Origin: a virus
Lineage: Duplodnaviria > Caudoviricetes
Direction: 5' to 3' (one strand)
IMG/VR virus record: IMGVR_UViG_3300049791_000009
Location: 1-50,475 of that record
DNA: 50,475 nt
Part shown: one piece after another, positions 1 to 50,475 of the stretch
Layout: the number at the start of each line of letters is the position of its first letter
How positions within the stretch are numbered: position 1 is the stretch's first letter
Notes under the pieces: generated by a model
The model's database searches: none
What the model was told of the DNA's origin: nothing
What the model saw: the letters and a program-made list of their open reading frames with translations, nothing else
Program-made: the position numbers and the translations under genes

Positions 1-127
1 GGGGAGGGGTGAGTATACTTGCATTGTCCCTCTAGAATTTCTACACAGAATGACAAGGGATGGAAAGTTGGTCCGTTGAAGTTCCTCTCGTACATTTTAA
101 GTTATATCTAAGGAAACGTAAGAATGA
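1..127. repeat. Exact 127-bp duplicate of the window end (circular assembly overlap)
   Basis: 1-127 is identical to 50349-50475; 127 is a common assembler k-mer length. Confidence 0.9.
77..107 (+). promoter_or_regulatory. Putative late promoter (TGWAG-N17-RAGT class)
   Basis: TGAAG-N17-AAGTTATA just upstream of the first + strand gene; same spacing as the sites at 9344 and 45949. Confidence 0.4.
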
Positions 128-408
128 CACAGTCAACAATTCTAGCTGCCGGTAACACCTCTGCCACTTCCACTGATGTAGTGGTAGCTGCTGGTGCTCA
201 TGTACACATTGGTATCTTCGGAGTAGCAGGCACATACTTACCTGCTGGCTTCGATATGGCAGTTATGATGGACACACCTAATGGTGATTTAGTATATAAC
301 CGGCTAGATGATGGGAGACAACAAATCCATGTCATCGGCCCTGGTACTTGGCGTGTAGTGCGTGCTGCATACACTGGCTCAGCCTTTGGCGTATTCTTGG
401 AGGCTTAA
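124..408 (+). CDS. Small probable virion protein, beta-rich
   Basis: 94-aa ORF with AAGGA RBS; first gene of the structural arm. Confidence 0.7.
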   Translation: MTQSTILAAGNTSATSTDVVVAAGAHVHIGIFGVAGTYLPAGFDMAVMMDTPNGDLVYNRLDDGRQQIHVIGPGTWRVVRAAYTGSAFGVFLEA

Positions 409-414
409 GTATTT

Positions 415-3123
415 ATGACAGATATAACTTTAGTCCCCATTACTGGCGCAGCTAACCTCTCCGCTATTAATAATAACTTCGCTAAGGTACAAGAGAGCGT
501 CAACAATGATGTCTTAAATCTTGCTGGTGGTAACAACACCATGAACCAAGATATTGACATGAACGGGAATGACCTCCTCAACCTTAATACTGATGTTGAT
601 AACCCTAGCGGGCTAATAACTTTAGGCCAAGCTGATGCTCGTTATTACAATGTAAGTGGCGACACTCTCACTGGCCCTATGAATGCGGCTGGTCAACACG
701 TCACCAACCTCCCTGTGCCTAGCGTTGGCACTGAACCTATGCGTAAGGCTGAGTTCGATGCTCAGGTAGTGGCACAGGATGTAAGGGATGATAGTCAAGA
801 TGCTCTTGCTGCTACCACTAAGAGTCAGGCTGTACGAGCTCCTGATGGGGAGGCCATTCCAGCCCTGCCTATAGCGGCAGGACGTGCTGACAAGCTAATG
901 AGCTTTGATCCCTTTGGCAATCCTGTAGCCATTGCTGCTGCTAACCAAAGTGCCACAGATCTTGAGTTACGCTTGGCAGACCCTACCGACCCGCTCAAAG
1001 GGGTGGGGATGGTGGGGCGGGCAACACGTCAAATCAAGACTGTGGCCGAATTGCGTACAGTGCCGGGGCGTTATGATCAGGACAGAATTGATCTTGTTTC
1101 AGTGCTTGGTGGTTGGGAATCCAATGTCTTGTACCCTTTTCCTTCCGGTAAAGGTAGCTTTGTTTGGAGTTCAACTTCTGTTGCTACAGATGATACTGGG
1201 GTTGTTGTTGCGGTTACAGGGGTTACAACCGGACGATGGATCAGGGAGTTCGATGGCTCTGTAAATGTAACGTGGTTTGGGGCCATCCCTGATGGATTGA
1301 CTCACTGCTCTGCTGCCTTCCAACTAGCCGTGGATAATTATGCGTCGGTGTACATACCGCCTGGGAAATTTGTCCTTAACAACTATACTACGCACCCGCT
1401 TATCTATACCACCGGACTAGTTGACTGCGGAATTAAGATCACTTCTGCACAGAAGTGTGTAGAGTTGTACGGCGCAGGTGAATCCACGCTGCTACTATCT
1501 GAACCTGGGGTTCGCTACAACTCACTGATCAGTATATATAATGTCACTGACAGATTGATCCACTCATTCAATATGGATGGCCTATACGACCGTAGTGGCT
1601 CAGCATTTCTTGCAGGCATCATTGGTATACGTGCGCAGTCGATCCTCCGATGCACTATGCATAGCTTGAAGATCACCAACTTCACCTATCACTGCTTGGC
1701 TATGTACGGCGGCAGTAATGCCGTGACCGAGCCTGCCTGCTCGTGGTGCAAATGCCATGATCTATACCTAGATGGGGGCGGGCAGACGTCGCTGTTGGTA
1801 TACTCGTCCACCTTCACTGGCTTGGTTCTGCCCAACGAGTTCATAGAATTCACCAATATTTTCGCCATGAACTCCCACGTCTATTTCGGCGTAGAGGTGC
1901 GTAAGAGCAAAAACATCACCTTCGCCAACTTAATCGCCAATGGTAATACCAAAGGTGGCGTGAACCTTGAGGAAGGTGCAATAAATTGCAAGTTCGTTAA
2001 CACGGTCGGTAAATTTAATGGTGCCTATGGCCTGCATATGACAGGGAACGGCCTTGAAAATGTGACTGGTAATAGCTTTGTTGACTTTGATTTTTCTGAG
2101 AACACGGCACATAACGTACTAGCCTTCCAAGGTGCTGTTGGTAACTATTTCATCCGGGGTAACTTCAATAGCGCCGTTAACGGTAATGGTTGGAGAAGTG
2201 AGGACACCAGCTCATTTGGTAACTACTTTCGCCAAGTAGAGTGCAAGGATAATCCAGATGAAGGGCTACTATTCCAGAACTACGAATATCTGGACGATGT
2301 AACTATTACAGGTAACGGACTTCGAGGGGTAACAGTCTTCGGTGCATCCCGGCACAGGAACGTAGTTTCTCGCAACAACGGAACAAATATCACTACTGTG
2401 GTTGGAAAGATCCATGACATTTCAGACTGTGATTTTGGGCCTAAGCATGCAATATACACTAAAGATTGTATTAAGGCTGGTCAGTTCATTGAGGTTAACC
2501 GAGCAGGCCGATATGCAAATGGCGGTACAGACATCACAGAAGAGACTGATGCAACTTCCATCTCTACCTTGGTTTGGAAAACATCCGTCCACTTTGGGGC
2601 ACTAATTGCTATCCCTACTGGCGTATTTACAGGTTCTAAATTTACCCACCTGGAAGTAATATTTAGAGTAAAAACTGACGGACCATCCAGACTGCTACGG
2701 GATATCAACGGTGCTACCAACATCACCATCCCAACAAATACTGACTGGATTCCAGTTTCTTATCTAATCCCTATTGCTGGGCTTACTGCCTCGTCAGTGC
2801 TGAACATCCGTTACGAAACGAGTGGCGGGTATGTGATGATGGATGGATATCAGTTGGCTCTACATGATAGCCGTGACATCTCAATCAGCATAACCCCGGC
2901 CTCTGTGGCGGCTGCCACAGCAGTCGAGCAAACCTTCACTGCAACCGGCGTATTGGTTGGCGATGCTATTTCAGTATCGCCGCCAAGTATTACGGCTGGT
3001 GTGGCCCCGATGTGTGCTCGTGTAACCGCCACAGATACAGTCGCTATCACCTTCATGAATGCCACGGCAGGTGCTTTAGTCCCGGCAGCGGGGGCATACC
3101 GACTACAGTTTACGCGTGCTTAA
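415..3123 (+). CDS. Tailspike 1, beta-helix depolymerase-like receptor-binding protein
   Basis: N-terminal anchor (QDIDMNGNDLLNL); VNVTWFGAIPDG...VYIPPGKF entry into a pectate-lyase-like beta-helix; Asn/Gly-rich repeats. Confidence 0.85.
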   Translation: MTDITLVPITGAANLSAINNNFAKVQESVNNDVLNLAGGNNTMNQDIDMNGNDLLNLNTDVDNPSGLITLGQADARYYNVSGDTLTGPMNAAGQHVTNLPVPSVGTEPMRKAEFDAQVVAQDVRDDSQDALAATTKSQAVRAPDGEAIPALPIAAGRADKLMSFDPFGNPVAIAAANQSATDLELRLADPTDPLKGVGMVGRATRQIKTVAELRTVPGRYDQDRIDLVSVLGGWESNVLYPFPSGKGSFVWSSTSVATDDTGVVVAVTGVTTGRWIREFDGSVNVTWFGAIPDGLTHCSAAFQLAVDNYASVYIPPGKFVLNNYTTHPLIYTTGLVDCGIKITSAQKCVELYGAGESTLLLSEPGVRYNSLISIYNVTDRLIHSFNMDGLYDRSGSAFLAGIIGIRAQSILRCTMHSLKITNFTYHCLAMYGGSNAVTEPACSWCKCHDLYLDGGGQTSLLVYSSTFTGLVLPNEFIEFTNIFAMNSHVYFGVEVRKSKNITFANLIANGNTKGGVNLEEGAINCKFVNTVGKFNGAYGLHMTGNGLENVTGNSFVDFDFSENTAHNVLAFQGAVGNYFIRGNFNSAVNGNGWRSEDTSSFGNYFRQVECKDNPDEGLLFQNYEYLDDVTITGNGLRGVTVFGASRHRNVVSRNNGTNITTVVGKIHDISDCDFGPKHAIYTKDCIKAGQFIEVNRAGRYANGGTDITEETDATSISTLVWKTSVHFGALIAIPTGVFTGSKFTHLEVIFRVKTDGPSRLLRDINGATNITIPTNTDWIPVSYLIPIAGLTASSVLNIRYETSGGYVMMDGYQLALHDSRDISISITPASVAAATAVEQTFTATGVLVGDAISVSPPSITAGVAPMCARVTATDTVAITFMNATAGALVPAAGAYRLQFTRA

Positions 3124-3187
3124 TGTTACTGAGCAAGTACCACTCTGTAAAAGCTCAAGAGACGCAGTCCCTTAGATGAGATAATTT

Positions 3188-3655
3188 ATGACTGACATAG
3201 CACTAACCCCCATAGCCTCTGGGTATAATCTTTCCAAGATTAACACTAACTTCGGTGTAGTAGAGGAGGCAATTAATAACGGCGTTGTCCATGTAAGTGG
3301 TGGTGGCAACGTTATGAGTCAAGACCTAGATATGAATGGCAATGACTTGCTTAACGTTCATATTGACCCAACCGACCAAACGGGTCTTGTTGTTAGACAG
3401 GAACTTACTGACGAGATCAGTGCCAGGGTTTCTGGGGACGTGTCCCTACAAGATCAGCTCAATGGAACTAACCCACCAATGGGCTCAGCCTTCAGCACTA
3501 TTAGCTGGCATGGGCAGAGAATTACCAATAGCATCACCATCCCTGACAATGTAAATGCTTGGTCCTTTGGCCCCCTAATTACACTTGATCCAGGTGTAGT
3601 AGTTACTATTGGGGCAGGCTCTTTCTGGACTGTTGCCTTCGGAGAAGTAGTTTGA
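3188..3655 (+). CDS. Tailspike adaptor: stand-alone copy of the virion anchor domain
   Basis: First ~57 aa are paralogous to the tailspike 1 N-terminus; overlaps the start of the next gene. Confidence 0.75.
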   Translation: MTDIALTPIASGYNLSKINTNFGVVEEAINNGVVHVSGGGNVMSQDLDMNGNDLLNVHIDPTDQTGLVVRQELTDEISARVSGDVSLQDQLNGTNPPMGSAFSTISWHGQRITNSITIPDNVNAWSFGPLITLDPGVVVTIGAGSFWTVAFGEVV

Positions 3656-5154
3656 GTACGCTAAGAACTGACACCTTACAAACTCCAGATGGGCTTACCT
3701 CTGTTGAAGTAGCCGATCTAGTTGCCATTCCAGCGTTTATTACGACTCTGGCATCTCCAGGGGGGGCTGCTGCTGTGGGGGCTGTTAACCCCGCTGGGGG
3801 CACCACTACTGTACAGGCTGCACTTAATGCCAGCATTGTTAGGGTAGATTCAGTGGCAAGTGCCCGGCTAGTGCCAGCAACTACACTTGGCGTCATAGAG
3901 ACTGCCGGTTACTATGCGGGCTCTGTTAATGGTGGCGGCCGGTATCGGGCAGACTTGTCAGATGTCATTTCTGCTGATGACGGCTTCTTGGTATTGGTAT
4001 CTACAGGCGGAGTCCGCAGAAAGCTCATCTACACTGACAGAGTAACTGTAAAGCAAGCTGGGGCCAAGGGCGACTTTAACCTGACCTCTGATACTGGCAC
4101 AGATGACACAGCCCGCCTACAAGTAGTGCACACTAACACGCCTAGCGGAGTAGAGATCTACTACCCGTTGGGTCTGTACTTAGTGACTACAAAGATTGTG
4201 GCGAGTGGTGGATCTAACATCAAGTTCCAGTCTAGGGCAACCACCATTAACAATGCTCAGTGCGCTCTCGTTGGCTCTCTTACTTTGGATGGCGTCATTG
4301 AGATTCAATCAAATGGCTCAGTCTTTAGTTCTAAAGTAGAGAACATGGTTGTTACTCGGCGTACAGGGACTTTTGCTAGTACTGTCCGAGGGATCATTAC
4401 TAGTGGCACAGACCAAACTACGCTGATCGACTGTGCAGCATTCCGCCATGGTATTGGCCTCCATGCTGCTGGCCAACTAGCCCCATACTACATCCGCCTG
4501 AACACTTGGAGTTGCTCTGGCACACATGTAAAGATCTCCACTTGTGTAGAGCCACGGTTCACCAACTGCCGCTTTGGGCGTAATGGCGGACCTGACTTTG
4601 TTTGTAACTCCTACATCCAAGTGGATGGCTCTGGTGGCATTCAAGTAGACACTGTAGAGTTCTTGGGGTGCCAGTTCAACCAGTCTGGTAACGTCGTCAA
4701 CCAAGTCATTGAGTTTATAAACTACAACAACCCTAATGGCATCTTTGGATTCACTGACTGCCATATGGAAATGTGGGGGACATTTGTAGTTGGTATTGGC
4801 ACAGGAACTACCAGACTCCAGCGGATCAAGTTCAATGGTTGCACTATAACCTCTGGCGGTAGTCAGATTATTGGCGGCCCTATGGCAGGCGTTCTTGAGG
4901 ACTTCCAGGCCAATGGTTGCACTATGGCTGGTATCCTCACCTTTGACCTCGTAACGTCCGCTAGCGTTATTGGAGGCTCTCTGGCTGGCAACCTTGTTAT
5001 CAATGGCGGCAAGACTATCGTTACAGGGCTTGATGTCACAGGTAACGTCACCTTGAGTGGCACCTCAGGCAAGTTGACACTTACTTCTTGCCACATCTCT
5101 GGCATTCTTACTAACACCTACACTGGGACAGCTTCTATTAGCGGGAACATCTAA
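3652..5154 (+). CDS. Tailspike 2, anchor-less beta-helix protein
   Basis: TTG start; GYY...GGG.Y, DDG, VTVKQAGAKGD...DDTA, YYPLGLY motifs typical of tailspikes. Confidence 0.8.
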   Translation: MSTLRTDTLQTPDGLTSVEVADLVAIPAFITTLASPGGAAAVGAVNPAGGTTTVQAALNASIVRVDSVASARLVPATTLGVIETAGYYAGSVNGGGRYRADLSDVISADDGFLVLVSTGGVRRKLIYTDRVTVKQAGAKGDFNLTSDTGTDDTARLQVVHTNTPSGVEIYYPLGLYLVTTKIVASGGSNIKFQSRATTINNAQCALVGSLTLDGVIEIQSNGSVFSSKVENMVVTRRTGTFASTVRGIITSGTDQTTLIDCAAFRHGIGLHAAGQLAPYYIRLNTWSCSGTHVKISTCVEPRFTNCRFGRNGGPDFVCNSYIQVDGSGGIQVDTVEFLGCQFNQSGNVVNQVIEFINYNNPNGIFGFTDCHMEMWGTFVVGIGTGTTRLQRIKFNGCTITSGGSQIIGGPMAGVLEDFQANGCTMAGILTFDLVTSASVIGGSLAGNLVINGGKTIVTGLDVTGNVTLSGTSGKLTLTSCHISGILTNTYTGTASISGNI

Positions 5155-5156
5155 CC

Positions 5157-5654
5157 ATGATAAACAAAGAAGACCTGCTAGACAGTTGTGGTAGGCCGCT
5201 TACTCAGAGTTTGTTCCTAGAGTTGGGCTACTCTGAGTATTCAGTCTACACCCTTAAGGAGCATGACTACGCTTACAAGGGCAAGAACTACCCGTCTCTG
5301 AAGCGTCTCTACTTGAGAGAAGAGGATGTAACAGAATATGAGTTCGCCACCAAGCACCTGCTTGGCTGGCAGCACTGGAAGCGTCTCTGCGAGAACAAAC
5401 AGATCCGTAAGCACATTGATGATTGGCGGGAGGAGCTGGAGTTGAAGATCCGCTCCCAAGCCATTCGTGATATGCAGGGTCTGTGTGCCTCTGAGAATGG
5501 AAACTTCTCCGCTGCTAAGTTCCTTGCGGATCGTGGTTGGGAGAAGCGTGCTCCAGGACGCCCTAGCAAGATCGACAAAGAGAAAGAGGACCGTCTTGCT
5601 GACCGCCTCTCCGATGAATTCACTGCTGATATTATTCGGCTGAAGACTAAATAA
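5157..5654 (+). CDS. terS: Probable terminase small subunit
   Basis: 165 aa, helical, C-terminal GRPSK motif, coupled (TAATG) to the large terminase. Confidence 0.7.
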   Translation: MINKEDLLDSCGRPLTQSLFLELGYSEYSVYTLKEHDYAYKGKNYPSLKRLYLREEDVTEYEFATKHLLGWQHWKRLCENKQIRKHIDDWREELELKIRSQAIRDMQGLCASENGNFSAAKFLADRGWEKRAPGRPSKIDKEKEDRLADRLSDEFTADIIRLKTK

Positions 5655-7261
5655 TGGATGAAGATTGGCTTTTAGAGGCTGAGAAGAAGCTCAAGCGTAT
5701 GCCAGCTCAGGCTCGTGAAGTCAGAGAGCGTGCTGAAAGCGACCTCTTCTTCTTTGCCCAGCTAGTTAACCCTGGCTATATGTACGGAGAAGTCCACAGA
5801 GAAATCTTCATGTGGATGCAGGAGTATGATTTGTTTGGGCAAGGCACACAGCTTTGCTCGAACAAACTCATTATGCTCCCACGAGCCCACCTGAAGAGCC
5901 ACATGGTGGCTACATGGTGTGCATGGATAGTGACCCGTCACCCTGAAGTTACAATGCTCTACGTGAGTGCTACAGCCACTCTGGCTGAGACCCAGCTCTA
6001 CGCTGTAAAAAACATTCTTGGCTCTAGCCTGTACATGCGTTACTGGCCTGAGTATATCAACCCACAAGAAGGCAAGCGGGAGAAGTGGTCTTCGACTAAT
6101 ATGTCTGTAGATCACCAGAGACGTCGTAAGGAGGGCATACGAGATGCTACCATATCCACAGCAGGACTCACTACCAACACCACCGGATGGCACGCAGACA
6201 TCGTCGTCGCAGATGACTTGGTCGTACCAGAGAATGCCTACACAGAAGACGGACGGGAGTCAGTTTCCAAAAAGGCTAGCCAGTTCACTTCCATCCGAAA
6301 CGCTGGTGGGTTCACAATGGCTTGTGGCACCCGCTATCACCCAGTAGACATCTACAACACTTGGAAGACTCAGGTGTACGATGAGTACGATGATGAAGGC
6401 ATTAAGATTAATGTCTTGCCAGTCTGGGAAGTAAAAGAGTTTGTTGTAGAGCGGGATAACATCTTCACTTGGCCTCGTACCATTCGTGATGATGGGAAAG
6501 CTTTTGGGTTCGACATACGTGTGCTTAGCCGCATCAGAGCTGAATACTCTGACCGAGTGCAGTTCTATGCACAGTACTACAATGACCCTAACGACCCTGG
6601 CAGTGATCGCATCAACCGTGAGAAGTTTCAATACTGGAACCCACGAGCGCTCAAAAAGGAGGGCAGTAAGTGGTTCTACGCTGATCGTAAGCTTAACGTC
6701 TATGCAGCGGTAGACTTTGCATTCTCCCTCTCCAAGTCTGCTGACTACACAGCAATCGTCGTCATTGGCATTGACTGTGACAACAACGTGTATGTCCTAG
6801 ACATTGACCGGTTCAAGACTGACAAGACGCTAGAGTACTTTGAACACATCAAGGAGCTTCATTCTAAATGGAACTTTAATAAGTTTCGGGCAGAAGTTAC
6901 GGTAGCCCAGAAGGTTATCGTTAACGCAATCAAGGACTACGTGCAGAAGGATGGTTTGAGACTCGCTGTAGAAGAGTATCGCCCCAACCGCACCGAGGGC
7001 TCTAAGGAGGAGCGTATTGCTGCCACCCTCGAACATAAGTATGATAACCTGGAGATGTGGCATTTAGAGGGCGGCTGGACCACCGTGCTTGAAGAAGAGC
7101 TCGTTCTTAGTAGGCCAGCCCACGATGACATCAAGGACGCCTTAGCGAGCGCTGTAGGTATTGCTGTCCCCCCTATGAAAAGCAGGACTTCTAGTATTAA
7201 AGAGTTCTTCTCCACAAACAAGCAGACGTCGCGTTTCGGTGGCGTAGCCTTCAAACACTAA
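5654..7261 (+). CDS. terL: Terminase large subunit
   Basis: Walker A variant PRAHLKS, Walker B VVADD, GTRY motif, nuclease motifs AVDFA...DYTAIVV and HDDIKDA. Confidence 0.95.
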   Translation: MDEDWLLEAEKKLKRMPAQAREVRERAESDLFFFAQLVNPGYMYGEVHREIFMWMQEYDLFGQGTQLCSNKLIMLPRAHLKSHMVATWCAWIVTRHPEVTMLYVSATATLAETQLYAVKNILGSSLYMRYWPEYINPQEGKREKWSSTNMSVDHQRRRKEGIRDATISTAGLTTNTTGWHADIVVADDLVVPENAYTEDGRESVSKKASQFTSIRNAGGFTMACGTRYHPVDIYNTWKTQVYDEYDDEGIKINVLPVWEVKEFVVERDNIFTWPRTIRDDGKAFGFDIRVLSRIRAEYSDRVQFYAQYYNDPNDPGSDRINREKFQYWNPRALKKEGSKWFYADRKLNVYAAVDFAFSLSKSADYTAIVVIGIDCDNNVYVLDIDRFKTDKTLEYFEHIKELHSKWNFNKFRAEVTVAQKVIVNAIKDYVQKDGLRLAVEEYRPNRTEGSKEERIAATLEHKYDNLEMWHLEGGWTTVLEEELVLSRPAHDDIKDALASAVGIAVPPMKSRTSSIKEFFSTNKQTSRFGGVAFKH

Positions 7262-7270
7262 GGAAACTAC

Positions 7271-9025
7271 ATGAGCGTGTCCGTTGCTGAGCTAAAGACC
7301 GTACTAGTACAAGACGATTACAGTGGCTGGGTGAGCTGGCTATGGAATGATTACAATAACCAGCGTCGTGGCAAGATTGACGAGTGGAAAGAGTTGCGTA
7401 ACTATGTGTTCGCTACTGATACCTCCACCACCTCTAACTCAACCTTGCCTTGGAAGAACTCCACAACCACTCCTAAGCTGTGCCAGATTCGAGATAACCT
7501 CCACTCTAACTATCTAAGCGCATTGTTCCCTAATGACGACTGGCTGCGTTGGATGGGCTATACCAAGGATGACTCGCTTAAGCAGAAAGCAGCCACCATT
7601 GAAGCGTACATGGCTAACAAGTGTCGGGAGAGCCACTTCCGTACCACTATGTCCCGCCTGATCTATGACTACATCGACTATGGCAATGCATTCAGCACTG
7701 TAGCCTTTGAGGCGAAGTACAAGACGATGCCTGACGAGGCCTTAGTCCCAGACTATATTGGACCCAAGGCCGTCCGTATCAGCCCTATGGACATTGTGTT
7801 CAACCCTCTTGCTGATGACTTCATGAACTCGTTCAAGATTGTCCGCTCAGTCAAGACTGTAGGTGAACTCAAGAAGCTAGCACAAGATGAGCCCGAGCAA
7901 GCATTCTGGACTAAGGGGTTAGAGCGTCGTGAGAGAATTCAACGCATGCTCGGTGGCTACTCTATTGAGGATTTCGATAAAGCTTGTGGTTATAGTGCTG
8001 ATGGTTTTGGTAATATGTACTCCTACTTCATGGGGGACTTTGTAGAGATTCTTGAGTTCTACGGAGACTACCATGACCACAGCACAGGTGAGCTTAGCAC
8101 CAATCGTATGATCACTGTAGTAGACCGTGGCTGCTGTGTACGCGATGAAGCCATCCCAACGTGGATGGGAGGCGCCCCAATCTTCCACGTAGGCTGGAGG
8201 TTCCGTCAAGACAACCTGTGGGCTATGGGCCCTCTGGACAACCTTGTAGGTATGCAATATCGCATTGACCACCTAGAGAACTTGAAAGCGGACGCTATGG
8301 ACTTGGTAGTCCACCCACCTCTTGCTATTCAGGGTGAAGTGGAGGAATTCACTTGGGGACCAGGGGCTGAGATTCACTTCGATGAAGGCGGCTCTGTAGG
8401 TTTGCTATCTCAAGACATGAACAGCCTTATCATGGCCAACAACGAGATTCAAATGTTGGAAGATAAGATGGAGTTGTATGCTGGCGCTCCTCGTGAAGCT
8501 ATGGGTATTCGCACTCCTGGAGAGAAGACCGCCCTGGAGGTTCAGACGCTCTCTAACGCTGCTGGACGCATCTTCCAAGAGAAGGCAACCTCCTTTGAGA
8601 TTGAACTCCTAGAACGCACTCTAAACGCTATGCTAGAGTCTGCTAGACGCAACCTCGATGGTAGTGACACCATCCGTGTGCTCGATGATGACATTGGCGT
8701 ACAACAATTTCTGAGCATCACTCGGGATGACATCACTGCTAATGGTAAGATTAGGCCTATCGGTGCTCGTCACTTCGCTAAGCAAGCTCAGGACCTCCAG
8801 AATATCATTGGTGTATTCGCCTCTCCTATCGGTCAGATGATTGCTCCACACACCTCTGGCAAGGCTATGATGAAGTTTGTAGACGATGTAACTGGCCTCA
8901 AGGGTTATGACATCTTCCGACCTAACGTTGCTGTAGCGGAACAACAGGAGACAGCAGCTCTGGTTAACCAAGCACAAGAAGATAATCAGATGGCTGCTAC
9001 AGCCCCCGTAGAGGGTGGTCTCTAG
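7271..9025 (+). CDS. Portal protein
   Basis: 584 aa after TerL; DYGNAF, RISPMDIVFNP and EKTALEV motifs typical of podovirus portals. Confidence 0.88.
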   Translation: MSVSVAELKTVLVQDDYSGWVSWLWNDYNNQRRGKIDEWKELRNYVFATDTSTTSNSTLPWKNSTTTPKLCQIRDNLHSNYLSALFPNDDWLRWMGYTKDDSLKQKAATIEAYMANKCRESHFRTTMSRLIYDYIDYGNAFSTVAFEAKYKTMPDEALVPDYIGPKAVRISPMDIVFNPLADDFMNSFKIVRSVKTVGELKKLAQDEPEQAFWTKGLERRERIQRMLGGYSIEDFDKACGYSADGFGNMYSYFMGDFVEILEFYGDYHDHSTGELSTNRMITVVDRGCCVRDEAIPTWMGGAPIFHVGWRFRQDNLWAMGPLDNLVGMQYRIDHLENLKADAMDLVVHPPLAIQGEVEEFTWGPGAEIHFDEGGSVGLLSQDMNSLIMANNEIQMLEDKMELYAGAPREAMGIRTPGEKTALEVQTLSNAAGRIFQEKATSFEIELLERTLNAMLESARRNLDGSDTIRVLDDDIGVQQFLSITRDDITANGKIRPIGARHFAKQAQDLQNIIGVFASPIGQMIAPHTSGKAMMKFVDDVTGLKGYDIFRPNVAVAEQQETAALVNQAQEDNQMAATAPVEGGL

Positions 9026-9099
9026 CTTACCCCTAGTACTGGTATAACTTTTCTCCTAGGGCCTCCCACAGAGGCTCACAGGAGCTTACAGAGGCATAC

Positions 9100-9348
9100 A
9101 TGAAACAATCCTGGACTAGTGGGCTTAACAAAGAGCTTGCAGTGGACGTAAGGGCGAACTATAAGGAGTCGCTAGTAGTCCGTAGACGCCTAGTGAAGAT
9201 GCTCACAGATAAGATCAACGCATCATCGAAAGAAGGACGCTCTAAACTCCTGTACGACAACCCTAACTGGGCGCTCTTACAAGCTGACCAAAGAGGGTAT
9301 GAAAGAGCCTTCGCAGAAATAATTGATTTAATTGATGAGGGTGTGTAG
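9100..9348 (+). CDS. Hypothetical protein between portal and scaffold
   Basis: 82-aa ORF with GAGG RBS; typical position in the head module. Confidence 0.7.
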   Translation: MKQSWTSGLNKELAVDVRANYKESLVVRRRLVKMLTDKINASSKEGRSKLLYDNPNWALLQADQRGYERAFAEIIDLIDEGV

Positions 9349-9374
9349 TCTTTTCTCTCAAAAAAGAGTATAGT
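9344..9374 (+). promoter_or_regulatory. Putative late promoter for scaffold/capsid
   Basis: TGTAGTCTTTTCTCTCA-N6-AGTATA, near-identical to 45949-45977; also reads TAGTCT-N17-TATAGT. Confidence 0.55.
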
Positions 9375-9516
9375 ATATACTATATATAAGTATACTCTAG
9401 TACACTACTAACAAACATATATTCTTCTTTCTTTTTAATTATGCTTTTGCTCTTGATCTTCTAAGAGCGTAATAGAAGATTGTTAGGAATACTTATAATA
9501 CTAATAGGAATACACA

Positions 9517-10266
9517 GTGACAGACCAGTCAGTGTTTAGTGAACAAGATCAGGCTACCAAGCCACCAGTAGTGCAACAACAAGCCGCCCCTAATGCGTAT
9601 GAGGACCTCCTCAAGGGTATTAAGAATGAGCATGGCTTGCCTAAGTACGCTACTCTTGATGATGCGTTGAATGCGCTCAAGCACTCGCAGGAATATATTC
9701 CACAAGTCAAGTCTCAGCTCTCCGAGAAGGATGCTGAGCTTGCTCAGTTGCGAGCACAGCTAGCTCAATCAGCTCAACTAGAAGAAGTAGTGTCACGACT
9801 CACTAAGCCGACTCAATCTAACACCATGGATGACCATCCAAGCGGTAGTGGACTTGATGAGAGTGCAGTGATGAAACTTGTGCAACAACAGTTGGCCAAT
9901 AACCAAGCGCAACAGAACGCTTACCAAAACCAACAACAAGTTGAAACCGCCCTTAAAGCTAAGTATGGCGACAAGACAGTGGACGTTATCAAACAACGTG
10001 CTGCTGAGCTTGGCCTTACTCCTCAAGCTTTGGGTGAACTGTCAAGCAAGAGCCCTCAAGCGGTTCTAGCTCTTTTCAATACCCAAGGACCTTCAGGCCC
10101 TAAACCCACTACTTCTAGCATAAACACTTCCAGCTTCCGTAATGATGTTCCTCCCCTCGAACGGCCTACTAAGTCTCTACTCACAGGCGCCAGTTCACGG
10201 GACCAGACAGCATATCTGTTGAAGATCCGAGAAGAAGTTTATCGCAAGAATGGTATAGATCAATAA
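9517..10266 (+). CDS. Capsid scaffolding protein
   Basis: GTG start; Q/A-rich coiled coil; directly upstream of the major capsid gene. Confidence 0.8.
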   Translation: MTDQSVFSEQDQATKPPVVQQQAAPNAYEDLLKGIKNEHGLPKYATLDDALNALKHSQEYIPQVKSQLSEKDAELAQLRAQLAQSAQLEEVVSRLTKPTQSNTMDDHPSGSGLDESAVMKLVQQQLANNQAQQNAYQNQQQVETALKAKYGDKTVDVIKQRAAELGLTPQALGELSSKSPQAVLALFNTQGPSGPKPTTSSINTSSFRNDVPPLERPTKSLLTGASSRDQTAYLLKIREEVYRKNGIDQ

Positions 10267-10277
10267 AAGGATAAGAA

Positions 10278-11234
10278 ATGCAACTTACCGATAACACTCG
10301 GGCCTTCATTGAGTCGGAAGAGTATTCTCAGTTTATTCTGATGAACCTGCACGATGGCCTGTTACCAGAAACCTTCTGGCGTAACGTCTCTGACTTCGGC
10401 TCTGGCACCACTCTCCATATTAAAACTATTGGTAGCGTGACCCTGCAAGAAGCTGAAGAAGATGCCCCACTGATCTATAACCCAATTGAATCGGGTGAGA
10501 TCGTGTTCCGCATCAAAGAGTACAAAGGCGATGCTTGGTATGTAACTGATGACCTTCGTGAAGATGGTGCTCAGATTGACCAACTCATGGCAGCTCGTTC
10601 GGCTGAATCTACCCGCGCTATCCAAGAGACATTTGAAACTGACTTCTTGGCAACTGCTGGCGACTACTTTGCAGCTAACCAGAATGCTAACTTGGTCAAC
10701 GGCTTCCCGCACCTGATCTCTTCTGCGGCTACCAACAATGTCATGCAACTGAAGCACTTCCTCCGTATGCGTCTTGCTTTTGATAAAGCTAACGTACCTG
10801 CTGAAGGCCGTGTAGCAATTGTTGACCCAGTTGTTGAAACCACTCTTGCTGGTTATGTAACTCTGACTTCCAATATCACTCCATACGCTTCTGCGATTAT
10901 TGAGAGTGGTCTTGCCCGTGGTCAGCGCTTCATTCACCAGATGTATGGTTGGGATATCATCACCTCGAACCGCCTGCCAATTCGTACTATCAACGATGGC
11001 ACCACTACTGTAACCAACGGTGTTGTTAACCTGTTCATGTCCATCTTGGATGATCAGACTAAGCCTATCATGGGCGCATGGCGCCGTATGCCTAAGTCTG
11101 AAGGTGAGCGTAACAAGGATCGTGCTCGTGATGAGTTCGTTGTTCGTTGCCGCTATGGCTTCGGTATCCAACGTGTTGACTCCCTTGGTGCAGTGGTTAC
11201 TTCGGCATCCAACTTCACCCCTGACTTGACTTAA
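10278..11234 (+). CDS. Major capsid protein
   Basis: 318 aa; GTTLHIKTIG, VPAEGRVAIVDP, YGWDIITSNRLP, RYGFG motifs of T7/P22-type capsids; strong codon bias. Confidence 0.9.
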   Translation: MQLTDNTRAFIESEEYSQFILMNLHDGLLPETFWRNVSDFGSGTTLHIKTIGSVTLQEAEEDAPLIYNPIESGEIVFRIKEYKGDAWYVTDDLREDGAQIDQLMAARSAESTRAIQETFETDFLATAGDYFAANQNANLVNGFPHLISSAATNNVMQLKHFLRMRLAFDKANVPAEGRVAIVDPVVETTLAGYVTLTSNITPYASAIIESGLARGQRFIHQMYGWDIITSNRLPIRTINDGTTTVTNGVVNLFMSILDDQTKPIMGAWRRMPKSEGERNKDRARDEFVVRCRYGFGIQRVDSLGAVVTSASNFTPDLT

Positions 11235-11245
11235 GGAGAAACACA

Positions 11246-11890
11246 ATGGCTTTTGAAAACTCAGCCGGCCTTAACGTCACTAACCAATATGGTCCTCGGG
11301 TCACTGGTGGTGTACGTGGCGTAATTAAGACCGAAGGCTATCGCAATCAGTTTATGATTGACGGGAACTCGGTTGGCATTCAATACCTCTACCCTCGTGG
11401 TGATGGTATCTGGGTGTATGACATTGACAAGACCTTTGCAGTTGGTACTGTGACCTCCATCAAGATTGGTGGGGTTGAAGTTATCGGTGCAACAGAAGCA
11501 GCTCCAATCCGCCTGTTTAAAGAAAACACTGGCGAGATTGTGATTGTAGGTCTGACCAGCGGTAAAGTAAGTGTTGGGTATAAGAACGTTGCTGGCGACA
11601 AGGATCTTGTTGGCCCTGCGTTCCCACCATACAAAGATCAGGTTGTTACTTCGATCTCTGTTGCTCAAGCATCTGCTACCATTGCTGTTGCTGGCACCTT
11701 CCAGATCAGTGCTTCGGCTCTGCCTACCACTGCTCCACAAGCCTTCACCTACACCTCGGCTGATCCTACCAAGGCTACTGTGAACGCGACTGGTGTTGTA
11801 ACTGGTGTTGCTACTGGCTCCTCGGTCATCACTGTCCGTGCTGCAAGCGATTACACCAAGACCGCAACTGTTACCATTACTGTTTCCTAA
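11246..11890 (+). CDS. Capsid decoration/head protein with C-terminal Ig-like (Big_2) domain
   Basis: AAGGAG RBS; VTSISV...FTYTSADPTKATVNATGVVTGVATGSSVITV is a Big_2 pattern. Confidence 0.85.
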   Translation: MAFENSAGLNVTNQYGPRVTGGVRGVIKTEGYRNQFMIDGNSVGIQYLYPRGDGIWVYDIDKTFAVGTVTSIKIGGVEVIGATEAAPIRLFKENTGEIVIVGLTSGKVSVGYKNVAGDKDLVGPAFPPYKDQVVTSISVAQASATIAVAGTFQISASALPTTAPQAFTYTSADPTKATVNATGVVTGVATGSSVITVRAASDYTKTATVTITVS

Positions 11891-11987
11891 TAAGAACTGT
11901 GGTAGCCTGGGGATTCGCGAGCGTAAGCTTCCCCCTCAGGCTGGCCTTGATAACCCAGAAGCTACATCACGGTGGGCAAGGCCATTT

Positions 11988-12023
11988 AAGCCAGTCATTC
12001 AGCAATGGGTGGCTGGCTTTTTT
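11988..12023 (+). terminator. Intrinsic terminator after the capsid genes
   Basis: 14-bp stem AAGCCAGTCATTCA/TGGGTGGCTGGCTT (with GU pairs), GCAA loop, T-run. Confidence 0.85.
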
Positions 12024-12047
12024 ATTGTTTATAATTTGGAGTTGGAT

Positions 12048-12677
12048 ATGGTAGAGCACGTAACAATTGCTGATGCCGACAGGCATGAGGTGAAACACGC
12101 TTCAACAGGGGTGACCAAACAGGCGCTCCTATCTAATGGGGATGGCACGACTCAGTTCGCTTTTGTCTCCTACCCCGACTTGCTTAATAAACCAACCTTC
12201 GTTGGGTATAGGCAAGTGTTGACGGGCTTCTCAATTGCCGCCTCACAAGCCCCATCGGCTTTAGACACAGCCCTCCAAGTAGAGTTTGGTGGTGGTGTAG
12301 CGACAACTGATGCCACACTGGGGGGTACTGGGACATTAACTTTTAACGTCGCGGGGGATTATGCCGTCAATATGATCTTCCGTTTTGGGCGTACAAGTGG
12401 TGCTGGGACTGCGGTATTGCTAAGCAGGTTCCTGATTAATGATGTACAAGGGCTAAACTCTAACGCCCTTAAACTGCCGGATCAAGACGCGATTGTCCCC
12501 TTCTCGACCACCCTTCTTATACAGGCTACGGCTGGGATGACCCTTAAGTTCCAGATGCTGCGGGACTCTTCTGGCATTAACAATGGCGGGATGTATAGAG
12601 TTCTCCCAGTTGCTGCTGGCTGGAACTTGGCGCCTACGGCCACCATCATTGTTAGCAAGTTTGTAGGAGCTGCATAA
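12048..12677 (+). CDS. Virion structural protein (head/tail fibre-like)
   Basis: Start reassigned to ATG 12048 (GGAG RBS, downstream of the terminator); beta-rich C-terminal domain. Confidence 0.7.
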   Translation: MVEHVTIADADRHEVKHASTGVTKQALLSNGDGTTQFAFVSYPDLLNKPTFVGYRQVLTGFSIAASQAPSALDTALQVEFGGGVATTDATLGGTGTLTFNVAGDYAVNMIFRFGRTSGAGTAVLLSRFLINDVQGLNSNALKLPDQDAIVPFSTTLLIQATAGMTLKFQMLRDSSGINNGGMYRVLPVAAGWNLAPTATIIVSKFVGAA

Positions 12678-13474
12678 TGGCCGCTAAGATGTCGCTGCTT
12701 GAGATGGTCCAGGACATCCTGTCCGACATGGACGGGGATGAATGTAATAGTGTCGATGATACGGTAGAGTCCGGTCAGGTAGCTAGCATCATCAAAGCCA
12801 CCTACCAAGCTATGATGAGCAACCGTAACTGGCCTCACCAGAAGCGCCTCCTCACCCTCACCCCTTCGGGCGATGACACTCTCCCTACGCACGTAACAAT
12901 GCAGGAAGAGATTAAGGAGATGGTTGGGGTTAAGTACAACTGTGCTAAGCAAGGTGACACTAAGCGTAAGTACCAAACCATCCACTGGGTGGAGCCTGAT
13001 GACTTCTTGCGTATTAGTAACGCTCGTAATAGCGATGATCCTAACATTGACATCATCATTAGTGATTACAATGTTGAGCTCCTAATCCGCACAGACCAGC
13101 CCCCACGTTACTACACCAGCTTCAATGATAACGTACTGATCTTTGACGCTTACGACAAAGCGGTGGATGACACCATCCAAGCCTCTAAGCTACAAGCTAC
13201 GGCCTATGTCATGCTCCCTTGGGTGCACATGGATGATGCCATCCCTGACCTCCCAGCAGAGGCTTTCACGGCCCTCCTAGAGGAAGCTAAGAGTCGTTGC
13301 TTCGTTAAGCTTAAGCAGCAGACAGACCCTACCGCTGCTGCTGAAGCTAGGCGTCAACAGGCATGGCTCTCCCGCAAAGCATGGCGCGCTGCTGGCGGAG
13401 TTAAATACCCCTCTTATGGGCGTGGGAAAGTTAAAGACTCCCGAGACCCAACCTTTAGGAAAGATGACCGATGA
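12677..13474 (+). CDS. Tail tubular protein A / head-tail adaptor
   Basis: MSLLEMVQDILSDM N-terminus and position typical of T7 gp11-like adaptors. Confidence 0.75.
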   Translation: MAAKMSLLEMVQDILSDMDGDECNSVDDTVESGQVASIIKATYQAMMSNRNWPHQKRLLTLTPSGDDTLPTHVTMQEEIKEMVGVKYNCAKQGDTKRKYQTIHWVEPDDFLRISNARNSDDPNIDIIISDYNVELLIRTDQPPRYYTSFNDNVLIFDAYDKAVDDTIQASKLQATAYVMLPWVHMDDAIPDLPAEAFTALLEEAKSRCFVKLKQQTDPTAAAEARRQQAWLSRKAWRAAGGVKYPSYGRGKVKDSRDPTFRKDDR

Positions 13475-13662
13475 GTGAGTCAGAGTATAACGGATATAAG
13501 ATTGTAGGTGATGGCACCTACGGCTATAAGGAAATTAAGCCTGCTGGTCGTGGCTCCATCCACCTGTCATTACGTGGCAAGTTCACTACGGAGAAAGTGG
13601 CTCGTCAAGCTATCGACCAACACTTATCCTCCAAGGTGAGCAAAGATGACAAGGCAGATTAA
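13471..13662 (+). CDS. Hypothetical protein in the tail module
   Basis: 63 aa, overlaps both neighbours; LRGKFTT...A..AID motif. Confidence 0.7.
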   Translation: MSESEYNGYKIVGDGTYGYKEIKPAGRGSIHLSLRGKFTTEKVARQAIDQHLSSKVSKDDKAD

Positions 13663-15964
13663 TTCAGTTGAGGTAAGTACTTTTGTAGCTGGTCTTATCA
13701 CTGAGGCCAGCCCCCTCACCTTTCCAGCTAATGCCTCCCTTGACGAAGACAACTTTGTCCTCAACAGAGACGGCTCTAGACAACGTAGATTGGGGATGGA
13801 CTTGGAGGAGGGAGCCATTGTAATTGGCACAGGTATCTCCCCTCCTGCTGATGGTAATGTGGCTACTAGCTCTGTTCGCTGGAACAATGCTGGTGGCAAT
13901 CCAGACAAAGACCTCATTGTTCTTCAGATTGGTAATGAACTAAGGTTTTTTGACTCAGACGCAGTCCCTACTTCTGCGGGCTATTTGCACCTCAGAATCT
14001 TTGGCAGCATAGGGCTTACACAACAATTTTCTTATGCCATAGTTGACGGGACTCTTATTGTAGCTACTGGGCAGAAAGAAGTTAGCGTGTTTAAGTACGC
14101 TACTGGTGTTGTCTCAAGTACTGACTCTGTTTTATATATCCGTGACCAGTTCGGCTTAGCCGATGTTGTTGCTGGTGTTAATCTACGGCAAGGTAATGGG
14201 GTTACTATCCGCCCCACAGTAAAGACTGATGCTCATATTTACAATCTCCGCAATCAGACCTTTGCTCAGCCACGTAAGATATTCGGGCCGGAGACTGTCA
14301 AAGACACCATCCAGGAGTTCTTTGACAAAGCCTCTAGTAAGTATCCATCTAACTCAGACACAGTGACTTATGCCCTGTACGCTGATACCAATGATAGTGA
14401 TGACAGGAACTCAGAGCGGTTTAATGCGAAGGATGTAGTGACTAGCCCTGTAGGGACATTCCCTGCACCTAAGGGCTATTTCATCATTGATGCTATGGCT
14501 CGTGGGACAAGTCGGCTAACTGAGTACAACAAGTTGATGGCTCAGTATCCTGAGCTAACTATTGCTATTAGTTCACTGCCCTTGGATACCACTCCTGGTG
14601 GCCCAACTGTTGTTAGTGAGTATGCAGGCAGGGTATTCTACTCTGGCTTCTCTGGAGAGCTTGTGGGGCCTGATGACAACTCCCCCCGTATGTCCTCCTA
14701 TGTTCTGTTCTCTCAGCTCGTAGAAGACCCTACAGACATTACTACGTGTTACCAAGATGGTGACCCCACCTCTAAGGAAACTCCAGACCTACTGGACACT
14801 GATGGCGGATTCATCCGCATTGAAGGGGCGTACAACATCCTCCGCCTAATTAACGTGGGTAATGCTCTTGCAGTGTTAGCGGCTAACGGGGTGTGGCTCA
14901 TTCAGGGCGGGAGTGACTTTGGGTTTAAAGCTACCAATTACATAACCACTAAAGTAACTAACCACGGTTGTGATAGTCCTGGCTCAGTTGTGGTTGTAGA
15001 TAACACTTTCATGTATTGGTCTGATGATGGCATCTATAACGTAGCCCCTAACCAGTTCGCAGAGTACATTGCTGAGAACGTCTCTAAGAAGACTGTTCAG
15101 AAGTTCTATGACAACATCGACGGACTAGATAGGCGAGCCTGTAAGGGCGTCTATGATACTTATGAGAAGAAGATTAGGTGGTTGTATGGCGGCCGTATCA
15201 GCAGCACTGCCAAGGCTCGTGAGCTAATCCTAGACACAACCCTTGGGGCATTCTACCCGTCTACCATAGGTCAGATAAGTGGGGGTAGTAGATTACCCCT
15301 CCCACTAACTGGAGTTATTGTCCCGCCATTCAGGACGCTAGAGATAGATGCCCCTGTGACTGTAAGTACAGTGATGGCAACTGTTGGCGGAAGGCCAGTT
15401 ACAGTGACAGAGAATGTCACCCAAGCTGTGACTAAGGAAGTTATATATGCCGTTTTGACTAGCACTAGTCCTACCCTCGCCTTCACCTTCGGGGCTTATA
15501 GGGATCAGTTCCATAGCGACTGGAGGAGTGTTAACGGTGTAGGCGTAGACGCAGAATCTTTCCTACTGACAGGCTATCAGTCAGCAGGGGATTATCAGCG
15601 ATCTAAACAAGTCCCTTATCTTACCACTCACTTTAGCAAGACTGAGAATGGATTCTTCGCTGATGTTAACGGAGACCTCTCCCCTTTGAATCCGTCCTCT
15701 TGCTTAGTACAAGCTCAGTGGGATTGGGCTAATAACGCTAACTCAGGTAAGTGGAGTAGGGAGTTCCAGACCTATAAGTTCAGACGCCACTACATTCCTC
15801 AGTCAGATGCTGACTTGTTCGATAATGGATATGCGACAGTACAGTCTAGGAATAAGCTAAGAGGACAAGGCAAGGTGTTGTCTCTCCTGTTCAAATCAGA
15901 GCCAGAGAAACACCTGCATCTATTGGGCTGGTCAATGATTATGGGGGTCAATAGTAATGTCTAA
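13646..15964 (+). CDS. Tail tubular protein B / nozzle
   Basis: 772 aa, beta-propeller-like; N-terminal FVAGL...NFVLNRDGSRQRRLG and YAGRVFYSG motifs. Confidence 0.8.
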   Translation: MTRQINSVEVSTFVAGLITEASPLTFPANASLDEDNFVLNRDGSRQRRLGMDLEEGAIVIGTGISPPADGNVATSSVRWNNAGGNPDKDLIVLQIGNELRFFDSDAVPTSAGYLHLRIFGSIGLTQQFSYAIVDGTLIVATGQKEVSVFKYATGVVSSTDSVLYIRDQFGLADVVAGVNLRQGNGVTIRPTVKTDAHIYNLRNQTFAQPRKIFGPETVKDTIQEFFDKASSKYPSNSDTVTYALYADTNDSDDRNSERFNAKDVVTSPVGTFPAPKGYFIIDAMARGTSRLTEYNKLMAQYPELTIAISSLPLDTTPGGPTVVSEYAGRVFYSGFSGELVGPDDNSPRMSSYVLFSQLVEDPTDITTCYQDGDPTSKETPDLLDTDGGFIRIEGAYNILRLINVGNALAVLAANGVWLIQGGSDFGFKATNYITTKVTNHGCDSPGSVVVVDNTFMYWSDDGIYNVAPNQFAEYIAENVSKKTVQKFYDNIDGLDRRACKGVYDTYEKKIRWLYGGRISSTAKARELILDTTLGAFYPSTIGQISGGSRLPLPLTGVIVPPFRTLEIDAPVTVSTVMATVGGRPVTVTENVTQAVTKEVIYAVLTSTSPTLAFTFGAYRDQFHSDWRSVNGVGVDAESFLLTGYQSAGDYQRSKQVPYLTTHFSKTENGFFADVNGDLSPLNPSSCLVQAQWDWANNANSGKWSREFQTYKFRRHYIPQSDADLFDNGYATVQSRNKLRGQGKVLSLLFKSEPEKHLHLLGWSMIMGVNSNV

Positions 15965-16265
15965 TTACATCACCGCATATGAAGATGATTGCTACGGGGT
16001 TAAGATCACCCTAGAGCAGGGCCTCCCATTCTTTCACGTAGATGTTAAGAGGGAGCTTGTCAAAGAAGACGTGTACAATGGCAAGGAGATCTTTAGGGAG
16101 GTTAAAAACTCCCTAGCCTCTCTCGGTTATGAGCGTCTGTATGCGTATACACCAAAGATTAAGTTTGCCAAGCTCATAGGGCCTGGCTTTGTACACATAG
16201 AGAATATACCTACTGATGGAGAGGAGTTCGACTTAATTGTCTGGGAACTCTCCAAGGAGAATTAA
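15957..16265 (+). CDS. Small protein at the T7 gp13-like position (possible degenerate GNAT fold)
   Basis: 102 aa between nozzle and ejection genes; KFAKLIGPGF motif. Confidence 0.5.
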   Translation: MSNYITAYEDDCYGVKITLEQGLPFFHVDVKRELVKEDVYNGKEIFREVKNSLASLGYERLYAYTPKIKFAKLIGPGFVHIENIPTDGEEFDLIVWELSKEN

Positions 16266-16775
16266 ATGGGAGTTGAAATAGCCATTGCAGTGGTCTCCTT
16301 GGCCGTCACTGCTGCTGCTGCATATGAACAAAGTCAAGCTGCATCGTCAGCAGCTAAAGATAGGAAGAAGGCAGCACAGATTTCACAGGCTGAGCAAGCC
16401 GCCCAAGCTCAACAGAGTCGTAGATCTCAGGTGAGAGAAGAGCGGGTTCGTAGGGCCACTATTCTCCAGAGCTCTCAGAATACAGGTGTTAGCCAAAGCT
16501 CTGGGGAGCTTGGTGCCTCTAGTGCACTGGGCTCTCTTATTAGCGGTAACCTAGCTGGTGCTGCAAGACAGCAGAATAGCTCAACCGGTATTGGTGCAGC
16601 TAACCAGTCAGCAGCTAACGCGGATATACAAGGGGCTCAGTGGGGCGCTATTGGCAACTTTGCTGGTAGTGTATTTGGCATGGCTGCTAGTGCTGCCACT
16701 AAGAGTGGCGGGACAACTCAAGTGCAGCCAACTACTGCTGCTCCTCAGAGCTCAGTGCAGGCGTCTCGCTATTAA
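16266..16775 (+). CDS. Internal virion (ejection) protein, gp14-like
   Basis: Hydrophobic N-terminus, Ala/Gln/Ser/Gly-rich, AAGGAG RBS. Confidence 0.75.
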   Translation: MGVEIAIAVVSLAVTAAAAYEQSQAASSAAKDRKKAAQISQAEQAAQAQQSRRSQVREERVRRATILQSSQNTGVSQSSGELGASSALGSLISGNLAGAARQQNSSTGIGAANQSAANADIQGAQWGAIGNFAGSVFGMAASAATKSGGTTQVQPTTAAPQSSVQASRY

Positions 16776-16796
16776 TATAACAGCTTAAGGAAGTGT

Positions 16797-19700
16797 ATGG
16801 CTAGTCTAGAAGATTTTAATAGTACATTTACACCGGGGTTAGATGACTTCGTAAGTGAGAAGAGCTCAGTAGCTCCAGTAGTAAGTGGCTCGTCTACTCT
16901 TAACTTGGCTACACACGCTGCTGCCCTGTCTGCTGACCCTACAACTGCTGTAGATAAGTATAGAGAAGTAAGCTCACAACTTACCATGGAAGGTAAGTCT
17001 GAGGCCTCTGACCAACTCCTTGATTACGCTCGACAAGAGCAGTTCAAGAAAGGCCGAGCTTCCCTTATAGATGTGATGGTTGATCCCTCTATCTCTGATG
17101 ATGTGAAGAAGCAAGCTGCTGCTGATGTCTATGACCAAACCAGCGCTATGTATAACACTCGTAACATCCTCTCTCAGCAAGCTCTCGAAGCTGATGCTGG
17201 TAAAGAGTCTGTAGAGCAGGAAGTGGTACGCGTCTCTCTCGCTGACTCTCTGCACGCTATCAACGATTATAAGTTGAGGCAACAGATGATCCTGAATCGT
17301 GAGGTGGCCAAGGCTAGTCCTGATGCTACTAAAGCGTTCTCTGACATCTTTGATATGTTCGTGCCATTCGTAGAGCAGAAGTATGCTGGCACTATTGCGG
17401 CTGATCTCAAAGAGAACAAAGCTGGTGCCTACGGTCAAGCTCTTGTAGCTTTGGGTAACTCCAAGATGAGCCAGAGAGAGATGTTGGTTGGCTTGCCTAT
17501 CGAAAAGCGTGTTGAGATGACTGATCAAGTCTTGGCTGCCGTGAGTGCTAACAGTGCTATTGTCTCACCAGACTCTAATGAGTTCGCCAGAATTCAATAC
17601 TTGCAAAACGTCTTGGTAGATGGGGCCTACGATGAAGTGGACAAGTGGGTTGACAACGTTGTTGGGGTACTAGATCTCACCCTCCTTGGGGGCATTGCTG
17701 GGCGTGGCCTTAAGGCTGCCACTAAGGGTGTTCGTGCTGCTGAGCTCTCTGAGTCTGCCATTCGTGATACAGTACGTCAGTCTGCTCGTTCTCAAGTCCA
17801 GCCAACCACAGTAAGCCAGAACTACAAGGATACTAATCCATCCAAGGCAGCAGGTGCTCATGAGATGGCTGCTGCTGACGAGTCTGGAGAGGCTTCTGAG
17901 GCCCTATATGGCACTAGCCGTGGGGATGCTATTGGCAATGACCTAGCACCCGAGCTAGGGGGTGTAGAGGGGGCTGTACGCAACAAGGTGGGTAACCCTG
18001 AGCGCATCCATGACCAAGAGATTACTCCTAGTGCTGACGTCATTGATTTCGTGGAGAATCGCGGTGATATCTTCTATGATAAGTCTGAGAAGATTGCCAC
18101 TCGTTCTGCTGTAGTCAATGACTTCTATTCAGCTCATGGTCTTGTAGCACGCAAAGAGATGTTCAACATTGATGCCCTTGATGACGGCGTAGGTATCAAA
18201 GCTATTTATGGCCCCCCACAAGGTGGCTTCCAGACTGGCAAAGATGCCATGGACATGGCTGAGTGGGCCCTCCGTGAATATGGCATTCCGCCTGAAGCTA
18301 TCACCCTATTGCGTCGTGAAGGACCCAACTACATCCCTGTGACAAAAGAGGAGATTGACTACCTTACTCAACCTCAAGTGGTATCCAGCCGCCGTGTTGA
18401 GCTTCGGGGCCAAGAGCCATCTACAGTTACAACTACTAAGCCAGCGGCACAAGTCCCCCCTGATAACGGGGTTCTGCCCAGCGCAAAATTCCCTGAATTT
18501 AATGACAATACCTTGGGGGACCGGCTTAAGGAAGCTGCTAAGTTCCCCGGCAGGCCATACACCCTTAAAGATGGCACAAAAGTAGAAGCCAAAATTATGG
18601 ATGTCGAAGGGGATGGCGAGCAATTTGTAATCCAGTTAACTTCCAATGGGAAGGGTGTTGGGTCAATCTTCGCCGCCAAGTCTCCTGGGGAGAGCCCTGC
18701 CATCTCGGTAGAGGCTGCATTCCGGAGGAAGGGGGCTGGTACTTTACTTTATGACCTTGCTACTGAAAACGGGTTGCAGATTGGCCCTAAGAAAAATAAA
18801 CAGGCCGCCAGAACTAAATACGGTGCTGCCATCCGCGCGGTGTATGAGCCTGGGCAATCTAAGGCATACCGAGCTACGCGGCAGCAGGCTGATGAAGTAA
18901 TCACCCAGACGGATATCGGCTCTAAGGTGGTAGTCCGTAAGAAGGTTGATTACTTAATCCAAGTGGATCACAAATACCAGTTCTCTCCTGCCGACGTAAC
19001 TGAATGGGCTAAGTTCGACGTTAACTATAACATCTTTGACCGCATCTTTGCCAGTTACAATGGGCCTTCACTTTCTTCCGCTGGTTTTGGTAGCTTACAA
19101 CGTCATGCACTTGACGCGGCATCTATGTTCCGTCCCGAGATTAGCAAGGGCGCATCTAATGCTGTAGACCGGGGCAATAACTTAGAGAAGAAACTTATTG
19201 AACTCGGGGATGACTTCTCTAAGACAATGGAGAGGCTCCCGGCTGATCGACAGAAAGCACTAGATGTAGTTATCAGGGAGGCCAACGAACAGGGGCTAGA
19301 CTTTAACTACTCTAAGATGGTTGCTGACGGATTCCGGCCCACAGAGATTGAAGCACTTAAGTCTTGGCGTAACTTTTGGGACACTATATGGCACTTAGAA
19401 AATAGGGATTATGCTAAATCTCTTCGCAACGATAAATACAAAGAGTTTATCGACGCGGAGCATGATGCTAAGTTTTTCGCCCGGCCAGTAGCCCGCAACC
19501 AAGCGGGCACTTCAGCTAAGGTATATGACCACACCACTGGTGAGATCAAGCACTTAAATAAGGACGAGATTGCGGAGCTATACGCGAGGGAAGGCGAGCT
19601 TGCTGAACTTAAGCGCCCAATTAGGGTTGGTGACGATATAGCAGAGCTCATTGTCAATATTAACAAGCCAGGTGGTGCCTATATGCGTAGCATCACTGAT

Positions 19701-22016
19701 AGCACCGAAGCACTAGCTTACCGCAAGGGGTATTACTCTGTCAACTACACTGATCCTCATTTCATCATTAAGAGGGAGTTTAATTCCAAGGGAGAGTTGA
19801 TGGGGGAGCGGGCTGTAGCTACCGCTAAGAGTAAGAAGCAAGCTGACATTCTAACTGCTCGGATGGCTGCCACTGATGGGGGGGAATACTATAACCGGCT
19901 TGATATGAAGGGCTCAAAAACATACAGCGACTCTAACTGGGATGTGGCGCAAGCTCGTGGCCGTTCTGCTCAGCGCACTCGTGGTCAACGCCTTGAGGAC
20001 GCTACCAGTAGCATTGACCCTAGCCAAGCTAACATCATGAGCCCTGTGGATGCTCTTGTCCACTCTGCTCGTAGTATTGGCAGACGTGTAGAAATGCGGG
20101 ATATGATTGAGGCTGGCAAGCAACGTATTTTTCACCAGTACAGCGAGTTTTTCCCAGACGGCAAATTCGGCCAGAAAGTTTACCCTGGCAATGTGTCTGA
20201 AATACAATACCGTGGTGGTGGGCCCAAGGATGGCAGAAAAATAGCTGATGCACGTTCAACCTTTGAGTATTTTAAATATCTAGAAGATGGCTATATTAAC
20301 CACATTGATGATCTGTACAAAGTGTCGCTGAAATTCTTAGCTGAAGCCTTGGGCAATAAGCATATGACCAGATCGGAGGCACTTGCTCGCTGGATGGGAG
20401 ACTCTAGAGGCCCCAGTGCCTTGGGGAAGGCGACTGCATTTAACCTCTACCTTGCCCTTAACCCATTACGTCAAGCTCTTATTCAGAGCCATCAATTGGT
20501 TCAACTCTTTGCCATTAACCCAGACTGGTTTATTAGGGGGCGGTTTGTCTCTCAGACTGCGGTGATATCAGCAATGCAACTTGGCATGGGAGTCTCTAAA
20601 GACTTATTGCACGGCAGTGGTTGGACTATTGATATGGCCAAAAAAGTGTTCAAGGACTTTGATGATACAGGTCTTGTAGCCTCCATTGATAAGCAGAACT
20701 TAGTGCGTGGCAGCCTGCTTAATCTTGCTGATCAGACAACTATGGGCAGGATAAGAAAGACCATCACTGCCCCACTTACTTGGTCACGGAAAGTTGGCTT
20801 CGACTCTGGGGAATATGTTAACACTCTGTCTTCTTACTTGTCTCACTATGATCAAGCATTCCGTAAGGGCGCAGACTTGCATAGCCAAGAGGTGTTGCAG
20901 AATGTCTCTGCGGACTCTCGTAACTTCACCTACAACATGAACTCTGCGGGGGACTTGCCGTATAACCAGAACGCCCTTAGCCTGGTGTTCATGTACCAGC
21001 AAGTGCCTCATAAAGCTTTTCTTACCATGACCCTCAATCGCAACCTGACAGTCCAACAGAAGCTCCGGCTTATAGGGTTCAACACTCTTATGTATGGGTT
21101 CCCCCCAGCCCTTACTTATGGCATGTTCAGCCAGATATTGCCAGATGACCCGGCCACAAGAGATGTAGTAGCAGAGGGGCTTGAAGCATCTATCTTCAAT
21201 AAAACACTAAGCTTGGCTACTGGAGAAGAAACTGCTATCGACTTTTCTGGACTGGCCCCCCTGAATATGTATGGCACAATGGACTTCATTCACAGCTTGT
21301 TCTCCACAGATGTAGGGACAGTAGTAGCTGCGTCCCCGGCAGGCGCCCTGCTCTTCGGCAACAACCCACGCATCACTGACTTTGCCAAGACAGCGGCTAA
21401 GTACTTCAATTTGGTAGACGACCATAAAGACCCTACTACCTTTTCTGAAGTGGCCACTCAGTTCGCGAAGATGTCTTCTGGCATGTCTAACATGTTTAAG
21501 GCTGCCTATGCCATGAAGTACCAACAGAAGATCAGTACTATGGGGGGCATTACTGACCCTCATGTTACTTCTGCTGAAGCCTTTGGGCAGGTGTTTGGTT
21601 TCCAAACTGTGGACGAACGTAATCGCTTTTTTGTAAATGACAAGACCTACAAAGACTCTAAGGCTTACGAGGATGATGTTAAGCATTGGTACGGAGAGTA
21701 TAAGAAGCATTTGACTAGGCAGGGCATTACAAATGCTGAGTCGTCTTTTATAAACCGTGTATACACTGAGGCTTGGAGACACTGGGGCAATGACGACTTC
21801 CGTGCTAAGGAGATTGTCAACCAGCTGTTGAGGCAGGACGTCATGAATGGTGACGCTCGTATGTACCAGAGCGTGCTTAGGATGACAGGGATGAAAAGCC
21901 CTGCTGAGGTCAAGGGTTTGATTAAGGCCCTCCCTAACATAGACGAAGAGAAGCGTAAACAACTAATGGATTCTGTTGATTTTATCAACACCTATAAAGA
22001 CCCAGAGGGAGAATAA
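16797..22016 (+). CDS. Large internal virion (ejection) protein with embedded GNAT-like domain
   Basis: 1739 aa, largely helical, in the ejection module; contains ISVEAAFRRKGAGTLLY. Confidence 0.8.
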   Translation: MASLEDFNSTFTPGLDDFVSEKSSVAPVVSGSSTLNLATHAAALSADPTTAVDKYREVSSQLTMEGKSEASDQLLDYARQEQFKKGRASLIDVMVDPSISDDVKKQAAADVYDQTSAMYNTRNILSQQALEADAGKESVEQEVVRVSLADSLHAINDYKLRQQMILNREVAKASPDATKAFSDIFDMFVPFVEQKYAGTIAADLKENKAGAYGQALVALGNSKMSQREMLVGLPIEKRVEMTDQVLAAVSANSAIVSPDSNEFARIQYLQNVLVDGAYDEVDKWVDNVVGVLDLTLLGGIAGRGLKAATKGVRAAELSESAIRDTVRQSARSQVQPTTVSQNYKDTNPSKAAGAHEMAAADESGEASEALYGTSRGDAIGNDLAPELGGVEGAVRNKVGNPERIHDQEITPSADVIDFVENRGDIFYDKSEKIATRSAVVNDFYSAHGLVARKEMFNIDALDDGVGIKAIYGPPQGGFQTGKDAMDMAEWALREYGIPPEAITLLRREGPNYIPVTKEEIDYLTQPQVVSSRRVELRGQEPSTVTTTKPAAQVPPDNGVLPSAKFPEFNDNTLGDRLKEAAKFPGRPYTLKDGTKVEAKIMDVEGDGEQFVIQLTSNGKGVGSIFAAKSPGESPAISVEAAFRRKGAGTLLYDLATENGLQIGPKKNKQAARTKYGAAIRAVYEPGQSKAYRATRQQADEVITQTDIGSKVVVRKKVDYLIQVDHKYQFSPADVTEWAKFDVNYNIFDRIFASYNGPSLSSAGFGSLQRHALDAASMFRPEISKGASNAVDRGNNLEKKLIELGDDFSKTMERLPADRQKALDVVIREANEQGLDFNYSKMVADGFRPTEIEALKSWRNFWDTIWHLENRDYAKSLRNDKYKEFIDAEHDAKFFARPVARNQAGTSAKVYDHTTGEIKHLNKDEIAELYAREGELAELKRPIRVGDDIAELIVNINKPGGAYMRSITDSTEALAYRKGYYSVNYTDPHFIIKREFNSKGELMGERAVATAKSKKQADILTARMAATDGGEYYNRLDMKGSKTYSDSNWDVAQARGRSAQRTRGQRLEDATSSIDPSQANIMSPVDALVHSARSIGRRVEMRDMIEAGKQRIFHQYSEFFPDGKFGQKVYPGNVSEIQYRGGGPKDGRKIADARSTFEYFKYLEDGYINHIDDLYKVSLKFLAEALGNKHMTRSEALARWMGDSRGPSALGKATAFNLYLALNPLRQALIQSHQLVQLFAINPDWFIRGRFVSQTAVISAMQLGMGVSKDLLHGSGWTIDMAKKVFKDFDDTGLVASIDKQNLVRGSLLNLADQTTMGRIRKTITAPLTWSRKVGFDSGEYVNTLSSYLSHYDQAFRKGADLHSQEVLQNVSADSRNFTYNMNSAGDLPYNQNALSLVFMYQQVPHKAFLTMTLNRNLTVQQKLRLIGFNTLMYGFPPALTYGMFSQILPDDPATRDVVAEGLEASIFNKTLSLATGEETAIDFSGLAPLNMYGTMDFIHSLFSTDVGTVVAASPAGALLFGNNPRITDFAKTAAKYFNLVDDHKDPTTFSEVATQFAKMSSGMSNMFKAAYAMKYQQKISTMGGITDPHVTSAEAFGQVFGFQTVDERNRFFVNDKTYKDSKAYEDDVKHWYGEYKKHLTRQGITNAESSFINRVYTEAWRHWGNDDFRAKEIVNQLLRQDVMNGDARMYQSVLRMTGMKSPAEVKGLIKALPNIDEEKRKQLMDSVDFINTYKDPEGE

Positions 22017-22018
22017 CT

Positions 22019-23848
22019 TTGGCCGACTTCAGTACAAATGTGGGTGCTGCTCCTCAACAGAACATCACCCCTGCACAACCAGTCTCTGACCAAAGTTCAC
22101 TGGTGTCATTAAATGCTTTGGGGAACATTGGTTCTAAGATCCTTAGTGCTGGCATGAGTGTTCTACAGAATAAGCAAGCTGTTGATCAGCAGAATAATCT
22201 CAACAATGCTGTGAGCTCCTTCAGCCAGAAGCAACTTAAGCTAGCTGATGCTGTAGAGCAAGGGGCTATGTCTTCTCAAGAAGCTCGTATGCGTATGCGT
22301 AAGAACTACACTGATGAGATTAGTAACAATCCCAGCCTCACTAAGATCTTGGCACAGACTCAAGCAGATATTATCAACACTGCCGGTCTAGGCAAGATTG
22401 TAGCTGAGGGCACTGAGCAAGAGAAGATCAACGTGGCTATGCAGAAGGAGGCTAGCCTAGCTGGCTGGATTAAGCCTACTGCTAGCCCTGATGAACAGCA
22501 AGCTGGTATTGCTGCCTTCTCCGCCTTCAAGCGTCATGAAGCTGACATCAACGCTCAACAGAATGCTCTCCAGCTTGCTAGCTCTAAGGTTGGTTACCAG
22601 CGTGCCCAGATTGGCTTGGCTACAGATAGGATTCAGCAAGTGACTGCGGGCTATTCTCAACAGTCGGCTAAGATCAACTTGGTTGAAGCTAAGCAACAGC
22701 AGCAGTCTCGTATTGCTGTAGGTGGTATGGCTGATAGTTACAACTTCAAGTTTAACCAAGACTTGCAGGAGATTGAGGCTAAGAAAGACCGGGGAGAGAT
22801 TACGCCACAAGAGGCTATTAAACTGGCTGACCAGCAGTTCGCTACTATTAGCCAACTGGTGTCAAGTGTGGGCAAGGATGCTGGCGGGGACTATGTGAAT
22901 AACGTTGTCGCACCTATGAAGATGCGCTATGAGAACTCTGTCAAGTTTCTTAATGGGGATATTGATAAACAAATCTTGGGTAATGAGAATGAGCGTACTG
23001 TAGCGCTTCAGATGAAGAACGCCCTAGGTGACCCTAAGGTTGCTCAGGTAGTGGCCACTAGCCGCCTCCTAGGTAACGCTAACCTAGCCCTCATCCCCGG
23101 AGTTAACCAAGCTGTCATGTCTATCATTGGCAAGAACACTAACCCAGTGACTAAGCCCGCTGACATTCTCCCTGACACTCCAGATGAGAAAGCTGACGTA
23201 GGTAACTACCTCGGTGTTCTCAAGAGTAGTATGGGTAACTACGCTGGCGGCAAGGATGGTGGTAACAAGGAAGAGACTCAGACTCAGCTTAACGCTAACG
23301 TCACCAATATCCTCAAAGGTATTGATGTACATAGTGTAGCAGTTAATAACCCTGCTGAGTATAACCAAGTGGTTGACTTCTTGGCTTCCCCAGAGTTTGG
23401 TAAGTTCACTAGCTCAGGTGGTGGTGTGTATCAAGACGCTGCTCAGAATGCCAGCACTATCTTGCAGAGCCAGTATATTGACCAAGTGTTGCCTTTGCTT
23501 AAGAAGGAGTGGGAGACCACTTACATTCCTAAGCGTACCTCTGGCACATTTGCACCAGCAACAGGTCCAGTAGATGCAAGCAAGCCTTCTTCGGCTACAT
23601 CCACCAGCTCTGTAATTAAACCTTTCTTTTCAGGGGGAGGTGTTGTGTTCCGTGCTGAAGGTCCAGAAGCTAACTCGGCTGAGACTAGGAACAAGGTGAA
23701 AGACCTTAATGCTAAGGTTGGTAGCGTAATGAATAAGCTACTGAGGATGGACGCTCACTTGAGTGGTAACACAGACTACAAGGCAGCGTATGAACGCTAT
23801 GCCCCTTCAATCTTTGGCGAACAGCCAGCTCCTACTAAGGCGGAATGA
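22019..23848 (+). CDS. Internal virion (ejection) protein
   Basis: 609 aa, TTG start with GGGAG RBS, Q/A-rich coiled coils. Confidence 0.75.
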   Translation: MADFSTNVGAAPQQNITPAQPVSDQSSLVSLNALGNIGSKILSAGMSVLQNKQAVDQQNNLNNAVSSFSQKQLKLADAVEQGAMSSQEARMRMRKNYTDEISNNPSLTKILAQTQADIINTAGLGKIVAEGTEQEKINVAMQKEASLAGWIKPTASPDEQQAGIAAFSAFKRHEADINAQQNALQLASSKVGYQRAQIGLATDRIQQVTAGYSQQSAKINLVEAKQQQQSRIAVGGMADSYNFKFNQDLQEIEAKKDRGEITPQEAIKLADQQFATISQLVSSVGKDAGGDYVNNVVAPMKMRYENSVKFLNGDIDKQILGNENERTVALQMKNALGDPKVAQVVATSRLLGNANLALIPGVNQAVMSIIGKNTNPVTKPADILPDTPDEKADVGNYLGVLKSSMGNYAGGKDGGNKEETQTQLNANVTNILKGIDVHSVAVNNPAEYNQVVDFLASPEFGKFTSSGGGVYQDAAQNASTILQSQYIDQVLPLLKKEWETTYIPKRTSGTFAPATGPVDASKPSSATSTSSVIKPFFSGGGVVFRAEGPEANSAETRNKVKDLNAKVGSVMNKLLRMDAHLSGNTDYKAAYERYAPSIFGEQPAPTKAE

Positions 23849-23850
23849 TT

Positions 23851-23949
23851 ATGCCATATGGTGATAAGAAAAAGAAAGCCCCTAAAGGTTTCATACCCTT
23901 CGCTAAGAAAGGTGCTAGGGACAAGGCTAAGACAAAGAAGAAGAAATGA
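23851..23949 (+). CDS. Lys-rich micro-protein, 32 aa
   Basis: MPYGDKKKKAPKGFIPFAKKGARDKAKTKKKK; fills the gap; ATGA overlap with the endolysin. Confidence 0.7.
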   Translation: MPYGDKKKKAPKGFIPFAKKGARDKAKTKKKK

Positions 23950-24383
23950 TTACACAAAACAAACAAGCCATTAAGAACGCCGAGGGACTCCGTCTCACGG
24001 CCTACCTCGACGGTGGTGGGGTGTGGACCATTGGCTATGGCCACACAGGAGCCGATGTAAGGGCTGGCCTTACCATACCCTTGTCTGAGGCTGAGAGGCT
24101 CCTCACAAGAGACCTCAGGACGGCTGAGGGGCATATTAATGATGCTGTGGAGGTCAAGCTGACACAGGACCAGTTCGACGCTCTAGTAAGCTTTGTTTAC
24201 AATGTGGGGGGAGGTGCATTCCGATCCTCAACTCTTCTCAAGTTGCTGAATGCTGGAGACTACGAGGGGGCTGCTAATCAGCTCTTACGTTGGGATAAAG
24301 ATAACGGCAAGAGAGTTCAGGGGCTAGCTAACCGAAGACAAGAGGAACGCAAGTTGTTCCTGGGAGGTAGTAGTGCCGCTTAA
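23946..24383 (+). CDS. Endolysin, GH24 (T4-type) lysozyme
   Basis: E-x8-D-x5-T triad in EGLRLTAYLDGGGVWTIGYGHT; QFDALVSFVYNVG; GLANRR. Confidence 0.95.
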   Translation: MITQNKQAIKNAEGLRLTAYLDGGGVWTIGYGHTGADVRAGLTIPLSEAERLLTRDLRTAEGHINDAVEVKLTQDQFDALVSFVYNVGGGAFRSSTLLKLLNAGDYEGAANQLLRWDKDNGKRVQGLANRRQEERKLFLGGSSAA

Positions 24384-24513
24384 ATCAGGGTCAAGCAATA
24401 AGACTATTAGCAAGAATATCTCTACTGAGATGCACGCTGGCAAGTCACAGAAACAGGCGATCGCTATAGCCTACTCTAAGGCAAAGAAGTCTAAGAAGAA
24501 AAAGAAGAAGTAA
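24373..24513 (+). CDS. Lys-rich micro-protein, 46 aa
   Basis: GTG start with GGAGG RBS; MPLKSGSSNKTISKNISTEMHAGKSQKQAIAIAYSKAKKSKKKKKK. Confidence 0.8.
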   Translation: MPLKSGSSNKTISKNISTEMHAGKSQKQAIAIAYSKAKKSKKKKKK

Positions 24514-24525
24514 TTCGGAGGTCAT

Positions 24526-24888
24526 GTGTGGTTTACAGCTCTACTAGGCCCGCTAGGTGGTATTGTAACCACTTGGCTTGAGGGCAAGCAGAAGATACAG
24601 GAAGCTACAATCTCCAAGGAAGTGACTCAGCTAACTAACGAAGCTAACTGGGACAACATACAGGCGGAGGCTAGCAAGTCTAGTTGGAAGGATGAATGGC
24701 TTACCATTCTAATCTCCATCCCGATGATCTTAGCGTTCATCCCAGGCATGAAGGAGACAGTGCAGAGTGGGTTCTCTACGCTCTCAGCGTGTCCTGACTG
24801 GTATCAATACCTCATTGGTGTAGTGTTCGCCGCGTCATTTGGTATTAAGAAAGTTACAGACATCTTCGCTAGTAAGCGGGGTGGTTGA
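24526..24888 (+). CDS. Probable holin (three-TM type)
   Basis: Three hydrophobic segments, SSWKDEW and PDWYQY motifs, basic C-terminus, next to the endolysin. Confidence 0.75.
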   Translation: MWFTALLGPLGGIVTTWLEGKQKIQEATISKEVTQLTNEANWDNIQAEASKSSWKDEWLTILISIPMILAFIPGMKETVQSGFSTLSACPDWYQYLIGVVFAASFGIKKVTDIFASKRGG

Positions 24889-25172
24889 TGAGTGATTTAA
24901 CATCTAGGGTGAGTGGTTGGACTCAGACTCTTGTTGCAGTGGGGAGTTTGGTATTTGGCGTGGGGATGTTGTACGGAGATGTGCAAGACATCAAGAGGGA
25001 TGTTTCTCAGACCAAGGGCTTGAGTGTTCAAACCCAAGTTCTGGAAACTAAACTGGCGAACCAAAAGGAGACGCAAGAAGCGACCCTTAAGGTTCTGGAG
25101 AGGTTGACTGACACTGTGGATAAGTTATCTACTGGTGTAGCCAGATTGGAAGTTCAGATTAACAAGCGTTAA
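24885..25172 (+). CDS. Single-TM coiled-coil membrane protein (lysis accessory)
   Basis: N-terminal TM segment followed by heptad repeats; last gene of the + arm. Confidence 0.6.
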   Translation: MMSDLTSRVSGWTQTLVAVGSLVFGVGMLYGDVQDIKRDVSQTKGLSVQTQVLETKLANQKETQEATLKVLERLTDTVDKLSTGVARLEVQINKR

Positions 25173-25178
25173 AAGTCG

Positions 25179-25203
25179 AGCCCCTTAATTGGGGCTTTTC
25201 TTT
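25179..25203 (+). terminator. Terminator at the convergence of the two arms
   Basis: AGCCCC-TTAATT-GGGGCT followed by TTTCTTT. Confidence 0.8.
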
Positions 25204-25235
25204 ATCTAAAATTAATGCCGTCCTCTGGCATTGGC

Positions 25236-25448
25236 TTACTCCATGTCATACACATCTGACATAAGATTAAACTTGAACTGCTCTATAAGCATGAGGATCT
25301 CTGCCTTGTCCAAGCCTAGAGAGCCCCTTACATCAAGGTAACCTTCAGCGTCGTAGCCTAGAATGAGGACTTGAGCATAATGCCCTATAGCCTCTTTAAG
25401 GACTACATCAGGGTTCTGTGCTGGCACTAGATCAACTACGTCTCCCAC
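25236..25448 (-). CDS. Hypothetical protein
   Basis: 70 aa, GTG start, GGAGG RBS. Confidence 0.75.
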   Translation of the reverse strand: MGDVVDLVPAQNPDVVLKEAIGHYAQVLILGYDAEGYLDVRGSLGLDKAEILMLIEQFKFNLMSDVYDME

Positions 25449-25624
25449 TATAGAACCTCCGCTACTTCAAAGTGTGCTACCTGAGTGATGGGGACATAGC
25501 AGTCCTTATCTACACAAGAGATCTTGAGGAAGTAAGTGTCACCAAGCTGGTAGTCAACAAATGAGGCAAAGTTCTCGTACGTATCGACAAGGCCATTGTA
25601 GTCAGTGATGGTTAGCGTCTTCAT
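25448..25624 (-). CDS. Hypothetical protein, 58 aa (not in the ORF track)
   Basis: MKTLTITDYNGLVDTYENF...FEVAEVL; GGAG RBS; stop overlaps the next start. Confidence 0.7.
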   Translation of the reverse strand: MKTLTITDYNGLVDTYENFASFVDYQLGDTYFLKISCVDKDCYVPITQVAHFEVAEVL

Positions 25625-25672
25625 TTAGGCAAGCTCCAGAGGTTAATTGGTGGAAAGGTTATGTCAGGCCAG

Positions 25673-27541
25673 TTATAGAAATGTGACTTCACACGCACCT
25701 GAACTACAAGCACTCTCTGCTGCGAGATTGATTTGGCTGCCATCTTGTTCAAACACCTCGTCAATGTTAATAGCCTCTAGGTGGGGGAGCATACTCTCAT
25801 ATACTTCCTTGGTGCAATCCTCGAAGGGCAACTGAGGGTAAGCCTCAGCACCAAAGTAAGGCAAGACGCTAATACCATTGTAGTGCTCCCGGTTAATCCA
25901 CATCCAGTTAGTTAGCTCTTCCCACTCGTTATCCTTAACGCTAATAGTGCAGGATACGTTATGTCGGTTATCCCCCTTATTATGTCCTGTGCCCACCCAC
26001 TCTTGACTAACCTTCTTCACCCGACTTAGTAGGTCAAAGATGCTCTCAGTGCGTACACAAGCCCCGTCAGGAGCTTTCTGAGGGAAGCTGAGTACCACTT
26101 GGTGCGATACCATCACATCCTGCTCTACGAGCGCTGGAGCCACCTTCATCATGTACTGAGCTAGCTCTTCGTCCTTACCCGCTCGCATACGTCTAATATA
26201 ATAGTCATTATGCCAAGCGTGAATACCACTGCTACAGCCAAGGACAAGAGAAGTAGTACCAGCGGGCTTAACAGTAGTGACACGCTCAGCAGGATTAATG
26301 CCAATATCTTTGGCAACATTTCGGTTAGTTTGTACTGCAACTTTAGCCGCCTGTTTCATGTCAAGTTCAGTGACAGTCTTGCTGGCAATGCCAGTCATAC
26401 TCACTCCGAGAAGTGCACCACGCTCACAAGTCTCCCGCCACTTGGGGTTAAGATAGTGGAAGTCTGTGTACCCTGCCTGTAGCGTGCCAATAAATGCAGC
26501 AGCGTGACTTGCCCCATTATAATCGGCCTGACTCCTGATAACGCTAGCGTCAAGCTCCGTGAGATTGCAGGCCTGATAGGGTTCAAGTGCAATTTCACAA
26601 CAAGGGTTAGTACCCCAGTCTCGATTATTGTTCCAGTAGACACCGGGTTCGCCACAACCACTGGCCTCCACACGAGACATGAGCTTAACGAACTGGTCAA
26701 CTGTAACCTCTCCCCGAATCAGCACAGCACTATTGTTAGAGCGGGCTCGGTAGGGATGAGTCTCCCACCAGTTACCAGACTTACAAGTAATCATCTCCTC
26801 ATCGTCAAGGTCGAACAGGCTAATCATTGCAGCTCTACGAATCCCCCCTGCCAACACAGCGTCAGCAATGATACAGGCAGCATCATGCACCTCAATAGGT
26901 CGCAGAGGGCGCCCCACAGCTCCTGTGAAGAGCTCTGTGAGGCTTTCTACACAAAGCTTTAGTGGAGCAGGGCCTGGAGCTTGACCGCCTGTGGTGACAA
27001 GCTCAGACCCTTTCTCGCGGATGTCTCTATAATCAAAAGCAGGTAGTGCTCCTCCACATAGAAATGCCTTAGCAACAACCTTAATGGCATCAGCCCAACC
27101 GACAATGCTGTCTTGTACTTGGAACTTGTGGTAATCACGACTCTTAGGCTCCGTTACTGGCGGGAGTTTGCTTACGTGGTGGCTTTGGACAGAATAGCCC
27201 ATGCCGGTGCCGCCAAGCAAAAGAAACATAAGCTCAGGAAAGAAATGGTAATCTTCTGCTGGCATGTATGCGCAGTTGAAAATGCGATTATGAGCCAATT
27301 CGATAGGACGACCGCCGAATTGAAGGGAGCGCATACTAGGAAGAACGCGCTTAGTATGTACATAATCCTTATACACTTGCTCAATCTGGTCGTGCAATTG
27401 TGGGTACTTCCATTGATGCATTTCCTTATTGCGTGTTACAATCTCATCGTAGTTCTCACGACGCCCCTTTGAGGGGAGGAACTTAGCATATTTCCCAAAA
27501 ACCGTAATCTCACTCAACGCCTTCTTATCTTTCTCGCTCAA
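25673..27541 (-). CDS. nrdJ: Class II (adenosylcobalamin-dependent) ribonucleotide reductase
   Basis: LPSMRSLQ, FNCAY, GGIRRAAMI, TNPCCEI, TVKPAGT, C-terminal CSSGAC; no beta subunit gene present. Confidence 0.93.
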   Translation of the reverse strand: MSEKDKKALSEITVFGKYAKFLPSKGRRENYDEIVTRNKEMHQWKYPQLHDQIEQVYKDYVHTKRVLPSMRSLQFGGRPIELAHNRIFNCAYMPAEDYHFFPELMFLLLGGTGMGYSVQSHHVSKLPPVTEPKSRDYHKFQVQDSIVGWADAIKVVAKAFLCGGALPAFDYRDIREKGSELVTTGGQAPGPAPLKLCVESLTELFTGAVGRPLRPIEVHDAACIIADAVLAGGIRRAAMISLFDLDDEEMITCKSGNWWETHPYRARSNNSAVLIRGEVTVDQFVKLMSRVEASGCGEPGVYWNNNRDWGTNPCCEIALEPYQACNLTELDASVIRSQADYNGASHAAAFIGTLQAGYTDFHYLNPKWRETCERGALLGVSMTGIASKTVTELDMKQAAKVAVQTNRNVAKDIGINPAERVTTVKPAGTTSLVLGCSSGIHAWHNDYYIRRMRAGKDEELAQYMMKVAPALVEQDVMVSHQVVLSFPQKAPDGACVRTESIFDLLSRVKKVSQEWVGTGHNKGDNRHNVSCTISVKDNEWEELTNWMWINREHYNGISVLPYFGAEAYPQLPFEDCTKEVYESMLPHLEAINIDEVFEQDGSQINLAAESACSSGACEVTFL

Positions 27542-27553
27542 GCAAATTTCCCC

Positions 27554-27703
27554 TTAGTCTTCATTATCTTCTGGTGGCTCATCTGTGGAGATGAACAAAA
27601 TGGGGAGCCAGCCAATCTTAACTAGTCCCATAATGATTAAGCCAGTGAACAGCCCTGTTACTAGGCACTCCATGAGTGCATTTAATGCTATGAGAGCCCC
27701 CAT
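27554..27703 (-). CDS. Small membrane protein, 49 aa
   Basis: MGALIALNALMECLVTGLFTGLIIMGLVKIGWLPILFISTDEPPEDNED; GGAGG RBS; TAATG coupling to phoH. Confidence 0.7.
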   Translation of the reverse strand: MGALIALNALMECLVTGLFTGLIIMGLVKIGWLPILFISTDEPPEDNED

Positions 27704-28347
27704 TATTTACGCGCCTCCCACCGCTCGAAAGCGCTAATCATCATCTTACATTGCTCACTACGAAGTACATCATCAACAGTAAAGTGGATGGTATGCACTG
27801 GCAGGTCAAGTTCCTCAACCATCTTAATGAACTCAGCGAGGCCACTCCCCCTGAATAGGGGGCTAGTCTGCGCCACATCACCACACAGGACAAGCTTACT
27901 ATATTTGCCCATCCGAGTGACCAACACCTTAATCTGCTCAAAAGACATGTTCTGGCATTCGTCCACAATCACCAAGGCGTTATCCCAAGTGAGACCCTGG
28001 ATGTGCTCAAGCATGTAGTACTGGATGCGTCGATTCTTCTCCAAATCCTCCTGATGAGCAATGCCTACACCATGAGCAATGAAGTTCTGTTGCAGGGGGC
28101 GAATCCAAGGGAGAAGCTTCTCACGCTCCCCTCCTGGTAGGAAGCCGTTAGTGTTGGCAAAGGAGACGTTAGGGCGGGCTAGGATCACCTGGCTCTTACG
28201 AGCCCCGTCAAGCCACTCTACAGCTCGACCTATAGCACCATATGTCTTGCCAGTCCCGGCGCTCCCATACGCGATTACAGGCATGTTCTTGCGGTCATGG
28301 AGAGCTACTTCATAGAGCTCGTGTTTTTTAGTTGGTTGAAGTTCCAT
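27703..28347 (-). CDS. phoH: PhoH-like ATPase
   Basis: GSAGTGKT, GFLPG, IVDECQN, RMG, CGDVAQ. Confidence 0.93.
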   Translation of the reverse strand: MELQPTKKHELYEVALHDRKNMPVIAYGSAGTGKTYGAIGRAVEWLDGARKSQVILARPNVSFANTNGFLPGGEREKLLPWIRPLQQNFIAHGVGIAHQEDLEKNRRIQYYMLEHIQGLTWDNALVIVDECQNMSFEQIKVLVTRMGKYSKLVLCGDVAQTSPLFRGSGLAEFIKMVEELDLPVHTIHFTVDDVLRSEQCKMMISAFERWEARK

Positions 28348-28491
28348 TTAAGTCACCACATAGGAGAAGAAAAGCACCAACAGAAATGCAGTGTTAATTA
28401 CCAACATGGCAAGGGGAGATTGCCCCGATAACCTTTGCTGGAAAACTATCACCACAAGGTTTGTTAACATTAGAGATACTAGTACCAACAC
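28348..28491 (-). CDS. Small two-TM membrane protein, ~47 aa
   Basis: MLVLVSLMLTNLVVIVFQQRLSGQSPLAMLVINTAFLLVLFFSYVVT; fills the gap exactly; start codon uncertain. Confidence 0.55.
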   Translation of the reverse strand: MLVLVSLMLTNLVVIVFQQRLSGQSPLAMLVINTAFLLVLFFSYVVT

Positions 28492-28493
28492 CT

Positions 28494-29261
28494 TTAAACA
28501 CCAAGCAACCTCTCTACGCTAACTTGCTCCAAATCATACATGCCATCATGAACATTATGCAGCTTGAAACAACCCCTAAAATGGTTATTGCCTTGAAAGC
28601 CCTTGTACTCCTCGTCGTGGAGGTAACAGCTACCCCCAACGAGAGCGCTAATCTTTCTACCATCGTTGAGGTATTCCTGAGCGTATTTAAACGTCTGCTC
28701 ATGTCCTTGTACGAACGATAGCTTAAGCTTGTTAAGGCGATATTCAGCAGTGCCGCCAATAGGCTTCCCAGACATAGCGTTATATGCATAATGGACAAAG
28801 TGAACTCCCTCAATCTCAACAGGTTTTAGGAAAGGGTGAACTTTGAATCCGTACTCTCCAATAACTTCTGGGAGGTTTATCAAGCCCTTCAGTTCGTTGA
28901 AGCGATCAACACGCTGCTCGTGGTTGCCCATTGTAAAGTGTAGCGCAGGGTTGTACACTTTCTTTTTATTAACCCATTGGCGGTATTGTAGTTCCCATAG
29001 TGGACGCATCAGAAACTCTAAGCCCATCTCTCCTGCATCTACATCTGCCTTCACCTCTGCCCCATCAAACACTTGGCGGTTGTTCTTAGGGAAGTCATAG
29101 TGGCATAGGCTCTTCATATCGAAGTGGTCACCAATATGTACAATGGCATCAGGGCGCCAACTGACAATGAGTTGTCCTACAGCTTCCAGCAGAGGGCGAT
29201 TCAACTCAAGATTGTCAGGGCGGATCTGGCTATCCGGGATTATTAGGATATTCTTACTCAA
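28494..29261 (-). CDS. Calcineurin-like metallophosphoesterase
   Basis: IPDSQ, GDHFD, GNHE, QGHEQ motifs. Confidence 0.88.
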   Translation of the reverse strand: MSKNILIIPDSQIRPDNLELNRPLLEAVGQLIVSWRPDAIVHIGDHFDMKSLCHYDFPKNNRQVFDGAEVKADVDAGEMGLEFLMRPLWELQYRQWVNKKKVYNPALHFTMGNHEQRVDRFNELKGLINLPEVIGEYGFKVHPFLKPVEIEGVHFVHYAYNAMSGKPIGGTAEYRLNKLKLSFVQGHEQTFKYAQEYLNDGRKISALVGGSCYLHDEEYKGFQGNNHFRGCFKLHNVHDGMYDLEQVSVERLLGV

Positions 29262-29575
29262 GAGTGGTCACCATACTTGTGGGCTAGCAGTAACTGCGCA
29301 TAATGGATGACTTTCTTCAAGTCTTCAGCCCCCCCTTTAGCCGCGTGACGACAGGCGTACTTCACTATGTTGCCCTCACAGAAGCCCAAGTTGTTCTCTT
29401 GGATGAACTCAATGGGCTGTATCTTCATTGTCTTGTAGTGAGCACCCCCCACTTGCTCATCTAGCGGGTTACTCTCTAGCACCTTCTCTTGTGACATAAC
29501 CTTACGCTCCAAGTGATTGGCTTTACCCCATTCAGGGAACTTACTGTGCATAAAGGCCTCGTGCTCAGGGCTCAT
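29258..29575 (-). CDS. DUF3310 / T7 gp1.7-like protein (putative nucleotide kinase)
   Basis: QVGGAHY...IQPIEFI...GNIVKY..R...KGG.EDLKK. Confidence 0.8.
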   Translation of the reverse strand: MSPEHEAFMHSKFPEWGKANHLERKVMSQEKVLESNPLDEQVGGAHYKTMKIQPIEFIQENNLGFCEGNIVKYACRHAAKGGAEDLKKVIHYAQLLLAHKYGDHS

Positions 29576-29814
29576 TGAGTCACTCGCTTGTCCATCTCCC
29601 CGTTAGTCACTTCACAGCGTACAGTGTTGTAACCCTTAAGCGCAATGTAATCAAACATTGCCCTAATCTGCTTCTTAGTAATAGCGTCGAACTGATCTAC
29701 ATAATTCGTAGCAGCTTCCTCCCCTACATCAGCTCGTAGGTTGAACACAATGGCACAACGGTTCCAAGTACGCAGACAAACATTCTGTACGTCATCAAAC
29801 TTAGGGCTATTCAT
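29572..29814 (-). CDS. Hypothetical protein
   Basis: Start reassigned to ATG 29814 (MNSPKF) to avoid a long overlap. Confidence 0.65.
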   Translation of the reverse strand: MNSPKFDDVQNVCLRTWNRCAIVFNLRADVGEEAATNYVDQFDAITKKQIRAMFDYIALKGYNTVRCEVTNGEMDKRVTQ

Positions 29815-30265
29815 CTTCTTCAATGTCACTTCCTTCATCAAGTTCGAGTTGTTCTTCTTTAGACGTCTCTCGACGTTTCTTAGCAATATCAATTTCTTCA
29901 CGAGACTTCTCTGAGTGGCAAGCTTTACAAAGGAGTTGTAAATTTTCTGGCTCACAAAAGAGCCGCTCTATACAATCATCCCAAGTGGTCCACCCAACGG
30001 CGGGATCAACAACCGGGATAATGTGGTCCACAAAGATCGCTTTCATCCTCTTGCGTTTCTCATCGTCGTAGTAAGTGGGGGCCACCTCAGCCCCACATCC
30101 GTCGCATCGGTATAGCCCACGAGATATGTGGGCCTTCTTCTTACATGCTTGGATAGGCTGCCACTTTCTGGAAGCGCTACGTAGGTTATTCTTAACAAAG
30201 CTTCGGAACTGAGCTTCGGTCCATCGACCTCCACAGCGAGTCAGCTCGCCTCTTGGCCTAGCCAT
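29807..30265 (-). CDS. Zn-binding HNH-type endonuclease
   Basis: CDGC...VDHIIPV...NLQLLCKACH; GGGGAG RBS before MARPRG. Confidence 0.8.
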   Translation of the reverse strand: MARPRGELTRCGGRWTEAQFRSFVKNNLRSASRKWQPIQACKKKAHISRGLYRCDGCGAEVAPTYYDDEKRKRMKAIFVDHIIPVVDPAVGWTTWDDCIERLFCEPENLQLLCKACHSEKSREEIDIAKKRRETSKEEQLELDEGSDIEEDE

Positions 30266-30743
30266 GATTGGCAAACTCCCCGTGCAGATTTTCCCTAATC
30301 TTCATTGCGGCTTCAGTGGCTGACTCTATGTCCTTAAAACTCCCATAGTATTTTTTGTCTATGACAACTTTAAAGGTCTTTCTCCCCTTGCCGCTTGAAA
30401 CCCCCTTCACGCCACTTGAGCTATTAGCGTTGCATTTCCTATTCATGCGATTTTGGAAAGGCTCGCACTCCCTCAAGTTTCCCCAAGAGTTGTTCAATCG
30501 ATCTGTGTCCTTGTGGTCCACTAAGTCTTTGGGCCAAACCCCCTTGACGTAGAGAACCGCAAGATGGTGGGCACTGTATAATAGTGTATCGATGCGGATC
30601 AGCAGATACCCTCGGCTATTAACTCCCCCCGCCTTGTCCCCGATCTTGACGCTATTGGTCGTGCTCACGAGCCAAGTAAAGTCCCCGGATTCAGGGTCAT
30701 AGTATAGAAGCTCTTTTAATCTTTCTTGTGTGAGCTTAGCCAA
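30258..30743 (-). mobile_element. Free-standing HNH homing endonuclease
   Basis: LKELLYYDPESGDFTW, VDHKDTDRLNNSWGNLR, SGVKGV, and a C-terminal AP2-like YYGSF...EAA. Confidence 0.88.
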
Positions 30744-30887
30744 TCAGCCCACCTCTTGGTCAAACAAGTCTTCAAGCTCTCGTACATGACGACGAGCTTG
30801 CTCTTCTGTTATCCGCATTAGCGCCTCCACAATGAGCACTAACTCATTCTTACTATACTCACTCAACTTTTTACCCTGCCAACGCAT
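30744..30887 (-). CDS. Hypothetical protein
   Basis: GAGGTG RBS before MRWQGKK. Confidence 0.6.
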   Translation of the reverse strand: MRWQGKKLSEYSKNELVLIVEALMRITEEQARRHVRELEDLFDQEVG

Positions 30888-31764
30888 AGTCTTCACCTCG
30901 TTCATCATAGGGGGTGTAGTGCACAGGCTCACCTTTCTCGTCCAACTCTCGGATCATCCAGAGTAGCGCCGCCTGCTCTTTCAACTCAACTCTCCAGTCT
31001 TCGCCATACTTCTTCTCATATAATCCTGCCACGCATTCAAACATTGCTCCTTCTGCCTCAAGCTCAGCAAGGGACTCATGAGCAAGGACCGCACCTGCGC
31101 CCCGTAAACCTGGGATGTTGTCGACGGTATCGCCTGTGATAAGCTGGCTATAAAAGAATTTAATTCCTGTACCTTTAACTGACTTTCTGTCTTTACTGAG
31201 ACTGATCTCACCGATGAAATCCACCCGCTTAGGGCCGAATTGAGGCTGCTTGCCACATTCCCAGCCAAAGTGCATGCCGGGAACCATACGGAGGTCTTTA
31301 TCGCGTGAACAACAAATAACATCCAACTTCTCCCCGCTGCGTACAAGTTCCACACAGATCATATCGTCTGCTTCCATACCTTCAGCGACTACACACTCGT
31401 AGTTAGCGAGCATATACTCTCTGATGTTATTGTAGTGGAACGGCTTCTCTTGCTTACGAGTACCTTTGTACTCTTTCTGTTTAGCCACTTCAAAGCGGAA
31501 GTTAGGCTTGAACTCAACTGGCTCCTTACCTTCGTGTACACGCTTCTTGTTAAGACTCTTAGTGAGCTTCCTGTCACCAGTGAGGTAGAGGACACTAGGC
31601 TCAGTAGCCCAGCATAGTGCCTCAATTTCCCTCACCTTGTCATCAAGGAGGGCTGCTACATAGTCAAACTCTCTGACGACTAACTCACCTGTTACTTCGT
31701 CAATGAACTGGCCGCAGTTAGCAATTTCATACACCAAGATGTCACTGTCGATTAAGCATTGCAT
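30871..31764 (-). CDS. 5'-3' exonuclease (T7 gp6/FEN-like)
   Basis: LIDSD, YKGTR, EADD, SRDKDL, GDTVDNIPG. Confidence 0.92.
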   Translation of the reverse strand: MQCLIDSDILVYEIANCGQFIDEVTGELVVREFDYVAALLDDKVREIEALCWATEPSVLYLTGDRKLTKSLNKKRVHEGKEPVEFKPNFRFEVAKQKEYKGTRKQEKPFHYNNIREYMLANYECVVAEGMEADDMICVELVRSGEKLDVICCSRDKDLRMVPGMHFGWECGKQPQFGPKRVDFIGEISLSKDRKSVKGTGIKFFYSQLITGDTVDNIPGLRGAGAVLAHESLAELEAEGAMFECVAGLYEKKYGEDWRVELKEQAALLWMIRELDEKGEPVHYTPYDERGEDYALAG

Positions 31765-31957
31765 TTAGTTGCCCCGAGATCACCAACACTTTAATCCTCA
31801 TTAGCCCTGAAGACAAGGTAAAACTATTGCTCCCCATGAAATTACTCAGCCTTAGCGTTGAACTAATGACTTCATCTTCTAGCTTAGTTCGCTCAGCATT
31901 CCAAGTTTCTGCCTCGAACTTGTCGAACACTTCGTCCAACTCAGGATCATGCGCCAT
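31742..31957 (-). CDS. Hypothetical protein
   Basis: GGAGG RBS before MAHDPEL. Confidence 0.65.
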   Translation of the reverse strand: MAHDPELDEVFDKFEAETWNAERTKLEDEVISSTLRLSNFMGSNSFTLSSGLMRIKVLVISGQLNAMLNRQ

Positions 31958-31959
31958 TA

Positions 31960-32058
31960 TTAACCCCTCCAAGTCGTGTTACAGATATGACACTTGTGCA
32001 TTAGGCCAAAATTATAGTGTTGGAATGGTGAGGTGCCGCACTTCGGGCACTTACTCAT
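31960..32058 (-). CDS. Zinc-ribbon micro-protein, 32 aa
   Basis: MSKCPKCGTSPFQHYNFGLMHKCHICNTTWRG; CxxC-x15-CxxC; GGGGGTG RBS. Confidence 0.7.
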   Translation of the reverse strand: MSKCPKCGTSPFQHYNFGLMHKCHICNTTWRG

Positions 32059-32365
32059 TTTCACCCCCAAAGTCCTCTTCATACACAGCTTGGAGAGCAG
32101 CTAGCTCTAGCTCAGCCACTTCAATGAAGTTCTTAGCAGTCACCAAGAAGGGCTTCTCATCAGCTTGGATGTGCATATCAACCACCCTAGCTGCTACAAA
32201 AGCCTTGCGATAAAGATAAGGGTCTACCTCACTCTCACGGACAAAGGTGTCCCCCGCAAGATATAGGTAAGTCCCTTCAGGGAGTCCGTTCTCCTCCAAG
32301 TTGTCACTAACAATAGCTACAAACTCACCAGCTTTAAACTCTTTAGCTTCCACAGACAACCTCAA
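32051..32365 (-). CDS. Hypothetical acidic protein
   Basis: ~100-aa ORF in the operon; exact start uncertain. Confidence 0.7.
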   Translation of the reverse strand: MRLSVEAKEFKAGEFVAIVSDNLEENGLPEGTYLYLAGDTFVRESEVDPYLYRKAFVAARVVDMHIQADEKPFLVTAKNFIEVAELELAALQAVYEEDFGGENE

Positions 32366-32432
32366 TATTCTTATACATTAGTAGGACGAAGAGTAGTAGT
32401 ACGCATATCACACACCACCCAGCGTCACTCAT
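32343..32432 (-). CDS. Single-TM micro-protein, 29 aa
   Basis: MSDAGWCVICVLLLFVLLMYKNIEVVCGS; ATGA overlap with the upstream gene. Confidence 0.5.
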   Translation of the reverse strand: MSDAGWCVICVLLLFVLLMYKNIEVVCGS

Positions 32433-32611
32433 TCTTCACCAAGGGCTTCGCTAATAGCGGTTAGCTCAGGCTCACTGAAAGGCCCCTCCTCGTGAAGGCG
32501 GTCTAGGTCAACCCAGCGACCCCCTGCAACGATAGTTTTATGGGCCATAGTAAACCCATGCATCTCCCAATCGTACAACCAAGCCCCATTAGGGTAGATG
32601 TAGATCACCAA
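32429..32611 (-). CDS. Hypothetical protein
   Basis: 60 aa, coupled to both neighbours. Confidence 0.6.
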   Translation of the reverse strand: MVIYIYPNGAWLYDWEMHGFTMAHKTIVAGGRWVDLDRLHEEGPFSEPELTAISEALGEE

Positions 32612-33312
32612 GGATCATCCTCCCCCTCTACTCCATCTTCCTCAACCTCTACTGCGGCCTCAGGAGCTGCCTTACGATTTGGCTTGGCTATGACTTTCTT
32701 AACTGGAGCCTTGTCATGCAGGGCGTCATCAAGAGCGCTGCCATTAAACTCCAAGCTCTCCTTGATCTTCTCCTGCATCCACTCAGGAAGGGACTTAAAG
32801 ATCTCTAGGTCAGGGTTGTCAATCAATAATACCTTAGGTGGGTTAACCAACTCAGGTGCCTTAGCAGCTTCCTTAGGTCGCATTGGGGCTACAGAACTAA
32901 CTCCATTACGCATCTGACCTTTACTTTCGTATTGGTTGATGGTAACCATGCATGGAGCGCTCACCAACAAGGTGAAGTCGCCACCAAAGTTCTCCTCAGG
33001 ATCAAGGGCTTTGTAGCGCTTAGTAGAGGTGGCAAGGTCTACTTCAAGGCTCAGTAGTGGGAACTGTTCAGACAACCAACGGGGCTTATCGTCTTGGTCT
33101 TCGCCATCTTCATCCTTACAGAACTCGTCCAAGAACTCATAGGTGAGGTATACAGTCTGAGCTGGGGGCTTAGCTACCCCTTTATAGGCTCGCTGCTCCT
33201 GTACACCGAAGTCAATTACTTGTACAACACGAGCTGGATATGTGCCAGCTTCCATTGCTTCCTGTTGTGGGCCTTTGGCCACAGATTTTACTTTGCGGGC
33301 ATTAAGCGCCAT
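32605..33312 (-). CDS. Probable single-stranded DNA-binding protein
   Basis: GTYPARVVQVIDFG OB-fold-like start; acidic tail ending in an aromatic residue (EGEDDPW); lies in the replication module. Confidence 0.65.
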   Translation of the reverse strand: MALNARKVKSVAKGPQQEAMEAGTYPARVVQVIDFGVQEQRAYKGVAKPPAQTVYLTYEFLDEFCKDEDGEDQDDKPRWLSEQFPLLSLEVDLATSTKRYKALDPEENFGGDFTLLVSAPCMVTINQYESKGQMRNGVSSVAPMRPKEAAKAPELVNPPKVLLIDNPDLEIFKSLPEWMQEKIKESLEFNGSALDDALHDKAPVKKVIAKPNRKAAPEAAVEVEEDGVEGEDDPW

Positions 33313-33313
33313 A

Positions 33314-33601
33314 TTATTTCACCACCTTGTATTCAATTCGTTTAACTTCAATTGGCTCAACTTCAATCAATTCCTCTGGGCTGTCATACTCATAATCGGA
33401 GTAATAGGAGCCCGAGCGGGAATCATAGTAAGCATAGTGTTTGCCAGATGCTTTATGTAACAAGACCACCTCTTTAATGTCATAGTCTTTGTATTGGTTC
33501 ACCCAGTCGCTAGCCTCCACAATGACATACTCATCACCATCCTGGGCTTTGCCATAGTTGATGAATTCCTTGAGCTCTTCGTCAATCTTTATACTTGGCA
33601 T
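33314..33601 (-). CDS. Hypothetical protein
   Basis: Start likely at MPSIKID; SRSGSYYSDYEY motif. Confidence 0.65.
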   Translation of the reverse strand: MPSIKIDEELKEFINYGKAQDGDEYVIVEASDWVNQYKDYDIKEVVLLHKASGKHYAYYDSRSGSYYSDYEYDSPEELIEVEPIEVKRIEYKVVK

Positions 33602-33614
33602 CAGTTTGTTTTCC

Positions 33615-34178
33615 CTAGTGTATGTCGCTATACGATTGGCCGAACTGTACTTCACAGTCTAGCTCTCGATCTAATTTAAGTTCATTGTTAGTCTTGTCCA
33701 TAGCCTTGCGGATATGCTCCACTACTCTGCCTCGCATCCCTTCCCTAACTTGCCAAACTCCTTCATCGTGGAAGGTTGCTAGCATAGGTGGGCCTCCTGT
33801 CCTGACGTACTTAATCCAGGTATCGAACGCCCATACACCAGTGCTCTGATTAGCTGTACTAAACCTATCACGATCATGTCTGAGCACATGCCATATACCA
33901 CTGACAGGGTTCAATAGCCACTTGCCGCCAAGACAAGACTTAACTTCCATGTCTTCAGCAACTTTCTTAACAGACCAGTTTAGTTTCCAGTACGCATCTA
34001 GTAATGTTTGTGCCTCCTTTAAGCTAACCTTAGCTGTGCGGGCCAAAGTGGCAGCCCCAGATCCGTAGGTAGCAGCGTAATTAGTTGACTTCGCGTCCCC
34101 CCTTACAGCTTTGATGCGCTTGAATAGCTTGTCTTGCTCCTCAGGCGGTAGGTCTTTCATCTGCTGCAAGCTTAGCAT
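33615..34178 (-). CDS. polA: DNA polymerase family A, C-terminal part (motifs B and C)
   Basis: RGDAKSTNYAATYG (motif B), NQSTG, TFHDE (motif C). Confidence 0.9.
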   Translation of the reverse strand: MLSLQQMKDLPPEEQDKLFKRIKAVRGDAKSTNYAATYGSGAATLARTAKVSLKEAQTLLDAYWKLNWSVKKVAEDMEVKSCLGGKWLLNPVSGIWHVLRHDRDRFSTANQSTGVWAFDTWIKYVRTGGPPMLATFHDEGVWQVREGMRGRVVEHIRKAMDKTNNELKLDRELDCEVQFGQSYSDIH

Positions 34179-34617
34179 TTATGTAGGCCCTCTCTGCCTC
34201 TTCTGGCGTATCAAACTGGCCTAACCTGACCCCACACAGGTTTGCCGTATATTTGCCAGTGTCTCGTCTCTTAGACACCCCCAAAATACCTAGTAAATTA
34301 TCTGCATGTGGTTTATGCAGGTTAAGGGCGTTCTCCTTTTTGTTACTCACTCGAAGGTTTTCAATCCTATTATCGGCCTTAACCCCATTGATGTGGTCGA
34401 GTAGTGGGGGCAACACTCCGTTGTGCATCAGCCAGATAAGCCTGTGTAGATAGTATCTCTTACCTAAGATAGATAGGGTCATATAGCCACGTACACCTAT
34501 TGTCCCTACCGCAACCCCGGCCTCCCATTGCTTATAAGCCTTACTCCTGAGCAGATTACCATCCGAGTATTGGTAGTTTTGTTTTAAGTAACCTATTAGT
34601 GATTCTTCTGATACCAT
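34141..34617 (-). mobile_element. HNH homing endonuclease inserted in the polymerase gene
   Basis: YLHRLIW, LDHINGVKADNRIENLR, C-terminal LGQFDTPEEA; overlaps both polymerase parts. Confidence 0.9.
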
Positions 34618-35957
34618 TTGTAAAATTCCATCTCGTTCTCTGTGATCATCCCGGCAACTACACCGAGGCTTAGGTGGGGATCGTAGCCCTCCTGGCTCAT
34701 ATCTGCGACATAAGCGGGGTCATACTTATTCATGAAGGAAAGTTTTGTCCTATCCTCCAGACTACTCATATCAGCCCCAACCAACTCGCAACCGTCATCG
34801 CTGACCAAACAACCACGTATATCAGCGCCATGAGGCTTATCAGGACGCGGAAGGTTGACAACCACCCCATGCTTGAACCGTAACGTGTTGGTAAGTCCTG
34901 TAATCTTCGCTTGGACATACCCGTCACCGTCCACGTTAGCCAAGAATCCGTTCAGTACGCCAATACGGTGAGTAAGAACTGAGAGGCCTTCAAGGACTTC
35001 TAGGCCAGGTGCCATAAGGAACAACCTCTTGATGCTTGGGCATACACCAGCCCCATGCTTCAGGTTCACTTGTGGTATTTGCCTAACGTCTCCTGTCTCT
35101 TTGTCCCGTTTGAACTCAAAAGTTTCTGGCACCCAGCCTAAGCTATAGAGCCAGTCTTTGACCTGTGTATGAGAGCCAGGGTTAGGTTCTTTCCACCCCA
35201 CCACCTCCTCCACCACTCCTTCCGTATCTGCTGGTAAGCCGAGCCTCTTCAAAGCGTCGAACCACTTCTTACCACCTACTGACAATTCCTTGTTAAGTTT
35301 ATATGGCTTCTTTGGCTTAGCTACTTTCCCATAGACTGGGACTTCAGGCATAATCAAAGCAAGTTCTTTTACCTTCTCCTCTTGCAGTACGACCAACCTA
35401 TCCCTTGTAGTTGTACACTTAACAGTGTCTAGGAGCCACCGTGAGGCCTCCTGCTCCCTCGCACAGTCCATCTTGAAGGTAAGGTAGTCTATCAACCTCC
35501 ACGCCTTGTCAGCGTCACCATAGAGCTTTAGGAGGTCCTTCCACATTTTGTCCCAGAGCTTCTGGTTAATCTCCACATCTTTAGAACAACGGTGGACGTA
35601 CACTTCAATGGGGAGATTGTCCCAGTCCTCAACCACAGGCTTAGGGACACCAAACTCCTCCCCCCAGTCCGCCAAGCCATGCTTAACACGCTTCGGATAG
35701 AGATACCAAGACAATGCCAGTGTATCCACCAGCCTCGCCTTAATCTTAATACCTAAGATGCGCTCAGTATGAGGTATGTCGAAGCGTATAATGTTATGGC
35801 CGATGAGGACTTCTGCTTTTTCAAAGAACCCCCTCATCCGAGGGTAGTCTAGGAGGTTGTATTCTCTGCCCCCCACCCCTGTTGAAAGACACGCACAGTG
35901 TATCTTGGTCGGGTTAAAGCCATCGCACTCAATATCAAAGACAGCCTCAAGTCCCAT
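34596..35957 (-). CDS. polA: DNA polymerase family A, N-terminal part (3'-5' exonuclease through motif A)
   Basis: FDIECDG, GHNIIRFD, DTL, TLRFKH, NLP, GADMSSLEDR, DPH. Confidence 0.92.
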   Translation of the reverse strand: MGLEAVFDIECDGFNPTKIHCACLSTGVGGREYNLLDYPRMRGFFEKAEVLIGHNIIRFDIPHTERILGIKIKARLVDTLALSWYLYPKRVKHGLADWGEEFGVPKPVVEDWDNLPIEVYVHRCSKDVEINQKLWDKMWKDLLKLYGDADKAWRLIDYLTFKMDCAREQEASRWLLDTVKCTTTRDRLVVLQEEKVKELALIMPEVPVYGKVAKPKKPYKLNKELSVGGKKWFDALKRLGLPADTEGVVEEVVGWKEPNPGSHTQVKDWLYSLGWVPETFEFKRDKETGDVRQIPQVNLKHGAGVCPSIKRLFLMAPGLEVLEGLSVLTHRIGVLNGFLANVDGDGYVQAKITGLTNTLRFKHGVVVNLPRPDKPHGADIRGCLVSDDGCELVGADMSSLEDRTKLSFMNKYDPAYVADMSQEGYDPHLSLGVVAGMITENEMEFYKWYQKNH

Positions 35958-36429
35958 GACGTTCTATAACCTCAGTCTTAAACCTCCAAATCACTTGCTT
36001 AATGGTCTTCACCTTAGCTGTAGTGATGTTGGCAATGTCCTTCGGACTATAGTGCTTCTCAAAGTAGAGGAGCAATATCTCTTGATGGTCTTCAATCTTC
36101 TCGTCAACAAGCTCATAAATCTTCTTTACTAGCTCGTCCTCCTTAAGTGGCATCTCTTGTGGGTCATAGAGTTCCTCATCAAACTCCTCCCCCATACCAA
36201 ATAACCACTCCTCCCGCTTAAAGTCCCGTAAAGCGTTCTTCATGATGGTGTTGAACCAAGCACCTAGCTCTTTTTGTGCTGGATTAAAAGTAGTTTGATA
36301 TACCAAAGCTCGAACGAAAGCCTCTTGTAACACATCTTCAGCAGCCTCGGGACTGCCCGCCCCATATGACAAACGACGTAGAAGTAAGTCCCTATTCTCT
36401 TTGTAAAACTCTCCCAGGATTTCATTCAC
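35947..36429 (-). CDS. ECF-type RNA polymerase sigma factor
   Basis: Region 2 AEDVLQEAFVRA...AWFNTIMKNALRD and a region 4 HTH YSPKDIANIT...KTIKQVIWR. Confidence 0.88.
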   Translation of the reverse strand: MNEILGEFYKENRDLLLRRLSYGAGSPEAAEDVLQEAFVRALVYQTTFNPAQKELGAWFNTIMKNALRDFKREEWLFGMGEEFDEELYDPQEMPLKEDELVKKIYELVDEKIEDHQEILLLYFEKHYSPKDIANITTAKVKTIKQVIWRFKTEVIERHGT

Positions 36430-36623
36430 TCTTGACTCCTCAGAATGGACTCTTCAAGCTCAACCAGCTCCATAAGGGCAGATACACCATAGGGGTCTTC
36501 ACAGAATTCACAAACCCCACGATGGTTAAGCTCTCCATATTGCATACACTCGGTACATTTCTCTTCTTTATCAATGGACTTCATGCTTTCTTTGAGTCTG
36601 GCGAACAGTTGCTTGTCCATCAC
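36426..36623 (-). CDS. Small Zn-finger-like protein
   Basis: CTEC...CEFC; coupled to both neighbours. Confidence 0.65.
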   Translation of the reverse strand: MMDKQLFARLKESMKSIDKEEKCTECMQYGELNHRGVCEFCEDPYGVSALMELVELEESILRSQE

Positions 36624-38338
36624 AGCTCCCTCTCTTCAAAGTGTGTCGAATTACGGTTCCACCATAGTGGGAAGTTCCCCACCTCACCGAACTCTCGGTC
36701 CTCTAACAACTCTAATTCACGCATATTACGTACGCCATCTTGTAAGAGGGCATCCTTATTACCCTTGAGTGCAAGCATATAATTACATGAACGCATCATG
36801 GCCCTAGACCCAGCGAATTGATTAGAAGACACATCCCCTCCAAGCTCGTGAGGGCAATTACCAAGGCCAATATATCGACCGTTCTCATACATCTTTAACC
36901 TCGCGTCTTTGCTGATGTTACCTTCGGGAGATTTCAAGTGGACAAAGATGAACACTACAATGTTCAAGTCAAGGGCCATAGCAGCCAATTCTTGTGCAAT
37001 TTCTTGCAGCTTGATATTAGCTAGCCCGCTCTCCATGCCATTTGTGAGGTTAGTAATCGGGTCTATGAAGACAACCTTAGCCCCCCAACCAGCAGCAGCA
37101 TAGATGTCCGCTTTAAGGGACTCCCATCCTAGGTGTTGATACAAGTTAACCATAGCTAACTTGCCTTTCAACACCTCTCCTGCTCTATCATAAGCGGCGA
37201 AGTCAAACTCGCGATCAGGGTCATGGAACACCTTGCCAACAATCTTACCGGCCATGAGCTTGTAAGTCTTCTTGTTAGCCTCCTCAGGCTTAGCCATGAA
37301 CACCTTGACACCATGTTCCTTAATGAAGTGAGCGCCCAACTCGTTCAGGAGTTCGGACTTTCCCATTTTAACACCAGCACCAACATAGATGGTTTCACCA
37401 TAACGTATGCCACGAGTCTTAGTGTTGATGTGCTCCCAAGGCCATGTCAACTCGCCATACTTAGCCACCTCACGAGCTGCTTCATGCAGCTCTTCGCCAA
37501 AGATTAGCTGGGTATTCTTCTTAACTTCATTCTTCCACTTAGCCGCTTGATAAGCGCCCTTGCCCTTCCCTTTGAGTATGCATTCGTTAGCGTCCTTGCA
37601 GGGCAAGCTGATGACAGTGGCTCCGGGGAATATCTTGCAACACTCCTCAGTAGCCTTATGGCCAGGTTCATCATCATCAAAGCAGAAGCTTACTTCCTTG
37701 AAATACTTCTTAATCTCTGGTGATAAGCGTGAAATATCTTTATGAGCAGATGCTGCACCATGAGGCAAGCTACATACAGCCGGAATAGTGTCCTTGTACT
37801 CAGCTTTCTCGTAGGTGTCGAAGATGACTTTGAGTGCAACAGCATCGAACTCACCCTCAGTGATGATAAGACGGCGTGCTCCGCTCGCCTTGGCCTGCTC
37901 CCAGCCAAAGAGGTCAACCTTAGATTGATCCCCCACTGACCAGAACTTCTTCCCCTCAATAAGTTTTACCTTATACGCCTGAAGGTTTCCTTTACTGCTG
38001 TAAGGGAAGTAAATAAACTTAAGTGTCTCACCATCAGCTTGGTCATAGCCAACCTTAATGCCGTAGTAGTCTAGGGCAACAGCCCTTAGGCGCCTATCTG
38101 GCAGGTCAACAACCTCACACTCACCAATCTCAGCTAACTCAGTCTCAATCTCCTCTCGTGACTTACTAAGGCGCTCAGCCTTGGGGATGTCACTCACCTT
38201 TTTATCACCTAGCGGTGATGCCACGTATGTGTTACAGCTAAAACAATAGCCTGTAATACTACCATCATCCTGCTCGTAGCATTGAAGGCCATTACGGGTG
38301 CCGCATGAATGGCCGGTCTTGACAAGGCACTGCCCCAA
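36620..38338 (-). CDS. Primase-helicase (T7 gp4-like)
   Basis: N-terminal Zn finger (HSC...CFSC), TOPRIM ITEGEFDA, FDDDEPG, KDANE; Walker A GAGVKMGKS. Confidence 0.93.
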   Translation of the reverse strand: MGQCLVKTGHSCGTRNGLQCYEQDDGSITGYCFSCNTYVASPLGDKKVSDIPKAERLSKSREEIETELAEIGECEVVDLPDRRLRAVALDYYGIKVGYDQADGETLKFIYFPYSSKGNLQAYKVKLIEGKKFWSVGDQSKVDLFGWEQAKASGARRLIITEGEFDAVALKVIFDTYEKAEYKDTIPAVCSLPHGAASAHKDISRLSPEIKKYFKEVSFCFDDDEPGHKATEECCKIFPGATVISLPCKDANECILKGKGKGAYQAAKWKNEVKKNTQLIFGEELHEAAREVAKYGELTWPWEHINTKTRGIRYGETIYVGAGVKMGKSELLNELGAHFIKEHGVKVFMAKPEEANKKTYKLMAGKIVGKVFHDPDREFDFAAYDRAGEVLKGKLAMVNLYQHLGWESLKADIYAAAGWGAKVVFIDPITNLTNGMESGLANIKLQEIAQELAAMALDLNIVVFIFVHLKSPEGNISKDARLKMYENGRYIGLGNCPHELGGDVSSNQFAGSRAMMRSCNYMLALKGNKDALLQDGVRNMRELELLEDREFGEVGNFPLWWNRNSTHFEEREL

Positions 38339-38357
38339 GGCTAACCTCCAAAATTAA

Positions 38358-38386
38358 TTTCTAGTGATTAATGTCGTCTCTAGCAT
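38358..38386 (-). promoter_or_regulatory. Conserved middle-type motif, copy 5
   Basis: ATGCT-N15-CACTAGAAA upstream of the primase RBS. Confidence 0.7.
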
Positions 38387-38442
38387 CGCCCTATCAGGGC
38401 CACTTTCCAAACCCGTCCCTGGGCTTACTATACTGGTTAAAC

Positions 38443-39546
38443 TTAGAAAAGGTCTACATGAGCTGGTACAGGAGGTGCCACTCGGCACTGCTTTGGCTTA
38501 CCCAATAGAGCAGCAAGATCAATAGGAGGGGCATCAAGGCCGATGGCAACTGGCATTACTACTTTCTCCTCAGCCCCTACAAACTCTTTAGGGACGTTCT
38601 GAGCAGGGATGACTACATTACCATTGAGGTAGTCCTTAAAACGGCTTAGGTAGCCTTCTAGGGTGCTTCCTGACAGTCCTGGAGCTGTGTTTACCTCTAG
38701 TACGTAAGCTTTCTGCTCTTTATCGTTGAAGATTACGTCCACAGCACCAAATGCTAAGCCCAAAAGATTCACAGCTTTTACTGCTTGGACAATTACATCA
38801 GGAGGCACAACACCATCTTCGTTCCTAGCAAAGATGAAACCATTGTCGTGGTTACGAATCTTCCAGTTGATGTCATCGTCAGCTACATCCTTACGGCGTG
38901 CCTTACGCTGAATGTCAACAGCCTGCCCACCACATACATGGACTCGGTACTCTTGTTTCTTAGGGACATAGCGAACATACAAAGGGCACTTCTGTAGCCC
39001 CTCTTCACTGTCCGGCTCTACAAGACGTATGCCAGCACCACTATGGCCGTTCAAGATGTGGCGTTCTACGACAGTGAACCCCATGCCCAGCCATGCCCCA
39101 GCCCTCATTCTCTCTGTAGTGAACTCAGGAGTGCGGGCATGCCCAGCCTCTTGTGGGGCTGGCTCCTTAATAAGAACTTCCCCATATCGCCCACGATTAA
39201 TGATGCCAACGAAGTCGTCAGCTACTCCCTCAAATATCTCGTGGTCTGCTCGAAGATCATGGTGACCCTTTGCTGCATATACAGCACGAGTGGTGCGCTT
39301 CCCATCATTCAGCCGCCGGAAGGCCAGCAACTTATCGCTAGCTTGCTTAACAGCTTGTGGAAGATTGAGGATGGTGCATTTAGTCACTTCCTCAGGCAGC
39401 TTACTAGCGCCCCAGTTAATCACCAGCCTGTCCTTAGCTCCTTTGAAACGGCTAGCCTTGTGAGCTATGCGCTTCAAGCCAAGCCCCTCAGCCAGCGCCT
39501 TACAGGACTCAGAAGCTGACAGGTAAGGGTAGATAAACGCTTTCAT
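38443..39546 (-). CDS. ATP-grasp ligase (RimK-like)
   Basis: ASDKL, GHSGAGI, EYRVHV, IRNH..G, FGAVDV, VLEVNTAPG. Confidence 0.9.
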   Translation of the reverse strand: MKAFIYPYLSASESCKALAEGLGLKRIAHKASRFKGAKDRLVINWGASKLPEEVTKCTILNLPQAVKQASDKLLAFRRLNDGKRTTRAVYAAKGHHDLRADHEIFEGVADDFVGIINRGRYGEVLIKEPAPQEAGHARTPEFTTERMRAGAWLGMGFTVVERHILNGHSGAGIRLVEPDSEEGLQKCPLYVRYVPKKQEYRVHVCGGQAVDIQRKARRKDVADDDINWKIRNHDNGFIFARNEDGVVPPDVIVQAVKAVNLLGLAFGAVDVIFNDKEQKAYVLEVNTAPGLSGSTLEGYLSRFKDYLNGNVVIPAQNVPKEFVGAEEKVVMPVAIGLDAPPIDLAALLGKPKQCRVAPPVPAHVDLF

Positions 39547-40433
39547 TAGTAATCCTCCAGCGGCTCGTCAGGGAATTCTGTACCAATTGGGAACTCAAGT
39601 TCGCCAATGATTTTCTTCTCTACTTCATGGTAGTCAGCCCAGTCAACACAATAGGCCACATCTTGTGCTCGTCGCATGCCATCAATCAGCATGTCCTCCA
39701 AGTTTTCACACATGAATAGCTCAGAGTTCTCCCCAAGGGCGTTAATGAGGAACTCTTTAGCTCCCCCATAACTGAATCCTTCAATGATTTTATCAGGACT
39801 TGCATAAGTCTTAGCCACTTCACGCAGGTTGAGCAGCACCTCAGCCCATTTGTAGATTAGGTCAAGGTCACGAGTACCTCGCATAGCACGGAACTCAAGG
39901 CTACCATACGTCCCCAGAGCCTTCACATTCATCGAAGCATAGCGTAGCTGGTCACTCACTAGGTTGTTGAAGAACCTAGTCTCAGCGGACATTGTAAGCT
40001 GTCTCAGCAGGTAGTCTGCATCGCATGTACGGAGACAGAAGAGATTCCCCTCACGGTAAGGGCCACAGAACTTGACCAACACCTCCTCTAAGGTGATGTA
40101 TAGCACCATAAAGTTATACAACTCAATCATGTTCAATTTCTGGACGTTTATGTGTACGTGAACACCAGCTCGTACACTATCATACACCTCAGACTCATGT
40201 TCCTTGTACTGTGCGTCTAAGTACTTGAGGGCTAGGCGAGCCTCCTTGAGCAGCATTGGCTTGGCCAACACATACTCACGAGTCTCAGGACCACGTAGTG
40301 AGCCATCTTCCTCGTTCTTCCAGAACTTCTCACAATAGGGGAGGCGCTCACCCTCCACCTCAATCTCAATACCCACCTCACCATCAGTCTTGAACTTCTT
40401 AGGCAAGTTGAACCATTGCATCACCGTCTTCAT
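39546..40433 (-). CDS. Amidoligase (COOH-NH2 ligase, glutamine-synthetase-like fold)
   Basis: GIEIEVE, DGSLRG..EYV, GVHVHIN, RYASMN, SLEFR. Confidence 0.88.
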
Positions 40434-40975
40434 AGCGACTCCTTCAACGCCTCAGTTAGGTACATATAGCGGCTAGTCAGCACTGGTATGCCGTTCTCAA
40501 CAATCCCTACAGGACGCTCACCACCCTTATGGAGCAGCTGCCCATGGGCGTCTATAGCCCAGTGACGGTGCCATGCTACAGACTTAGTCTTCTTTACAAT
40601 TACAAGAGCATCAGTGAACTTGGGGAACTCGTTCAAGATAGTCTTGCGGAGGGCCTCATAGGGAATACGATCAGCGCTGACTGCACCTTGGGAGATGAAG
40701 TTGCCCCTCCGTAGCCCTTGGCGCCAGTCACGGCGCATTGGAACGCGGGAGATATAACAGGCATGTTTGTTAAAGTTGCAATAGCCCAAAGGGACTGGAT
40801 GCAAGTCCAGCTCATCAGCTTGACAAGTTACAGTCTCCTCATCATCAAGGCGGTGACAGGTTACAACCATGCCACGAGTCACCTTATGAATGTATACAGG
40901 CTCCCCTTTGAGCCGGACAATGGTGTCAACTAAGCGACTATGAGCGTAGTCATAGTCATCACCATACATACTCAT
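40430..40975 (-). CDS. Hypothetical protein inside the ligase cluster
   Basis: PLGYCN...[12 protein letters not shown]; start reassigned to MSMYGDD. Confidence 0.75.
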
Positions 40976-40977
40976 GA

Positions 40978-41847
40978 TTATGCTACCTGTGCAATTGGAC
41001 GGAAGCCTTGATGGCTCCATTGAGTCCTAACAAAACCAGGGGGAGTTTCGACACCATGTATGTCCATAAGCTGCCGGATAGTGCCAAGATTAGGCTTCTT
41101 CTCGGCCATAAGACGCTTCACCAAAGCAACATGCTGGTGGAAGGCAGCCTTGCCCTCAAACAAGTCATTGATGGCCTTAGTGGTGGTACGATATACCCAC
41201 GCCATAAGCTCTTCAGACTGCAACCAAGCGTTGCTTAGAACACGGTACTCAACCCCATAAGGCTTAGGACGAAACGCCCCAGCAGCACCATACATAGTGC
41301 GGCGCTTAGTGTCAGCATCGTACACCAAAGACCCAAGACCAAGATAATAATCCAACTGCTTTGTTGCCATAATACAAGCTTCCATATGGCCGGGGTCATT
41401 AATATCAACATCATTAGTCCAACCAATATGTACATGACCTGCTCCAGTACGGAAGTTAACATCACCATTAGGGCGAGGGTTAGCTTGTCCCCCATTCCAT
41501 GCACAGAAGTCAGGCTCACAGCCCAGCTCCAATGCTTCCTTAGGTTGCTTAGCCATGATGGCCTTAGTGAAGGACGCCACAGGAGTGGCTACCAGCTCAT
41601 AGTTAGGCACCATGCCAGCCATGATCTTCATGACACCAGTGATGTTTTCTACGAACTCACGCTCATTCTTAGCTGGATCAATATTGAATTCAAGGGCCAT
41701 GCCGTCTACTTGGACAGCACCTTGATGAACTTTATGGGGGTTTTTCTTGTCGCCTTGGACAAGACCATGTGCCGATTGAAGTTGTTTCTGACCAATCTTA
41801 CGAACAAAAACCTCAGGATCGGCACCTACGAGAATGTTCAAGCTCAT
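40978..41847 (-). CDS. phiEco32-like COOH-NH2 ligase type 2
   Basis: VGADPEVF, DGMALEFN, GCEPDF, RTGAGHVHIG, YGAAGAFRPKPYGVEYRVLSN. Confidence 0.92.
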   Translation of the reverse strand: MSLNILVGADPEVFVRKIGQKQLQSAHGLVQGDKKNPHKVHQGAVQVDGMALEFNIDPAKNEREFVENITGVMKIMAGMVPNYELVATPVASFTKAIMAKQPKEALELGCEPDFCAWNGGQANPRPNGDVNFRTGAGHVHIGWTNDVDINDPGHMEACIMATKQLDYYLGLGSLVYDADTKRRTMYGAAGAFRPKPYGVEYRVLSNAWLQSEELMAWVYRTTTKAINDLFEGKAAFHQHVALVKRLMAEKKPNLGTIRQLMDIHGVETPPGFVRTQWSHQGFRPIAQVA

Positions 41848-41858
41848 GATGTTACCTC

Positions 41859-43223
41859 TTAGTGTTTAACTGTGCCAAGGCTAACAGCCTTAACAATAAA
41901 ATCCTTCACAACTGGGAGATCCTTACAGTCTCCACAGATGAAGTTAGCTTTGTCCAACCAGATGAGGTCTTCACTTTCCTCAATGGTTGGGATGGTTTTA
42001 CAGTTGCCACAGCCACAATTCACAAGAGCTTCATAGTCTTCTTCAGAGACAATCTGACCACCAAACACTACAGCCTGCTCTGTGTCATCTTCCTCGCTAA
42101 TATCAATGGTCTTAGTCTCCTCAATACTACGAGGATCTAGTGTGCACCATGTATCGTTCCCTACAGTAGCGAAGCCACGAATTCTGCCCTTAAAGAAGAA
42201 GACAGAGTTCATCATCCATTGAATCACCGCCGGATCAGCAGTGTACAGACGCAGTTCAATGTTGCAGTTATCTTGTGTAGGGCAGCATGACACCCACTGT
42301 TGACCAGTGTTGTCACTAGTCGCGAGGGACGAGACGAAGAACTCGACTTCCCCCTGATTGATGAGGTCTGCTGGGGTAATTTTTTTTTGATTGGTCGAGG
42401 GCTTTCCCACAACACTCTCTCTCGCCTTGTCAAAGACAGAGTTGTTAGCTACAGACTTACCATTCCCACCAGAATTTGTGTGGGTAGGGCTGCCCTGCTT
42501 TACGACAGTTTTCCATTTGTGTAGCTCAAGCTCTCGTACCTTAACTTCTTTGAAAGCTTTAGGGGCATAAGTTAGCTCAATTGGGTAGGAATACAGCTCT
42601 CCAGGCTTAGGCTCATATAAGTCACGGTGCTTGATACCGGCCAGCTTTAATGTAACTTCCAACATCCAAGGCTCAGATGCCCAGAACACTGTGCGCTTAT
42701 CTTCAGACTCAGCCAGCCACAAAGGACGTTCATCATTGCGGATGAAGTTCATTGTCTCTTGTTCAGAGTCATACCATGTAAGGGCAAATGCCCCACAAGT
42801 GTTCTTGATAGTCTCATCTACACCAACCTTAGCAATTGAGTAGAAGATGTTGTCGCTATCAACCTCGAACTCTTTGTGGTCAATCAGCAACTGCTGACTA
42901 CGTAGAGTGCCATTGTGAGCGCCAATGATGTGGTCATGTTCAAATGGGTGAGCGTTACGAGTATTAATCTTACCCTTCGTAGCCCAGCGGTTATGCCCCA
43001 TAAGCACACAAAGGCTTCCGTGCATTACGCTATCAAACGACTTCAGATCGTATAGATTCCAGGGGGTCCCGACAGTCTTTGCAATGTCCGTAAGGCCAGC
43101 TTGGTTCACTGACATAACACCAGTGGAGTGTGGGCCCCTGATGGTATCAATCTCCAACAAACGCTTGAAGACAGCCTCTTCTTTTTGGCTAATATAGCCC
43201 GCACAACCAACCATTCCGCAGAT
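41859..43223 (-). CDS. Class II (Ntn) glutamine amidotransferase with C-terminal Cys cluster; probable ATC start
   Basis: CGMVG, RGPHSTG, GHNRWAT, NAHPF, HNGT, VDSD, WASE; GGAGG 7-8 nt before ATC-TGC. Confidence 0.9.
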   Translation of the reverse strand: MCGMVGCAGYISQKEEAVFKRLLEIDTIRGPHSTGVMSVNQAGLTDIAKTVGTPWNLYDLKSFDSVMHGSLCVLMGHNRWATKGKINTRNAHPFEHDHIIGAHNGTLRSQQLLIDHKEFEVDSDNIFYSIAKVGVDETIKNTCGAFALTWYDSEQETMNFIRNDERPLWLAESEDKRTVFWASEPWMLEVTLKLAGIKHRDLYEPKPGELYSYPIELTYAPKAFKEVKVRELELHKWKTVVKQGSPTHTNSGGNGKSVANNSVFDKARESVVGKPSTNQKKITPADLINQGEVEFFVSSLATSDNTGQQWVSCCPTQDNCNIELRLYTADPAVIQWMMNSVFFFKGRIRGFATVGNDTWCTLDPRSIEETKTIDISEEDDTEQAVVFGGQIVSEEDYEALVNCGCGNCKTIPTIEESEDLIWLDKANFICGDCKDLPVVKDFIVKAVSLGTVKH

Positions 43224-43255
43224 GATGCTACCCTCCAGCCCATTGGCTAAATTAT

Positions 43256-43291
43256 TTTCTAAGGTTTATTCAGAGCTTGAGTATTTGCTTA
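43256..43291 (-). promoter_or_regulatory. Conserved middle-type motif, copy 4
   Basis: TAAGCAAATACT-N15-CCTTAGAAA. Confidence 0.7.
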
Positions 43292-43305
43292 CAGCGGCTA
43301 TATGC

Positions 43306-43932
43306 TTACGCACGGAGCCCGTGACAGCGTTCAATCAGCTCGAAGTAGTATTGAAAACACTCGTGCTCAGGGCCAAAAAATTCGGGGTGTGGCTGGTAAC
43401 ACAGAGCTTTAGTGTCCGCATAGTACACTGCCTCAGTGTCAGGTTCCTCGCCGTCAGTATTGGACTTACACTCAAAAGTTTCTCGCCGGCTAGCCTCATT
43501 AGCGTATGCCAGGATTTCCCCAGACCTACTAGCAATCATCATCTGGTGGTGTGTAGAGCTAACAACCACCTCTCGCTCAGTCCGTATGTCATATAGCGTA
43601 TGATTATGTCCTGTAGCGTGCCCATCAACATGCTGGTACATCTTGCCGCCAGACATGACATTAAGGAACTGGCCACCACGACATATGCCAGCCATAGGTA
43701 TGCCCATGCGCTTAGCAGTGGCAAAGTAGCCAGCCTCATATAAGTCACGCTCGAATGAGTTCCCAGTGTATGGGTGTTTCCCCTCACCATATAGAGCCGG
43801 AGTAACGTCCTCACCACCAGTGAATTGAATTAGGTCAGCCTTAAGCGGGCCTTTAGCTAGCTCCCATCCAGCATTAAGGAACATCTGGCCATAGTTCTGA
43901 CCATTACCCCCTACAATATAAACCTTAGGCAT
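43306..43932 (-). CDS. Class I glutamine amidotransferase / peptidase C26 (gamma-glutamyl hydrolase-like)
   Basis: FTGGEDV.P.LYG, GICRGGQ (nucleophile Cys), STHHQ, QPHPE. Confidence 0.92.
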   Translation of the reverse strand: MPKVYIVGGNGQNYGQMFLNAGWELAKGPLKADLIQFTGGEDVTPALYGEGKHPYTGNSFERDLYEAGYFATAKRMGIPMAGICRGGQFLNVMSGGKMYQHVDGHATGHNHTLYDIRTEREVVVSSTHHQMMIASRSGEILAYANEASRRETFECKSNTDGEEPDTEAVYYADTKALCYQPHPEFFGPEHECFQYYFELIERCHGLRA

Positions 43933-44860
43933 AAATCTTCTCCATTAGGTGGTCTTTAGCCCATGTTGCCATCACTTCAATAGCCTTGGCGTAGGTTGTG
44001 CTGCTATCATCATCCACCTTCTTAGCAGCTAAGAATGGATTAAGGCTAGGAGAGGCAGCTTGCTCTTTGTACAAGTGCTTAGGGAAGTTCTCCCTGATGT
44101 AATGGTAAACACTACCCCCAATATGCTCCCCATACATGTAATCGTAGCCAGTGTAGTTACCACCTTCAGAGTAGTTGGAGTTAAGGTTCTTTGGAGTGTG
44201 GTCAAGGAACCTACGTAAGTTCTCCCAACCAAATGCTGCTGGGTTTATAGAACAATGACCAGACTGACAGTTATCCCAAGAGGCGCTGTCATCTGCACTG
44301 GCATTATTCTTAGTGCGCATTAGGTGTCCTAGATAGAAGGCTAAGTCTTCATTAACCCCCTGCCTAGCTAAGTCATAGGCTGCCTGAGCTACAAAGACAT
44401 ACTCCCAAAGGCGCCTGAGAGCCACTAGGCCAGCTCCTACGAGGTTACCTGGATGGTCACCACTGACTACAGTCACACGTCCCGCCAGTGCCTTCTCAGC
44501 GTCCTTCTCGATGAAGATTTGACTATAGGGAGAGCGATTAAGTATGTAGTCAACAAACCATAGCTCAATTTCAGGGCGCAATACACGGCCAGGGTTAGTG
44601 CCATAGGCAGTGCCAATCATAAGCCCGTTGATAATAACCTTCACATTATGACGGCCTCGAAGGCTAGCATGGCATACATGGTTATCCACTCCCCCAACCC
44701 TCCCATCTTTGTCAATGAACAGACAACCAGCGTTCTGTTTCCACCTAACTCCTTCGAGGAAAGCTGCCTTAGCTCTTACTATCACCTCAGAAAAGTCTAC
44801 AACCTTTTCAACCAGTTCTTCAGTCATTTTCTCGGCGGCTAGTCGTTGTGAGAAAGCCAT
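43925..44860 (-). CDS. Hypothetical protein coupled to the class I amidotransferase
   Basis: GGAGG RBS before MAFSQRL; 311 aa; overlaps the next gene. Confidence 0.8.
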   Translation of the reverse strand: MAFSQRLAAEKMTEELVEKVVDFSEVIVRAKAAFLEGVRWKQNAGCLFIDKDGRVGGVDNHVCHASLRGRHNVKVIINGLMIGTAYGTNPGRVLRPEIELWFVDYILNRSPYSQIFIEKDAEKALAGRVTVVSGDHPGNLVGAGLVALRRLWEYVFVAQAAYDLARQGVNEDLAFYLGHLMRTKNNASADDSASWDNCQSGHCSINPAAFGWENLRRFLDHTPKNLNSNYSEGGNYTGYDYMYGEHIGGSVYHYIRENFPKHLYKEQAASPSLNPFLAAKKVDDDSSTTYAKAIEVMATWAKDHLMEKIYA

Positions 44861-45033
44861 CAGAGCACCTCCACTATATGCCCAGTTATCCAAGCCCCAT
44901 TAAAGCCTAGGTTCATAGCGTCAAAGTTAGCCACCCGTACAGCGTTCTCAGCGTCAGTTGCATACACAACAAACGAGCGCTCAACATATGGGGCTATGAA
45001 CTTGACCGTCACCTTGTATTGCCTATGCTTCAT
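44860..45033 (-). CDS. Hypothetical protein, 57 aa
   Basis: MKHRQYKVTVKF...IVEVL; overlapping start/stop codons at both ends. Confidence 0.7.
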   Translation of the reverse strand: MKHRQYKVTVKFIAPYVERSFVVYATDAENAVRVANFDAMNLGFNGAWITGHIVEVL

Positions 45034-45233
45034 GACAGCTTACTCGCTGGTGACCAATACACGGGGAAGAAAACAGCTAACGACCACACAACATGGCGAT
45101 CCACTAAGCTCCAGTCCCCAAGGTACATTAGGTACGCCAGCACTTTCCCATCCACAGCATCAGTAGTTCCCGGCAAGCGCTCTCTGGAGTCTATAGGACG
45201 GTGTTTAATACGTTTGATGCGGTAGTTGGCCAT
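45030..45233 (-). CDS. Hypothetical protein
   Basis: 67 aa, AGGAG RBS. Confidence 0.65.
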   Translation of the reverse strand: MANYRIKRIKHRPIDSRERLPGTTDAVDGKVLAYLMYLGDWSLVDRHVVWSLAVFFPVYWSPASKLS

Positions 45234-45299
45234 ACAATGCTCCTATAAGCTCCTGTGAGCTCGTCTAAGAGGTTTTAGATATACAGGCTAGGCCAGTGC

Positions 45300-45614
45300 C
45301 TAGGTCTGATGAGTTAAGAGCTTAGGCGAGCTTAGAGACGCCATTAGGTCTGTGAAGCCAAACTCGCCGGGGATGTGTTTCTTACGCAAAGCTGACTCAT
45401 TCCAGAGAGCAGGTCCCTTGTGGACGCCATGGGGGATTGGCTCATCAGCCCCTTCTAACCTATATGTGACGTCAGTAACCCTGTACGGGAAACTATCAAC
45501 CACTATATGACCTGGAGGAATCCACACAGCACTCACTGTATACTCGCCATTACGCTCAGGGAGTTCTACGCTTTGAAGAACAACCACTTCACCTACGCTA
45601 AACTTAGGTTGCAT
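45300..45614 (-). CDS. Hypothetical protein (SH3-like start)
   Basis: PKFSVGEVVVL...W.ESALRKKH; follows motif copy 3. Confidence 0.7.
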   Translation of the reverse strand: MQPKFSVGEVVVLQSVELPERNGEYTVSAVWIPPGHIVVDSFPYRVTDVTYRLEGADEPIPHGVHKGPALWNESALRKKHIPGEFGFTDLMASLSSPKLLTHQT

Positions 45615-45631
45615 TGGAGTCACCAAAAGTT

Positions 45632-45667
45632 TTTCTAATGTTAATCTGAGTGGCTAGTATTTGCTTA
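45632..45667 (-). promoter_or_regulatory. Conserved middle-type motif, copy 3
   Basis: TAAGCAAATACT-N15-CATTAGAAA. Confidence 0.7.
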
Positions 45668-45931
45668 CGCCCCTACATAGACCAGTTCCGTTGGGCCAAA
45701 CAAAAATGGACTTGCCCGTTCCTGCTCTTTCTGGAACTTGTAGAACGCTGTAGGAGTGGACATAAATCCGGCTCTGAACTCCTTACAGTTCCGGTAGACA
45801 GTAGCCTCTAGGGGGCTGTCAATACGCTCAAAGTCCAGATTATCTAACCCTTCACGGCCATACCGCCACTCTCCGTCCACGCTTTCATAACGCACAATGA
45901 ACGGGTAACGCACTCTTTTCATTCTTTTCAT
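45665..45931 (-). CDS. Hypothetical protein
   Basis: 88 aa, GAGGTG RBS. Confidence 0.7.
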   Translation of the reverse strand: MKRMKRVRYPFIVRYESVDGEWRYGREGLDNLDFERIDSPLEATVYRNCKEFRAGFMSTPTAFYKFQKEQERASPFLFGPTELVYVGA

Positions 45932-45948
45932 CTTATTTACACCTCAGT

Positions 45949-46150
45949 TGTAGACTTTCCTCTCAGATATAAGTATATACTAGTAAAAACTGTATAGTAC
46001 TAGAGAGTCATAATAGTGAGTGAAACGAACATTATCTTGATTAAGAAACATATAAGAATATAAAGCATATAAGAGTATATAAAAGATTACGCGTTTAGGA
46101 ACTTGTCGTCGAAGACGACGTTTAGCAGTATACTAGAAGTACCTAATGCA
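45949..46150. other. AT-rich non-coding region, candidate replication origin
   Basis: Tandem CATATAAGA repeats, AGTATATACT palindrome, GTCGTC-GAA-GACGAC hairpin; no ORF. Confidence 0.45.
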
Positions 46151-46155
46151 AATTG

Positions 46156-46290
46156 TTAAGCGTACTTACGACGATAGTAGTCAGCCTGTCCTAGCGCTTC
46201 ATTCTTTGTTTCAGCGGTTGATAGGAGCTTCCCATTGCACATAACCCACCAGCATATCCTGGCTGGGCTCCTTACTACTTCAAAGTTCAT
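46156..46290 (-). CDS. Hypothetical protein, 44 aa
   Basis: MNFEVVRSPARICWWVMCNG...RRKYA; overlaps the upstream micro-ORF. Confidence 0.55.
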   Translation of the reverse strand: MNFEVVRSPARICWWVMCNGKLLSTAETKNEALGQADYYRRKYA

Positions 46291-46372
46291 AGTCGTCAAA
46301 CCATAGAGAGCAAGTGAGTACAATGGTCACTAACAGGACCACACCGACTAGAAAGAGCTGTAAGTTATTCAT
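46280..46372 (-). CDS. Single-TM micro-protein, 30 aa
   Basis: MNNLQLFLVGVVLLVTIVLTCSLWFDDYEL; AAGGA RBS. Confidence 0.6.
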   Translation of the reverse strand: MNNLQLFLVGVVLLVTIVLTCSLWFDDYEL

Positions 46373-46569
46373 TGCGTAAGTTCCTTAGGAGCTTGTTCTA
46401 ACCAGCGTTCCATGAATGTTGGCGTGGTTACCCGTTTGATGGCATGAGTACATACATACTTACCACCTATAGAGCGCTGTATGCTCGTGTAGAGCCCGTG
46501 ACCAGCTAACTGGTACTGGAGGCACACGGCATTGATTACAGAGCTACAAGCGTAGCTAGGCTTACTCAT
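46369..46569 (-). CDS. Hypothetical protein
   Basis: GAGGTG RBS before MSKPSY. Confidence 0.65.
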   Translation of the reverse strand: MSKPSYACSSVINAVCLQYQLAGHGLYTSIQRSIGGKYVCTHAIKRVTTPTFMERWLEQAPKELTQ

Positions 46570-46780
46570 GTAGCACCTCAACATTATCAGACCACACAAT
46601 ACCAGCTGCCTCAAACTCAAGTAGCAGGTCATTGAGACAATCAATTCGTACAGACAACATAAGGGCCAACTCTGAGCCCTTTGCTTGTTTATTGAGCGCC
46701 AAGTTAGCTATAGCTCGTTGCTGTAGTAGGATGGTATGCACTTGGCATAAGTCACTATGTACCTCAGACATGACGCTCAT
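46562..46780 (-). CDS. Hypothetical protein
   Basis: 72 aa, AGGAG RBS. Confidence 0.7.
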   Translation of the reverse strand: MSVMSEVHSDLCQVHTILLQQRAIANLALNKQAKGSELALMLSVRIDCLNDLLLEFEAAGIVWSDNVEVLHE

Positions 46781-46795
46781 GGCAATAACTCCTAG

Positions 46796-46912
46796 TTAGT
46801 TAGTTCCTACCCGTTGACCGTTCCGTTGACGCTGTTCACGACGTTGACGCTCATAACGGTTGCCCTTGCAAGCTTTGCGGTTTGCTTCTTGACGGGCGGC
46901 TTTATGGTTCAT
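46796..46912 (-). CDS. Arg/Gln-rich micro-protein, 38 aa
   Basis: MNHKAARQEANRKACKGNRYERQRREQRQRNGQRVGTN; GGGAG RBS; first gene after motif copy 2. Confidence 0.7.
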   Translation of the reverse strand: MNHKAARQEANRKACKGNRYERQRREQRQRNGQRVGTN

Positions 46913-46944
46913 GGTGTATCTCCCACTTGGTTTATCGAAAATAG

Positions 46945-46980
46945 TTTCTAGTGTTAACGTGAGCGGCTAGCATTTGCTTA
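46945..46980 (-). promoter_or_regulatory. Conserved middle-type motif, copy 2
   Basis: TAAGCAAATGCT-N15-CACTAGAAA. Confidence 0.7.
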
Positions 46981-46989
46981 GCCCTGGCC

Positions 46990-47133
46990 TTACAGGTTCT
47001 TCACGAAGTCAGAAGCTGGATAGCCTGGCACTTCATCAGACCATGTACGGTGATACTCGATAGTCTTAGTTACCTTTGGATTAAATGCACGATACATACC
47101 TTGAACAGCGAACATCAATGCAAAGATAGCCAT
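46990..47133 (-). CDS. Hypothetical protein, 47 aa
   Basis: MAIFALMFAVQG...FVKNL; GGAGGT RBS. Confidence 0.65.
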   Translation of the reverse strand: MAIFALMFAVQGMYRAFNPKVTKTIEYHRTWSDEVPGYPASDFVKNL

Positions 47134-47134
47134 G

Positions 47135-47200
47135 TCACACCTCCCACGCACAATAAGCAAGCACACCAAAGATTACAGCGGACAAGATGATAAAAGTCAT
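47135..47200 (-). CDS. Single-TM micro-protein, 21 aa
   Basis: MTFIILSAVIFGVLAYCAWEV; ATGA overlap; fills the gap. Confidence 0.5.
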   Translation of the reverse strand: MTFIILSAVIFGVLAYCAWEV

Positions 47201-47433
47201 ATCGTTAACCCCTGATCGAATACACATTTATTGAACATAGCTTCAATTTGTTTAGAGTCTATGCCTGCTATGAGAGCAGCTATAGCGCATTGCTCAGCTA
47301 CAGCATTGTTATAGGCGCCCCACCTACCATCGTGTAGAGGTTGAGGTTGTGTGACGTTAGCGCACCCATGCATACATACAACGAAGAACATAGCGCTCGA
47401 CATATACATAACATTGAATGCAAGTTTCATCAC
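47197..47433 (-). CDS. Possible lipoprotein
   Basis: Hydrophobic N-terminus ending in a lipobox-like MHGC. Confidence 0.55.
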   Translation of the reverse strand: MMKLAFNVMYMSSAMFFVVCMHGCANVTQPQPLHDGRWGAYNNAVAEQCAIAALIAGIDSKQIEAMFNKCVFDQGLTI

Positions 47434-47558
47434 ACACCACCGTAGTCAATACGACAGTAGGGGCCATGATCACCAAAGCATAGGAAGGGCTCAAAGTCAT
47501 ATGCACGTTCAATGCAAATGAACAACACAAGCCCCTCAGTGTATACGGGAGTGATCAT
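47430..47558 (-). CDS. Hypothetical protein, 42 aa
   Basis: MITPVYTEGLVLFICIE...DYGGV; AGGA RBS. Confidence 0.55.
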   Translation of the reverse strand: MITPVYTEGLVLFICIERAYDFEPFLCFGDHGPYCRIDYGGV

Positions 47559-47568
47559 GGCGTTAGTC

Positions 47569-47766
47569 CTATTTAAAACTAATCTTTACAACCGGCAGTA
47601 GGGTTGATCCATCTTCGCCACGCTCAACCCAGCTTATCTCTACACTGGATAAAATAGAGGCGTCTTGGTGGCGTAGGAAAGTGTCAGCCGTGCTAAGTAA
47701 CAAGGCTAGCTTATCCGTGCTTTTACTTTTAGACGGAGGGAGTACCGCCCCAACATCACTAGACAT
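47569..47766 (-). CDS. Hypothetical protein
   Basis: 65 aa, GAGGA/AGGA RBS. Confidence 0.65.
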   Translation of the reverse strand: MSSDVGAVLPPSKSKSTDKLALLLSTADTFLRHQDASILSSVEISWVERGEDGSTLLPVVKISFK

Positions 47767-47802
47767 AGTCCTATCCTCGGTTGTTGAACTCTACGAGTTC
47801 AC

Positions 47803-48360
47803 TTATGCGGCGTCTGCCACGTCCTCAACAACTTCTTCTTCGCCTATGATAGCGTCGAAGTTACACAGCTTGAGTACAGCACGAATGGTTGCATCGTTCA
47901 CTTCAAACTTAACCTTTGCCTGATCTTCGGCAGTAAGGCCCACCACTTTGTCAGCAATGGCAGCGTGGTCTTTGATAACCTTCTGCAAGGCAGCTTCTAG
48001 GTCAAAGCCTTTGAATGGTGAGGCAGCTTTCAACTCCCACCACATGCCAGCTTTAGCCTTCTCGAAGTTAGTCTCGATGAACTCCTTGCCACTCCAGCCA
48101 ATGAAGCCAGTGTCGTCAACCTTGAGCCCACCATAGAGCTTGAACCACTCAACCAATGCTTTGCCATTGATAGTGTTACCAAGGGCTGTCACAAGCTTGC
48201 CAGCATAGGTCCAGTCACCATGATCGAAGGCATGTTTGATGGTGGCTACAGCTGCCACCTGTACGCTTACACGAGCGCTGTGAATAGACTTAACAGCGGA
48301 CGCATGAATCTTTTCCAAGCCAGCTGCGTCTTTAGCAAATATGTATTTAATGGCTTTCAT
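47803..48360 (-). CDS. Early phage protein of unknown function
   Basis: 185 aa, GGAG RBS, strong codon bias, HGDWT...KALVEWF motif, acidic tail. Confidence 0.85.
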   Translation of the reverse strand: MKAIKYIFAKDAAGLEKIHASAVKSIHSARVSVQVAAVATIKHAFDHGDWTYAGKLVTALGNTINGKALVEWFKLYGGLKVDDTGFIGWSGKEFIETNFEKAKAGMWWELKAASPFKGFDLEAALQKVIKDHAAIADKVVGLTAEDQAKVKFEVNDATIRAVLKLCNFDAIIGEEEVVEDVADAA

Positions 48361-48381
48361 GTCGGTAACTCCAAAAGTTAA

Positions 48382-48416
48382 TTTCTAGTGTGAACTAGGT
48401 TGGTCAGCATTGCTTA
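48382..48416 (-). promoter_or_regulatory. Conserved middle-type motif, copy 1
   Basis: TAAGCAATGCT-N15-CACTAGAAA. Confidence 0.7.
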
Positions 48417-48483
48417 TCTTGAGAAGAGCCAGAAGCCATACCAAAAGAGTAGTAAGGCAGCAATACGCTCTATGTACCATAGG

Positions 48484-48705
48484 CTATCCATTAGCTGTGA
48501 TGCCCTTACCAGTTGGCTTATACCACTCTTTCAAGTTAGAACGACCAACACGATACACCTTGTCGTTCATTTTCTTGAGGGCCTTACGTGCCTCTACAGT
48601 GTTCTCTGACTTGAGTGTCAGCACCCGCTGCTCTCGCATTACAAGCCTAGAGGCTTTGGGCCTTGAGTCAGTTAGGTTGATGCGTGGTTTCTTTAGGAAG
48701 CTCAT
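48484..48705 (-). CDS. Basic hypothetical protein
   Basis: Start at MSFLKKP immediately after the upstream stop; K/R-rich. Confidence 0.65.
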   Translation of the reverse strand: MSFLKKPRINLTDSRPKASRLVMREQRVLTLKSENTVEARKALKKMNDKVYRVGRSNLKEWYKPTGKGITANG

Positions 48706-48706
48706 G

Positions 48707-48880
48707 TTAGTAGCCCGCCCATTCACGCAGTGCTTGAAAATCAGTGAACGGCACTACTTTGTTTGTTACTACGTTGTTGGTGTCAACATTGATCACATAG
48801 TCAATCACATACACCGTGTTGCCGTTGCTGTGACTGTACCAATCATGAAGGGACGCCCATTTGATTTGTTGGTTGTTCAT
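48707..48880 (-). CDS. Early hypothetical protein, 57 aa
   Basis: MNNQQIKWASLHDWY...FTDFQALREWAGY; GGGAG RBS. Confidence 0.8.
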   Translation of the reverse strand: MNNQQIKWASLHDWYSHSNGNTVYVIDYVINVDTNNVVTNKVVPFTDFQALREWAGY

Positions 48881-48895
48881 GTTTGTTCTCCCGTT

Positions 48896-48976
48896 GGTTT
48901 ACTTAAGCTATCTGCTAGTCACGTTGGCGTAACACTACGCTACTATGAATTGAGCTACAGATAGCTTAAGTAAACC
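48896..48976. repeat. Perfect 19-bp inverted repeat (possible RNase III processing stem)
   Basis: GGTTTACTTAAGCTATCTG (48896-48914) pairs with CAGATAGCTTAAGTAAACC (48958-48976). Confidence 0.8.
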
Positions 48977-49316
48977 TTTCGGTTTACTCCCAGGACCAAC
49001 ACAACGTGTGTTGACGACTGAGGTCAGTAGCTCTCTAGATCACCAGCTTGTCAGGCTGTCTCACTAGTCGGCATTATGGGCAATGACAGGCCCCGTGCTT
49101 AACTACCCCAAGCAATCGATATGGGGCTACCTTCTTCGCTGGTAGCATAGCGGGCTGGTCTACAATCCATCAGCGCGGACTACTTAGCTTTCTCGGGCTA
49201 GACTACACACATTTAAGGTTCGCCTTGGCCGTACACTTTACTTTGTAGCGCCCCCTAGTGGGACATACAGTTGGCTAGAATCAGCTGAGCCCGTTTGCTC
49301 GTTGTTTGTTTCAGTG
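48969..49316 (-). ncRNA. Candidate structured non-coding RNA / early leader
   Basis: No ORF of 60 aa or more, downstream of a sigma70 promoter, many hairpins and one long-range helix. Confidence 0.5.
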
Positions 49317-49321
49317 AGGCT

Positions 49322-49351
49322 ATTAGAACATGGCTCGGTGTAGCTTGTCAA
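49322..49351 (-). promoter_or_regulatory. sigma70-type early promoter P3
   Basis: TTGACA-N18-TCTAAT with an extended -10 TG and an A-rich upstream tract. Confidence 0.65.
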
Positions 49352-49511
49352 ACTTATTTTCTACTGTGAACCTGGCTTGCTGGTATTGCATTGCGCTAGA
49401 GCCAGTGCTCCAGCTACGCCGGCAGGAAATCCCTCACTAGGCGAACCTAGATGAAGCCCTTGCTAGCTAAGCCCTCGATCCAAGATCTTGTTAGCTTTAG
49501 TAAGAGCCTTC

Positions 49512-49540
49512 AATATACCGAAGACGCTTAGTAAAGTCAA
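49512..49540 (-). promoter_or_regulatory. sigma70-type early promoter P2
   Basis: TTGACT-N17-TATATT. Confidence 0.8.
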
Positions 49541-49545
49541 CAACT

Positions 49546-49743
49546 TTAGTAACCAGCGGCTAGCTTTCCTTCTGGCCCTGCTACACAGATTGGTCCAGCG
49601 TCAAAGGATTGTGTGCCGATCACCGAGCATTCACACTCAGGATAGTCAGCTTGAGCACGCTCAAGCCAGGCTTGTACATCCGCGCCGGTCGGGATGTTAC
49701 GTACAGCTGAGCCCGAGCCCATCTTAATCTCGATAGCTGCCAT
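49546..49743 (-). CDS. First early protein, 65 aa
   Basis: AAGGAGGT RBS before MAAIEIKMG; start reassigned from 49956. Confidence 0.75.
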   Translation of the reverse strand: MAAIEIKMGSGSAVRNIPTGADVQAWLERAQADYPECECSVIGTQSFDAGPICVAGPEGKLAAGY

Positions 49744-49785
49744 GATGCACCTCCTTGCTTGTGTGTTTGTTGTTTCAGTAGGCGA

Positions 49786-49814
49786 ACTATAGGTCACCGC
49801 CCCCTGGTTAGCAA
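49786..49814 (-). promoter_or_regulatory. sigma70-type early promoter P1
   Basis: TTGCTA-N17-TATAGT. Confidence 0.7.
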
Positions 49815-49936
49815 TGACCATTCGTCGGGTTCTCGGTTGATGTTCAGCCCCCATCACCAGGCACAACAACCTGGCTAACCTTGGCTTGGTGCAATGGTTA
49901 ATGAACCGGGCATGCATGAGCCATATACCTACACGT

Positions 49937-49952
49937 AGCAATAAGCGTGCCA
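49937..49952 (-). promoter_or_regulatory. sigma54 (-24/-12) consensus site
   Basis: TGGCACG-CTTA-TTGCT. Confidence 0.6.
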
Positions 49953-50328
49953 ACAAACGAACTCGTACACAGTAGGATGTCTCATACGCTACGCGTACTC
50001 GTACATCGTACGTTTAGTATACCTATACACACCGACCCCAGGTCGGACGCTCATAAGCAAGGTCAAGGGCAACAACACGAGAGCTCGTGACCGAAGGGAG
50101 TGTATATAGAACATGGGCTAGGCCCTGTAAACAGGGACGTCTAGCCTAGATACACACCTGGGCAACTAGTTAGTTACTCCCTCATGTAATGTGAACAACT
50201 AACGATAGGGTCAATGCAACTAACCAGGCAACTAGCCCCCTCATGTTAGTCCACCTACCTACCACTTGGTAGCCAATGAAGAACGCTCGTTCTCCTTGCT
50301 ATGTTTACATGTATATACAACCAACTAA

Positions 50329-50357
50329 GGGGCCGGGGCAGGGGGTTAGGGGAGGGG
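50329..50357 (+). other. G-quadruplex-forming tract
   Basis: GGGG-CC-GGGG-CA-GGGGG-TTA-GGGG-A-GGGG. Confidence 0.7.
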
Positions 50358-50475
50358 TGAGTATACTTGCATTGTCCCTCTAGAATTTCTACACAGAATG
50401 ACAAGGGATGGAAAGTTGGTCCGTTGAAGTTCCTCTCGTACATTTTAAGTTATATCTAAGGAAACGTAAGAATGA
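50349..50475. repeat. Exact duplicate of 1-127
   Basis: Direct comparison of the two ends. Confidence 0.9.

Follow-up and report, generated by a model that had tools for sequence, protein, structure and literature searches.

What is encoded in the roughly 435 nt that separate a sigma-70-like promoter from the ATG at 48880, at a phage locus where no credible ORF can be read? The element lies on the minus strand of the window (the whole 50,475-nt stretch of viral DNA that was analyzed), which is the strand of the early genes in the window's ORF list. Its promoter at 49322-49351, called P3 in an earlier note on this DNA, consists of TTGACA at -35 (49351-49346), an 18-nt spacer and TCTAAT at -10 (49327-49322), with 11 of 12 matches in a consensus scan. 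This position would place the transcript start near 49315. Another candidate sigma-70-like promoter (TTGACT, 17 nt, TATATT; 10 of 12 matches) is found on the same strand at 49512-49540, just after a 65-aa gene at 49546-49743. At the other end of the gap, the first early ORF (57 aa, 48707-48880, no PHROG or Pfam match) starts with the ATG at 48880-48878, preceded by the Shine-Dalgarno sequence GGGAG at 48893-48889.

The earlier note had claimed that nothing between this promoter and the next gene is credibly coding, and this was borne out. No sense-strand ORF of at least 25 aa lies inside 48881-49237, and the promoter-to-ATG gap as a whole has a single exception, a frame of 37 aa (49238-49351) overlapping the promoter. 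The ORF-free stretch is better conserved than the neighboring genes in the nearest relative, L007: 83.1% over 426 nt, as opposed to 75.2% over 944 nt of coding DNA. Its variable columns number 39, 37, and 40 by position modulo 3, which amounts to no codon periodicity, and no ORF is common to the relatives. Thus, the two marks of a protein-coding gene, a conserved ORF and three-base periodicity, are both missing here. Small ORFs are annotated over the element in some GenBank records, for example, ORF056 of PA11 and a CDS of PPAT; these annotations are spurious.

RNA-library contigs from relatives fall on the element. X15 and X22 correspond to 49099-49274 and 49144-49291, both inside it, and X23, whose RNA label is a guess, corresponds to 49228-49386, covering the 5' end and the promoter region. 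These contigs, from three runs, are a weak hint of expression, one that is open to DNA carry-over and cannot show the ends of the RNA. Among the 24 sequencing runs listed, 23 share only a small part of the words of the stretch, and parts of the stretch without contig cover are uninformative.

Relatives were collected with a covariance model of the 5' 160 nt (R1), which was seeded with 13 sequences and found exactly one match in each of 21 distinct loci (E values from 6e-17 to 8e-46). The loci divide into phages of the GP100-like (8) and Paundecimvirus (7) types and 6 copies of an integrative satellite of ~6 kb at tRNA-Val in Stutzerimonas. The seed contained no Paundecimvirus-type phage, and eight of the matches (O4, PA11, PPAT, PP21, Ty, L031, L033, and L023) came from outside it. 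An alternative route, global alignment of the 13 sequences by MAFFT followed by RNAalifold, recovered no more than 22 pairs, as it misaligned the variable stems; the covariance model was used instead. Across the family, the RNA is ~380 to 540 nt long, with ~420 nt in the window, and by a strict rule a comparable promoter ends 6 to 19 nt before model position 1 in 13 of the 21 loci.

Other Zobellviridae (CW02, Klyazma, CVT22, ICP2, and PS32B-12; 0 of 5 genera) gave no R1 match at an E value of ≤0.001, under a prefilter that may miss distant forms. CVT22 has a 13.7-bit partial match in what reads as coding sequence. T7-like phages sharing a 185-aa gene (L034 and L035) had no match within the 5.4 kb examined. 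Among bacteria, 2 of 67 genomes in the genus of G001 carry the element, as do 2 of 151 sampled in the family, and these are the same two genomes. At least 15 GenBank phage records carry this previously unannotated feature.

The earlier note had named covariation among collected homologues as a check on its proposal of a large structured RNA, and this check came out clearly in its favor. In the 21 aligned rows, 82.7% of 809 cells were paired, compared with 58.5 ± 1.2% in shuffles, none of which (0 of 500) reached the observed value. Sliding the partners as a control left 34 to 46% of cells paired. Both sides had changed in 34 of 39 pairs (score, 0.618 vs 0.191), and in the nonseed rows alone, 259 of 308 cells were paired. 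The alignments that were counted had been fitted to the model, and the structure itself was derived from these sequences, a dependence to which the slid control and the nonseed rows are a partial answer. Over the full length, 33 of 98 pairs predicted from five close relatives were compensatory. G-U cells (70) far outnumbered A-C cells (18), and the fold, therefore, belongs to the transcribed strand.

The other check named in that note, a folding z-score against shuffled sequence, gave nothing of the kind. Without the terminal hairpin (48978-49305), the folding energy was not significant on either strand (z = +0.91 sense and -0.44 antisense). The 665-nt stretch 48881-49545, which includes a 19-bp repeat, scored z = -3.2 and -4.5, values that may owe much to this repeat. 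Thus, the stretch is strongly set apart from chance by covariation and not by folding energy.

Could the stretch, then, be without function, that is, a chance spacer, a decayed coding sequence, or merely the site of promoters and an RNase III hairpin? The folding energy, no better than that of shuffled sequence, and the small annotated ORFs speak for this explanation. It is contradicted by the 34 covarying pairs, by conservation in three clades and the satellite, and by the absence of both periodicity and a common ORF, and we regard it as extremely improbable.

The fold comprises at least 12 helices, the last of which is a 19-bp hairpin beside the Shine-Dalgarno sequence. The 5' domain, P1 to P6, is well defined. 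P1 (49287-49300) is a 4-bp hairpin paired in 100% of cells, with three of four pairs changed on both sides and a loop, AAACGG, nearly invariant over the 21 rows. P2 (49274-49285) is short in the window and 7 to 8 bp in the satellites; 72% of its cells are paired, and five of seven pairs changed on both sides. The 6-bp hairpin P3 (49249-49265) is paired in 100% of cells, and all six of its pairs changed on both sides. The following arm (49180-49248) has P4 as its outer helix (83.5% paired, with both sides changed in 7 of 9 pairs) and P5 as its inner one (78.6%; 7 of 7); a purine-rich internal loop between them is conserved, and the apical loop, at 49202-49223, is 22 nt long. P6 (49150-49176), with 2 + 4 bp, a 2-nt bulge, and a conserved 13-nt loop, has 62 to 73% of its cells paired and all six pairs changed on both sides, and it takes a different form in the GP100 subgroup.

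The middle of the RNA consists of P7 to P10. Hairpin P7 (GCTACC/GGTAGC, 49126-49146) has five of six pairs changed on both sides among five close relatives, with other pairings at this place in the satellites. P8 (GCTT/AAGC, 49097-49113), with its conserved 9-nt loop, is predicted in close relatives and in satellites, where the stems are longer; the loop may, tentatively and read from alignments by eye, pair with 49125-49122 as a pseudoknot. P9 (49069-49095) is tentative, as RNAalifold predicts its inner 4-bp helix only and the outer pairs were read by eye, and both P8 and P9 are uncertain. P10 (49035-49067), with CTAG/CTAG as its outer and CAGC/GCTG as its inner helix around a CTGACAA loop, is predicted in every clade with differing sequences, and a 2-bp extension of it shows compensatory changes in close relatives.

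In the 3' part, P11 (CTCAG/CTGGG, 48989-49022) encloses P12 (49013-48997). Two outer P11 pairs, read by eye, differ among eight clade A loci yet stay paired; one P11 position takes four different pair types in close relatives, and P12 varies in sequence and length. There follows Pab (48970-48987), a 7-bp hairpin with a GAAA cap in the window sequence, which other clades possess with other sequences and loops; GAAA and GTAA loops and a TTCG-capped hairpin all occur in RNAs of the family. The terminal hairpin (48896-48976; inverted repeat I1) has a perfect 19-bp stem and a 43-nt apical part, and its first 7 nt can form Pab instead. Four of its stem pairs changed on both sides among five relatives, and long stems precede the Shine-Dalgarno sequence in 13 of 13 phage sequences folded. 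RNAalifold also suggested that the J2/3 junction pairs over a long range with bases immediately preceding the Shine-Dalgarno sequence; this pairing was not adopted because it consists of 4 bp of invariant sequence with no covariation.

This map revises the one drawn from the window sequence by the earlier note. Four of the hairpins listed there show compensatory changes in relatives: GCTACC/GGTAGC, which is P7; CAACACA/TGTGTTG (P12); CAGC/GCTG (inner P10); and the GAAA-capped stem at 48987-48970. A proposed 11-bp long-range helix, 49265-49255 with 49067-49057, can form 10 of 11 pairs in the window but is not conserved; comparison by eye shows no complementarity of its arms in L006, and what was taken for its 5' arm consists of the 5' arm plus the loop of the local hairpin P3. 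The hairpin AAGG-CGAA-CCTT occurs only in the window and L007, inside an otherwise invariant loop, and CCCCA/TGGGG competes with the better-conserved P8 and is at most a pseudoknot partner. The span given for the RNA, 48969-49316, does hold structured RNA, but the element runs on to 48896 through the 19-bp perfect inverted repeat.

The stems change freely, but several loops and junctions do not. Of the 14 clade A phage and satellite rows, 13 have an identical 22-nt loop if one variable position is set aside; L023 has one further change. A shorter core is kept in 20 of the 21 rows; O4-type rows differ. This loop is the only stretch that blastn finds common to the satellite and the window, the stems having diverged too far. 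Its retention while the stems diverged indicates, at the level of sequence, that it is under selection. In the PA11 row, a different insert takes its place. Since PA11 is an isolated phage, the canonical loop is not indispensable. At up to three mismatches, the window contains neither a second copy nor a complement of the loop, and two host genomes contain none apart from the element itself.

No described family accounts for this RNA. The whole window gave no match at the gathering threshold among the 4,227 models of Rfam 15, and 48800-49600 at an E value of ≤10 gave two chance-level matches of 17 bits, on the terminal hairpin and the start codon. Over the element in L015, L002, and L001, at an E value of ≤1, Rfam found nothing except two subthreshold microRNA-precursor matches on the GP100 terminal hairpin (L001:1470-1558; 35.3 and 33.6 bits vs gathering thresholds of 70 and 100). 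ARAGORN detected no tRNA or tmRNA genes in the window. The earlier note's statement that this is neither a tRNA nor a family it recognized, therefore, holds, as does its central claim of a large, multidomain, structured noncoding RNA that heads the early transcript, for which the homologues, the covariation, and the conserved upstream promoter provide the evidence. A literature search found no description of the RNA. The PhiGP100 genome announcement (PMC6013638) does not mention it, and a term search of the text of the TC6 paper (PMC6209634) found nothing on it. We conclude that a new family of large structured RNA, carried by a group of Pseudomonas phages and by satellites and without a match to described families, is well supported.

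The bacterial copies provide a second setting for the RNA. They reside at tRNA-Val in a discrete element of 5,984 bp, flanked by repeats of 53 bp. Its genes include one for an integrase, one for a winged-helix protein resembling replication initiators, and one for a 115-aa product with a match to the C-terminal half of phrog_8035. The element is small, combines an integrase with att repeats, has no virion genes, and carries a helper-related packaging gene. By this gene content, the chromosomal copies sit in a phage satellite, its mobilization by a helper being putative. The 115-aa protein is 35% identical to the product of window ORF 5157-5654, a member of the phrog_8035 family that directly precedes the terminase large subunit gene; the relatedness is restricted to residues 40 to 112, and the N-terminal part has no match. 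In all seven satellite loci, the RNA stands free: the next gene, which is the terminase-small-subunit-like gene, is convergent, the two lie tail to tail, and no co-directional ORF follows.

This neighborhood raises the possibility that the satellite took over from its helper an element for replication or packaging, one that works as DNA or by being transcribed. Candidates are an origin with a priming transcript in the manner of ColE1 RNA II, a terminase recognition site, or an RNA of the packaging machine. The satellite shares only two things with the phage, the element and the 115-aa protein; their tail-to-tail arrangement is constant, and in the window the element is near a divergent gene-poor region between the two genome arms. 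However, the excess of G-U over A-C cells, together with the RNA-type tetraloops, argues for folded RNA rather than duplex DNA. The terminase-small-subunit family phrog_8035 is found in 103 phage records, yet none of the five other Zobellviridae genera has the RNA at the threshold given above. Furthermore, the satellite protein, being related only in its C-terminal part, need not recognize the same site, and the record ends are uninformative (no end repeat in GP100, 74 bp in O4, and in the window a 127-bp overlap resembling an assembly join). Such an element is, in our judgment, quite improbable.

The 3' end of the phage RNAs raises another alternative, a purely cis-acting leader that serves as a sensor or operator and sets translation or transcription of the early genes. 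It could act through alternative pairings that hide the Shine-Dalgarno sequence, through binding of a small basic protein, or by shielding a lengthy untranslated leader against Rho and RNases; in satellites, it would promote, or determine the timing of, antisense transcription through the convergent terminase-small-subunit-like gene. In phages, the element ends 3 to 4 nt before the Shine-Dalgarno sequence. When the 3' end of five Paundecimvirus-type sequences was folded, the minimum-energy structure of all five had the Shine-Dalgarno region paired with a U-rich 9-mer that immediately precedes the long hairpin, and in four clade A sequences (the window, L007, L006, and L012), folding pairs CCG with CGG at the Shine-Dalgarno sequence. 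The ability of the 3' end to pair in this way fits a cis role. The window group also has a 7-nt segment with a choice of two identical partners for pairing. Downstream of the RNA, at 48484-48705 on the minus strand, the window encodes a small, very basic protein (73 aa, pI 10.9, phrog_5722), and relatives of it (pI 10.6 to 11.1) follow the RNA in 13 further phage loci. Downstream of the satellite RNA, its own strand has no terminator-like site with a U tail.

Several observations weigh against a leader that acts only in cis. The satellite copies stand free, with nothing co-directional behind them, and the gene that supplies the first ORF after the RNA varies among phages. Because the sequence involved in the Shine-Dalgarno pairings is invariant, covariation lends them no support. 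A length of 380 to 540 nt with 12 or more helices is far beyond the needs of known translational operators, and the basic protein has no relative in the six satellite loci searched. We, therefore, consider this reading possible but on the whole unlikely. As to candidate partner proteins, the basic protein was not identifiable as ribosomal protein S21 (no Pfam match at an E value of ≤1; the best PDB profile hit, with an E value of 0.73, was unrelated), and a conserved small upstream protein was discarded because the upstream ORFs differ among phages.

Our preferred explanation, to which we assign a probability of about one-half, is that the RNA acts as a folded RNA in its own right, independently of the ORF that follows. 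Transcribed by host RNA polymerase from a sigma-70-like early promoter, it would head the early transcript, and this fixed position would make it the first thing transcribed on infection. Its partner, contacted through the invariant loops and junctions, would be a protein of phage or host origin or a second RNA. In phages, RNase III-like cleavage probably occurs at the long hairpin next to the Shine-Dalgarno sequence; this would separate the RNA from the early mRNA and uncover the ribosome-binding site. Satellites, with their relative of the terminase small subunit, may need the same activity from a free-standing copy; alternatively, they may use their copy to tap or titrate the partner of the helper phage. 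The role of an anti-defense decoy, suggested in the earlier note, is one that such an RNA may have, and the ribozyme proposed there is likewise putative.

The idea of titration can be carried further. The RNA might be a currency of helper-satellite conflict: as the first product of the phage, it would bind a phage or host factor, possibly one linked to the terminase or packaging, and the satellite look-alike with the same 22-nt loop would capture this factor and redirect the helper. We consider this version doubtful. If true, it would give the first demonstration of a large structured RNA mediating satellite piracy, or else an RNA linked to packaging from beyond the phi29 group.

Large structured RNAs of a new class are seldom found, to our knowledge, and a function has yet to be assigned to most of the known ones. 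Here, cultured carriers exist: PhiGP100 grows on Pseudomonas protegens CHA0, and P. aeruginosa is the host of O4, PA11, TC6, and others. Work on deletions, loop mutants, pull-downs, and structure could thus begin immediately. The 6-kb satellite, with its free-standing RNA and terminase-small-subunit relative, provides a natural second system and a testable idea of what the RNA binds.

How does this RNA compare with known systems? The early leaders of T7 and lambda N end in an RNase III hairpin, and in lambda N, cleavage relieves a translational block. The locus described here resembles them in having one or more early promoters for host polymerase, a leader several hundred nucleotides in length, and a long, near-perfect hairpin just upstream of the first ribosome-binding site. 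Unlike these leaders, it is a conserved, covarying, multihelix fold that is also present in satellites without a downstream gene, and its cleavage is putative.

The prohead RNA of phi29 is a structured packaging RNA made from an early promoter. Our RNA is likewise structured and behind an early promoter, and its satellite copy adjoins a packaging gene; it differs in size, in having no Rfam match, and in belonging to another phage family with a two-subunit terminase. A packaging role based on this likeness would be pure conjecture.

The put RNA of HK022 and EAR are processive antiterminator RNAs, placed upstream of long co-directional operons. Our RNA is also structured and early in a long operon of host polymerase in the phage loci examined. 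The proposal of a put-like antiterminator in the earlier note is weakened by the seven of seven satellite loci in which a convergent gene, and no operon, lies behind the RNA, which is in addition much larger than put or EAR and has no Rfam match.

GOLLD and ROOL both have Rfam models. They are large, ornate, phage-borne RNAs of unknown function (PMC7567579, PMC12286853). Our RNA is like them in being several hundred nucleotides long and phage carried, with many helices and conserved loops, and in being defined by covariation rather than by folding energy. It is unlike them in that it matches no Rfam covariance model, is smaller, is also found in a satellite, and occupies the 5' end of an early operon behind a host-type promoter rather than a place beside tRNA genes.

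In C4- and CI-type antisense RNAs, which RNase P cuts out of a leader as species of about 70 to 90 nt, a loop is complementary to target sites in the RNA's own operon. The C4 RNA of P1 and P7 and the CI RNA of P4 are leader-derived regulatory RNAs of phages and a satellite (PMC7567579). The 22-nt loop, the only loop examined here, has no such complement in the window at up to three mismatches; our RNA is also about five times larger, has no Rfam match, and its processing is putative. Like C4 and CI RNAs, it derives from the untranslated leader of an early operon, and related copies of it are found in both phages and a satellite.

The window, a complete virus record of 50,475 bp, is classed under 'direct terminal repeats' and carries 127 identical bases at its two ends (1-127 and 50349-50475), which probably represent the overlap of a circular assembly rather than a physical terminal repeat. 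Structural genes occupy the plus strand from 1 to 25 kb, and the replication and early genes are encoded on the minus strand from 50 to 25 kb. Among named relatives, Pseudomonas phage GP100 (Zobellviridae) is the nearest, with 86% amino-acid identity in the primase/helicase, followed by the Paundecimvirus phages (PA11, O4, TC6, and others) at ~70% amino-acid identity. No ORF in the window matches a T7-type RNA polymerase in size; therefore, the phage probably depends on the host polymerase.

The element lies on the minus strand behind a sigma-70-like promoter (49351-49322, minus strand; TTGACA and TCTAAT separated by 18 nt), and ~435 nt separate this promoter from the ATG at 48880. The sole sense frame of at least 25 aa in this leader, a 37-aa frame, overlaps the promoter, which bears out the earlier note's remark that no credible ORF precedes the next gene. 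A sequence scan returned a second promoter-like site on the same strand at 49540-49512. The first transcribed bases behind another one (49814-49786, minus strand) are nearly those of the 49351-49322 promoter. This similarity between the two early promoters (49765-49814 and 49301-49351; repeats D5 and D6) looks like the duplication of a promoter-plus-leader module in the window.

By sensitive blastn, three IMG/VR relatives and GP100 were found to conserve the ORF-free stretch. In L007, the closest relative, the element is 83.1% identical over 426 nt, as opposed to 75.2% for the adjoining coding DNA. An invariant 20-mer taken from the alignment matched nine metagenome loci and one genome locus. 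We then used R1, a covariance model of the first 160 positions; it was built on 13 sequences, and its structure, comprising 39 pairs, was checked by hand. Outside its seed, R1 matched O4 (71.5 bits), PA11 (62.1 bits), PPAT, PP21, Ty, two IMG/VR phages, and one chromosomal copy. Exactly one copy was present in each of 21 distinct loci: 8 GP100-like phages, the window included, 6 chromosomal loci, and 7 Paundecimvirus-type phages. R1 gave no match at E <= 0.001 in any of five other genera of the Zobellviridae or in two T7-like phages with a common neighboring gene. Two of 67 host-genus genomes and 2 of 151 sampled host-family genomes were positive, the same two genomes both times. The element is found in three groups of phages and, as a free-standing copy, in a satellite.

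The O4 spacer is matched by 15 GenBank records, in which it is unannotated or lies under small 'hypothetical' ORFs; in one of them, FBPa8, the match is restricted to the part upstream of the element. The O4 stretch just upstream of the element (L002:1147-1324) is 92% identical to this 45-kb phage, Pseudomonas phage vB_PaeP_FBPa8, which matches it twice and does not match the remainder of the spacer.

A strict promoter rule was satisfied within 120 nt upstream of the RNA in 13 of the 21 loci, the -10 hexamer ending 6 to 19 nt before the model start. In the alignment of one GP100-like relative (L006), an insert separates a window-like promoter from the first helix, P1.

Homologues and covariation, both proposed as checks in the earlier note, gave a strong signal. 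In the 21 rows aligned to R1, standard pairs filled 82.7% of 809 cells, compared with 58.5 +/- 1.2% after shuffling (the observed value was reached in 0 of 500 shuffles) and 34 to 46% when the 3' partners were slid; these alignments were fitted to R1, whose structure was derived from the same sequences. The eight nonseed rows had 259 of 308 cells paired, versus 34 to 44% when slid. Both sides had changed in 34 of the 39 pairs, with 201 cells showing such a change, and the covariation score was 0.618 versus 0.191. P1 and P3 were paired in 100% of cells. A 15-row alignment (A5) contained 70 G-U cells versus 18 A-C cells, so the transcribed strand pairs well and its complement poorly. Variable columns showed no three-base periodicity (39, 37, and 40). 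Over the full length, compensatory changes among the five closest relatives affected 33 of 98 predicted pairs, including 5 of the 6 P7 pairs and 4 pairs of the terminal hairpin. Consensus folds derived clade by clade had an identical helix order in all four groups, with differing sequences. The element is a conserved, strand-specific, covarying multihelix fold behind a host-type promoter.

Folding energy, another check suggested at the outset, is no evidence for the element: without the terminal hairpin, z against shuffled sequence was +0.91 for the sense and -0.44 for the antisense strand. Values of -3.2 and -4.5 were obtained for the 665-nt stretch 48881-49545, which includes a 19-bp perfect inverted repeat (48976-48896), and may be owed largely to that repeat. 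The conservative helix map amounts to -77.7 kcal/mol; the minimum-free-energy fold of the stretch it covers reaches -138.5 kcal/mol. An element without function would fit these energies and would leave the covariation unexplained; we consider it highly improbable.

Every listed pair of the helix map was checked against the window, where all helices lie on the minus strand. P1 (49300-49287) has a nearly invariant AAACGG loop and is followed by P2 (49285-49274), a conserved junction, and P3 (49265-49249). The P4/P5 arm (49248-49180) contains a purine-rich internal loop, which may resemble a loop-E type motif, and a 22-nt apical loop (49223-49202). This loop is the same in 13 of 14 GP100-like and satellite rows bar one variable position, L023 having one further change, and its shorter core is present in 20 of 21 rows. 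P6 (49176-49150) has a conserved 13-nt loop and precedes P7 (49146-49126). P8 (49113-49097) and P9 (49095-49069) are tentative; they, and a possible pseudoknot, represent our reading of the alignments only. P10 (49067-49035), P11 (49022-48989, enclosing P12 at 49013-48997), a GAAA-capped hairpin (48987-48970), and a terminal hairpin with a 19-bp perfect stem (48976-48896) complete the map. Two parts of the earlier fold did not survive comparison: the 11-bp enclosing helix takes the 5' arm of P3 and, as we read the aligned rows, is not kept in relatives, and the AAGG-CGAA-CCTT hairpin occurs in the window and L007 alone.

Two natural variants of the RNA could serve as natural mutants. The PA11 RNA (L003:2070-2500) has a different insert, including a short TTCG-capped hairpin, in place of the 22-nt loop. 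The RNA at L016:187-651 has an insertion of ~27 nt in the P8/P9 region and further inserts that bring it to 465 nt.

Three runs deposited as RNA libraries yielded contigs, all from relatives, that fall within or across the element. Two are internal to it: X15, of 182 nt (49099-49274), with 10 differences, and X22, of 151 nt (49144-49291), with 2 differences. X23 (49228-49386) spans the 5' end together with the promoter region, and the RNA label of its run is a guess. They are a weak hint of expression, since such libraries can contain DNA and the contigs show no ends.

When 13 phage sequences were folded to minimum energy, the 3' end paired with the Shine-Dalgarno region (48893-48889, minus strand) in 9 of them. 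The partner is a U-rich 9-mer in all five Paundecimvirus-type sequences, and CCG pairs with CGG in four GP100-like ones (the window, L007, L006, and L012); the bases involved are invariant. This would fit a purely cis-acting leader, and we regard such a leader as possible, if clearly less probable than the reading favored below. The first ORF behind the RNA is not the same among phages. In the window it encodes 57 aa (48707-48880, minus strand), has no PHROG or Pfam match and no DNA-level similarity by blastn in L007 or L006, and is apparently an insertion that separates the RNA from the gene of a small basic protein (48484-48705, minus strand; pI about 11). Besides the window, 13 phage loci encode a very basic protein of this group (phrog_5722; 73 to 90 aa, pI 10.6 to 11.1) downstream of the RNA; these proteins belong to no recognizable family and have no Pfam or PDB relative. 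Two types of N terminus are swapped among the clades.

The chromosomal copies sit in a discrete 5,984-bp element between perfect 53-bp direct repeats of the 3' part of tRNA-Val(GAC) (L015:2721-8757; also L017, L021, L023, and others). Its genes specify a tyrosine integrase, an 88-aa winged-helix protein that resembles replication initiators, either a P-loop protein of 415 aa (phrog_2467) or a 246-aa protein in its stead, two small unknown proteins, and a 115-aa protein; it has no virion genes. For the 115-aa protein, the match is to the C-terminal half of phrog_8035. Window ORF 5157-5654 belongs to this family, is 35% identical to the 115-aa protein over 75 residues (E = 5e-5), and is the presumed terminase small subunit because it directly precedes the large subunit gene (phrog_38). 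Judged by its gene content, this element would be a phage satellite with phages of the window's group as helpers, and likely an undescribed satellite of Zobellviridae-type phages in Stutzerimonas.

The RNA gene lies tail to tail with the terminase-small-subunit-like gene in seven of seven satellite loci, and a gene for a 114-aa protein is just upstream in five (all where a relative was found). The satellite RNA comes with a separate promoter-like site (TTGATG, 17 nt, TATCAT), and its strand carries no terminator with a U tail. By blastn, the 22-nt loop is the only stretch common to satellite and window. The neighboring terminase-small-subunit-like gene would suit a satellite-pirated element linked to replication or packaging; in view of the strand-specific fold, we find this improbable.

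With a probability of about one-half, we favor a joint reading in which the folded RNA would act through its constant loops and junctions, without depending on the following ORF; the long terminal hairpin would be a processing site, cleavage at which frees the RNA and opens the ribosome-binding site; and the satellite copy would serve the same activity or capture the helper's partner.

Rfam 15 contains no family that matches the element, whether the whole window was searched at gathering thresholds or the locus itself at E <= 10, and the earlier note was right that it is not a tRNA, none being detected in the window. GP100 has a tRNA with anticodon TTA before a 185-aa gene (L001:2034-2103), which scores 50.9 bits against the Rfam tRNA model; it has a pseudo-tRNA annotation, and PMC6013638 mentions it as a possible suppressor. 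The GP100 early region also holds, ~500 nt upstream of the element, a match to the type II hammerhead ribozyme (L001:573-644, plus strand; 39.8 bits versus a gathering score of 37, E = 3.7e-5); Rfam found none in the whole window. A full-text search of the literature returned no description of this RNA. The PhiGP100 genome announcement (PMC6013638) does not mention it, and a term search of the TC6 paper (PMC6209634) gave no match.

Without being a member of either class, the element is akin in kind to the large ornate phage RNAs and to leader-derived RNAs of phages and satellites. The processing proposed here for the long terminal hairpin would resemble that of the T7 and lambda N leaders.
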